Assembly (NCBI GenBank): GCA_964247055.1
Contig: OZ176050.1
Coordinates: forward strand, 14,818,001 to 14,882,000
Source of the DNA: Paragordius varius
Lineage: Eukaryota > Animalia > Nematomorpha
Length of the DNA stretch: 64,000 bases
Direction: 5' to 3'
The notes below the pieces were generated by a model. That model saw nothing but the letters and a program-made list of their open reading frames with translations. It was not told the DNA's origin and searched no databases. Below are positions 1-64,000 of this stretch, piece after piece (the first letter of the stretch is position 1; each line of letters starts with the position of its first letter). The translations under genes and the position numbers were made by a program.

Positions 1-1837
1 AATAATTACACCAAAACTTTATTTGAGAAAATTTGCCTGCCAGAATCTAGCAAAAACAGTAAATGTGGACTGGAATGCAGAAACATCCATGAGTGATTGT
101 TTTCAGATAAACGGTATATTACCTACATTATAGTACGAAGTTAAACTTTAAATTTAATTGCTTAAGTCGCATCAAATATAATCTTTTTATTATAATTCAG
201 ATTACCGTGACTCGCTGTTCCAAGACAAGCAGAGCCCTTTACTCAAAACCGATGATAGGTTCAGAGTTTTTGATGACAAATCAAACCTAAATCCCTCTTT
301 TACTTCATTAACAAACTCGGCTGCTAAAGATAATCCAATGGAACGACGATTTAACAGTTTGGGTAATGATGATCCCATAAAAATTATGGGTTTTCAGACG
401 AAGGGAAAATCTCCCGATAAAAATTGGGTTAACTGGTATCAACTCATGATAGGGTGTGTCATCTCTTTCGTTGGAGGAATAATGCTGACAATAATCATAT
501 TTGCCGTTTTTATGCGAATTCAACGTCGATATGGATCGTCCTCTCGTGCCAGCAGTTTAAGAAAATCTTCTTCCAGTTCGGTAGATTCTCCTGGCCTGCT
601 TAACAAATTCTTTTTCCCATCGACCCTTTTCCAAAACTTGCAATTGAATCATAATGGATTACTCCGAGGAACGAATCGCAGCCAAAAAGTTTCCCAATTA
701 TCGGACACTTTGCTTTTGGGCGGTCTCAATCATCGAAACGGAAGCGTTAAAAGTGATGGAATTAATGGGAATGATTCTTCTGTTTTTGTGGATTTTTGTG
801 ATCGCCACACAACTCGTCACAAACACGATAGTGGTATTATGCCCTCTTGTGAACGATGTCACAAAGCCAAATTGATCAAACCAAACTTTAGTAATAATAC
901 ATTAACATACAAGGCTATCAAGGATGTCAATGATTGTGTCTGTGATATGTATGAATTTAAACAAAATCAACAGCATATCTATGAAAGAAATTTAGATTTT
1001 AAAACGGTAAACCACGGATCAGAAAAACAAAATTTTAACATTGATCTCTACAAAAATAACTCCCACTCGCCTCCCTTATGCCATGATTGTGGGGGCGAAA
1101 AGATAGAAGACCCAACAAACACTGAAACCGTAAATTTTGACCAAAAAAGCTCTATTTACGGCGGACAATCCGATAAAAGAATTGTTGCTAATCCATCTTT
1201 AGGCATCACTGATTTATTAATGCGGCGGGAAAATACTTATATGCCATATAACTCGGCTATAAATGTTCGAAATAATGAAAGTCCACTTAATAATCAGCTG
1301 ATGTTCCAATCTGTCATTGAATATCCCAAGGACCGAACACTCACTGAGGGAATTAAAGGAGAACCTCCATCTTATAGCACACTTATACATGCCAGCAATC
1401 ATGAAACTAATCAAATTCGGCCTGCAAACTATTCCGCTGTACTCTTACAAAAGCAAAACTCAAATAATATATATACTGCCGGCTCTAATCTCATATCTAA
1501 ACATAACGAGAATGTAATGTATTATCCATTGACACACGTGCTACCTGTCAATAATCCATATAACACTTTGAATAAAAAACCCCTTCCCCCACCAAAAAGT
1601 AAAAGTGTGGCTCGAAGTTTTTCGATTCGGGAAACGAATTCATCCTTTGCTCAAACAATTAATCCAAATCAATATATGGCGACGAACACAAAATCAAGGA
1701 AAAATAATAGGAGAGAACCCGTTTTTGGGTTAAACTTACCAAATAAACCCTTGAAAAAAGAAGCTTCATTCAAAAATTATGACAAAAATCGAAGACACAA
1801 CCACTCCATTCTAAGTCCCAGTGGATATGATGAATAA
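1..1837 (+). CDS. 3' part of a gene for a single-pass (type I-like) membrane protein with a long low-complexity cytoplasmic tail; 5' end lies outside the window
   Basis: Exon 1..113 is open in frame 2 (IITPKLYLRKFACQNLAKTVNVDWNAETSMSDCFQIN). Intron 114..200 is GT...ttcAG and phase 1 (G|AT = Asp). Exon 201..1837 is open and in frame with the 499-aa ORF. Hydrophobic segment LMIGCVISFVGGIMLTIIIFAVFM is followed by the basic stop-transfer RIQRR. Stop TAA at 1835-1837. Family not recognised. Confidence 0.8.
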
Positions 1838-2081
1838 CATGCCAAACTTTGGAAACATCTTTAAGTCATAACATTATTCAAATAACTAAATTTACGATAG
1901 AATAATATATTGAATTTTTTCAAATAATTTATATAATTATGCATTTATTAGAAATTACAGAAATTAAATTCCAAACTTCATAGTCATTTTTATATTATTA
2001 TCTAATAATAAATAACTATTTTTATATGGAGAGTTTTATTATTATCAACGCCATAATTTATTGAATATTAAACATATAAAC

Positions 2082-2392
2082 CAGAGATGCCCAACACAAG
2101 TCCGCGAGCCGCCCTGACCAAAAATTAGCGGCGGGCGAGGTTCGAAAAATAAACCGACTTTGATAGTTATTTTATTAGAAACATATAAAATTGCAAAATT
2201 GCTAACTTAATATGAGTACTATTTTTTTCCAATTTTTATTTCGTTCCCCAAATTTGGAAATATTCTGAAATTGTTAAAGTATCATTTTAATATAAAATTA
2301 TTAAATAACTAGCAATTAGATTTGCGTATTATGTTTTTTCATTATTTGGAAATTTTTTAAAATTTTCGTCGCCCGCCTGTTGGACCTACCTG
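2082..2392. mobile_element. hAT-like non-autonomous element (MITE), related to the 10356-10526 copy
   Basis: Left end CAGAGATGCCCAACA and right end TGTTGGACCTACCTG are imperfect inverted termini resembling CAGGGGTGTCCAACAC of the 10356 element. No direct target-site duplication is seen. Confidence 0.45.
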
Positions 2393-2674
2393 GTTTATAT
2401 AATAAAGTAATATTTATGGTATGAAGCATTTCATTTTTACCGAAAAATTTTATTTAGCAAAATGAGTGCACGTTTGCCATTTTCTGATATTTAGCAAATA
2501 CTACAAAAGTGCAATAACTTTTAACCACTCGTTTGTCCCTAAATTAAAAGTCTCATTAATGTACCTATCAAAAAATATAATCATCAATTTTTTACCTCTG
2601 ATTAACAAGACATCAAAAAATAACATATAAACTTTTCTTTATAATTCACTACTATAAAAAAAATCTTGATGATA

Positions 2675-4692
2675 TCTATATATTTATAAAAGAAAGTGGT
2701 GGCTTTGTGATCTGTTTCCGGAAAACCGTTAAACCATTCAAAGCCAAATGTCGGAGAAATATAATCATTAATAAATCCCCCGACAAAGCTTCGCTTTTTT
2801 GAAAACCCCCAGGTCGGGCCCACCTCATGTAAAAAACGGTTTTTTTTTCAAAAGACAAGTCCACAAAAATCGTGTCTGAGACAATTTTCCGGACCATTCG
2901 ATTAATATCCTTTATATTTATTTTTTTTCGATGCGCCGAACATAGTTGGCTCGATTTTTAATTTAGGCCGTCTTTTTTACCCAGCTCCCCCGTAAAATGC
3001 CATAAAAATAATTTTTTGAACCTATTTTTTGCCCAGGGTAAAGGGCCGTAAATGGGGATCCCAGATAATTCCGGTTAAAAGGCTAAAATTTTAGTCGTGC
3101 GTTTTTTTATATTGGCTGCTAAGGAAATACCCGTAAAAACTGCCCTATCATATTAAATTGCGTGCCTTTGGGGCTAAATTTCAGAAATCAGGCCATATGT
3201 TCAATAGGTGTTTAGAATATTACCCGATACGGTTTTTTAAATTAGCCGTTAATTAAGGCCTTCACGCTCTGAAAAATGCGCCATAGAATGATTTTTTAGT
3301 TTTGAGGCAATTTTTCTAAAAACTAATTATTCTCCGTAGAAAGGCAAATAATTTAAGCCCTTTTATCATCTGGGTAGAGAGCTTCCCGCCTAAAACTGCG
3401 TCATCATATTGATTTTGCGTTGTTTAGGAATTAATTTTCAGATTATCAGGCCATATGAGTTTAGTAAGTGCCTGAAATATTACCCGTAAAAGTGCAAAAA
3501 TTTAAGTTGAGCGGTTTTTTAAATTAGTTGTTAATTAGACCCTTTACGCCCTAAAAAATGCGCTCATTGAACTATTATTTAGTTTTGAAGCCATTCTTCC
3601 AAAAATTAAGAACATAAGGAATGAATGATGATTCCAGTTATTCTTCTATAAAGCCAAATTTTCTCTTTTTTAAATTTGCCTCTTGGTAGGGGGCTAACCG
3701 CCTACAACTGCGCCACCATATTGATACAGCGTGAATTTGGAGGCAAATTAAAACTTATCAGGTCATATGAGTTCAATAAGCGCTTGAAATATTACGCGTA
3801 AAAAGGCAAAAATTTAAGTAAAGCGGTTTTATTAAATTACCCCTTAATTAGGCCCTGTCCTGAAATATGCGCCACCATAGAATGACTTTTTGATACAAGT
3901 ATTGCCCAAATTAAGTCAAAAATTTTAATCGAGCGTTTTTTTGTTTCGCCCCTGGTTAGGGGGCTACCCGCGTTAAACTGCGTCCCCATATCGAAGTATG
4001 CCTTTAGAGCCAAATTTCAGAAAACCTATGAGCTAATAGTAACATATGGAATCCATGATAATTCCAGATATTCTCCAGATAAAGGCAAAATTTTGCTCAA
4101 CGCTTTTTTTTATACCTGCCCCTGGGTAAGGAGCTACCCGAAAAACTGCGCCACTATATATAAATTGCTTTGTTTTGGAGCTAATTTACAGAAAATTTAT
4201 GAAGCCATATGAGCTCATTAAGCACTTGAAATAACCCACTAGTTAAAAATTATGGCCAGGCGTTTTTTTATTAGCCCTTGATTGGGGTTTTGATGCTCTA
4301 AAAATAAGCCATCATATAAAGATTATTTAGTGTTGAGGTTTTCGAATAACCCATGAGACGATGGTATCAAAGATGATTCCGAATACAAAGAAAATTCAGC
4401 GCTTTTTCCATATAGGTCTATGGGTAGGGTGAACCGGTTTAAAACTGAGACACTATACAAATATAGCGTGGTTTTGGAGCTAATTACCAAAAAACTTAAG
4501 AAGCCATACGATTTCAATAAAGGCTTTAAATAAACCCAGAAAATGGTAAGAAATATATTATAGCGGTTTTTTCCGTTAGCCGTCAATTTGGGCCCTTCAC
4601 CAGTAAACAATATATACTTATAAATGAAAAGTTTAGAAAATTCCATGAGATCATAACTATTAAATAATGTTTGGATATATGCCACATATATG
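2675..4692 (+). mobile_element. Non-autonomous, possibly Helitron-like element with internal degenerate tandem subunits
   Basis: Both ends (2675-~2800 and ~4320-4692) recur in inverted orientation at 30413-31219. The interior has degenerate ~170-320 bp subunits, with anchor motifs such as AACTGC(G/C) recurring near 3099, 3393, 3706, 3976 and 4143, plus GCCATATG and GCGGTTTT. The 5' end reads A|TCTATATATTTATAAAA, a Helitron-like TC start. No clean 3' CTAG/hairpin was found. Confidence 0.55.
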
Positions 4693-4916
4693 CATCACAT
4701 TTTGTTGAGCCCTTTTTTCAAATAGCGTATTTTAATTTCAAAAAAGATATTTAACGCTAATTGAGGAATAAAAATATACGAATGTTGAGTTAATCGTTTA
4801 ATATCGTAGGAATATGATTTTTTAATTACCAAATGAAATTCAACATTTGCTTAATAATCTTTTTGATCGAAATCAATGATAACGATGCTGAATATATGGG
4901 GTTTATTTGTAACATA

Positions 4917-4922
<6 letters not shown>

Positions 4923-4948
<26 letters not shown>
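4923..4948. repeat. (TA)n microsatellite
   Basis: Uninterrupted TA run read directly. Confidence 0.9.
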
Positions 4949-4954
<6 letters not shown>

Positions 4955-5306
4955 TGAGAAAGTACACTATGTATTTAAGTAGAGTTTAAATACGATTCCA
5001 TACCAACCTCTTAAACGTACATAACATAGGATTTAAAAAATATTTGAGATGTTTAACAGTTATACTTCTGCAAATGTATATCTGGTATACCAATAAAGTT
5101 TTACCTATGTATCAATCATGGTTTTAAACATTAAAAGCCATATATCAGCATTTACAAACAATTTATGTCGCCAACTATTGCGAAACATAGGCTGAAATAA
5201 ACAATTTAGTTAATTTTTTGCTTATTCTTTCTTCTTAATTCTTTATTAATTTTCTAATGAAATTATATTCTGAGTTTCAATCAAGTCAAAGTTATTGAAT
5301 AAAACC

Positions 5307-8300
5307 ATGATAAAACTGGCTAATAATTTTGGCCAATCAAAGATTTATTCATTATGGCTTATTTTTCTGATACTATTTTTCTGTATCGCCCATAGCAGAG
5401 CAGAAGAAAAGACAGATTATTCAGGTTTTTATATTTTTTTTAATAAATTATATATAAAATATTTAAATATATAATAGTTTTTTGATTATTTATACTAAAT
5501 CACAACTCCAAAATCTTATACTTCAAGTCTCACGATTTTAATAAACAAGTGAAAATTGCAATTATGCAGACACAACGTAAAAATATAAAAATTATTTTTC
5601 TCCTACTTTTATAATCTTAGATTTTCTAGTAATATATACTTTATTTGTAAAATATACAATAAAAATTGAAATTATACGGACAAAAAGTAAATAAAGACAA
5701 TTTTTTAAGTAGATAATACTTTTTTAACCCTTATATCCTTATAATACACCAAATTCCAATTGTAATTTAATAAATAATTGCGTTACCAATTTACTTCTCT
5801 ATACCATACCTTGCTGTTTAAAACAACGAGTTTAATTTCCAAAAAAGTTGTCTTTTGAAAAAAAATTTCTTTATGTTTTACTGCTGTATAATTAAATGTT
5901 TTCAATATCATCAATTACTAAAACACACTCCCAAAAATTTTATTCCACATGGTAAACTCTTGATTTCAACTAAAGAACGGCAAATAACTAAAATATTCTA
6001 GCGTGATTTATAACTTAAATAAATTACATTTTTAGAGGGGGAGTTCCATGTAACAGGAATAGTTTCTGTGGATGGACCCCAATATCCAGGGGCCGTGGGT
6101 TGGAGCCATCTTAAAACTCCTAATGACATTTTCCTTTTCACATGGAGTAAACGGACAGTTTGGATTTCTAAAATGCTAAATCTTGACGCTGAAACCAATG
6201 TAGATTCTGAAGTGGAATCGAATTCAATGGCTCATGGTCACATTACGAGTAGTTATCAAGAACTTGTGTCTGAAAATATTGAACATATTTATCAGATTAA
6301 AGTAATTTTCTCTTTTGTTTTAAGGCAGGGCAATAAGGGGGCCATCCAAAATATTTCTGGAAACTGTAAGAAATTTCAAATGCAACACTAAATATAAGGA
6401 AATTGATTTCGTAACACAATTTTTTTGAATAAGTATCTCCAGATTTTTGGCAATGAACTAGCAAATATAGATAAAATGTAATTTTTACAGTCTTGAGTTT
6501 AAAATTTTGAACATTTGTTAATTCCCATATATTTTTGCGAATGCCACCCCCGGTCGATTTATTTTACAAAAAAAGCGGCCCACGAAGCCATTTGTGTTAA
6601 ACACCCTTAAAATGTTCCAATAATAGGGTTACATACTACATGATCGCATCTACTTGGCAATAATCCGATATAATGCGGAAACTGTAATGGATTCGATATC
6701 TGCGTCCTACCTTTGCCTGTTTGAACCATTGTCACCAAGCACGCAAACTCCCAAATTATCGATCATTCAAAATTTGCCGACTCACGGGGCAGCTCACCTC
6801 GAACTGTTTTCCAAGGACGGTGAAAATTTTTTAGCCATAACTAACATGGAAATTATGGAAAGTGAAAAGCACAAGATTGAATTCGTGTAATGATCTCCTT
6901 TTTACTTTCTTGGTTTCTTATGGGTTTTCTAAGCCACATTTTATAATTGAATTACCGTTGAAAAATAAAAAAAAGCTCTTAAATTGTGAATATCTATTAC
7001 CGTAATTAATATTCATTATAAATTAAATGCCTTCGATACTCTTTTTTATAAACATTTCATTGTTCAATTTTATACGGTTAGATTTTTCTGAATTTCGAAA
7101 GCAAACTGTATATATAAGATACATTTATCTATCACTTTTTTCAGAATTTACAAATGGGATCACGCACATATGGATGTATTTATATCACGGGAATGCAGTT
7201 ATGCCATTCGAAATAAAGTTTTTACCATCGATGGCGTCTATTATTTGTTTGTTTTGCAAGAACAAGACAAAGATGGCGATTCTAGCGTAGGATCGCCATT
7301 GTACATTTTGGATTTCGGTATCACATTCATTAAATTAACTTAATAACTTTTTATAAACTTTTTTGAAGATATACAGTTTAAATGTAGTTTGCCACCCATT
7401 TAATAGCGAGATTTTCACATCTTTGTCATATAAAACGTCATTTATTGATTTCGATAAATGTTTTTGGCAAAGGGTTTAACTGCCCTATCGCTTTATTGTG
7501 ATAAGAATATCTCATAAATTAACCAAATTTATAAAAGTTATCCAAACTAAAAATAATTTTTTATTCCGCTTTTACTATCAACACATGCATGGCTTAGAAA
7601 ACAAACGGGCCCGATTAATCCAAGTGTTGGAAACGAATAAGCCTACGGATGTATCCTACATTATGCACAAAGATGTACATTATCTCATAGTTAGCAATAA
7701 TGAGGCAGGTAAGGCAAACACTGACGTTTGGGGTTGGATGTATGGTCAACAATTTGTTAAATACCAAAGTATTGAAGGTGGAAAACCGGTTCAAACTGCT
7801 CATTTCACTACTCCGGATCATCGGATTTGTATCATTATATTGGATCAAGTTAATGTAAGTTTGGTATTATATTATAATACAGAAAAAGTAAAAGAGTGCA
7901 TATCAGTGTGGTGTACTCATCAAATAAAGTGCCAAAATATTATTTTTTGCTGTCTCAAGGGGCATAATACCGATAATACTGTACACACGTTTTAAGATAT
8001 TTAAACACTCCTAATAAGTGTGATTTTTTGGTCATAAGTCAAATTTGTAAGATTTAGAGCCAATTGTCTCGAAGTCTTATGAATATTAATTATTATAGTC
8101 ATTGTACGTTTTGGGTATTTTATATGTATAATGGATAATTTCATGTAATCCTACCGGAGTTAATATTTTTAACATATATGTGTTTCTAGGCAACCCTAAA
8201 AATATATATGGAAGACATGGCAGACCTGGCTATTGATCAGGAACCAGATTTATTTTCGCAGTTTATTGAACATGCTGATATATCTACAATGACTGAAGAA

Positions 8301-11300
8301 GGTATTACTCACAGTAAAAATTGTAATTATACGGACAAAATATAAAAATATAATGACAAATTTTTTTTTCTGACAACCCAACTTTTACCCTAATTAATCA
8401 TATACCATTTAATAACGATCGTAAAATATATCATTGATTGTATTACCATTTTACGCCTCTATTTTATAATTGGCAATTCTAAACAATGAATTATAAGTAA
8501 AAAATCAAGATTTAAAAAGTATGGTTGTCTTTTGAATAAAAACATTTGTCTTTATATTTTTACGTTTTGTCGGTATAGTTTTAATTTTTCTCTAATATTT
8601 TCGTTTTGAAACCTTAATAAAAATATTTCAACTAATAAATATCGCTTATAATATATAGGCCATGAAATACCCGAATTAAGCCAAATCAATACGATTCAGG
8701 TGGGGGATATCGTATATGTAGCAGCATCTGTAAGAGATACAGCCAATGAAGAAACCTCTTTCCATCCCGTGTTTCAATTACAATTTAGCCACTCTGAAAG
8801 TTTTTTTACCATATAATGAATGATACTATAAATTAAAATTATAATGATAAATCTTTTAAATATATGTTTCACAATCGTATTTATTTATGTTATATATAGA
8901 ATTAACCAAAATTTAGGTTGCGTTATATCTTCATAATATTATATAACCAGTTTTTGTATAACAAGTATAATTTAGTGGTGATACTAAGAGGAGCGGTGTG
9001 GGGCGCCCAAGGCAAAACATGGACATTTTTTTATTTCTTTTATTAAATTTGAAATTTGTGGCCCCTTTTTTCCGGGGGGGGGGGGGTGCAGTTTATAGTT
9101 CCGCCACTAGTATAATACTAAATTTAATAACGACTAAACAAAATTCAGTATTGCTGAAATAATTTTTTTATATATTTTAGAAGTTCCCGAGCCTACCCGT
9201 CAATCGGACAGTTTGATGTCTGAATTCAAATCGCTCTATAAGTCTGTACAGGAGAGTAAATATGACACAGATGACTTGAAAAGACGTGTGGGATCCATCC
9301 TACAAAAATCTAATCCACAAAACATAACTAAAGATATTATAGTAGAAGGTATATTACATTATATCATTGTGATTATAACCGCCCATAATAAAACCAGTCA
9401 AAAACATGTGCACATATGTTTTATATTTAAAACAAATATTTTGCATTTTGGAATTAATGAGTATATTTACCAAAGCGGTCGATAAATTATTTTAAACCAT
9501 TTAAACTTAACTTTAATCAAAAACTTGGCATTTAAATATATATTTGTATCATAAAAAATAGGTGAAATATTAGTTGATGGACCCATTAAGGTAGACAATC
9601 TAATTATCCAATCTGAAAAATCGCAATTCCCAACGATTGATTTTGACGAACTTGAACAATTATCTCAAACTTGTAATAATTTAACTCAGATTTATGATGA
9701 CATTTTGTACACCAACTTGCCAGATCAACAGTTAGGAGGTAATAGACAATTAAAACAATTTTTGTTTTTTTAAAAGCTTCTAAAACATTTCTATGATTTA
9801 GAGATGATTATTCATTTACTGAATTTTTATATTAAAATATTTGGTGTTTTTACTAAATTTAAATTAAGACTTCATATCTTTAATTCTTTCCTTCATAGGT
9901 GAATACATATTTAACAAACCATCCGAATTGATTGTAACCGATGAATTTGATTGCCCCGAACTAAACGTCGAAACTGATATAAATGGAAACATTTATATTG
10001 ATAATTTGGCTAAGGATTGTTTAACAAAAAACTTTTATGACACGAAAGAATCTACCACTTACCCATTGGAAGGAGAATATGATAAAAATCCGATCATCAT
10101 AAAAGGTGCATGGTCGATTCCATCGGATAAAACTGTCTTTGCTAGTCACATGGAATATAGTCAAAAACTTAATAACTTAACCCCGAACATTGGTAATTTT
10201 ATTATAACATAAAAAGACAGAATTTGGTTTTCGAACGAAAACAGAAAACTATGATTAAAATTGATCCAACAAAATATATTTGTTATTACGAAGTTGTGAT
10301 TTGTAAATAAAATTAAAATTTCTTGCTACTTTTATGATTAAAGCTAATACTAAACCAGGGGTGTCCAACACACTTTGTTTGTTACGTTAAAGTGCTCTGA
10401 AAAATGTTAAAAATAAAAAATTGGAATCAAAAACTTACGATTTTTCAGAAGATATTTTTTTCAAATTGAGCTTAAAATAAATGAAAAAAGCAAAAGTCCG
10501 CGAAATACCTGTGTTGGACACCTCTGTACTAAAGCATAGGGTAAAAAATCAATGAATCTTCATAAAAACGTTTATGAAAGTTAGAACTGGTTCCTAAAAA
10601 TTTTATAAAAAACAAAATATATTGCCCTATCAACCAAATACGTTTTTGGTGTAGTTTTATTTTTGAAATTTACATATAAATTATCAAATTACAGCTACAA
10701 TAAGCATGGATGAAATAGCGCTGGATAGTGTTGTCTTTTCACAGGGTTTACATGTCCGGGGACAAGTTACTCTTGAAGGAACCCTCAATGGGTTAGATGA
10801 TTTTTCACCCAAAAATTATGATATAGGCAGCGACGTTATAACGGTTAAGGCTAAAAAAGTTATTCAAGGAAACTTGCGGATTACTGGGACTTTTGATGTT
10901 TTAAATGATGTTAATAAGGTATATACCATATTTTTCAGTAAAAATTGAAATTAAGCAAACAACACTTTTAAAAATTAAAATACAACCATAATTTTTGCCA
11001 AAAGACACCCATATTTTTTTAAGCCATAGTTTTTTTAAAATAACCAAGCGTTCTAATTCTTACAACCAAATTATATATTTTTTTTAAAATATGAGGTTTA
11101 AAAAGTATGGCCTTTATAAAAGGATAATTGTCTTTTATTACGTTTTGTCTGTATTTTTTCATACTGTAAAATTGGTATTAAACTATTCCATCCAAGTTAG
11201 ACGATACAAATTATATTTTATATTTTCAAATCAATTTTATTTTATAATAGATGTTGAGTCCTGAGATTTGGGTAGAAAATAATTTTATGACACTAAATAC

Positions 11301-13364
11301 GGATCAATCCATAACATCCCAACTAACATTCGCGGAAAATGTTAATTTTTCGGACATAGATGTGCAATCCACTATAAATGGCTTAAATACTCCCGATTTA
11401 TTGAATGATTTAGTCTTAACCGAAAGTGATTATGTCCTTATTACTGGTATTTATTGATTTTTTTTTCTCAAAAATTTATCCTCTGATTTTTTAAAATTAA
11501 GTTTATATACACACGAACGGGCTAATAGGTGAAAAAGTTATTGCATCCAATGTTTTAATTGTCGGAGATGCTCAATTCCGTAAGACTTTGAATGGGATCG
11601 ATTTATCCCAAGACATTATGGTACCTAGGAGTAACCCTTCAATTTTCGTAAACTATGCTTTCGTCTTCAAAAATAATGTAATCATTGAAAATGAAATACA
11701 TATTGATTTGATTTATGGTCAAGCTTTTGGTAATGATATCCTAACCAAAGATAGTCTCCAACATATAACTGGTATATAGCTTTTAATTTCTATTGACTTA
11801 ACGCTACGCATCAAAAAAGTCATTTAGGGATTTTTTTCCTTTTATTAATACACTGTATAATTCAGATATAATTAAAATTTCTTATAGGGTCATCCTTTAA
11901 TTCACCATTGTTATTACAGAAAAAATTTAAATTATATGGACAAAACGTAAAAATTAAGACAAATTTTTTTAGACAACCATATACATTTAAACCTTGATTT
12001 TTCCTACATAAAGTATATTACAATTTTTATCAAACCTTAACAATGAAATCAATAACATTTACACTTCAAATTCACCCTTAAACAATTCAAATTCACCCTA
12101 AAATATATGTGTTTTTTAAGATTAAAAATTACCAGCATTTTTTATATTTTTGAAAAATAAATTTTTTTAATCTTAAAATTATACTGAAAAATAAATACAC
12201 TAAGCCATTCAGATATATATCATATACAATTTAAATTCACCCTTAAATTCAAATTCACCCTCGTACAATAATTCACCCTCAAACAATTCAAATTCACCCT
12301 CGAACAATTCTAAATCACCCTAAAAGAAATTATGTGTTTTTAAGATTAAAAATTATCTATATTTTTTTATTATAAAAATTATATAATTACCTGAAATATA
12401 TTTAATACTGAAAAAAATAAAGTATGCCATAAGAATATATTTTTTATTAATGATGAGTTATATTAGCCCAAAAACACATAATTTATTTTTAGGGTGAATT
12501 TGAATTGTAAATGGTATATTTCATATCAATAATGTGTTATAGTAGCTCGAAAACATATAATTTATTTTTAGGGTGAATTTGAATTGTTCAAGGGTGAATT
12601 TGAATTGTTCAAGGGTGAATTTGAATTGTTCGAGGGTGAATTTGAATTGTTCGAGGGTGAATTTGAATTGTTCAAGGGTGAATTTGAATTGTAAATGGTA
12701 TATTTCATATCAATAATGTGTTATAGTAGCTCGAAAACACATAATTTATATTTAGGGTGAATTTGAATTGTTCAAGGGGAATTTAAATTGTTCGAGGGTA
12801 AATTTATATCGTTCAAGGGTGAATTTGAATTGTAAAAGGTATATTTTAATATAAGATCAATAGTAAATGCTTGCGCTTTAATTTTTGAGTTTTGTCCGTA
12901 CAATTTCACTTTATTGTAAAAACAAATTTTAAATATCATTCTGTATAGGTAACTGGCGTTTTCTGAATGATGTCGAATTTATGGTGACAACTCAATCGCC
13001 AGAAGACATTCGTAACGTGATTGAAGTAAGCCCTGGTGTAACAATCAATGAGGTTGATTTATCTGAAGGCGTGATTGGCAAATATTTTAGATCCAAAAGT
13101 CCCATGAGATTTACTCGCGAAGTTTTGTATTCTGTTCGAGATGTCAGAGTTGAAGGGAATATTACGTTAGGTTCTGAGGCCCTGATAAATGGAGAAGCGT
13201 TATCTAGGCTAACAGATGTATTTATATTCATTTTGAAAAATGATATTGGAGTTTTAAATTCTTTAAGAGTAAGCCGCAAAATATGTGAAGTGAAGTTACA
13301 TTTATAGAGGCATCAACTACGATATAAAAATTATTATCCATAAATATGATTTAGATTCTATTCA

Positions 13365-13422
<58 letters not shown>

Positions 13423-16400
13423 TAAAGGTTGACACCTTTCTGTTTACACAGAAATTTATCCAATAAATTTTATTGTAAATTTTGCCGTTATCTTTTGCAA
13501 AATTGCGAACAAATATTGAATGCGTATATGTATGTCATTAACACTTAATGTATACCTTTTAAATTTTGTCTTTTATAACATTTTCAAATATGTTTCGGGA
13601 CAAACGTGATTAAATTGCTTATTAAATTATACTTTTTATATTACTTATTTAAGGTGTGGACCCTGGGCACGGACCAGGTAATACCCATTCAATACCTCAA
13701 TGTAGCATCTAAAGTTCAAATAAACGATCATTTATACGCTAATCGTATCAATGGGTACGATTTAAAGAATGATTTTGTCCAATTAAATGGCCAGAATGCA
13801 AATGAAATGTCAGAACCAGAAACAATTAAATCACCCATTACATTTGTCGATGCCGTTACCATAAAAAATCTCAATTTTAATGGAAAAGCCCGGCTAAATA
13901 AGATTCAACCCAATGAATACCTTGATAGGGTAGGAGTCAAATATTTTTTATTACAGTTATAGAATTTTTTATGATTAACTTTTTTGGCATCAAGACAATG
14001 ATTATTATAAACCTTAGATTTTTCTAATATGGTTTATGGTTTTTAAAAGCAAAGGGCATGTATATGAAAAAATTAGTAAAATAGTGTGTTTTTATAAATC
14101 AAACTGTTTATTTAGGTATTATACTGATAGGCGACTCACTAAAATTTACATTTTTATTCTTTGTTCATAAAAATTATTTTTTATATGCGCCATTAAAGGT
14201 AATATATTTGGATTCTAATGAAAATACGGTTTACATTGATGGTGATATCACTTTTACTCAGGAGGTCCTAATAAATGCCGATGTAAACATTAAAACTATC
14301 AATGGACTCGATTTGTTAACTGATTTCCTCCTTAATGGGACAACACAAGTTTTACCAGGTAATAGAAAAGTTATACAGACATTTTCATAGGACAACCTTA
14401 ACTTTTCTATAATAAATTATTCAAATACTATTGTAAAATATATAATTGATTGTGTTAGTAATATATCTCTGTTTATACATTGCAATCAAAACAATATGTT
14501 ATTATAAAATAAGTCTATAGAAAAAAATATTCATCCTTATTTTACCTTTTGTCTGTACCATTTCAATTTTTACTGTATAATTTGACCGGTTATAAATCCA
14601 AATCTAAATTCTAAAATCAATATTATATGTTAGCTGAATTATTGCGTCCTCACATAATGGTAGTTGTCGGTGATTTGATTATAAATGGTAACGTTGATGT
14701 TCTCAGTCAAGACGCTAACGCCGTTGTGGTCCAAGGACGGGATTTTAACCAATTTTGCCAATCTTTCATTCATCCATCTAACCCGCTACTTTTTGATTCT
14801 CCCGCAAAATCCATCAGAGGCCTTAAAGTTTTTGCCAATACTTTAGCCATTGATTTGCTAACTGTTTTGAATGTGTTTAATGGTGTCCCAACTTTTAAAC
14901 AAGTAATGCAGGATATTGTAGCAATAAATGCAGAGGAATTTAAAAATGATGGGACAGAACTTCTGATAAACGGAGCAAAAAATTTGACTTTTTCGGCTCC
15001 GATAAAAATCATTGGTTTGCCAGGGGAGGAACGAAGTGGACTAAACATTAACGGTTTCTTATCTCATCCAATTCGTATAAGATTGAATGATAGAGAAAAG
15101 AATAAATCCTACACCAAAGATTATCGTAATATAACTGAATTTCTCCACGCTCTTACATCCAAAGCTAGTAAAGAAATAATTGGGCGTAAAATTTTCACGA
15201 AACCAATGCAATTACTTTCGGGTTTAACTGTGCATCAAGGATCCAAATTGAATGATATAGATGTAAGTCAACTCAAAAATTCCTGGTTAGACTCTAGTTC
15301 TGCTCAAACTATTGATTCTAACCTAAATTTCGAAGATTTTATCACAATCAATAACTTGATTGTACCGGATGGTGTAACAATTTTTGGGGTTCCTGTCGAT
15401 AAATTGTATATTCTGGACCGTAACTCAAATAGTAATGATCAAGGTCCACACACAATCACGATCGAAGATGAAATCGTATTTCAAGGGAATGTTGAATTCA
15501 ATGGACCTGAAATACATATTAACATGTTAAATGGAATATCCGTTAATGAGGTAAAACATTTTTTAAGTTTTAAAGACAAATCGTATTAACTAAAAGACAT
15601 ATATTTTTCTTAAAAAAGGCATCCATACTTTTATAAACCCTGTTTTTACAATATAACCCAGATAATACCATTGTAAATGGTATAATTTAACTTGGTACTA
15701 CTTAACATCCATATTTTCAACCCAAAAGAATATGGTTGTCTTTTAAAAGAATATTTGTCTAGTTTTCAGGCTTTTCCTTTAAGATATAAAAAATAATTAA
15801 TTAATTACAAAATGTTAAACAAATTATCTAGGTTATACGTAAGATTCAATCCACACCAGATGAATTGGTATTTGACGAAGATCAAAACTTTAATAATCTC
15901 GAAATTGTTGGTGATATAACTACAGCTAATGGCATCAATGGAATCAATATTGAAAATTTAGAAAATCAAGTATAAAATTTTTAAAAATCAGTTTTCTAAC
16001 CATAATTTTATGATTTCTTATTGAATCGTTTTTATGTGTTTTTCATCTTCGCAGATATTGCTTTCCGATACGGATCAAACAATCGAATCAAATTTAATCT
16101 TTGATTCAGATGTGACGTTTGACGGGGACGTTCAATTCAATGAACAAATAAATGACAGAAGTTTTAATGAAATCTATGAGAACATTCTCTCAGCAACAGA
16201 AACAGATACCCAAGTATCATTATTATTTTTTAAAATATTTCGTTTTTACCAAGACCGCTTATTTGAAACGTAATTAACCTAAGCCTTATAACAAATATTT
16301 TTGTTAATACATAAAGCGTTATAGTAGGGTTAAATGACTAAGAATCGAAAAGATTTAAGCAAGTAGTATTAAATTTAAATTTATTTTAAAAACGAAAAGT

Positions 16401-19400
16401 TTAACAAGAAGTTTTATTTATGAGACATGTTTTTAGATCGGTCGTAATCGGCTATGGTTTCAGATTTCACAAAGAGACTATAACTTAATTAGATGACCTG
16501 GGTTGAAACTAAAAGTTAAAACTTTTTAAACAATTAACAAAACTTATACATTTAATCTAATAAATGAGCCGATATTTTTAGCCAATAATTATTTTATTAA
16601 AGTTGTTAAACTCAGTTTCGTCCATTATCCGCTTAAAATTTATAATATAATATAAAATTTAAAAATTTGAATAATTTCTCTAGATAATACATGGTGATTT
16701 GACAATTATCGCTCCTAATGACATATCTAAACCATTGCCAATCAATGTAATCGACGAATTTGATGTGGAATCTATCCAAGGCCCTTTCATTATAAATGGG
16801 CTTGATTTGGAACGTTTAATAAATCATGGAGTCCGTAAAACGCATTCTTTAGACGGGATTAATGTCACCTCTGATATCATGATACAAACGGATCGTATTG
16901 TATTTAAAAAGGATGTCCAAATCGATGGTATTTAAACTAGAATTTTTTTTGATAATCACAGTAATAATTTACAGACAAAATGTAAGATCATATTTTTTTT
17001 TAAATTAGACAACCATATTTTTTAATCCTGGATTTTTCCTACATAAACTATTTAATTACAATTTAAATAATATATTGTTTGTGTTAATTTACATCTCACT
17101 ATTTCTATAAGTATTATTTTGAAAAATCATGTATTAAAACATATTTACCTTTTAGAAAACAATATTTACTTTTTATTTTTTACGTTTTGTCTGTATAATC
17201 TCAATTTTACTGTGGTAATATTGATGACTTTATGAGATTTTAAAAATATAATTTTATTTAATTTATAGGTTTACTTGGCGGCCTTGATATCCCTAGCGAT
17301 CTGATCGTTTTGAATCAAAATGAAAACGTAATTAAAATACCAGGAGAGACCATAATACTTAATAATTTAGTTATAATAAATGATGGCGATATACGTGTTG
17401 ATGGAAAAATTAATGGTGTCATTCTGCAAGAATTGTATGATCAAGTCCTTAAAATTGACTCCGACGGGAAATTAGTCATTAAAGGACCGACGGAATTTAA
17501 ACAATCTCTAAATATCCATAGTAAACTTTTTTTCAATTAATATAATTTCTAGACATCATAGTCAATGCATTACAGTTTTATGTTGCAGTAAAAATTGATA
17601 TTATACCTTCGAAAGCGAACATAAAATATTTATTTCTAAAACACTGCTGTATTTTGTAAAACACATTTTTTAATATAGAGATGTATATTGGTAACACAAT
17701 CATACTTACAAATGTAGTGATATAATTAAAATAGGAAAAATTAAGGTTTAATAAAGTACAATTTGTCTTTTAAAAATTTTGCCTTTATATCATTTGTCTT
17801 TATTGCAAAATGAATCAAAATTTTAAAATGTTTAATTTAAAAATTTAGCAAATGTCGAAATACACGGCACCATCAACAATTTATCGCTATCGGATGATTT
17901 GGTTTACAAAAATAAGGAATCTGAAATAACTGGCATTAAAGAATTCACCTCTTCAGTTACGTTGGGCTCAGATCTAAATGGGGATTGTAAAAGGATTAAT
18001 AATGTTGATATTGAAGCCATTTCAAACCTATTAGTCCGCAAAGATAGTCGTAATATAACTTTACTGCATGCTATTGTAAGTTTTCATTACAGTAAAAAAT
18101 GAAATTATACGGACGGACTAAATGTAAAAATATAGGGGAAAGTATTTTCAAAGGACAATTATACGATATAAAACCTTAAAAAATTATTTAAATACGATCG
18201 TAAAATATGTAAATCATTGAGTTAACAACATATATCCTATTTTATACTTTGTGTTAACCATTGATTTTATTGAATCAAGATTTAAAAAATATGGTTTTTT
18301 GAAAATTTCACTTTATGATTTTACAATTCCGTATAATTTCAATTTTTACTGTAAAATTATTACCACTTACCCTATATATATATATATATATATTAATCCC
18401 TTAACTTTGGTCGCAAACAGAAATTCACAAAACCCCTAAAAATCATACAAAATGTCAATTTCCTCGGCAAAGTTAATGACATCGATTTCAATGGTTTGGA
18501 AAAACGGGTAGAAACATCATTTCAAAAACTTAATCAAGAAATGGAAATACTAACTGAAGATATAAAGTATCAAGACGTTATCGTTGAATCTCAGCTAAAC
18601 ATTTCGATAAGTAAGTTCATAATATTTTCATTGAAATTTAACCTTAATGTTACAATTTTATACCCCAACTAAATGATTGCCTTTCAAAAATTTAGATGGG
18701 CCTACTATGCTAGCGTATTGGGAAACTTCCCAAATCTGGCCAGAGCTGAGCGAAACATTCCGTTATGATTTTTTGAGTTACTACGATTCTCATTTTATCT
18801 ACAAATGGGTTCACGATACAAACGGATGCCCATCTTTACCAAAAGATTGCAGGTTACTAAAAAATATACGCAGTACAATTGATACTACAGTAAAAACCAA
18901 ATTATACGAACAAAATGTAAAAACAAAAATATATAATCTTTTTAAAACACAACCATGCTCATAAATAATGTAACAAATTTAAAATAAAATGACTGTGCTA
19001 CCAATTTACATCTCTAATTGTTACTTTGCTTGCTATGTATAAGAAATGAGTTATATTATGGAAATTAAGTTTAAAAAGGAGGGAGGTCTTTTGAAAAACC
19101 ATTAGTCATATAATTTTACATTATGTACGTAGAAATCCAATTTTTATTGTAACTTTTTTGCCTTAGATGTGATCAAATGCAACTGATGGAACTTCGAAAA
19201 GATGGCTCCATAGGTGACAAAGAAATTTTAGGACACTTTCGTGATTTCCCTTCCACGATAGATTTGGTAAAGTTTGAAACACGAATGAATATGGTAAGAG
19301 ACTCGTTTGCCGTAAGCCTTAAACCCGCCCCCAATAAAATAATGTTGGTCGTTTCTTCAAAATCTATCAGTTACAATCCACATTGTACAATTAATACCGA

Positions 19401-22400
19401 AATGAATTATAATACTGCTGCCAAGGAGCAGTCAGAAAATATAGAAGAAATTACAACTGCATACTTATTGGGAGATTATAAAGCCATATCATTAGCCGAA
19501 GAGACGAGTGCCAATTTAAATGACACAACTGAAAAAGAAAACTCAAGCAAATCACTTATTTTAAAGAGTCGACAACCACTTTCAAACTTTTTTGTTTCCG
19601 ATGTGCTTAGCTTTGTTCGTAACAAAGCCCTATATCTTGTCATAATAAATTATTATGATAAACTACAGGGTAAGTGTTCCTACAGTAAAAATTAAATTAT
19701 GCTGACCAAACGTAAAAGTTAAAGACAAATGTTTTTTATTAAAACACAACCATATGTTTTAATCCGATTTGTTTAATATACCCTATCGTAAGTAACAAAA
19801 TATAAATTTGCAAAAGATAACCCACTTCATTTTACATTTAACAAGGAATCAAAATATGGTTGTCTGTTTTGAAAAAAATTTTGTTTTTCAATTTTTACGT
19901 TTTGTTTTTATAATTTCACTTTTACTGTAAAATTTTATTTAACATTCATTTTTATAGTGTCAAACAACATTAACTCGTACGTTTATAAGTTTGATGATAC
20001 TGCTGAGGATTGGCGCCTTTTGCAAAACATCCCAAGTCAAGGGGCCCTATCTGGGACTTTATTTTTGTCCACCGATTTTCAAACACTTAATATAAACGGC
20101 GATTTCGAAAATTCACTGTATCTAGCGATTGCAAATAATTTTGATTCCAAAGCTCGTACTCACTCTACACATTCCTTCATCTACAAATGGATCGATGAAA
20201 CAGAAAAGGTATACAGTTATTAAATATTGGCCCATTTTTAGATACGAGCATTTTTTAACAAAAATATCATATAGTTTGAAGCTGTTCACAGTGTGCATAC
20301 TGAAAGTGCAAAAGATGTGGTTGGAATTACGATAAAAAACAGTGGATACGTAATATTTGCCAACGAAAAAAGGGTTTCCTCTTCCGAAGCGGTCATAGAA
20401 AATGAGTATCAGGTATATAGCTTTCCCTTTTAGAAATCTATTATTATTCAATAGATTTGTCTTCTCTATAAAAATATTTTCTCTTAGGAGCCAATCACTG
20501 TATTACATCACCACCCGAAAAGTAATGAATTCGTTCGAATACAAGATCTTTACGTTGCTGGAGTTACGAAACTTGACACCTTCGTAATCGAAAGTAAAAA
20601 ACACTGCTCCCTATTTTTATGAATATTTATCGATTGTTTGAACGAAAAATATTTTTCTTTCTTTCTATGTATGAAACCTTATAGATGAAAACTTCCTAGT
20701 AGCCCTGAGTCCAATAACCAACAATATTTACATTTATAAATGGCAAGAGTATATTATGTTTACGCAACATATGGTATTGCCTATCGCAGGTTGTAGATCA
20801 ACTCATGTGTTTTGGGATCGAGGATCTCTCTACATGGCTGTCGGTACTCTACATAACCCAGATCATTTACTGATTGCAATTATAAGAGGTTAGTTTTTCA
20901 CCATACATACACCTTTAATTTGTTTTTAAAAAATACAGGAAAAATTGAAATAGTAATACGGACTAAATGTAAAAATATAAAGACAAACATTTTTTTGTCA
21001 AAAGACCGCTGTACTTTTTAAACTATTTTTTTAATATAACTTATTGTTTAAATTACATAAATAGGGATGTAAATTAACACAATCAATCAAAATTATTACA
21101 ATACTTAAATATTTTTATGGGAAAAATTAAGTTTTAAAACATTATGGTTTTCTTTTGAAAAAATATTTGTCTTTATAGTTTTACGTTTTGTATGTATAAT
21201 TTTGATTATTACTGTTCTCTAAATATTTAACATAAGGAATCGAGAAAATATAAGTCTTCATAGTTTTACGTATTGTTTTTACAATTCTAATTTTTACTGT
21301 ATTTTTATCACGATTAAGGTAACAAACGGAAACATATTGAACGATATTCACATTTAACCAATGGCACACCCTTTGGCAAAACGTTTGTTCCTCATTGGAT
21401 TGCTTTGGACAAAGATGCATCGCCGCTCTCTTTAGATAGTGATAATTATCATTATTTCAGCCATTTTTATCGGGGTCAAACTGTTCCACCCTTCTCTACG
21501 TCGGACGACGTAACGTCTACAACTATTGAAAATGAAAATCTATCTGCACTTTCATTTGATACTCAATCATATCCAACAAAGGATAAAACTTCATCAACAG
21601 ACCCATCTTTGATTACTTCTTCGACGACAAGCTCTGAACAACTCAATGATAACATGACAATTTACGAACCGACAACAATAGAAAGGGAAAATACTGAGAC
21701 TGATTTAAATTTAACTTCTGAAACTACTCCTTCGATATCCACTAGTGAGTTATATAAAACAACTACGACTATATTACCTCTTGATAATGAGGAGCGTCAA
21801 AGTACACCTCTTGATATTCTGGCCAAAAGCTTAGAAACCAAAACAACTACCGAAATGGATCAATTCACTTCATCAATTGATTCGAAATCGTCGGACAACG
21901 TATCAACTACCGCATTTACCCAAACGGGAGGCGACATTTTAACCGAAACCTCTACGCAAAATGCTGAACAATCTAACGGTCCAACGACGACGGAACAAAC
22001 TATAACACCCGAGAAACGAATATTGAATTTTAGCACTTTGGAAACAGAAAATATTAGAACTTCTTTAGAGGTTTCAACATCATCTCAAACTATAACATCA
22101 GATAGCGGTATAACTACAGAAGCTTCGAATCAAAGTATTGTGAATTAAAGAGTAACAAAATTGTTTATTGGTTATGCAAATGATGCCAATATGTACAGAT
22201 TAAATAATTTTAAACACAGTAAAAATGGAAATCATATAGAATAAACACAAAAATATAAAATATTTCTTTTTCAATACTGTACTTTTTAACTTGATTTTTA
22301 TAAATCTCATATTAAACTGCAAAGTATGCAAGAGAAGTAAATGCACAATCAATTATACAATTGAAAATAAATATATAGGAAAAAATAAAGTTAAAAAGTA

Positions 22401-25400
22401 TTTGTCTTTTGAAAAAAAATGTTTGTTAATATAATATTAATTTTCACTGTATTTTCTTACCCTTAGAAATCACTCAATCCACTACTTTGGAGTCTGAAAC
22501 AGCCAATGCCACGCCTGAAATTTCTACTGCTACAACCCTTGAAACCCAGACAGAAACTGAAGAAATTCAGGAAAGTGAAAGTACAATCCCTACCATTTCA
22601 ACTATATCTATGATTAGTACAACGGAAGAAAACGCACGTATTCAAACAACTCCAACGGTAGAGAATCGAGATAATCAATATAGCACAATGACTGAAAGTA
22701 CAACGCCAGAGCTTATTGGCTCACCCGGGAATTTCGAACGCATTTGGGTTCCTATCAGGAATAAATCTGATTTTACCATTAGCACAGATGAAACCACTGA
22801 ATCAAATGCTGCTGGTGCAACAACAACAACTTTAGAAAGTAAATATTTTATATTTCCGAATATTGTAGATTTGTTTTAAGTATCAATTTAATTTAAAACT
22901 GGTAGTGGTAAAATGGAATAATGGTATATATTCAAAATTACAGTCCATTCCTTCTATAGGGTTTTTTATTTGATCAATTAATTTTGAAGCCATTAATTGC
23001 TTTTATTTCCCCTATTTAAGTCCGATACATTCGTCAATAAAGGACCCAGGTAAACTATAAGGTATAACGAAGCAATCTTAATAATAAAAATTAATAAATA
23101 TAAATTAACAAAAAACTGCTAATCAGATGTATTAATTTTAATAAAATTAATGAACCAAAATTTTATATATAGTATTATATTTACATTCATATTAAATTTG
23201 ATCTCTCTCAATCACGATTTTTCAAAAAAATTACACATAAATATGTCAACTTACAATGTATTGATAATAAACGATCCTAAACGCTTTCTAAAAAACTGCC
23301 AAAATCTGGAATTTATGGGCCTGATATACCACAAATTCCGTAATTGCTTAAAATTAACACAATCGGCATCAATAAAATGTAAATGGCCTCTATTTGAAAA
23401 AAGCGCTACAATGTTTGTTTTTATACGTTATTGATCCATATAATACCAAAAGCCTTTAATTACACTAGTCGACAAATTTGGACATTTTTAAGCACCACCA
23501 CTCAAACTTTTTAAAATATGACTAATTTCAGTGTTTTAAAACCGAATTTGAAAAATTTTTTGATCCCGCCAATCAGAATTTTGAAATTTTATAGGTTTTT
23601 CAATTTTTCAAAAACAAGAGAAAATCGAGAGAAAATTAAATATAATTTTATAATAAAATGTTATTATATTATAAACTTAATATCATTTAATAAAGCGTTT
23701 TAAACTCTATCTTTTGAATATAAATATGTCATTTAAATATCAGAGAGAAAAAAATAGTACGGACTTAAACGTCAAAATTTAGTCTTTTTTTTTCAAGTGA
23801 ATTTTTAACACATATAAAAATTTTTTAAAAAGATACTAAAAAAGGCATTCTATAATTTAAACCTTCGGCTTTCAGATAGGCTATTATTTTTTTGTTAGAT
23901 TTCGTTCTTTCGAGTACTTATTAGACTTTTTCTCTTGAGTTGGTTCTTATAAAAAATCCTTTATTTATACCTAGTGGATATACCTTATTTTTTAAAAATT
24001 ATTGATTGTTTTGTATTTTGAATTTCAGATGGATGTTGTGTAGCCACTTTTAGTAGAATTTACTGTTATGGGGTTGGACCATTTGTATTTACCTAATTTA
24101 TATTCAATTTAATAGTAGAATTTATCTAACTTTATTCTGTAAATTGGTTAATTGACATGTCAATTTGCCACGATTTTGCTTGCAAGTCTCTCTTATCGAA
24201 CTTTACGATTACTTATTGTTATCTTTGCCATATCTGGCATAATTATAGGATCGCTTGGGGGATATGCAGAGCTTGTGCAGCCGCCCATATCTATCACACT
24301 ATACATAAGCCCCTTTTAGATTTTTAATACTTTGGCTCTTAGCTTGTTTAGTATCTTATTTAATGCCTAGAATTTGTTATCCATGCATGGAATATTACTT
24401 GTATGGACTTGCTTGTTTGAATATTTAAACATATGTACACGAGGAATGATTGTTATTTTTGAATTAAATACAAATTTAAAAATTAAATTTTGGAAAAATT
24501 CTATTGGTGGCCTCAATTTTCTTTTTTGTTTTGGCCTTTCCATGCCATTAGGTATCAGAAAATGCAAAAATATTGGGGTGGTGCAAAACCTCGTTGAGCA
24601 GTGTTATTAATAATCAAAAATTTTTAATATACTACGAATACATAAAACCACTATTTCAATATAGTCTTTTGACGTGACAAATAATGGCATATTTGTATTT
24701 AAAAAATGTATATTTTACGGGGGAATGATACCATAGGCTAATTCAAAAAATGTTTCTACTATCAACGCATTCGCAATAAAAATATAAAATCTATATTAAA
24801 TTTAATGATTATATACGTTTTGACAATTACCTTTTATAATTAGGTGCTATATTTTTCTTAAAAAAATTCCTTTTTCATACAAGATGGAAAAGGATAATTG
24901 GATGTAAGGCTAAGTTTTAACTAATAAAAACTTTGTAATAAACATTTTTTGGAAAGAAAGTTACATATTTTAATGTTAGAAATTGTACGTTTGAAAAAAA
25001 CCGTTTTTAATTTCTCTTCCTATTGTTCTGTAATTGCCTTATTCCTTATGTCAAAATTAATAACTTTGTATGATTGTGCGCTTTATTCCAACTTTCCTCT
25101 TTTCTTTTTATATTTCCATGAAATAAAAGATAAAATAAAAGAATCTTCAATAAAAAAAGTGTCAAAGAAATTGATTAAAATTTACCAGTAGTTACGAGGT
25201 AATAGAAAACATAACAAAATTGACCATATAAAAATATTTGTTTTCGATCTTTTAGATTATATCAATATTTCACTTTTTAGGCATATCAACGACAACAGAC
25301 GAGGATCTAACAGAAACTTATGTGGAAAATACGACGAGTACTTTAGTTACAACAGTGACAGAGCAATCTACGGATACCACCTTGGAAGGTATGATTTTTG

Positions 25401-26170
25401 TTAAAAATAAAATAGTTGAAGCAGTTTTAAAAAGGTTAAGATTATATAATTTTGGCCGCATTTTCTTATCCAACTAAAAATTTTGAATTCAGGCTTTTAA
25501 ATATAATAATAGTTCGATTTTTTTTACTAATGGTGCTTTGATATTTTACAGTAATCATCATATTAAAGCATTGTATAATTTTTTGGTATTGTATTGTTTA
25601 GAAGTTACACAAACTATCCTGCCAACTGGCATACTACCTGAAATGCTTAATCACTCTGGTTTATTGGACGTGGATATAACGGATCCTAACTTTCATTTCC
25701 TTAACAAAAGCAGTGATCACCTTAAAAAGTTTTTACCCAAAGATATAAGTTCTGAGGAGGTTGATAACTTGCTCAAGGGCATAGAAGAGGAATTGGAAAT
25801 GGATTATAATCTTTTGAAGCATAAACAATCAACACTGCATACTGCGACGCCAACCATACCGACCATTACCACGGAAACTACGTTAGAAAAAGAGATTGAT
25901 ACCTTAAGTACTGGTACAACGGAGGAACAAAAGCAAACCGAATCTGATTATTCAACTACTGTTGGTAGTAGTACGACTCTCGGTAACGTGGAGGAATCTG
26001 AAGATGATTTATCATCAACTGCACCTCTGACTTCAGAAACTGCGGCGAGTACATCAGAAGAAGCTACAGTAACGATCCCTGAAACAACCCCACCAGTCCG
26101 AAGATTTCGACGCCCAGATGTTTCTCGGGTTCAACCGGGAGGAGGGTATTTTTCGAGAGGAAGGGCTTAG
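5307..26170 (+). CDS. Giant secreted EAR/EPTP-repeat protein with central ING-repeat rod and Thr-rich mucin-like tail (~2,874 aa, 33 exons); Closca/Polehole/Nasrat-like or TSPEAR-related by inference
   Basis: Exons: 5307-5424, 6036-6301, 6627-6886, 7145-7317, 7598-7854, 8190-8301, 8659-8799, 9181-9348, 9562-9738, 9899-10192, 10695-10858, 11251-11446, 11529-11771, 12949-13217, 13654-13929, 14199-14358, 14634-15550, 15832-15969, 16055-16213, 16684-16927, 17269-17520, 17849-18075, 18421-18610, 18696-18852, 19167-19669, 19958-20208, 20275-20412, 20488-20593, 20685-20888, 21319-22134, 22467-22838, 25281-25388, 25602-26170. All introns are GT-AG and phases match; total 8,625 nt. Signal peptide MIKLANNFGQSKIYSLWLIFLILFFCIAHSRA. 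EAR-like repeats: IIQNLPTHGAAHLELFSKDGENFLAITN..IYKW; LIQVLETNKPTDVSYIMHKDVHYLIVSN; LLQNIPSQGALSGTLF..LYLAIANNF..SFIYKW. About 20 (I/L)NG(I/L)D-type repeats. S/T/E-rich C-terminus. The family name is recalled architecture, not a search result. Confidence 0.85.
8312..8597. mobile_element. Tc1/mariner-type MITE, family M1
   Basis: Left TIR CAGTAAAAATTGTAATTATACGGACAAAA; the right end is its reverse complement (…TTTTACGTTTTGTCGGTATAGTTTTAATTTTT). Starts 10 nt after the exon 6 donor. Confidence 0.7.
8973..9109. mobile_element. Small hAT-type MITE
   Basis: Termini TAGTGGTGA…CCGCCACTA are inverted repeats with two mismatches. The flanks GTATAATT and GTATAATA form an 8-bp TSD matching 7/8. Confidence 0.6.
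10356..10526. mobile_element. hAT-type MITE (171 bp)
   Basis: TIRs CAGGGGTGTCCAACAC and GTGTTGGACACCTCTG match 15/16. The 8-bp flanks TACTAAAC and TACTAAAG match 7/8, as expected for a hAT TSD. Confidence 0.75.
12052..12844. mobile_element. Cluster of foldback-like elements (family F-A, 21-bp subrepeat GGGTGAATTTGAATTGTTCAA) nested inside an M1 MITE in intron 13
   Basis: Two left-end arrays (~12056, ~12225; AATTCACCC orientation) and three right-end arrays (~12490, ~12570, ~12754; GGGTGAATT orientation). The right-end arrays finish in AAATGGTA|TA or AAAAGGTA|TA. M1 TIR halves flank the cluster at ~11918 and ~12915. Confidence 0.75.
13367..13416. repeat. (AT)n microsatellite, ~25 units
   Basis: Perfect AT run read directly in intron 14. 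Confidence 0.95.
18090..18351. mobile_element. Tc1/mariner-type MITE, family M1
   Basis: TA|CAGTAAAAAATGAAATTATACGGAC … CCGTATAATTTCAATTTTTACTG|TA, giving long TIRs and a TA TSD. Confidence 0.8.
19683..19927. mobile_element. Tc1/mariner-type MITE, family M1 (makes up most of intron 25)
   Basis: TA|CAGTAAAAATTAAATTAT … ATAATTTCACTTTTACTG|TA. Further whole or partial M1 copies lie near 5660-5890, 11030-11170, 14520-14580, 16955-17215, 17585-17810, 18888-19150, 20935-21300, 22215-22452, 30153-31310 (interrupted), 46520-46821, 48265-48350, 52960-53075 and 54460-54710. Confidence 0.8.
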
Positions 26171-27383
26171 CTTAACATTCCACATACATTTGTCTATGAT
26201 ATCTTTTGACTTTTGATTACATTTATGTATATAATTTAATATGTTACATAACTATTTATGTAGATAATTATGATATTATTCATTTAATATAATGGTTTAG
26301 TTGTATGTATGTATATAGTAAATTAATATTAATATAATTACTGTGTTTCTCAAATTTACTGGCATAGCCGCGGTACAAATAATGAAAACTTTAGGAGAAT
26401 GTTATGTTTTAAGCTTTGCGGGTATCCAAACTAAAAATGCAAATATGCATTATGAATCAAAATAAACTAAAAACGTCCCTTGTCACCTTCCCTAGTTGAA
26501 CTAATAAAAGGGCGAATTTTAACATAATTAATATTTTGAAGGGGAATTCAAACAATAAATGTGTCTTTAGCGCCGTCAAATTAGAAAAAAGGGATTGAAA
26601 TTTTTAATAATTGCTACTGGTCATAATTCGTAAATAATTATTTGTGTTACGCTCGGGTCTGTAGTTATTAAATTTAAGAGGTCAACCCATATATAGTCAT
26701 GTAGACTTTATTTTATTAAAAATTTCTTTTTTTTGTAAAATGGGTATAAATATTTGGTAAAGAATGTAAAAACAAGCTCTATGGTATCACCATGTCATAT
26801 TCTTTAAAAAAAGTAAAAGAAGTGTGGGGGAAGGGCGTTTGGAAATCTTTGGTAAAAAATGAAAATCTTAAAATATTATTAAAGGGTAGTGGTATTTTTA
26901 TTAATTTTTTTCCGATAATATTTATATTTTAAACAAGACAAATTAACCATGTAAATATTAATTTTTATATATGGGTAAAAATAATATTTATTAGAATTCA
27001 TTTAATAGGATATTACAATAATTAAAACGAACATTATAACGGACAAAATATAAGGATGTAATCAATTGTATATATACATATAAAAAGGAAAACATAGGGA
27101 ATGAATATTAATTATATAGCGTTCATAAAAAAATATTGAAATGAATGCGTTTCATCCTAAAATGCTCTATTTTGGAAATTTAAAATACAATCATATGAAT
27201 ATACCAGTTTACCACTATTCAACCCTATTGAATGTTTTTTACTGTAAAAACTGTTTTAAAAAAAGCAAGATATATCTGGAAATTATTGTATCGTACTGTG
27301 CGATCAAAGAAAAACTAAATCATCTCTGATACTTATAATAAATGATGGGTAAAATTGTTTTCATTTTCCAACCTTAGTTTTTT

Positions 27384-28277
27384 TTAAATTAAAACTCTTC
27401 TGCAATATTGTTCCCAGATACATCTTGGTTTTTTTAAATAATAAAATTTTAGTTCGTGAAAAAAACATTCAATAGGATTGAGTTGGGGCGAATAAGGTGG
27501 TAAATATATAAGCTTGTTTCTTAAATTACCTAAAATAGAACATTTGTGAATGGGTGCGTTGTCGCAAATGACAAACGCATCTTGTGGTAACATGGCCAAA
27601 GACTCCTCCAAAAATGGCTCAAAAGTCTCGCCATTAGTCGCTCCCTGTTTGATGCTATAATTAACAACACCCTGTATGCCAATCATACACAACAAAGAGT
27701 CGTTTTTACCTATAATAAAATAAAGATATACCTTTACCCTTTACGATAGGTGCATGTCCTGACGGTGCCCAACCGAATATATTTTTTGAAGGAAAACCCC
27801 AACTCATCTAAATAATAGATTTTGTCCAAGGGTATACCGTTCACAAAGGCATACTTAAATCTTTTCTGAATAACAAGCGAGGAATTACGCTGTTGAGTAT
27901 CATACACCTTTTGCGTGTGTAGTTTATTATTTTAAATATTTTATATAAGGTTTTTTTGGATATTTTGCCTTCTGTAGCCAATTTATTGAGAATCTCATAG
28001 ACAGTCAATTTACAATCACTATCGATGATTGTTTTGACCTGCCTGACTAGACCTTCAATGGCTCTTTCTCTATTCCCAAAGTCATGCGTTATCTCATAGC
28101 ATTTATAGAACTTATAGACATGTCTAAATCATCTACAAAATGACGAGACGATAATTCAGGATTTCTGGCCGAAAATTTTGTAGCCTTGGATTTTTTTTCA
28201 TCTGACCAAAAATGATATTCCAAAATTAACAAAACGGTACTTTTCCTTTTTCCTCTACCGTTTAATGAAGATGTCAT
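27384..28277 (-). pseudogene. Decayed IS630/Tc1-superfamily transposase (DD30E spacing)
   Basis: Minus-strand fragments in shifting frames: HTH-like DCKLTVYEILNKLATEGKISKKTLYKIFKIINYTRKR; QQRNSSLVIQKRFKYAFVNGIPLDKIYYLDELGF (first D at 27806-27808); FGWAPSGHAP; GKNDSLLCMIG…FVICDNAPIHK (second D at 27561-27563); LIYLPPYSPQLNPIE (E at 27468-27470). It has several frameshifts and at least one stop. No TIRs were found. Confidence 0.85.
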
Positions 28278-28983
28278 ATTTTCATTCCCGATTTCATTTA
28301 CATCTAAAGTCTAAATAAAAAAATCGTTGCCAGGCACAATATTTTGTGTGGCTCTTATATTTTCGTCAACATAATTTGAATCTAACATTATAAAGAAAAA
28401 AAACCATCAAGGACACCAGGACAAGTCGCTATCAATCCCGTCGATATCATTAACACCTAAAATCTAAATGAAAAAAAACCATCGTTGCCAGGAATTATAG
28501 TTTGTGTCTGTCTTATACCAGCGTCTCCATATTCTGAATCTAACATTATAAAGGAAAAAAATACCCGCATTACCAGGGTTACACCCTAACGAAATTTGAT
28601 CAAATTGATTATTTAATATAGCATCTATCGTAAATATCCCTTTTAAAATCGTTTACATATCAAAACAAAAAAATATAATTAAGATAAAAATTACGATTTT
28701 CCCTATTATACAAATTTAAATTAAGGGTTTGTTGTTACTGTATTTTCATTTTTCACCAAAGATTTCCGACGCACTTCCCCACACTTCTTTTACTCTTTTA
28801 ATGATTATGATATGGTTAATACCATCGAGCTCTTGTTTTTTTATTCTTTACCAATATATCCATTTAACAAAAAAAAGTATATTTTTGATAGAACAAACTC
28901 TACATGACTGTAAAGAAAATTATTTATGCTTTTGTGGTAACTGCTGCATATCAGAGAATGGCAAAAATCGCTACATTTTACTA

Positions 28984-29272
28984 CGGTAAAAATTGAAATT
29001 ATATGGACAAAACGTAAAAATATACGGACAAATATTATTTTTTAAAAGACAACCATTTTTTTAAACCTTAATATTTCCCCTATAAACTATTTAATAACGA
29101 TGGTAAAATATCATTTGATTGTAGTAATATATATATGTATATATATAATCTATTTCGCATTTTGCAATTTATAAAGAGTTATATTTAAAAATGATTTAAA
29201 AAGTATGGTTGACTTTTAGAAAAATATTTGTCCTTATATATTTACGTTTTGTCCGTATAATTTCTTTTACTG
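28984..29272. mobile_element. Tc1/mariner-type MITE, family M1 (well-preserved copy)
   Basis: TA|CGGTAAAAATTGAAATTATATGGACAAAACGTAAAAATATACGGACAAATATT … AATATTTGTCCTTATATATTTACGTTTTGTCCGTATAATTTCTTTTACTG|TA, giving ~90-bp TIRs and a TA TSD. Confidence 0.85.
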
Positions 29273-30412
29273 TAAATATTTTCTTGGTGATAGCAAATAG
29301 TTTCATTTCAATAAATAGCACTAAAATTACTATTATCTGGGGATGACAATGTAAAGTATATATTGTATATCACAAGAACAATGCGTTATATCATGATCTA
29401 TATATATATATATATATCTAAGATAATTAGGTTTAATGTATTCACATATATCAAGGTGAGATGTTTGTTTATATCCTATTATCTCAAGGTATAATAATAA
29501 TATTCACAAGTGGTGGGGAGGTTATAATAATATAATAATAGTATACAGATAAGTTAATAGGTTAATGTACTGATATATAACGAATGTTGTGTGTTTAACC
29601 TAATCGTGTAATAACAGGTCTATTCAAATTAGCCTGTCAGTTACACTCTAACAATTACACATAAAAGCGAAACAATCATTAAAAATTATATTTTAGATGT
29701 AGGCTTCAAATGTCCCAATTTTTTTGTCCTTTTAAACAGAGGTACACTTGAAATAAACACGAAAATGTTTCACACTATAAATTTTAAGTATATAATTTTG
29801 ACATAGAAATAATTCCGAAAATGGATATTTTGCTCAAAAATTTGTGTGGAATCGTACTTCATGCTATTTTGAGGTATAATGGAAATTATAACAAAACTCT
29901 CTAAAATATTATAAAAAACATTTTGCATACTACAAAATCGGGGGCTATAAAAAATATCTTGATGCATATAGAATCCGTTAGGTATATATATATATCAAGA
30001 TTATCAATGGAGCTTTTAGTTATAACCCTTGATTTAAGAAAGTTACGCTTTTGTGGTAAGTGCTCCATAAAAAATAGCAAAATTTACGCACATTTTTTAT
30101 AAATTTTTTTAGTAAAAGCTAAGTGCTTCATTCTAAAAAATATCACTTAAATCAGTAAAAATTGGAATTATACGGACAAAATGTTAAAATATAAAGACAA
30201 TTTTCTAAAAGACCCATACTTTTTAAATTTTTTTTATATAACTTATTATTTTAAATTGCAAAGTACATAATAGAGATGCATGTTGGTAACACAATTAATT
30301 GTATTTTGCAATTTAATTAAATGATAATTACCCTAAATCTCATGCTTCTACGCAGCCCAAAGACTTCGGACTTCTGGGGGCAAGGTATTTTAAAAAAGTG
30401 ATCAATAAGATC

Positions 30413-31219
30413 CATATATGTGGATTATTTCGAAACATTATTCAATAGTTATGATCTTATAGGATTTTCTAAATGTTGCACTCTTACTAATATATTGTTT
30501 ACTGGTGGAAAGGCCCCAAATTGACGGCTAACGGAAAAAACCGTTATACTATAGTTTTTACTTTATGCGTAATATTTCAAGCCTTAATTAAACTCGTATG
30601 GCTTCTTAAGTTTTTTGAAATTATCTCCAAAGTCATGCCATTTTTATATGGCATTTTAGTTTTAAACCGGTAGATCCCCACCGTTAGGCCCATTTGGAAA
30701 AAGCGCTGAGACCATCCTCTCATGGATTATTCGAAAAAATGCTTTAACACTAAATAATCGTTATATGACGGCGTATAAGGGCATAAAGACCCCAAATTAA
30801 CGGCTAATAAAAAAAGGCATGATCTTAATTTTTACCTAGTTACGGGTTTCGAACTTTAAATGAGCTCATATGGCATAAGTTTTCTTTAAAATAGTTCCAA
30901 AACAACCTAATTTCTATATAGTGGCGCAGTTTTTGGCAAGTAGCTCCCTTCCCAGAGGCTGATACAAAAAAGCGCTTAGTTAAAACTTTTCCCTTTAACG
31001 GAGAATATCTGGAATTATGGGTGATTCCATATGCCCTTATTAGTTTTTGGGAAAATTGCCTCAAAATTAAAAAATCATTTTGGCCTAAAACAGGGCGAAG
31101 CTATTGTCGGGGCATTAATTAATAATTATATTTTTTCGATATTTGGATTCGAATGGGTCTACCGGTTTTCCGGAAACAGATCACAAAGCCACCACTTTCT
31201 ATTTTTATAAATATATAGA
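30413..31219 (-). mobile_element. Second, internally shorter, inverted copy of the 2675-4692 element, inserted into an M1 MITE
   Basis: 31100-31219 is the reverse complement of ~2675-2800 (for example GAAAGTGGTGGCTTTGTGATCTGTTTCCGGAAAACCG). 30413-30770 is the reverse complement of ~4320-4692. M1 TIR halves lie at ~30153-30320 and 31220-31310. Confidence 0.7.
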
Positions 31220-32225
31220 TTAAGGTTCAAAAAAGTATGGCTGTTTTTGAAAAAAAAACATTTGTCTTTATATTTTTACGTTTTGTCCGTTTAATTTCAA
31301 TTTTTACTGTATATAATAAACTACATATAAAAAGTAAAATAATATTTTTAATAATTTAATTTTTAGATATAGGCTCCAAAAGTCGCAAATTTTTTCGCTT
31401 TCCTAAAATGTGCTAGTTTCTTAATACACAAAAATGCCGATATTGAGCGATAAAAAGTTTAAACTAAATGATATTAACTAAATTTTTAAAATTTAATTTT
31501 TAGCAAAATTTGGCTGAAGCGAAATTTATACTGTTTTGAGGTATCGTGAAAACGTTTAAAAACGGTTTAAAATATTAAAAACACTTTTTCTAAATCATTC
31601 GATATAGTCAACATTTCCCTTGCTTCAGAATTTAATATAGTTTTGTTTGCTTTTTTGGTGATTTTTGGAAAAAAAATAATTTATATTAAACAGACTTATG
31701 AAGTCGAAATTACACAAAACAAGAATGCACAATAGATATTAAATATATGCTAAATTTTCATATTAAAAAAATATTTCTTAAAATATGCTGCTTTTTTAAA
31801 AAAAATTATTTTTAGCTAAAATTTGTTTAGCGTACATTTTATTATTTTTATTACACTGTGTTTGCGAAAAATCCTCTAAAAATATATATTCTAATGGGAA
31901 AATGTATCAGGATTATCTCGGTGCTTGATTATGGCCTTTACGAGTGAGATCAGAAAGTTATAATACTTTGATAGTAAGCTCCGTATCACTGCACATTTTT
32001 TAATAAAATTTTTTGCTGAAAGCTACCATTTAAAAATATTAATTCTTAGATGTAGGTTCAGAAAGTCACGATTTCGCTATTAAAATGGGTTTTTTCTCTT
32101 AAAATAAACGAAAATCGTGGGATTGCGCGACACAAATTTTAAAATGCTAAATTGTTTAACTAAAAATATTTTTACAAAAACGCATAATTTTTTTAATAAT
32201 TCAATTGTAGCAATATATTTTGTAT

Positions 32226-35200
32226 ACAATTCTAATAATCAGCAATACAATTTCAACAATCACCTATACATTTCCAACAATCAACCATACATTTATAACA
32301 ATCAACCATACTTTCCATCAATTAGCTATACATTTTCAACAATCAGCCAAATTTTCCAAAAATCAACCTAACGTCTCCAACAAACCATGCATTTCCAACA
32401 ATCAACTATACATCAATCAGCCATACATATCTACAATCAACCATACTTTACAACGATCCATACATTTATATCAGCCATACATTTCCAAAAATCATGGATA
32501 CATTTTCAACAATTTAAACATACATTACAAATATCAACCATACTTTTCCAATAATCAGCTATACAATTCTAACAATCAGCCACACTCTCCAACAATCAAA
32601 CATACCTTGCATCAATCAACTATATATTGCCAACAATCAACCATACATATCGAACAATCGGGCATACTTTTCAACACTCTGTCACATATTTTAACAATCA
32701 ACCATACATTTCCAACAATTAACCACTTTCCAACAATCAACTATACATTTCCAACAATCAGCCATACATTTCCATCAAGCAACGATACATTTGCAAAAAT
32801 CAATTATAGATTTCGAACAACCGGTCATACATTTGGAACAAACAGCCATACGTTTCCAACATTCAACGATACTTTTCCACAGATCCATACATTTCCAACA
32901 ATCGGCTGTACATCAACAATCAGACACACTATCCAACAATCAACCATATTTTCCATCAATCAACTATAATTTACCAACAATCAACCATACACTATTAACA
33001 ATCAACCATTGGGCAACAAGCCATACATTTTAACAATCGACCAACATCTCAAACAATTAACCATACATTTCCAACAATCGGCCATACTTTCCAACAATCT
33101 ATACATTTGCAACAATCGACAATACTTTTATAACAATCATCTACAGTTCCAACGATCAGCCAACTCTAAAACAATCAACCATACTTTCCAATCAGATATA
33201 CATTACCATCAATCAACCATACATTTCGAACAACTAGCCATAGATTTTGAAAAATCAGCCATACAGTTTTAACAATCAACCATACATTTGGAACAACCAG
33301 CCATACGTATCCAACAATTAACCATACATTTCCACAAACCATAGATTTCCAACGATCGACTGTACATTTTCAACAATCAGGCACACTATCCAACTATCCA
33401 CGAGACTTTCCATCAATAAACGATAAATTACTAACAATCAACCTTACTCTACCAACAATCAATCATACATCACAACCAGCCATACATTTAAACAATCCAT
33501 ACATTTTCAACAATCAAACAAATATTCCAAAAAAATCAACCATACATTCCATCAACCAGCCATACATTTCCAACAATCATGGATACGTTGCCAACAATCA
33601 GCCATACATTTCCATTAATCAATTAACGTTTCTACCAATCAACCAACATCTCGAACAATCAGCTATACTTTCCAACAATCAGCCATATTTGCAACAATTA
33701 ACCATACTTTCCAACATCAGCCATACATTTCCAACAATCAGTCATACTTTCAACAATCAGCTATACATTTGCAACAATCGACCATACATTTTTAACAATC
33801 AGCTTCACAATTCCAACTATCAGCCACACTCTCACACAATCAACCATACTTTCCAATCAGCTTAACATTACGAAAAAACAACCATACATTTTGAACAACC
33901 ATCCATACATTTTTAAAAATCAGCAATAGAGTTCCAACATTTAACCAAACATTTCGAACAACCAGCCACACATTTCAACAATCAGCCATAGATTTCCAAC
34001 AATCATTTATAAATTGGCAACACTCAACCATACAGTTCCAACATTCAACCATACATTTCAAACAACCAGCCATACGTTTCAGCAATCAGCCATATATTTC
34101 CACCAATAACTATACATTTCCAACAATCGACCATACATTTCCAACAATCAGCTATACAATTGCAACAATCAGCCACACTCTCCAACAATCAACCATACTT
34201 TCCAATCAGCTATACAGTACCAACAACCAACCATACATTTCAAACAATCAGATATACATTTTTAATAATCAGCCATACAGTTCCAACAATCAACCATAGA
34301 TTTCGAACAACCAGACATACTTTTCAACAATCAGCCATATATTTGCAACAATCAACCATACTTTCCAACAGTCAGCTATACACTTCCAACAATCAACGAT
34401 ATTTTCAAACAATCAGCCATACATTTCAACAACCAGACATACATCTCAACAATCAGCCATATTTTCCAACAATCTGACATTTGCCACGATCAACCATACA
34501 TTTCCAAGAATCAGCTATACATTCCAACAATCATTCATACATTTCGAACAATTAGCCATGCTTTTTAACAATCAGGCATACATTTCCAACAATAACCATA
34601 GATTTCAAAAAACCAGACATACTTTTCAACAAGCAACCATACTTTCCATTAATAAACTATACATTACTAACAATCAATCATACATAACAACCAGCGATAC
34701 ATTTTAACAATCAGCCATACATTTCCAACAATAAACCATATATATGAAACAATCAACCATAATTCCATCAACCACCCATATATTTCCAACAATCAGCCAT
34801 ACATTTCGAACAATCAATTAACGTTTCTACCAATCAACCAATATCTCGAACAATTAGCCATACATTTCCAACAATCGGGCATACTTTCCAACAATCAGCT
34901 ATACATTTCCAACAATCGTAGATACATTTCCAACAATCATCTACACTTCCAACGATCAGTCACATTCTCCAACAATTAACCATACTTTTCAATCAGCTAT
35001 ACATGACCAACAATCAACCATACATTTTGAACAACCAGCCATACGTTTCAACAATCAGCCATACATTTCCAACAATCAGCAATCAATTGCCAACACTCAA
35101 CCATACATTTCCAACAACGAGCCATACTTTACAACAATACCATACATTTCAAACAATAAGCCATACATTTCCAACAATCAGCCTTACATTTCCAACAATC

Positions 35201-38200
35201 AGTCATGGTTTCCAACAATCAGCTATACATTTGCAACAATCGACCATACATTTTCAACAATCAGCCACACTCTCCAACAAATAACCATTTCCAATCAGCT
35301 ATACATTACCAACAATCAACCATACATTAAAAACAATCAGATATACATTTTCAAAAATCAGCTAACAGTTCCAACAATCAACCATAGATTTTGAACAACC
35401 AGACATACATTTAAATCAGCCATACTTTCCAACAATCAGCTATACATTTGCCACAATCGACCATACGTTTCCAAGAATCAGCTATACATTCCAACAATCA
35501 TTCATACATTTCGAACAACCAGCCATGCTTTTTAACAATCAGGCATACATTTCCAACAATAACCATAGATTTCAAAACACCAGACATACTTTTCAACAAG
35601 CAACCATACTTTCCATTAATCAACTATACATTACTAACAATCAATCATACATAACAACCAGCCATACATTTTAACAATCAGCCATACATTTCCAACAATA
35701 AACCATATATATGAAACAATCAACCATAATTCTATCAAACACCCATATATTTCCAACAATCATGGATACGTTACAACAATCAGCCATACTTTTCCAATAA
35801 TCAGCTATACAATTCTAACAATCAGCCACACTCTCCAACAATCAAAAATACCTTTCATAAATCAACTATATATTACCAACAATCAACCATACATATCGAA
35901 CAACCGGGCATACTTTTCAACACTCAGTCACACATTTTAACAATCAACCATACATTTCCAACAATTAACCACTTTCCACAATCAACTATACATTTCTAAC
36001 AATCAGCCATACATTTCCATCAAGCAACGATACATTTGCAAAAATTAATTATAGTTTCGAACAACCGGCCATACATTTGGAACAAACAGCCATACGTTTC
36101 CAACATTCAACGATACTTTTCCACAGATCCATACATTTCCAACAATCGGCTGTACATTTTCAACAATCAGACACACTATCCAACAATCAACCATATTTCC
36201 ATCAATCAACTATAATTTACCAACAATCAACCATATACTATTAACAATCAACCATTGGGCAACAAGCCATACATTTTAACAATCAACCAACATCTCAAAC
36301 AATTAACCATACATTTCCAACAATCGGCCATACTTACCAACAATCTATACATTTGCAACAATCGACAATACTTTTATAACAATCATCTACACTTCCAACA
36401 ATCAGCCAACTCTCCAACAATCAACCATACTTTGCAATCAGCTATACATTACCATCAATCAACCATACTTTCGAACAACTAGCCATAGATTTTGAAAAAT
36501 CAGCCATACAGTTTTAACAATCAACCATATATTTCGAACAACCAGCCAAACCTTTCAACAATCAGCCATACATTTCAAACAATCTGCTATCAATTGCCAA
36601 CACTCAACCATGAATTTCTAACAACCAGGCACACTTTACAACAATACCATACGTTTCAAACAACCAACCATATCTTTCAACAATACCCATATATTTTCAA
36701 CAATCAACCATACATTTTGAATAATAACCATACATTTCCAACAATCGGTTATACATTTCCAACAATTAACATAATTACCAACAATCAACCATACATTTTT
36801 AACAATCCTTCACAATTCCAACTATCAGCCACACTCTCACACAATCAACCATACTTTCCAATCTGCTTAACATTACGAAAAAACAACCATACATTTCGAA
36901 CAACCATCCATACATTTTTAAAAATCAGCAATACAGCTACATTCAACCAAACATTTCGATCAACCAGCCACACATTTCAACAATCAGCCATAGATTTCCA
37001 ACAATCATTTATAAATTGCCAACACTCAACCATACAGTTCCAACATTCAACCATACATTTCGAACAACCAGCCATACGTTTCAGCAATCAGCCATATATT
37101 TCCACCAATAACTATACATTTCCAACAATCGACCATACATTTACAACAATCAGCTATACAATTGCAACAATCAGCCACACTCTCCAACAATCAACCATAC
37201 TTTCCAATCAGCTATACATTACCAACAACCAACCATACATTTTAAACAATCAGATATACATTTTTAATAATCAGCCATACAGTTCCAACAATCAACCATA
37301 GATTTCGAACAACCAGACATACTTTTAACAATCAGCCATACATTTGCAACAATAAACCATACTTTCCAACAATCAGCTATACACTTCCAACAATCAACGA
37401 TATTTTCAAACAATCAGCCATCCATTTCAACAACCAGACATACATTTCAACAATCAGCCATATTTTCCAACAATCTGACATTTGCCACAATCGACCATAC
37501 ATTTTCATTAATAAACTATACATTACTAACAATTAATCTTACATAACAACCAGCCATACATTTAAACAATCAGCCATACATTTCCAACAATAAACCATAT
37601 ATATAAAACAATCAACCATAATTCCATCAACCACCCATATATTTCCAACAATCAGCTATACATTTCCAACAATCGACCATACATTTTCAACAATCAGCTT
37701 CACAATTCCAACTATCAGCCACACTCTCACACAATCAACCATACTTTCCAATCAGCTATACATTACCATCAATCAACCATACATTACAATCAGATATAGA
37801 ATTTCAAAAATCAGCCATACAGTTCCAACAATCAACCATAGATTTTGAACAACCAGACATACATTTTAACAATCAGCCATATTCCAACAATCAGCCACAC
37901 CTGAAACAATTAACCATACTTTCTATCAATCAGCTATATACCAACAATCAACCATACATATCGAACAAAAAGGCATACTTTACAATTATACCATACATTT
38001 CCATCATCCATATATTTACAACAATCAGGTATACATATACCACAATCAACCATAGTTTTCGGGCAACCAGCCATACGTTTTAACAATCAGCCATACATTT
38101 TCAACAATCAGCTAAAAATTTTTAATCAGCCATACATTTTCAACAATCAACCATACATTTCCAACATTACATTTCCAACAATCGACTATACGTTTCCAAC

Positions 38201-40112
38201 AAATCAACCATTCATTTCCGAAAACGAAACATATATTACCAATAATCAACCATACATTTAGACACACCAACCATACATTTCCTACAATCAGCTATACATT
38301 TCCATCAATCAGCTATACATTTTCAAAAACAGGCACATTTTCAAAAATCAGCTATATATTTCCAACAATCAGCCATACTCCAACAATTGAGCACACTATC
38401 CTACGATCAACCCTACTTTCCATCAACTATACATAACCATATTTTCTAACACTCAACCGTACATTAGCAATCTACCATACATTACCAACAATCAACCATA
38501 CTTTTCGTACAACCAGCTATACTTTTCAACAATCAGCCATATTCAACTATCAGCATACATTTCCAACAATCACCTATAAATTTCCAACAATCAACCATTC
38601 ATTTCCATCAATCAGGTATACATTACCAACAATCAACCATACTCTTTTAGAACAACCAGCCATATCTATCAACAATCAGCCATACATTTTAACAATCATT
38701 CATATTTTCGAACAATCAAGCAATTCCACCAATCTGCCATCAATTTCTAACAATCAATTAACGTTATTAATCAACCCACATCTCTAACAACCAACCAAAC
38801 ATTTCTAACAATCAACCATACATTTCCAAAACCATACATTTCCAACAAAACATATATTATTAACAATCAGCTATACAATTCTAATAATCAATTAGACATT
38901 TCTAACAATCAGCTACTCCAACAAGGTATATATTTCCAACAATCAACCATACTTTCCAAAATCCTATACCTTTTTAACAATCGACCATACATTTCCAATA
39001 ACAACCATAGATTTCAAACAACCAGCCATACTTTTCAACAATCAGCCATACATTTCCAACAATCAGCTATACATTTCCAACAATCAACCATACGTTACCA
39101 ACAATCAACCATACATTTCCGAAAATCAGCTATACATTTCCAACTATCAACAATAGATTTCGAACAATCAGCCATATATTTTTAACAATAACCATACATT
39201 TCCAACAATCAGCTTATATTCCAACAATCAGCCACACCTGAAACAATCAACCATACTTTCCATCAATCAGCTACCAACAATCAACCATTTACAACAATCA
39301 ACCATACTCTTTTAGAACAACCAGCCATATCTATCAACAATCAGCCATACATTTTAACAATCATTCATATTTTCGAACAATCAAGCAATTCCACCAATCT
39401 GCCATCAATTTCTAACAATCAATTAACGTTATTAATCAACCCACATCTCTAACAACCAACCAAACATTTCTAACAATCAACCATACATTTCCAAAACCAT
39501 ACATTTCCAACAAAACATATATTATTAACAATCAGCTATACAATTCTAATAATCAATTAGACATTTCTAACAATCAGCTACTCCAACAAGGTATATATTT
39601 CCAACAATCAACCATACTTTCCAAAATCCTATACCTTTTTAACAATCGACCATACATTTCCAATAACAACCATAGATTTCAAACAACCAGCCATACTTTT
39701 CAACAATCAGCCATACATTTCCAACAATCAGCTATACATTTCCAACAATCAACCATACGTTACCAACAATCAACCATACATTTCCAAAAATCAGCTATAC
39801 ATTTCCAACTATCAACAATAGATTTCGAACAATCAGCCATATATTTTTAACAATAACCATACATTTCCAACAATCAGCTTATATTCCAACAATCAGCCAC
39901 ACCTGAAACAATCAACCATACTTTCCATCAATCAGCTACCAACAATCAACCATTTACAACAATCAACCATACATTTCCAACAATCAACCATACATTTAGA
40001 ACAATCAAACATACATTTCCAACAATCAACCATATATTTCAAACAATCAACCATTGTTTCCACCAATCAACCATACATTCTCAACAATCAGCTGTGCATT
40101 TCCAACAATCTG
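32226..40112 (+). repeat. ~7.9-kb degenerate 21-bp satellite/minisatellite (consensus ~TTCCAACAATCAGCCATACAT) with higher-order duplications
   Basis: Continuous AACAATCA(G/A)CCATACATTT(C/T) units with a very G-poor + strand. Block duplications: 38641-39305 repeats at 39306-39970 (665-bp offset, near-identical); ~32550-33300 repeats at ~35797-36545 (offset ~3,245); ~33790-34480 repeats at ~36785-37480 (offset ~3,000). Confidence 0.95.
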
Positions 40113-40566
40113 CATTACCGTAAAAAATAAAATTTAAATGTATAAAGTAGGTGTAAAATATTAAATGCAGAATCCTCCATAATGACCCCGATTTTGGACC
40201 GAACAATATACAAAATTTATTTAAAAATATACAATTAATAATATTCTACAGATATTTAAATATTAAATTAACATTTAATTTTTTTATTACTTTCGTTCCA
40301 TTAGCATGGTTCTTTAATATTCACAAATTAGTATGTCTGTTGAAGATGTCATGCTCAACTTTGTACGATTATAATCTAAAAATTGGGACCATATTTAAAA
40401 ATCGGAAAAATACATGATGTATAGTATAGGTGATGTTAATTAAAAATACTACAGCCCTAGAATTTGGTTTAAGGTAATCACAAGGATATTGTGGTTGATG
40501 ATTTTTAACACATCGTTTTGCCGGTAGGTCTTTATTTAACACTTGGATACAACACACTCATTTTAG

Positions 40567-41120
40567 TCCTTCGATTCAAATTGGGGTAGTTGGATACCCC
40601 AGGCCTGTTTAAAATCAAATACTTTAAAAAGTATGGAAGGAATCGAAACCATGGCAAAATTTTGCACTTATATAACATTAATAAACCGAAATATATAAAA
40701 AATTTTATTCAACAATACTTGATATTACTTATTTTAAGCTAAAACCGAAAGGTAAAAATTTCGTCAACGTGACATGTGTCAAATTGTAAAATTGATAAAT
40801 TATACAAACTAAACCGCTTTTTCTATTCAATCAATGTATGATGTAATTTATATAAAAAATTAGCTTTAGTTTTACCCTTAAAATTAAATAAAGACGATAT
40901 TTTGCAAAAATGTTGTAAAATAAAAATGGCGTCGAAGTAGTTTGAGATGGAGATTTTTTTTCAAAACAAAATTTTATCAAGATATTTTGGCAGATTTATA
41001 TAATATTTATCAGGATAGAAGCATAAATTTAAAATGGGACCGTTTCCTTCAGTAGTTTTTTAAAAATAATAATTTAAAATAAGTCTGGGGTATTTAGATA
41101 CCCCAAATTGAATCGAAGTG
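40567..41120. mobile_element. piggyBac-type non-autonomous element (554 bp)
   Basis: Left end TTAG|TCCTTCGATTCAAATTGGGGTAGTTGGATACCCCAGGC; right end GTCTGGGGTATTTAGATACCCCAAATTGAATCGAAGTG|TTAA. This gives ~40-bp imperfect TIRs with a TTAA/TTAG 4-bp flank, consistent with a piggyBac TTAA TSD. Confidence 0.6.
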
Positions 41121-42323
41121 TTAAAATACAATACAAATTTAATCAATTCCTTCAAAAGGCAGCATTTATGGGTAAACAGTAAATGATTTATTTTTTCATC
41201 AAGCAAAAAAAGTACAATATTTTATAATATACTAAATATTGTCCCACCATCTAAGATTATTTGATTGATATCTATCATAATATTAAGTGCTTATACAATT
41301 GAGTCGAATTCCGTAAGACCCCCTGTCAAGTATACATTGTTCGACAAAACTGCGATTTTCTCCACATACTCGTTGGGGCTTGCATCAAATCATTTTAGGA
41401 ATTGTCGTTTAAATTGTTTTAATCTAAAATGGTGAAAACTAAATATAATTTCTATATTATGGACAAAGAATTCCGAAATGATTATTGGAATTTTAAAAAA
41501 TTGGTAAAAATTCGGTTGTCATAGCTTGATATAACAATGGTTGTTGTTTTTTAAAAATGGGAAAATAGCTTTAATTTCACTAAACCACTTCTTAAACTAA
41601 ATATTTTATTGTTTTGCTTTTAATAGGTAGTTTGTAATATGTTTAAATAATTAGGAATTAAGCATTAACTTTCATCACAAAAATTTAAAAATTGCTTGCG
41701 AATTTCGCCATTTTCTTAAGCAGTTATCACAAATAACTTTCTACTAGTCCTAAGGATTTACAAAAGTACTGGTAAGATTTTGAAACTTTTATCTATTAGA
41801 TTTAGATTATATATATATATTATATCCTGTTTTTTTTTGACACTATGGAATCATGAATATAAGTTACTTCTATGAAAGAAAAATATTTAAAAAATTGATT
41901 GGTATCCATAAACTCCGTAAAATTGTTAGTGGCTTAAATTTGTTATTAAATTTATAATATGGATAGGCACCCTAGTCTGATTATAACTAACACAAGAAGC
42001 TAAGGTTTTTAAAACATCTGCTAATATGTTACTTTAATGTTTTTTCACCTTAAAATATAAATATCTTAAATTAAATCTTAATTTTTAAGACTAAAAACAT
42101 ATTAGGTTAAAAAAATGAAACAAAAATATAAAATTTAGTTTAATTTAGGCTTCATATATGTTATATTTAGTGAATATGTATAATCTACAATGAAATACAT
42201 TAAAAGGAAATTAATTTACTTGTAAAATATTATTTTGGGGAGGCATAAATTAAAAATTAAATAATATTTTAAGTTATCATATCACTAAAATTGTTAGATT
42301 CATATAAAAACGTGCTTTTACAC

Positions 42324-45300
42324 ATGGCTGCCGGAACATTAGTTTTTGACGAATTTGGTCGTCCTATGATCTTGCTTAGGAATCAAGAGAGCAAAAAACG
42401 CTTAACTGGTTTAGAGGCTCAAAAAGTATTTATAATATTTGCCTTTTCCCAAAATTATATTGCTTAAAATATTATATATTTTGTAGTCTCATATCTTGGC
42501 TGGAAAGACTTTGGCTAATACGCTTAAAACATCTCTGGGGCCAAAAGGACTTGATAAATTGCTTGTTTCACCGGATGGTGAGATTACCATAACTAATGAT
42601 GGAGCAACCATTCTAAAGAATATGGACGTTGAACATCAAATAGCAAAATTGATGGTTCAACTTTCTCAGAGTCAAGACGATGAAATTGGAGATGGTACCA
42701 CGAGTGTTGTGGGTAGAAATTGCCATATAATAATCATTTAAACAACATTAAAGCGTTAGTTGATTTTCTGACATGGCAGGTTTTAAAATTTAAGACAATA
42801 AAATTGCAATATTTCCCTCTTTGTCACCTATTCTTATCCAAATTGAGGACTGTAGGATGTATTGAGGCCGTATATGGCCGGTTTTAAGCTTGTAAATTGC
42901 TTAAATATACTATTTTACACATGAGTTTTTTTAATATATTGCCAAATTTTTTTTATCATACCACTTTACCCATTCTTATGCTAAGTTGTTTAAACAACAA
43001 ACGACTTATTCGAATAGCAATTTTTAGTTAAAAATAAAATTATTTAAGACAAAAATTTTTCGTTGAGATGAGACCGCCGACACATTTTTGAATCTTAAAT
43101 TTTTCTCTTTTAATTTAAATGATTACAAATGGGATATGTATAATTGTTGTTTCCTAATTACATTCTCAACCGTTATTTAGTAATCCAAACCGAAGATTGA
43201 GACAATCACGGTCAAAGATTATAAAATTGTTTGTTTGAAACAAAATTTGTGTTTAGTATTTAGCCTTTTGTCTTTATAATTTGATTGATTTTTTATCTTA
43301 GTGTTGGCTGGAGCGCTGTTGGAAAAGGCAGAAGCCTTACTTGATTCAGGAATTCACCCAATCCGCATTGCTGATGGTTTCGAATTAGCAGCAAAAACTG
43401 CCGTCCAGCATTTAGAAACGATTGCCGAGAAATTTACGGTGGATCCCAAAAACCTTGAACCGCTAATTCAAGTTGCCATGACGACGCTTAGTTCTAAAAT
43501 GTTTGTGTCTCGTTTTATTTTTGTTTGATTTTTCGTTGTTTTTTTAATAAAGTAATTAGGGTTAGGATTAGAAATTGATTTAAAGTTTGCAGTAAATTTG
43601 AAATTATAAAACTAAACATGAAAAGTGAATGACATTTTTTTTCAATTTGGTAATCCTATTGTTTAATGTTTGGCTAATAAGGAATAGAGATATAAATTCG
43701 GTAACATTATATGTGTAATTTACGATTGTATTTATATAGGTTGTGTAGTGAAATTTAAGGTTATAAAGTAGGTTTTAAGTATTTAAATATTTATAGTATA
43801 GTAAGACAGTCAACCGATGGATAACTTTTGATAATAAAATTAACACCCAATACAACATTAATTAAATTTAAACGTAAAAGTTAAAAGTAATAATAAAGAC
43901 AGGCACAGGCACACTTTAACCCATTAGTTTTTCTATATATAACTCATATAATTACAAGTGTGAAATTTAAAATTAAATTGACATACCAATACTTATTACG
44001 ATTGGTGTGTTATCACTAAAAATCTTTTTTTTAACAATATGATTTAATCTATTTTAAAAAACTAGTCATTTTCTTTTTGTGTGCTTTGTTTTTGCTATTT
44101 CTATTTCTATTGGAGTCAAAAATATGATCTTTGAAAAATAATTTTTAAATTTCAAAAAGCATGGTTTGAAACTCAAATTATTACTACTTTGTGTCTTTAC
44201 AGAATTAATCGCCACCGTCATATGGCTGAAATAGCGGTCAATACAATTCTTGCAGTGGCCGATATGGAGAGACGAGATGTGGACTTTGAATTGATCAAGA
44301 TTGAAACTCGGGTCGGAGGTCGCCTCGAGGAAACGCAACTCATCAAGGGTGTTGTCATTGATAAAGGATTCTCACATCCACAAATGCCAAAAGTTGGTCA
44401 CTTTGTTTTTGCCATAAATGGAATTGCCTTATTTTAATATTGACTATTTTTTTAAAGAGTTTTACAATTAGTATTAATTTATATGTCAAAGTTTGTAAAG
44501 GTATGGTTGGCTGGCTTTTTAAACAATTCATATTCACCCTTAAACAATTCAAATTCCCTTTCAAATAAATTATATGTTTTTTAAGTTTAAAAATTACCAA
44601 TATTTTAATATATATTTTTAAAAAATAAAAATTTTGTTTTAAATTAAAATAATACTCTGAAAAATTAATAATGACATAAAGATATATTTCTCACTAATAA
44701 TGAGTTATATTAGTTTGAAAACACATGATTTATTTTTAGGGTGTGAATTTGAATTGTTCAATGAATTTGAACTGTAAATGGTGTATATATGCGCCACCAC
44801 CAAATATTTTTTGCATATCTCTCTTAGTTTTTACATTTTTGTCATCTTAGGTGGTAGAGAATGCTAAAATTGCCATTTTAACGTGTCCGTTTGAACCGCC
44901 CAAACCCAAAACTAAGCATAAACTTGATGTCGCGTCCCTCGAGGATTACAAGGCACTCCGTGATTATGAATGGCAAGCGTTTGAAAGTATGATTCAACGT
45001 GTTAAGCTGGCTGGAGCAAATATTGCTCTGTGCCAATGGGGTTTCGATGATGAAGCTAATCATCTCTTGCTTCAAAACAATTTGCCAGCTGTGAGATGGG
45101 TCGGTGGGCCTGAGATTGAAGTATTTTACAGATTAGTTTTTTTTAAAATTGTGCTTTTTTGAAAGAATTAAGCGCCTTTTTTCCCTCCTAATTTTAGTGT
45201 TTTTTGCAAACTTTAGTTTAGTGTATTATAAATATTACAGTTTAGAGTCTCTTTTTTCCTTTTTTATTAAAGGGTAAGGACTTAAATTGTATCCGGACAT

Positions 45301-47867
45301 GTGAAGGCTTTAACACTCGCCTGCCCAGGGCTGACAGTGATGATGGAAAAAATGCGTAGTTTCGGGGATCGAACTCAGGCACGCAGTGTGAGAGTCCGGC
45401 GCCCTATCATTTAGTTTAGTGTATTATATGTATTAAAAATGATTATAATATAATTGTCTACAAAGATGGTCCGAAAATTGATATTTTTAACATTTGTTTT
45501 TTACCTAATATGTTACTTACACACACACATATATATATATTGTCTAATTAGTTGGTTGCCATAGCAACCGGGGGCCGGATTGTACCCCGTTTCTCCGAGC
45601 TATCAGCTGAAAAGTTGGGATCAGCTGCGCGAGTGCGTGAATTATCATTCGGAACTGTTGGCGGGCAGGAAGCCGCTCTTTTGGTTGAGGGGTGTCCCAA
45701 CACCCGTGCTGTCACCATACTAGTTCGCGGAGGCAATAAAATGGTAGATTTATTTTTTATAAAAATAAAGTTTTGTAAATACAATCTATCCTTTATTTTA
45801 TCAAAAATTTATTTTTTATCGTTAAATGGGTCCAAATATTTGGTAAAGAATGGAAAAAACAAGAGCTCTATGGTAATTCTTATACTTTTTTTAATGAATA
45901 TGATATTGCTAATAGGAGCTGTTTTTTCAATTCTTTAACAGATATTTATCCCACTTAACGAAAAATTTTTTTTTGATAAAATAAAGTTTTTAATTAATTA
46001 TTTGTAATATATGAGAAAAGTTAAAGCTAATTTTTTAATATAAACACGCAATTTTAAGAGTTAGTTCTTTTTTATTTTCTAAACCATTTTTTGGATTCTC
46101 AATATTATTAATATATAGATGTATATGCTTAATGCGTGGTAATGAGTATTTTAATAAAAAAAATTAGGAGTGCTTGACCACATATTATTTACATTAATAT
46201 CTAGGGAAATTATTAACGACTATATGAATACGACTATATTTAACATATTGAATTGTTAAGTCTTTTATAAGAATAAAACTCGGATTATTACTTTTTATAT
46301 TTTAGGCCACATATGTGTTCAAATTATACCCTTTTACCGATGATAAGATTTTAGAATTTTCAATTTTCTACTTTTCATTTAGATTGTTGAGGAAGCGAAA
46401 CGGAGTTTGCATGATGCCTTGTGCGTGATTCGCAATTTGATTCGAGACGATCGCATCGTTTATGGTGGAGGGAGTAATGAAATATCTTGTAGTTTAGCAG
46501 TATCTCAGTTTGCTGATAAGGTAAATTTAAACAAAATTATACGGACAAAAACGTGTTAAAATAACAAGGGGCAAATATTTTTTATTTCAAAAGATTGTTG
46601 TACCATTTTAAAATTGATTTAAAATAAAATTATTGTTTTGATTTGCAAATGAGATAAAGAGATCTATATTGGTAACACAATTAGTTCTAATTTCCTTTAC
46701 TATTGTAGTTAAATAATATAGGAAAAATTAAGGTTAAAAAGTGTAATATTGACTTTTGCAAAAAAATTATTTGTCTTTATGTTTTAAAACTTTTTGTCCG
46801 TATTAATTTTAATTTTTACTGTAAATTTTAGTTTACAATATATGTGGGCCATGTTATGTTTAATGGCGTTTTTCGATATGGCCCTCTGCAAATAAATAAT
46901 TTGTTGAAAATACTAATTTTTTATATGTTTTTTGTTGAAAATATACTAACTAAATTACCTTTTAATTGAGCTATGAAATTTTGATAAAACTCATCATAAA
47001 AATTTAATAATTTTCTCTCTAAGTTAGTATAAACACTACAAAATCATACACCATATAAATTAAATTATTATAATTTTCTCTTTTATATCATATATTGCAT
47101 ATATACCAGGCTCTTTTTTAAAATTTTTATGAATGATAGAGAATTAATTAATCCAAAATATGTTATACATTTTGTCCAGATATCAAGTATTGAACAATAT
47201 GCAGTTCGAGCATTTGCAGAAGCCTTAGAGGCCATCCCTACAGCCCTGGCTGAGAATGCGGGGATGAATGCTCTTCAAATGGTTTCTTCGCTCAAGGGAC
47301 TTCAACTTGAACGCTCTAACCCAAGGCTGGGTGTAGATTGTTTCGGAAATGAAAATTATGGTTTTAAAATGATTCATTTATTTCCAATAAAGTTTTTATC
47401 GTTTAAATGTATGCATATTGATCGAGATTGATTCTATTAGAACTAAATTAACTTGTTTTTGAATCTTAATTAAACACAACAGTTTTCGTAACTGTGCAAT
47501 AAGCTGTCCTAAAAATGTGTTTTTATCGTTTTTTGATGCATTATCCTATTTATAGTTTTTTGTTTTACTTGAACTTTCTATTCATAATAGTATAAATAAA
47601 AAAACTTTTAATTTTTTTAATTTATACTGTCAGATTATAATAATTGGGCAAATGAATTGGTTAACAGCGTTATATTCTGTTTTTTTGCAATAGTAAAGGT
47701 TTAAAAATACTAAATTTTATAAACTATCTATATACTTTACAGACATGAAAAAACAACATGTTATTGAAACCTTAAGTGGAAAAAGACAACAAATTTTGTT
47801 GGCCACTCAAATGGTGAAAATGATCTTGAAAATTGATGATATCAGGTCAAAAGCTTCGCCTTATTAA
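42324..47867 (+). CDS. CCT5: T-complex protein 1 subunit epsilon (CCT/TRiC chaperonin subunit 5), 540 aa, 9 exons
   Basis: Exons: 42324-42425, 42487-42712, 43302-43500, 44203-44392, 44851-45120, 45552-45743, 46383-46520, 47180-47360, 47743-47867; 1,623 nt with consistent phases. Diagnostic sequences: [121 protein letters not shown]. Confidence 0.97.
44521..44785. mobile_element. Foldback-like element family F-A, degenerate copy in CCT5 intron 4
   Basis: AACAATTCATATTCACCCTTAAACAATTCAAATTCCC at the left and TTTTAGGGTGTGAATTTGAATTGTTCAATGAATTTGAACTGTAAATGG at the right. The spacer matches the 51902 and 54713 copies in opposite orientation. Confidence 0.7.
45231..45409 (-). mobile_element. 5'-truncated tRNA-Glu(CTC)-derived SINE with 19-bp TSD in CCT5 intron 5
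   Basis: The minus strand reads TGATAGGGCGCCGGACTCTCACACTGCGTGCCTGAGTTCGATCCCCG, containing an anticodon-loop-like CTCTCAC and a B-box GTTCGATCCC, and ends in an A-rich tail. It is flanked by the perfect direct repeat TTTAGTTTAGTGTATTATA at 45212-45230 and 45410-45428. Confidence 0.7.
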
Positions 47868-48829
47868 AGCAACATTCAAGAAACACTTTTTGTGCAAATC
47901 TCGATAATTTTATTTTTTTCTTCTGTCTTTTGTACATGCTGTTTTTTTGTAATTTGCTAGAAATTTTCGTTAATTTTTTTGAATGTAAAATAGGGTAATA
48001 AATGTTGGAGTTTATTTTTGTGATTATTTTTTTTCTTCTAAAAGGTAATTTAATTGCACATTACTATATTCATTAGATCAAGGAGTTATCATTAATATTC
48101 ATAAGATGTAAATTTTATTTTTAATTGTTTTTTCCTCCTAAAGTTGGTCTACTTTTATTATTGTTGACTGTAGGGGGTGTATACATGAATAAAGTTGATC
48201 ATATAAGATTATAAACTTAATAACAAAATGAATTATAACAACCCCCGCTCGTTATGGTATATAGTAAAAATGGAAATTATACGGACAAAACGTAAAAATA
48301 TAAAGACAAATTTTTTTTCAACAGATAACCATACTTTCTCAAACCTTAATTTGTCCAATTAAAATGATTAAGTAACAATCATAAAGCATTCAATTAATTA
48401 TGTTACCAATATACCCCACTATTTTATACTTTGTAGTTTTTATATGTGGGTACACCTGTTTAGATCGTTATGTAACGCCTTATTGTGTTAAAAGCTTATC
48501 AAGACCAAGGTTTTAACCACAACTATTTCGTTGCAGAATACTATTTTTAGTTTGTATGGCTGGATATTGGGTTAATAATAGTTGCATAAAAAAATCGTTT
48601 ATTAATTCGTAATTGGTAAATTTGAATTAATAATTATATAAATGATTGGTAAAGGCCTATATAGCAATATTTGAAGCTACTGTTAATATTACCAACTCGT
48701 AAAACAGTAATATTGAAATTAACGGACATAACATAAAATATTAGATAATCATACTTAACATCATTCGAAGTATAGTCATAAATTTTTTCCATCTTTTTCT
48801 TAAAAAAACATGTAATTTTGAAAAAAATA

Positions 48830-49790
48830 ATACTTATTCAAATACTGAACTTCGCCTCCTACACAGTTCGCTTATCTTTCAGTTAAATGACGTGCCAAAA
48901 AACGATTGTCTCTTCCGGAACCATTGTTATTGTTCAACACCTCCCAAATTATTGAAGGGCTGCTCTGCCAGGGTATGCCCCTTCGAAGTTTTAGTAGTCA
49001 GATGGCGCCAGCTGAGAAGAGGGATGCGGAAAAATATTTTATTGGAGCGATTATAAGGTTACATGGTCTAAATAAATCATTTGATGGCGAAAACGTAGTA
49101 TCACTGGGTTTCAAAAATTTATAACACACTATATCACTCTGTCCCACAAGACACAGAACATGGTATAAGTTTGATGAACTGGCTTAGCAAAGTGAAAACC
49201 ACGACTATACTGTTTTGGATTCACAAAATAATACCATTTCTATCACCCATCCCGATTCATTGCAAAAAGAATTCGTTCAGAAGCAAATTTGACCTTGCGA
49301 TTTAAGATTTGACATCTGTTAAAATTGTATGGGACTCATTTACTAATTATCTGTCCCTTTGCTCGCAGTCTTCTTTATTATTATTATTACATTTCATGTT
49401 TTCACTTTTGAGGGCGGTGATTAAAACAGGTCTGGCCATCTCTATCTATGGCGTCTTCTGCTTCTAGCTGGCAATTTACTATTTTTTTATTGCATCCATC
49501 CATCTCATTTTAGAGAGCCTACGTCTGCTGATTGATTTTGTGATAGATGCAATGCTTTTGTCAATTTAAGTATAACTTGAGTAATCATTAATAATTTTTG
49601 CAGTTTAGCGTCTTTAAAGGTATATCCACATTCTTTCACATCAAATCACATCTTTTAATATTTCGCAACCATATTCACATGTGATAATCGATATGTTTTT
49701 TATTGTTCCCGCCAAAACGATAACTTTCAACAGCCCTATTCTTCTGATGGTAATGCGATTTTTTCATGCATAACATTCGACATGCTTAAA
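48830..49790 (-). pseudogene. Heavily decayed mariner transposase fossil
   Basis: Minus-strand remnants of mariner motifs in shifting frames: MFCVLWD (cf. MLCVWWD), CYKFLKPSDT (cf. YYELLKPGET), PHPSSQLAPSDY* (cf. PHPPYSPDLAPSDY) at ~48995-49030, and QWFRKRQSFF. Many stops; boundaries approximate. Confidence 0.7.
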
Positions 49791-50920
49791 TATGATAAAA
49801 AATGAGAGGCTAGCTTTTGACGAACTCAACTTGTGTGTGTGGCTTGCCTTTTATATCAGAAGAACTAAATTGAGTCATTGTTAAATTAATCGTCTGCGTT
49901 CTGCTAACGTTTTTTCTAAATTAAACCGGTAATAATTTAAAGCTGGTAAACTAAATTATTTAAAATGCTTAATTTTTTAATATGTACATTTTTGACTGGT
50001 TATTTTTATCCAGATTAAATTGATTACAAATGATATATCATTAACCGTTTTATATCAACTCTCTAATAAAACTATACAATATATTTTCTGTCGGCTAATT
50101 TTAATAATAATAAAAATTATGCATTACTAAATTATTACTTTGATTAATTGTTATGTTAGCCAGGCAAATAATTAAGCACGATATTTTAATATATATTAAT
50201 TATATATTACGAGAACTAAAATCAAAACGCCTGAAAAAAATTTGATGGATTAAAAATATATTTTGTTTTAATTTAGGTCATTTTTTGGATAATAATATTT
50301 TTTAGGCCACGCAAGCAAATTCATTGATAAGATAATTATTTTATTATTGCAATTATACTTTAAAAAAAACAAAAATCTTCCATAATTTTTATACAGTGAC
50401 TGAAGTTGTCAAATATTTATGAATTTCCAAACTTTCCAACAATTTAGAGATAATATTGAAAATATGATGGCCACACTAACCATATAATTATTGTAGATAC
50501 ATATATATAGAACAATTCATAGCAATGCAACCAAACGAGCTATAAGTAAGTAGGTTTCTGTTGGACATATTTTCATTGTCACACAAATAACTCTTAGAGA
50601 AAATCTCCAACAAATAATTATAATTGGTCACACACACACACTATATTTTTTGCGTGTGTTTTTTGCACCATATCAAAACTATAGTAAGAGTAATGATTTG
50701 GCTTCATATCATTTTTTTGGCACAAACTTTCAGGTTTTGCTGATAATATTAAATAAAATGATTTATACGTGCATTATACCTCATTCTAATATCAATTAAT
50801 AAAATATTACTGAATTCCAAATCTAATTGCGCGATCCCAACCAAATTCCCAAAAACATGAAGATTTTTTAATTAAAAACAGCAAGTCCGACTTCAAAAAA
50901 AACGCGCAAAAATATCAGCA

Positions 50921-53900
50921 ATGAATTACGTATTAAATCAATCCTTTTCAGCGGGTTTGAATAATTCGGTTACACCGAATGTGGGAGCTATCGTTACGGC
51001 CTATTCGGCCGCCAGATACAGTAATCCAGCAACGTATGCCATTCACGAAGTTTACCTGAATAAATCGGAATATGGGAGGGAATATCCCAAAAAATGGTTA
51101 CAGTACCCGCCTCAACCATACTACATGCATAATATTTTTACACTTGTTATTTTTATCATTGGAGCCATTGGGATACCTGAAAACCTTTTTTCACTCTACA
51201 TTTTTGCCACGTAAGTTTTAGTTAACTTAATGAATCATAGCTATGAATTTACTAACACTTAAAAAGTTTTTTAAAAAACGAAATCTTAAAAATTATCTCA
51301 TTATAGGAAATGCAAGTTATCAATAAATGTTCCAAAGTTAAATATTATTTATATGGAAAATATGTGATTGGTCCTAATTATATATGCACAGAGAAAAACA
51401 ATTATGCCAAAATTTACTTTTCTTCTGTAAAAATATTTCTTAAGTTTATATTGATTTTTCATACCGCTATCTAAAAGGTTTGCTTGCACAGAATAAGAAA
51501 GGGAAAAAAATAAGAAATTTAATAGTTTCTTTAATTAAGGTAGGACATTGTAATTACAGCATAATTATACCGCTTAGTGCGCATTTTTCTCCAATAAAAA
51601 TATGATCCAAATACACTATCAAAATATAAAACAATATTATTTATCATTAAAACAATACTATCCTTAAGTTTTGTAAGATTTAGTTGATTTGACAATCTTC
51701 AATCGATCTGACCGAATTGAAAATTTACAGGTATTATGGTTAAAACTCAGTGAAATCTTTATGTTAACATAATAACCATCTAACTTTGGTCTAAACCAAT
51801 AATCACCGAAAATTTCGAAAGACCAAACAAAATAATTTTCGATCCTCAAGAACCGTGCACCATAGAATACCGACAAATATTGTATAGTTGTTAAAAACAT
51901 ATACCATTTACAGTTCAAATTCACCCAAGAACAATTCAAATTCACCCTCAAACAATTCAAATTCACCCTTGAACAATTCAAATTCACTTTTGAACAATTT
52001 AAATTCACCCTAAAAATATATTATGTATATTCGAACTAATATAACTCATTATTAATATAAAATATATGTATATGTTATAGTTTATTATTTTACAGTATTA
52101 TCTTAATTTAAAACAAAATTTTTATTTTTTAAAAATATATAAAAATATTGGTAATTTTTAATCTTAAAAAACATATATTTTATTTGAGGGTGAATTTTAA
52201 TTGTTCGAGGGTGAATTTGAATTGTTCGAGGGTGAATTTGAATTGTTTAAGGGTGAAATTGAATTGTAAATGAGAGATTATACTTATATAACTTTATCTG
52301 AAAAATAAATGAATTAAAAAGCATTTTTAGGGTGGCCCATACGCCCTTAGAGCCGCAGTTTGAATTTTGGTGCAAACTGTAAACTGTTTTGCCCAATTCT
52401 TGAAATTAATTATGTATAATGATATTAGAGAAAAATCATTACAATCTCCGTCCAATTTCATCATAATGAATCTGGCCCTGGCAGATTTGTTGATCTTAAG
52501 CAGTAACTGTCCGCTCAATTTCGTGTCGGGATTGTATGGAAGATGGGTTTTTGGACCTTTAGGTATAAAAAAGTATTTTATCATCAGAAAAACTGTCAAT
52601 GTAAATTAAAAATCTATTTTTAATATTTCCTTTCTAGTATCCCTATTTTATTTATTACTTTATTTTAGGCCAGCGACCGGTCTAATCAGATTGTTCAATA
52701 AAAAAAATTAATTTAACATTTAGTTTATGACTACCCAATTATCTGATAATTTACGAGTCCATCTTTATTTAGTTAATTTAGCCAAATATTTGTTTGGCAA
52801 GCAAGATTTTAAAAATTTCAATAATTATTCACACAAAATTCCATGCTTAATTTTAACTGCACAATTTTGACTTCATCATTCGATTGTCTTTCTCTCGCCT
52901 GTACTATCTATGCTTTATCGCAGTTCAAATATGCAATATATACATGTCTATTTTACACTTTGCCATTTAAAACAATGAGTTATATTAAAAAAATTCATTT
53001 TTTAAAAAGTATGGATGTCTTTTAGAATAAAACATTTGTATTACGTTTCCGTTTAATTTTAATTTTAACACTGTATTATGAGTAGGATGTGATATATATG
53101 GTTTTTCTGGATGCGTTTTTGGTCTTGCATCGATATGTACGATTGCACTGATAGCTTATGACCGGCTTTACAATGTTATGACTTCCTTGTCCATGAAAAA
53201 AATTAGTTATACAACTATTGGACTTTACGTGGCTGGCGTTTGGATTTACTGTACAATCTGGTCGGCAGTTCCCTTTTTTAATATTTCTTCATATGGGTTG
53301 GAAGGATTCCTCACCACATGTACTATTGATTACACTGATCAGGTTTATTTTTTCGGTTACATTAATTTAAATGAGAAAAAATGGAATTTTTAACATTACA
53401 GCAGTAGGGAATCAGGAATCCATTAAATTTAATGATTTTTTTTCACGCGCTTGTATTTCAATGATACTTTGCTGACCGCTAGGTTAATGAAAAATTTTGT
53501 TCGATAAAATTTAATCACATAATACTATAGTGTTCGAAATCTCTAGGGTAATTATTTTATTTAATTAAAATGTTGCAACTAAGTTTTTTTTCAATCTATA
53601 TGATAATAGTTATTTTTATACAATGATATTTAAGAAGTAACTATTTTTTAAGTTAAAAACCATTGATGGTATATCTGCAAAGTTTGATTTAATTTTAAAC
53701 TAATATAAAATAAACTATAAATTTTACGATATAGACGGAAATGGCAAGACTCTACAATCTCCTGTTGTTTATATTCTGTTTTATGATTCCATTGTTAATT
53801 ATTGCTGGAACATACTTTAAGATTTTCCGCATCCTGGCTGAACATCAAAGGGAAATGGAAAAACAATGCAAGACTATGAAGCAAGCTGAGAGTCGAGTCC

Positions 53901-55823
53901 TCACAAAAAAATTCAATAAATCTGTCAAGATGGCTAAGATAGCCCTTTACCTGTTTTGTGGGTTTTATTTTTACTTTTCTAAATCTATCATATCGTAGGT
54001 GTATTGTAATATTAAGCAATTATCCGAACTCAAAACATACACCGCAAAAAAATCATTAATTTTCTTAACATGCTTTGAGGATTATTCAGTATAAAAAGTA
54101 AATTATAGATGCTAAAATGCAGAAAAGAGAAATTAAAATCCTCAAAGCCTCAGATTACCTATTTATGACAATAGTGGGTTATTCTAAGCCGTTTAAAATT
54201 GTGCAATATATAATGTTTTATACAGAGATTAACTTAGCACGGGTGACCATATGATCTAATCAAAAAGCATGACAAAAGCATATAGTTGAAATTTTATTTC
54301 GGGCTAATATAATCACACCCTTGAGAAATAAATTTCCATTATAAGTCTGTAGAAAGTGTATGGCTTAGGATCAAAGGGACACTCCAAACCATTGAGATGA
54401 ATAATATAATATAACGAAAAAGAGGGCGTTTGCTGTTTGCCCATCATAGTTTATTAAAACAGTAAAGTAAAAACTAAAGACAAATAAATTATTAAAGGAC
54501 AACCATATTTTTTAAACTTTGTTTTTTTGATAAATCTCACTGTTTTGTGTAAATAAAAAATAGAGAATTGGTAACTAAACATCCATTTATATATTACAAA
54601 ATTGTAATTATTTTTAGTTTATGTATAAAAGATTAAGGTTCAAAAAAGTGTTGCCTTTAAAATATTTGTATTATAGTTTTACATTTTGTGTGTATAAATC
54701 CAATTTTAAATATACCATTCACAGTTCTAATTCACCCTTGAACAATTCAAATTCCCCCTTGAACAATATAAATTCACCTTCGAACAATTCAAATTCACCT
54801 TTGAACAATTCGAATTCACCCTAAAAATAAATTATGTGTTTTCGAACTAATATAACTCATTATTAATGAGAAATATATCTTTATGTCATATTTTATTATT
54901 TTTTCAATATTATTTCAATTTAAAACAAATTTTTTTAAAAAAATATACAAAAATATTAGGTAATTTTTAATCTAAAAACATGTATTTTATTTGAGGGTGA
55001 ATTTGAATTGTTTAAGGGTGAATTTGAATTGTTTAAGGGTGAATTTGAATTGTAAATGGTATATTTTAAATTTAGAAACTAGAGATGTTTTATATAATTT
55101 TATTTATAGGTATATAGTTGCCTGGGGACCCTATTCCTTTGTTTGGTTTTTGTGTGCCGTTGGTTATTGTGATTATGTGACACCCTTCATGTCAATGTTA
55201 CCAGCTATCTTTGCCAAAACAGCGGGTCTTTACAATCCCCTCATCTATATGGCTTCTCATGATAAGTTTAAAGATGTAAAATTATTTGATTTAAATTGAA
55301 ATAGGAGTTTTGCTTATTTGATAGTTTCAAGGTTTAGACTAGGCTTATTTTTGGGGCAAAATATAAGGGGAAATGGGTTGGAAATGAACCGTGCTCTGCT
55401 CCTTAACACTAAAAACAAATTTTACCCGTAAAGGCCAAAAAATCAATACACTACTTATTACATGCATTTTTAGCTTTGTGCTTGCATAGGTCCTTAAAAA
55501 GAAGTACCGTATTTTCCGTGTCATAATGGAACGCGTGAAAGAGGAAGAAAAAGCTCAGAAAGAAGCTCAAAAATCCGAGGTTTCCATGGCAACCACAGAA
55601 GTTTCAAGCGCTGAATTTGGTGGAACAACTTCAGTGGGTCCTTCTACGGCCCAACCCTTGGGGCCTGGGGATGGTAAAAAATTGAATGAAGCCACAAACG
55701 CTACAACGGATAAAAGTAATTTTTTGGGGGATTTTTTTCGTATAATAATGTACCCTCCCTTATGAAAACTTTATACTTTTTCATATTGCAGAGAATGGGA
55801 TTGAAAACATAGAAATGAAGTAA
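50921..55823 (+). CDS. Rhabdomeric (Gq-type, melanopsin-related) opsin, ~443 aa, 7 exons
   Basis: Exons: 50921-51210, 52429-52562, 53086-53342, 53735-53961, 55110-55275, 55490-55715, 55792-55823; 1,332 nt with consistent phases. Seven-TM GPCR motifs: SLQSPSNFIIMNLALAD, RWVFGPLGCDIYGF (C110; Y at bovine position 113), AYDRL, YGLEGFLTTCTIDY (E181, C187), AWGPY, PAIFAKTAGLYNPLIY (retinal-binding K296 and NPxxY), HDKFK. S/T-rich C-tail. The last exon assignment is less certain. Confidence 0.92.
51902..52272. mobile_element. Foldback-like element family F-A in opsin intron 1
   Basis: TA|TACCATTTACAGTTCAAATTCACCC plus about five 21-bp subrepeats, a ~200-bp AT-rich spacer, then about four inverted subrepeats ending GAATTGTAAATG. 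Confidence 0.8.
54713..55061. mobile_element. Foldback-like element family F-A in opsin intron 4 (complete copy)
   Basis: TA|TACCATTCACAGTTCTAATTCACCC[21-mer]x~4 … GAGGGTGAATTTGAATTG[21-mer]x~3 TAAATGGTA|TA. The spacer is homologous to the 51902 copy. Confidence 0.85.
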
Positions 55824-57089
55824 ATCAAGGCAAGAATATTTAAATCTTTTAAGATCGTGTGTACGTTAATAATGAGACGGTTTCCTTTAATATATTTTTA
55901 TCGATATAACTCAAAAATGCACCCTTTTTTATGTTCAATTAACAATGATAATATATATCCACGATAAAAGTATAATTATTTATGTACCCATACCATCCTA
56001 CAATTATACATTTTTATTTATTAACCCCACACATCTCCTTTTATCATCATAAACCAATATATACTCCAAAAAATAAAATACTCTGATTTTTTTGTATTTT
56101 AAAATTTAATAAAAGAACTGGAAAAGAAAATATGAATTTATATGGAACAAATCTAAAGTTATAAGAGTATATGCGTTACAATGGGCGCCGATCGAAAATA
56201 TGATAAAGTCGATTAAAAGAAACTAGAGTGAGTTTAATAATTGATCCATTTTAATTTGGCAGTTGAACGAAAGTTCCGATATTCAAGAATTCTGGAATGC
56301 AAGAAATGCGGAGTAGAACGCCCTTCTGATATACGATTTCGGCTTCGTCACCAAATCCAATCGTGAGATTATTGGGTTACTGTTTGATTATAAACTAAGA
56401 ATAATAAATGTTAAAGCTAAAGGATAAGAGAAGTATCAGAGTTTTTTCCTGACCAGGACTTAAACATAGTACAAAATATAACTCTAAAACTAAATGAATT
56501 ATTTATATTCTGATACATAAGTATATCTGCATGATGCTTTATGGAAAAGTTATTTACACTTTTGAGCTCATGAGTTCATATCATAACATGGCAAAGTGGG
56601 CACATTTTGTTAAATAAAGTTTTTTGATGGTGCTTCGTTCCATTAAAAAATATCACCAAAATATATATAAAAACTAATAAGAAAAAACTATATTATTATG
56701 AGAGAGTCAAATTTTCTAGTCCCCCCTAAAATAAACGTAATGCCGAGATCGGGTGATAAAAATTATAAATAAATGCTAATTTTTGACATCAAAAAGGTTT
56801 TTCCCGAAAAAAGATTATTTTGGTAAATTTAATTTATAGATATCTATTTTGAGGGATAGAAACGGCGTAAAAACGCATTAAATTATCATACTTTTTCTAT
56901 ATAATTCGAAGCTAAACATTTCCATCACATCAAAATTTTAGTTTAGGAATCCTTTTATTAAAATTGGGGAATTCTTGTGAAAAAACAAACAATTTAAATT
57001 TAATTTAAGGACAACGAATATTTGGATCAAAAATCTGAGATTCGAAATGTTTAGCACTATCGAATTACAAAAAAAGTGTATTAAGATAT

Positions 57090-58415
57090 TGTTATCTTGT
57101 AAAGATAAGGGGAGGAGATAATATAAGAAATGAGAAAAAAATGAATTATAACAATAAAATTTCAAGTAACAAAGATTATAATATTTACATATTACACAAA
57201 AAATATTGAAAATAATACAATTCAAATAACGGTGAAAGTTATGATATGTATTTCACATTTGCATGTAACCCAGAGAATTATGATATTATAAAAATAACGT
57301 ATATCTTCCAGATTTGCATAACATCACTTCCCCCTTAAGAGAACCGGACCGGCTTCCGCCGAATTCTCTCGGGGTAACGACGCTCGTGCGGATTTTCATT
57401 GATATTGTCATTATTGCTATTAATGTTATCATTACTACTTTTTTGAGTGACCGGTGTCGTTAAGTTGGCGGTGTGTCGACGAATCTTGGTTTGAAAGATA
57501 ACATCCTATGTTATGTGTGTCGACGTGTTTCATTTGATCTCTGCATCATGCCACCCTAGACCATTTCTTTTAAACTGGTCCAGGCGCACTGAAATACTAT
57601 CGGCGCTGTAAGGAATCTGAACAGTGTCCTTTTGTAACTGACACATCCTCTTATTGTTGAAATCGTCGAGGGTGTAGCTTTAACTCGACCTGGGGAGGTA
57701 GGCGTCTTACCGATCAATCTTATTGCAAGCTTGTCCGCGCCACTCTTAGTTACCCATTCATCAAATGTTGAATGATGTGCGAGTCCTCCCCAGTCATTTG
57801 TTGATAATGATTCCAAAGTTGCTATAGAATAGCCCGTTCGCTTTCAGTGCAATGGCGGTTGAACATTTTTTTGGCAGTTTGATCTACATTAGCGAAATGG
57901 TTGGGTTTTCCGCATTTGCAATTGCGGTTTCAGGCGGGACATTTGCTTGGCCCATGAACGCTCCAACCCTTGCGCGAATTGTCCGAGGCTTTGTTGTAAT
58001 CGATTAAAATTATAACCATTGTTATAATTGGTATTATCATTATTTTTGATGGACATGTTGGTGATATTGGCAATTGACATTGTCATGGTTGTTGCATTTT
58101 GGACTCTTCCACCATCCGAGTTTGGAACCCGATGGGCTCACTGATGTGTTAGATTAGTTGTTAGATTAGTTCGGTACTCGAATTGCCACCAATGTTATCT
58201 TGGTATGATAAGGAGATGAGATAATATAAGAAATGAGAAAAAAATACAATAAAATTTCAAGTAACAAAGATTATAATATTTACATATTACACAAAAAATA
58301 TAGAAAATAATACAATTCAAATAACGGTGAAAGTTATGATATGTATTCCACATTTGCATGTAACCCAGAGAATTATGATATAAAAATAAAGTATATCTTC
58401 CAGATTTGCATAACA
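57090..58415 (-). mobile_element. Complete miniature LTR retroelement (TRIM-like; internally deleted Ty3/gypsy, Mag-like)
   Basis: Direct-repeat LTRs at 57090-57323 and 58193-58415, each TGTTAT…ATAACA. The 5-bp TSD GATAT lies on both sides (57085-57089, 58416-58420). On the minus strand, PBS TGGTGGCAATT starts 1 nt after the 5' LTR (58181-58191) and PPT AAGGGGGAAGTGA abuts the 3' LTR (57324-57336). Internal remnants: Gag zinc knuckle HGPSKCPA*NRNCKCGKPNHFANV and Pol tail ERRYPERIRRKPVRFS*. Confidence 0.92.
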
Positions 58416-58697
58416 GATATCATGAAGTGTTTTGATACTATTTGCATCATGCCTCAAATTGATAAGTAGGCCTCCACTTCATTTATAGTTAAAATTATCA
58501 AACATTGCTCCTATGTATTAGATAAAAAGAGCTTATATATATTTTTTGTAACTTCTTGATCAATCAGGGAGAGCTCCAAAACACGGTTGATAAGAACAGC
58601 TGATATTAAAATAAAAAATATCAAATTTTTGATGATAAAATGTGGCCTGAAAGCATTATAAATTTTATTAATATTTTCTAACCATAATATACATTTA

Positions 58698-59388
58698 TAC
58701 CATTTGCACTTCAAGAGTGTCCTTGAACACTTCAAGTTGGTCCTTGAACAATTTAAGTTAGTCCTTAAACAGTTCAAGTTGGTCCTTGAACAATTCAAGT
58801 TGGTTGAACATTTCAAGTTGGTCCTTGAACACTTCAAGGTGGTCCTTAAAATTAATTTTGATTTAACGATAATTTTTGCATTTATTTTTTTATTTTATTA
58901 TTTATTAACCTAATTTTCTTTATTTATTATATATTTATTCATTTAAAAATAAAATTTTATATTTAAAAACCACTTTTATGTTTTAAACTATTTTTTTTCC
59001 AATTTAACAAAATTATTGACTTTTAAATGTATTTTAATTAATAACCCAGAAAACTTATATATTATTTTATTTCGTGTTAAAATCTTAAAAATATCTAAAA
59101 TTATTTTAAGATATCGATAAAGATATACGGTTTCTTAAAAAAGTTGATATCGATTTAAAATTGATGTTAAATAATAGAAAATAGGGTAAAAACAATAAAA
59201 TAGATTAATTATTTACGATTTTATTGATAAAAGTTAAAAACAAAACAAAAAAGTCAAAGGACCAACTTGAACTGTTCAAGGACCAACTTGAACTGCCTAA
59301 GGACCAACTTGAATTGTTCAAGGACCAACTTGAGATGTTCAAGGACCAACTTGAAGTGTTCAAGGACACTCTTGAAGTGCAAATGGTA
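58698..59388. mobile_element. Foldback-like element family F-B (21-bp subrepeat GGACCAACTTGAACTGTTCAA)
   Basis: TA|TACCATTTGCACTTCAAGAGTGTCCTTGAACACTTCAAGTTGGTCCTTGAACA… and …TGTTCAAGGACCAACTTGAAGTGTTCAAGGACACTCTTGAAGTGCAAATGGTA|TA. The outer ~50 bp form a perfect inverted repeat, with 6-7 subrepeats per arm and a ~400-bp AT-rich spacer. Confidence 0.88.
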
Positions 59389-61064
59389 TATATAACTGTT
59401 GCAAAACAATTTAAATAAATATATAGGAGAAAATGGTTGCAAAAAAGTTTGAAATAGGGTTTTTTACAATTTCATACTTTTTAATATTTTTTGTACGCGC
59501 CCAATAGACTAAAGAAAACATATTTCTAAATTCGTATTATTTTAAATTATAGTTTTGAATTGCTCTGGGATGTATCCCAAAAGGTAGTAGACTGTTAAAA
59601 ATATGTGGCTAAATCGGCACTATCTTTCAGACATAGGCCAGTCATGCACAGAATCTTAAAGCGAATTTTCCATATTAGAAAAAAAGAGTTAACTTAATGC
59701 GAAGTATTCCGTATAAAATATACTCCAATTTAAAAAGTTTTTATAAAAAATAATATACCGAACAACGTCAGGGTAACGATGGCAAATTTCTATTTCAGAC
59801 ATATAAAAATATTAATTATATATATTATTATAGTGATATTATCAATATACACAAATTGTGAGGCCGATTTAAAAGGATAGTTTTTTTATCTAATTGCAAA
59901 CTCTTGTCGAATGGCATCATCAATGTTAATGCTGATATATATGATTGTTTTCTAAAATTATAATTTAGTGCATTATTCATTGATATTTAATAAAACGATA
60001 AGATTTGCGTGAGTCATAAAAAGAAATTTTAAAATCTTTTGTTTAGGGATGCAATTCGTCTAACATAAATATATTCTTTGCAAATGTCAGTTATAATTCC
60101 AGAGTCAAATCCATAATTTTAGTGTTTTTGGTTAAAAAAATCACTACCTTTTAATCCAAAATAATTCTGAAGTCATTTTGCCTATACGTAAAATCATTAA
60201 TAAACCAATTTTCTGGATATTTCAATAAGCTATGACATTGAAAGCGTATAAGACGCAACAATTAGCTTTTACAAAAATATAAATTATCTCATTATATTTC
60301 ATTCGCGATATGTGGGTTTTTAAAAAAATTATACCAAAAGTTTTTAACGCTTTGTTTATGCACCATGTTATTTTAACATAAAAACATGTGATTAACCCGT
60401 TCGTATCTGAGATGGAGGTAATTACTGTTTTGAAAGTTGTTTTGGTAAACTTTAAATCAAATTCGTTTTAATAGATACTTCAAAGTCCAAAAATAGATTA
60501 ATCTAATTCAAACGGTTGATTGGAAATTTCGAATTAAATGCTTTGCTAAGTATTTATTTTATGTAATTAGGTAAATTAAAAAATCCAATAAAAATCACGA
60601 ATCCGATTATATTTTGATATAAAATTATATCATTTTCAACGGTGAATTTTTAATTTAGATGGTTTTTTTTCACCGTTGGAAAAATAATTTTTATATTGAG
60701 TTATCTTTGGATTTGTGTTTATTGGATTATTAAATTTACACAATTTTATAAAATAAATTTTTATATTATTAGTATATTGGTATGAAAAAAATTGTTTTAT
60801 ATATTAGCTAATTTATAATATTATTACATGAAAATCTATAGATAAAATAGGACAAGGTTTATATATAATAAGGATTGTTATTGATAAACAAACCGGCATA
60901 TTATTGAATTTCCAATATCCTATTCCAAAAAATATTACTCAGGGTACGAAAGTAGCTCCTAAGGTTAAAATTTTTTAATAAAATATATATATATATATAT
61001 TCAAATAATATTATATTTAACATGGAAAATCTTTATAGGCTCTTAAAACTAAAATATGTGACTG

Positions 61065-63720
61065 TCAATGTGATGAGATGAGACATGGTAATAATTTGGC
61101 AAGCCGAGACTCCGCTCGACTCCTACGGTCATGTCCAAAAAATCCATGGCTCCAGTGTTGGGGACAATAACTGTAAAAGGGATAAATGGAAACAAATGGT
61201 GGGGACATATGTGTCCTCAGCAAAAAATTTGGGAAGGCGCCGCTTATTTGTGGATTCAACTGTATGACCATATTGCATATTGATATGCTACTTAAATTTC
61301 TTAAATATAAAAAAATAATTAAGGTGAAAACACAGATACCATTGCAGTGAAGGCGACCGCGAAAATATGGCAATGTAAGGGTGTCTTTTCCATTAAGAGA
61401 TAATGTAAAATAACCAGAAAGATTAGGCATCTTTGAACCGATGGATCCTAACATTAAACCTGTGCATGGGCCACGCCTATGATGAATATGATGAAACCTA
61501 AAGAGTTAAAAATATGCAGCCACTTTTGAAGTAATACCCCATTATTCCTACGTGTGTCAAAATAGAAGGTTTAATATATTTAAAAAATGACCAAAAGACG
61601 CCTACCTGCAGATGATAATGGCAGAGGTGTTCAAATAATTACTAATCATTTCGACGCATAAAGGTTTTTATAAAGATAAGAACAGGCTCTTTGGACGAAT
61701 AAACTGCTAGTGGACAGTCCGCCAAGTGTTTATTTAGACGTCTCAGTGACTGGAAAAACAAAAACTGAAAACATTAACAATTTAAATGACTTACTCACGT
61801 CTCGATAAGATCGTAGTTACGACAAGATATAATGATAGGTGCGGAATCAGTGAACAATAAATGTCGAAAAGGTGTATAATTCCAGATGCAAAATTAAGAC
61901 AATTGAGGATTTAAAATGTGGATATAAAGTCGTTATATAGTTTTGTAGAATTATTAATTCATGAATGATTACGTTGGTCATTTACTTAAATTAACTAGTA
62001 ATAACACCAGTTTGACCTGGACAGAGGAACATGAGAATAGCTGGAAAGCAGCTAAGATTTGTTAAGCGAAGCTTTAAAACCGTATAATCCAAATAGGAAG
62101 TTGATAAGAAAGGTGCGTTTTGGATTTGGATATATTTTAAGTCATGAGCCAATTAGAGGATCCCGATCGCGTTGCCCTCTAAAAAGGTACTAATACTAAA
62201 CGAAATTCTCCCGCTATCGAAAGAGAATCGAAAGCATTATTTGTACTAAGAAAGTTTCATAGTTTTGTGTATGGAAGATTACTAATATTAACTGATAACC
62301 ATTAGTAAAGTTAACTATTTAAGATCAAAACTTATAAATATACATGCATGCTGAGGTGTAAGATGGATAAATAAGATAAATGAACTTGAGATAAATCAAA
62401 AAGGAGCCCATAATAGAACCAATTATATGTTTAGATGGCCGATTGACGAGATCGATGTCTATGACAAAGAAGCGAGGACCCGATATCTGAATTTTTCTAT
62501 GATGACGTGCGGCTAAGCATAATTAAGAACCGCGTTAAATCCGGTATTACAGAGAGTCAAAGCGTTAAAATTATTACTGCATTACAGAATTAAAAAAGCA
62601 CCCCTTAAGAGAAGTTTGCAATATGGCTTATTAAGTTTAAATGATCGGATTAATACCCAAATCTCTTCTAGTGCTAAACCAGCACAGCGGTCAGAACAAC
62701 GTATAATAATAAAGTGGGTAAATTTGGGAGTTTCGAAATTCAAAACAACCTGTTTAAATCAGTAGGTCAGTAGTCAATGAGCTTGCCAACTTAGTTGGCC
62801 ACAACCCCAGATTTCCACTTATCAATTAAATCAGAATGTTGCTGTTGTGTCGGAGTGGTTACATGATATAGATGGCGGCAGATGGTTATTATTAATTGAT
62901 AACTCATAGAGCCTCCAAATGGGCAAGAGGGTTATTTTAGATAAGGTAACAGCAACTTCTATAAACTAGAAGAACATTTGCAAGGTTTGCTTTCTTAAGA
63001 GGAAGCGACAATGCATCGTATTGTAATAAGTATTTTAATTAAACCTGCATATTAAATTTACCCCTTTTGCTAAAAGGGATGGTAGATAGGTTAATTGATA
63101 CAAATAAATAAATATAGAGAATGGCGCTATATCAACCCAAAGCTTTTAACATTAGCCTATGGGGGCATAGAAACTTTATACACTTGACAACTGATGAAAC
63201 CCCGGCTTCAATGTTCAACGAATACTCCAACCCCCTAACCTGGTTAAATAAGCGATATCAATAATTGCGCCGAACATCATGCCATTAACCCGGTAAGTAT
63301 CAAAGACTAAGTACAGGTTGACAAGCTGGAGAGATCACTGATTCTACAGGATTTTAGTGCAAGTGTGGGACAAAGATCAAGAAAAACTCCTGAAAGAACA
63401 GGCCGATCAAATCATACATTGGCCGAAAGAGCAACCATTCACATTAATTAACACCAGTGATCGCAACCACTTTCATGCAGGATGTTGTAACCTCTGAAAC
63501 TCAACCAGATAAAATCATCAAGACCAATGATGGAATTAAATCGAACACCGAGATAGTCTGAAGCCCAAACAATAATTGTAAGAAAAGTATAAGGAATCAG
63601 AGGCCACAGAAGCAGCCATGACCAGCTCCCCGGCAACTAACCCTACCAAAAAAGACGTTACCCTACAAGAGCCTATCAGAAACCCGTTTTTTGCCGTTAT
63701 AAAAGGGAAGTGCTGTTATA
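61065..63720 (+). pseudogene. Decayed Ty3/gypsy pol (protease-RT-RNase H-integrase remnants) ending in PPT and start of a 3' LTR
   Basis: Frame-broken motifs: VYLDVSVTGKT (~61730; cf. YLDD), TWTEEHENSWKAAK (~62015), PYNPNRKL, FGFGYILSH, AIERESKALFVLRKFHSFVYGRLLILTDNH (~62215-62300; RNase H), IDGGRWLLLID (~62870; integrase), HLTTDETPASMF, RRYPTRAYQKP. These are followed by AAAAGGGAAGTGC|TGTTATAG at 63701-63721. No 5' LTR was recognised and the 5' boundary is approximate. Confidence 0.85.
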
Positions 63721-64000
63721 GTTGCACTTTCATTTATATAAAGTACGCTGAAATATAATTTTGCTACATATTAAATTTTTTAAAAAGTTATCATTTTTTT
63801 AATATAGTTAATATAAAAATTTATAATTTCTCTGCATTTTGTAAACTAGCCTATTTCAAACAAGCGAAATTTGGGATTTGAACACTTTATAATTAAAAAC
63901 TCTAAAAAATATTTTTGCTCTATATTTGTAGTTTATGATAATTTTGGTATAATATTTTTTGGAATAAAGCATTTATAGCTTTTTTAACACTCCACCATTT

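Follow-up and report, generated by a model that had tools for sequence, protein, structure and literature searches.

An intact r-type opsin gene with DRL and HDK motifs from the horsehair worm Paragordius varius

Four rhabdomeric opsins (r-opsins) were earlier reported from Paragordius varius by Fleming et al. 2018, who trace them to a lineage-specific expansion of the visual r-opsin ancestral to ecdysozoans; the ecdysozoan visual group comprises Rh7/UV/SWS/MWS/LWS (PMC6283943). The searched text of that article contains no discussion of DRY or HPK (PMC6283943), the two motifs that bear on the gene described here. HPK is cited as a hallmark of Gq-coupled opsins (PMC10733189). Accepted r-opsins carry DRC, DRF or DRA and HQR, HQK or HVK instead (aligned relatives; PMC10733189; 10.64898/2026.04.15.718617), so that DRY and HPK are typical rather than defining marks of the class. 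Among structurally solved proteins, the best relatives are Todarodes squid rhodopsin (PDB 2Z73 / 4WW3) and jumping-spider kumopsin.

The window, a stretch of 64,000 nucleotides from contig OZ176050.1 of P. varius, harbors an r-opsin gene on the forward strand at positions 50921-55823, composed of seven exons whose borders are all GT...AG. The spliced coding sequence of 1332 nt contains 443 codons plus TAA. Given an expected stop spacing of 12.9 codons at the local base composition, 444 open codons have a probability of ~2.5e-16, which rules out a chance open reading frame. The GC content of the exons is 37-45% (28% in the 32-nt last exon), compared to 22-32% in the introns. Exons 2, 3 and 4 each pass the Pfam 7tm_1 cut-off and together cover profile positions 13-260 in order. 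The gene is shown to be intact and selectively maintained, in agreement with the original prediction of an intact r-type opsin that possesses the Schiff-base lysine, E181/Y113, the C110/C187 pair, Asn at site 90 and NPLIY, all of which are present.

Exon 1 (50921..51210) encodes the start codon, an N-terminal tail with N-x-S sequons, and TM1 including the residues E-N. It has in-frame stops upstream of the ATG and is weakly similar to TM1 of the paralogues, and conservation is lacking in the N-terminal 60 residues. Exon 2 (52429..52562) covers loop 1 and TM2, with the D83 equivalent and the Asn at site 90; it matches Pfam 7tm_1 with an E-value of 1.3e-8 and aligns without gaps to residues 67-108 of bovine rhodopsin. 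Exon 3 (53086..53342), which runs from C110 and Y113 through TM3, DRL and TM4 to E181 and C187, matches squid rhodopsin and kumopsin with E-values of 1.3e-13 and 1.5e-11, respectively. Exon 4 (53735..53961) comprises TM5, cytoplasmic loop 3 and the first half of TM6, and is aligned gapless with residues 193-258 of squid rhodopsin. A donor at 53952 was rejected, as it leaves TM6 three residues short against both the Gordionus orthologue and squid rhodopsin; with the donor at 53961, TM6 has the same length as in these two proteins, and the tblastn match of the Gordionus protein P0001 extends to 53965.

Exon 5 (55110..55275) encodes AWGPY of TM6, TM7 with K296 and NPLIY, and HDK at the start of helix 8, and matches squid rhodopsin with an E-value of 2.2e-11, gapless over 55 residues. 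Exon 6 (55490..55715) continues helix 8 into a Ser/Thr-rich C-terminal tail; over its first 24 residues it shares 58% identity with P0001, whereas the remainder is not conserved. It lacks the palmitoylation Cys and contains a second in-phase GT at 55674. Exon 7 (55792..55823) is tentative: the final 10 codons of the gene plus TAA are defined by the GT-AG borders and phase only, with support from neither homology nor RNA for the exon or the exact C-terminus, and the unspliced alternative would stop at 55765. Two introns contain MITE-like elements. The copy in intron 1 (51896..52279) has inverted ends of ~100 nt built of 21-nt subrepeats, and a second copy in intron 4 (54701..55072), 88% identical to the first over 193 nt, stops 38 nt short of the exon 5 acceptor.

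The chromophore-binding features are readily located. K296 (55216-55218) is aligned with the Schiff-base lysines of squid and bovine rhodopsins, in a column where 104 of 120 relatives also have Lys. C110 and Y113 (53088-53099) were identified by alignment to squid rhodopsin, C187 (53319-53321) pairs with C110, and the counterion E181 (53301-53303) and Y113 correspond to squid E180 and Y111, the pairing typical of bistable invertebrate pigments. The Asn at site 90 (52505-52507) lies within the gapless alignment with bovine rhodopsin. The three departures named in the original prediction, DRL, HDK and EN, are likewise real and at their places. DRL (53160-53168) replaces the DRY of TM3, a position at which 76 of 120 relatives have [DE]RY, and HDK (55258-55266) replaces HPK, with HP[KR] found in 48 of the relatives that have a residue in that column. 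The changes are confined to Y3.51 and to the Pro of HPK, with D3.49 and R3.50 being retained. In TM1, the E-N pair (51179-51184) stands in place of the G-N of most relatives; among 80 aligned relatives none has Glu preceding N1.50, and 57 have Gly. A one-residue insertion (DR-x-Y) was considered in place of the Tyr-to-Leu replacement, as HMMER places a gap of this kind in the alignment with squid rhodopsin; however, no gap is opened against kumopsin, from which the spacing between R3.50 and W4.50 does not differ, and the motif is provisionally taken as DRL.

Compared to squid rhodopsin, the segments TM3-TM4-ECL2, TM5-loop 3-TM6 and TM6-TM7-helix 8 align with few gaps or none, and the Schiff-base Lys, E181, the Tyr and the Cys pair are all matched. 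Squid rhodopsin differs in possessing DRY, HPK and a Cys-Cys palmitoylation site, where the window gene has DRL, HDK and no such Cys, and over the aligned exons it shares far fewer identical residues with the window gene than does a protein from another hairworm genus, P0001 of Gordionus sp. m RMFG-2023 (an unnamed protein product). Each exon has a Gordionus protein as its nearest relative, which bears out the earlier guess at a hairworm host, and P0001 is the best match of every conserved exon, with identities of 61-81% (81%, 69% and 67% for exons 2, 3 and 5, respectively). Overall, the window gene shares 65% identity with P0001 over 288 residues, compared to 49% with the nearest paralogue. 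P0001 also shares K296, E181, DRL and H-acidic-K (as HEK), equal exon-junction lengths, a similar helix 8 and the absence of the palmitoylation Cys, whereas its C-terminal tail is unrelated. Its annotation is N-terminally truncated, lacking TM1 and part of TM2, and does not cover the E1.49 site. By sequence comparison, the window gene is the orthologue of P0001.

The genome has four r-opsin loci, a number equal to that of Fleming et al. 2018, the two sets being likened by count rather than by sequence. All four retain K296, E181 and C187, and the retinal-pocket Trp of TM6 and Y113 are kept in the four paralogues and in Gordionus. At the two G-protein-facing motifs, the loci read, with the window gene first, DRL/ERV/DRA/DRL in TM3 and HDK/HKQ/HTK/HGK at the tripeptide; DRY and HPK are each found in none of the four. 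As the orthologue carries DRL and HEK as well, the altered motifs are, on this comparison, ancient and conserved across the hairworm clade and not peculiar to the window gene. Other GPCRs of this genome retain DRY, so the change is opsin-specific rather than compositional. Departures at the same positions occur elsewhere, from DRY in scallop r-opsin duplicates (DRF/DRC, PMC10733189) and from HPK in tardigrade non-visual r-opsins (HQR, 10.64898/2026.04.15.718617), and fish melanopsin-like proteins among the aligned relatives carry DRC. However, the scallop and tardigrade lineages have a canonical DRY/HPK paralogue beside the variants, whereas none was found in this hairworm genome. Our comparison further shows that the opsin duplications are older than the split from Gordionus, where one paralogue bears the RefSeq name 'rhodopsin-like'.

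For phylogenetic analysis, P0001 stood in for the window gene, the exons of which were searched singly and gave it as their best match. P0001 and its paralogue P0007 fall within the r-opsin clade with a support of 100, and the window gene, placed through P0001, is assigned to the rhabdomeric opsins. In the free tree, the hairworm pair lies outside all other r-opsins (95/92), a basal position that is probably a long-branch effect. AU tests on a 47-row set under LG+G4 rejected none of three constrained placements of the pair, with p-values of 0.125 with panarthropod visual opsins, 0.151 with arthropsins and 0.174 with lophotrochozoan r-opsins. The trees place the hairworm clade, as judged through P0001, within r-opsins and are compatible with each of these three positions among the subclades. 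Grouping with the ordinary visual opsins of arthropods or molluscs, which the original prediction had named as evidence against itself, is not seen in the free tree.

The genome encodes a Gq/11-class G-alpha gene, along with Gs-class and other G-alpha genes, and it has three TRPC-type channel loci; a single G-alpha exon went without a match among solved structures under the strict cut-off applied. A carotenoid oxygenase (RPE65/NinaB family) was not detected in the genome; if the family is truly missing, the worm would have to obtain its chromophore from its host. No opsin of another class was detected either: c-opsin and peropsin queries returned nothing beyond two GPCRs of peptide-receptor-like type, which have Met at position 296. 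Of four putative RNA runs under the same species label, none gave a contig on the locus, which does not prove silence, and the collection holds no protein fragment of the window gene.

With moderate confidence, we propose that a gordiid horsehair worm carries at this locus a functional r-type opsin gene, orthologous to the one in Gordionus and belonging to a set of four old paralogues. The protein would bind 11-cis-retinal through K296 to form a predicted bistable pigment, with absorption probably in the visible rather than the UV range owing to Asn instead of Lys at site 90. Photoisomerization would most likely still activate a Gq-class G protein, which in turn may act via phospholipase C on TRPC-type channels. 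The light-sensing cells involved would be simple, either microvillar or dermal, and would lie outside any eye in the free-living adult or the larva. The DRL and H(D/E)K changes, and perhaps that to E1.49, are ancient and fixed in the hairworm opsin clade; they probably tune resting-state stability or coupling efficiency and probably do not abolish signaling. Against this reading stand the undetected carotenoid oxygenase, the RNA runs and protein collection in which the gene was not found, the absence of the hallmark HPK from all four paralogues and a Glu before N1.50 seen in none of the aligned relatives.

An alternative that we regard as unlikely is that a working photopigment, having lost Tyr3.51 and the HPK proline throughout the clade, no longer couples to Gq but to Go/Gi/Gs, or gives an output that is weak or biased toward arrestin. 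The missing DRY and HPK in all four paralogues and the DRL/HEK of the orthologue indicate a change that is fixed and old, at a motif cited as the Gq hallmark (PMC10733189), and Gs-class and further G-alpha genes are available in the genome. However, D3.49 and R3.50 are retained, as are His and Lys in the tripeptide, loop 3 resembles that of squid rhodopsin in length and sequence, and no validated rule links these substitutions to a particular G protein; moreover, fish melanopsin-like proteins with DRC and tardigrade proteins with HQR are still classed as r-opsins (10.64898/2026.04.15.718617). For the possibly changed signaling of the original prediction, the motif changes are real but weak evidence, as accepted r-opsins vary at the same places. 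Retention of the opsin by an eyeless parasite for a sensory or structural task that needs no light, such as sensing temperature, touch or chemicals, is rather improbable. To our knowledge, no eyes have been described in adult hairworms, and light-independent roles are reported for some insect opsins; the undetected carotenoid oxygenase and the divergent G-protein-facing motifs would fit such a role. The preserved K296, E181, Y113 and TM6 Trp in all four paralogues and in Gordionus are instead what selection for chromophore binding predicts, and the insect host could supply retinoids. We give a similarly low, slightly smaller chance to a broader idea, that a hairworm r-opsin clade of four paralogues in at least two genera, having lost both Gq hallmarks in an animal where neither a carotenoid oxygenase nor another opsin class was detected, may signal through a different partner, or act as retinoid-scavenging or light-independent sensors tied to the parasite leaving its host for water.

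That the gene is an unexpressed or decaying copy is highly improbable. The four RNA runs lacking a contig on the locus, the TM1 Glu unique in the sample and the MITE-like insertions in two introns, one of them close to an acceptor, could be read this way, but they are set against an uninterrupted frame across seven exons where a stop is expected every 13 codons, uniformly canonical splice sites, and 65% identity across genera with every key residue retained. Transfer from a host to a hairworm has reportedly been proposed for another hairworm genus. In the present case, horizontal transfer from an arthropod host is effectively refuted, as the window gene does not group with arthropod opsins in the free tree, matches the rest of the genome in introns and composition, is one of four paralogues there, and has a Gordionus orthologue.

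The functional r-opsin that we favor is, by itself, an ordinary opsin gene in a phylum with opsins already reported. The suggestion of an under-described photoreception system therefore holds only in part, given that four P. varius r-opsins were known (PMC6283943) and that r-opsins without DRY or HPK are known elsewhere. What the locus adds is the genomic structure of one hairworm opsin gene, together with duplications dated before the Gordionus split, a question left open in Fleming et al. 2018 (PMC6283943). Hairworms must time their exit from the insect into water, and a maintained set of four opsins suggests that they sense light somehow. Moreover, with DRY and HPK abandoned across the clade and no canonical copy found, these genes offer a natural test of how important the two motifs are for Gq coupling.

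The r-opsin gene (window 50921-55823, plus strand) consists of seven open segments with canonical GT...AG borders throughout: exon 1 (50921-51210), exon 2 (52429-52562), exon 3 (53086-53342), exon 4 (53735-53961), exon 5 (55110-55275), exon 6 (55490-55715) and the 10-codon exon 7 (55792-55823), which is defined solely by splice signals. Together they sum to 1332 nt, corresponding to 443 codons and a TAA stop. As an alternative to exon 7, the unspliced frame past exon 6 ends at 55765. For exon 4, a donor at 53952 was rejected, as it leaves TM6 three residues short compared to squid rhodopsin and P0001, an N-terminally truncated protein of Gordionus. With the next in-phase GT, after 53961, TM6 regains its full length, and the tblastn match of P0001 extends up to this point; the donor was therefore set at 53961. 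With a GC content of 30%, one stop per 12.9 codons would be expected, and 444 open codons would occur by chance with a P of ~2.5e-16. The GC content of the exons is 37-45% (28% in the 32-nt last exon), compared to 22-32% in the introns. A second GT, read from the sequence at window 55673-55675, is in phase with the exon 6 donor; its splicing to exon 7 could yield an isoform with a shorter C-terminus.

Exons 2, 3 and 4 individually pass the Pfam 7tm_1 threshold. The best solved relative is squid rhodopsin (E 1e-13 for exon 3 and 2e-11 for exon 5), followed by jumping-spider kumopsin, and the Schiff-base lysine, the equivalents of E181 and C187, as well as C110 and Y113 are aligned with their counterparts in these pigments. 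Exon 2 aligns with bovine rhodopsin without gaps and has Asn at site 90. The alignment of exon 4 against residues 193-258 of squid rhodopsin is also gapless, indicating that the gene retains the long TM5-loop 3-TM6 region seen in Gq-coupled r-opsins. The gene has NPLIY, DRL at the DRY position (53160-53168, plus strand, exon 3), HDK at the HPK position (55258-55266, plus strand, exon 5) and E-N in TM1 (51179-51184, plus strand, exon 1). All residues listed in the original prediction (K296, E181, the C110/C187 pair, Y113, N90, NPLIY, DRL, HDK and EN) are found in the sequence or the alignments, and its reading of the locus as an r-opsin gene is correct; the gene is real and belongs to a horsehair worm. 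Judged from sequence, the r-opsin is intact and conserved, and its retinal pocket is complete.

Exon 3, used in an exhaustive profile search, revealed one standout relative, P0001 (69% identity, E 8e-31), recorded by its source as an unnamed protein of the horsehair worm Gordionus sp. m RMFG-2023; another top match, P0007, is annotated as 'rhodopsin-like [Gordionus]'. P0001 is the best match for each conserved exon, with an identity of 61-81%, and shares 65% identity with the opsin gene over 288 aligned residues, compared to 49%, 38.5% and 38.6% for three paralogous loci of the same genome. The two are thus assigned as orthologues from two different gordiid hairworm genera.

In the genome, exon 3 detects four loci, all on contig C1, of which the three paralogues were read by mapping the opsin exon peptides onto them. 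At the DRY and HPK positions, parA (about 2.666 Mb) has ERV and HKQ, parB (about 5.20 Mb) has DRA and HTK, and parC (about 13.19 Mb, minus strand) has DRL and HGK, so that none of the four r-opsin loci is a canonical DRY/HPK copy. The FAK...NP..Y lysine and the LEG...C motif are kept in all four. Both Gordionus proteins are altered as well (DRL and HEK in P0001, DRA and YQN in the paralogue P0007), indicating that the departure spans the whole clade and is conserved from one genus to the other. Since DRY is retained in two unrelated GPCRs of this genome, the change is not a compositional effect. In parC, the closest paralogue (C1, about 13,185,660-13,191,170, minus strand), an extra intron splits the exon 3 equivalent directly after DRL.

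Among 120 representatives of r-type and related opsins, the DRY position is occupied by DRY in 57, ERY in 19, DRC in 12 (fish melanopsin-like), DRF in six, DRA in three and DRL in one, the latter being P0001. HPK or HPR is present in 48, and the other variants include HQK, HQR, HHR, HVK, HTR, HNK, YDK and HEK. DRF and DRC have been reported in scallop r-opsin duplicates, in a study that describes HPK as a hallmark of Gq-coupled opsins (PMC10733189), and HQR in tardigrade non-visual r-opsins (10.64898/2026.04.15.718617). Taken together, DRL and HDK are uncommon, yet within the known range. The Glu before N1.50 is rarer than these departures: it is found in none of 80 aligned relatives, 57 of which have Gly, and the Gordionus annotation lacks TM1.

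In the phylogenetic trees, which include the Gordionus pair P0001 and P0007, the orthologue P0001 stands in for the window gene. The 101-row tree recovers the Gordionus pair as monophyletic (support 99) inside the r-opsin clade (100), in a polytomy with panarthropod visual r-opsins, lophotrochozoan r-opsins, melanopsins, arthropsins and rotifer opsins. The 47-row tree places the pair outside all other r-opsins (95/92), which we read as a long-branch effect. The AU test rejected neither the published placement with panarthropod visual opsins (p = 0.125) nor a grouping with arthropsins (p = 0.151) or lophotrochozoan r-opsins (p = 0.174). Fleming et al. (2018) found four r-opsins in the Paragordius varius transcriptome (project ERP021314); in their interpretation, the ancestral ecdysozoan visual r-opsin underwent a lineage-specific expansion, with duplications that could be specific to the family, the genus or the species (PMC6283943). 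The present analysis adds the genomic structure of one hairworm r-opsin gene, evidence that at least this duplication is older than the split from Gordionus, and the observation on the DRY and HPK motifs, of which no discussion in hairworm opsins was found in the literature searched.

Introns 1 and 4 each harbor a MITE-like element of ~370 bp (window 51896-52279 and 54701-55072), with ~100-nt terminal inverted repeats made of 21-nt subrepeats; the two copies are 88% identical. Similar repeat-coded ORFs lie at 44355-44600 and 58511-58837, and further copies of the element seem to be present in the window, among other places within the CCT5-like gene region. This multi-exon TCP-1/CCT-type chaperonin gene (42496-49124, plus strand; ORF translations only), named CCT5 in the original prediction, sits directly upstream of the opsin gene on the same strand. 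Of five runs that carry the species label of this genome and were presumed to be RNA, the four compared with the opsin locus gave no contig for it; nor did the protein collection contain an entry from this species at 218-695 or 47-149 residues. Neither result implies silence. In runs X5-X8, labelled as four other organisms, 7-34% of the sampled words of the locus are present, which would be consistent with host samples that contain hairworm DNA, or with close relatives.

Site 90 is occupied by Asn and not by the Lys that characterizes arthropod UV pigments; the product would therefore be a bistable pigment absorbing visible light. It probably couples to the Gq-class G protein encoded at 1.465 Mb of contig C10, which matches solved Gq/G11 with an E of 1e-25 versus 1e-17 for Gt, Go and Gi, and this G protein may in turn act on TRPC-type channels, for which three loci with a TRP_2 domain are present. 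D3.49 and R3.50, which are central to activation, are kept, and Tyr3.51 is the most replaceable DRY residue in GPCRs in general; the changes at the DRY and HPK positions alone are no proof of altered signalling. Queries with c-opsin and peropsin revealed no further opsin in the genome. Two apparently intronless, DRY-keeping class A GPCR frames (G000:C5:1576917-1578470, plus strand, 518 codons; G000:C2:12974376-12976445, minus strand, 690 codons) carry Met where opsins have Lys296, possess long C-terminal tails of low complexity, and look like peptide receptors. In an exon-by-exon search of the whole genome, the carotenoid oxygenase family (PF03055, RPE65/NinaB/BCO) gave no hit at E <= 0.001, although the same method found split G-alpha genes. 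The hairworm may lack the ability to produce retinal from carotenoids and, should the family be truly absent, would have to obtain the chromophore from the host. The clade-wide loss of Tyr3.51 and the HPK proline, the lack of a canonical paralogue and the missing carotenoid oxygenase make a functional test worthwhile.
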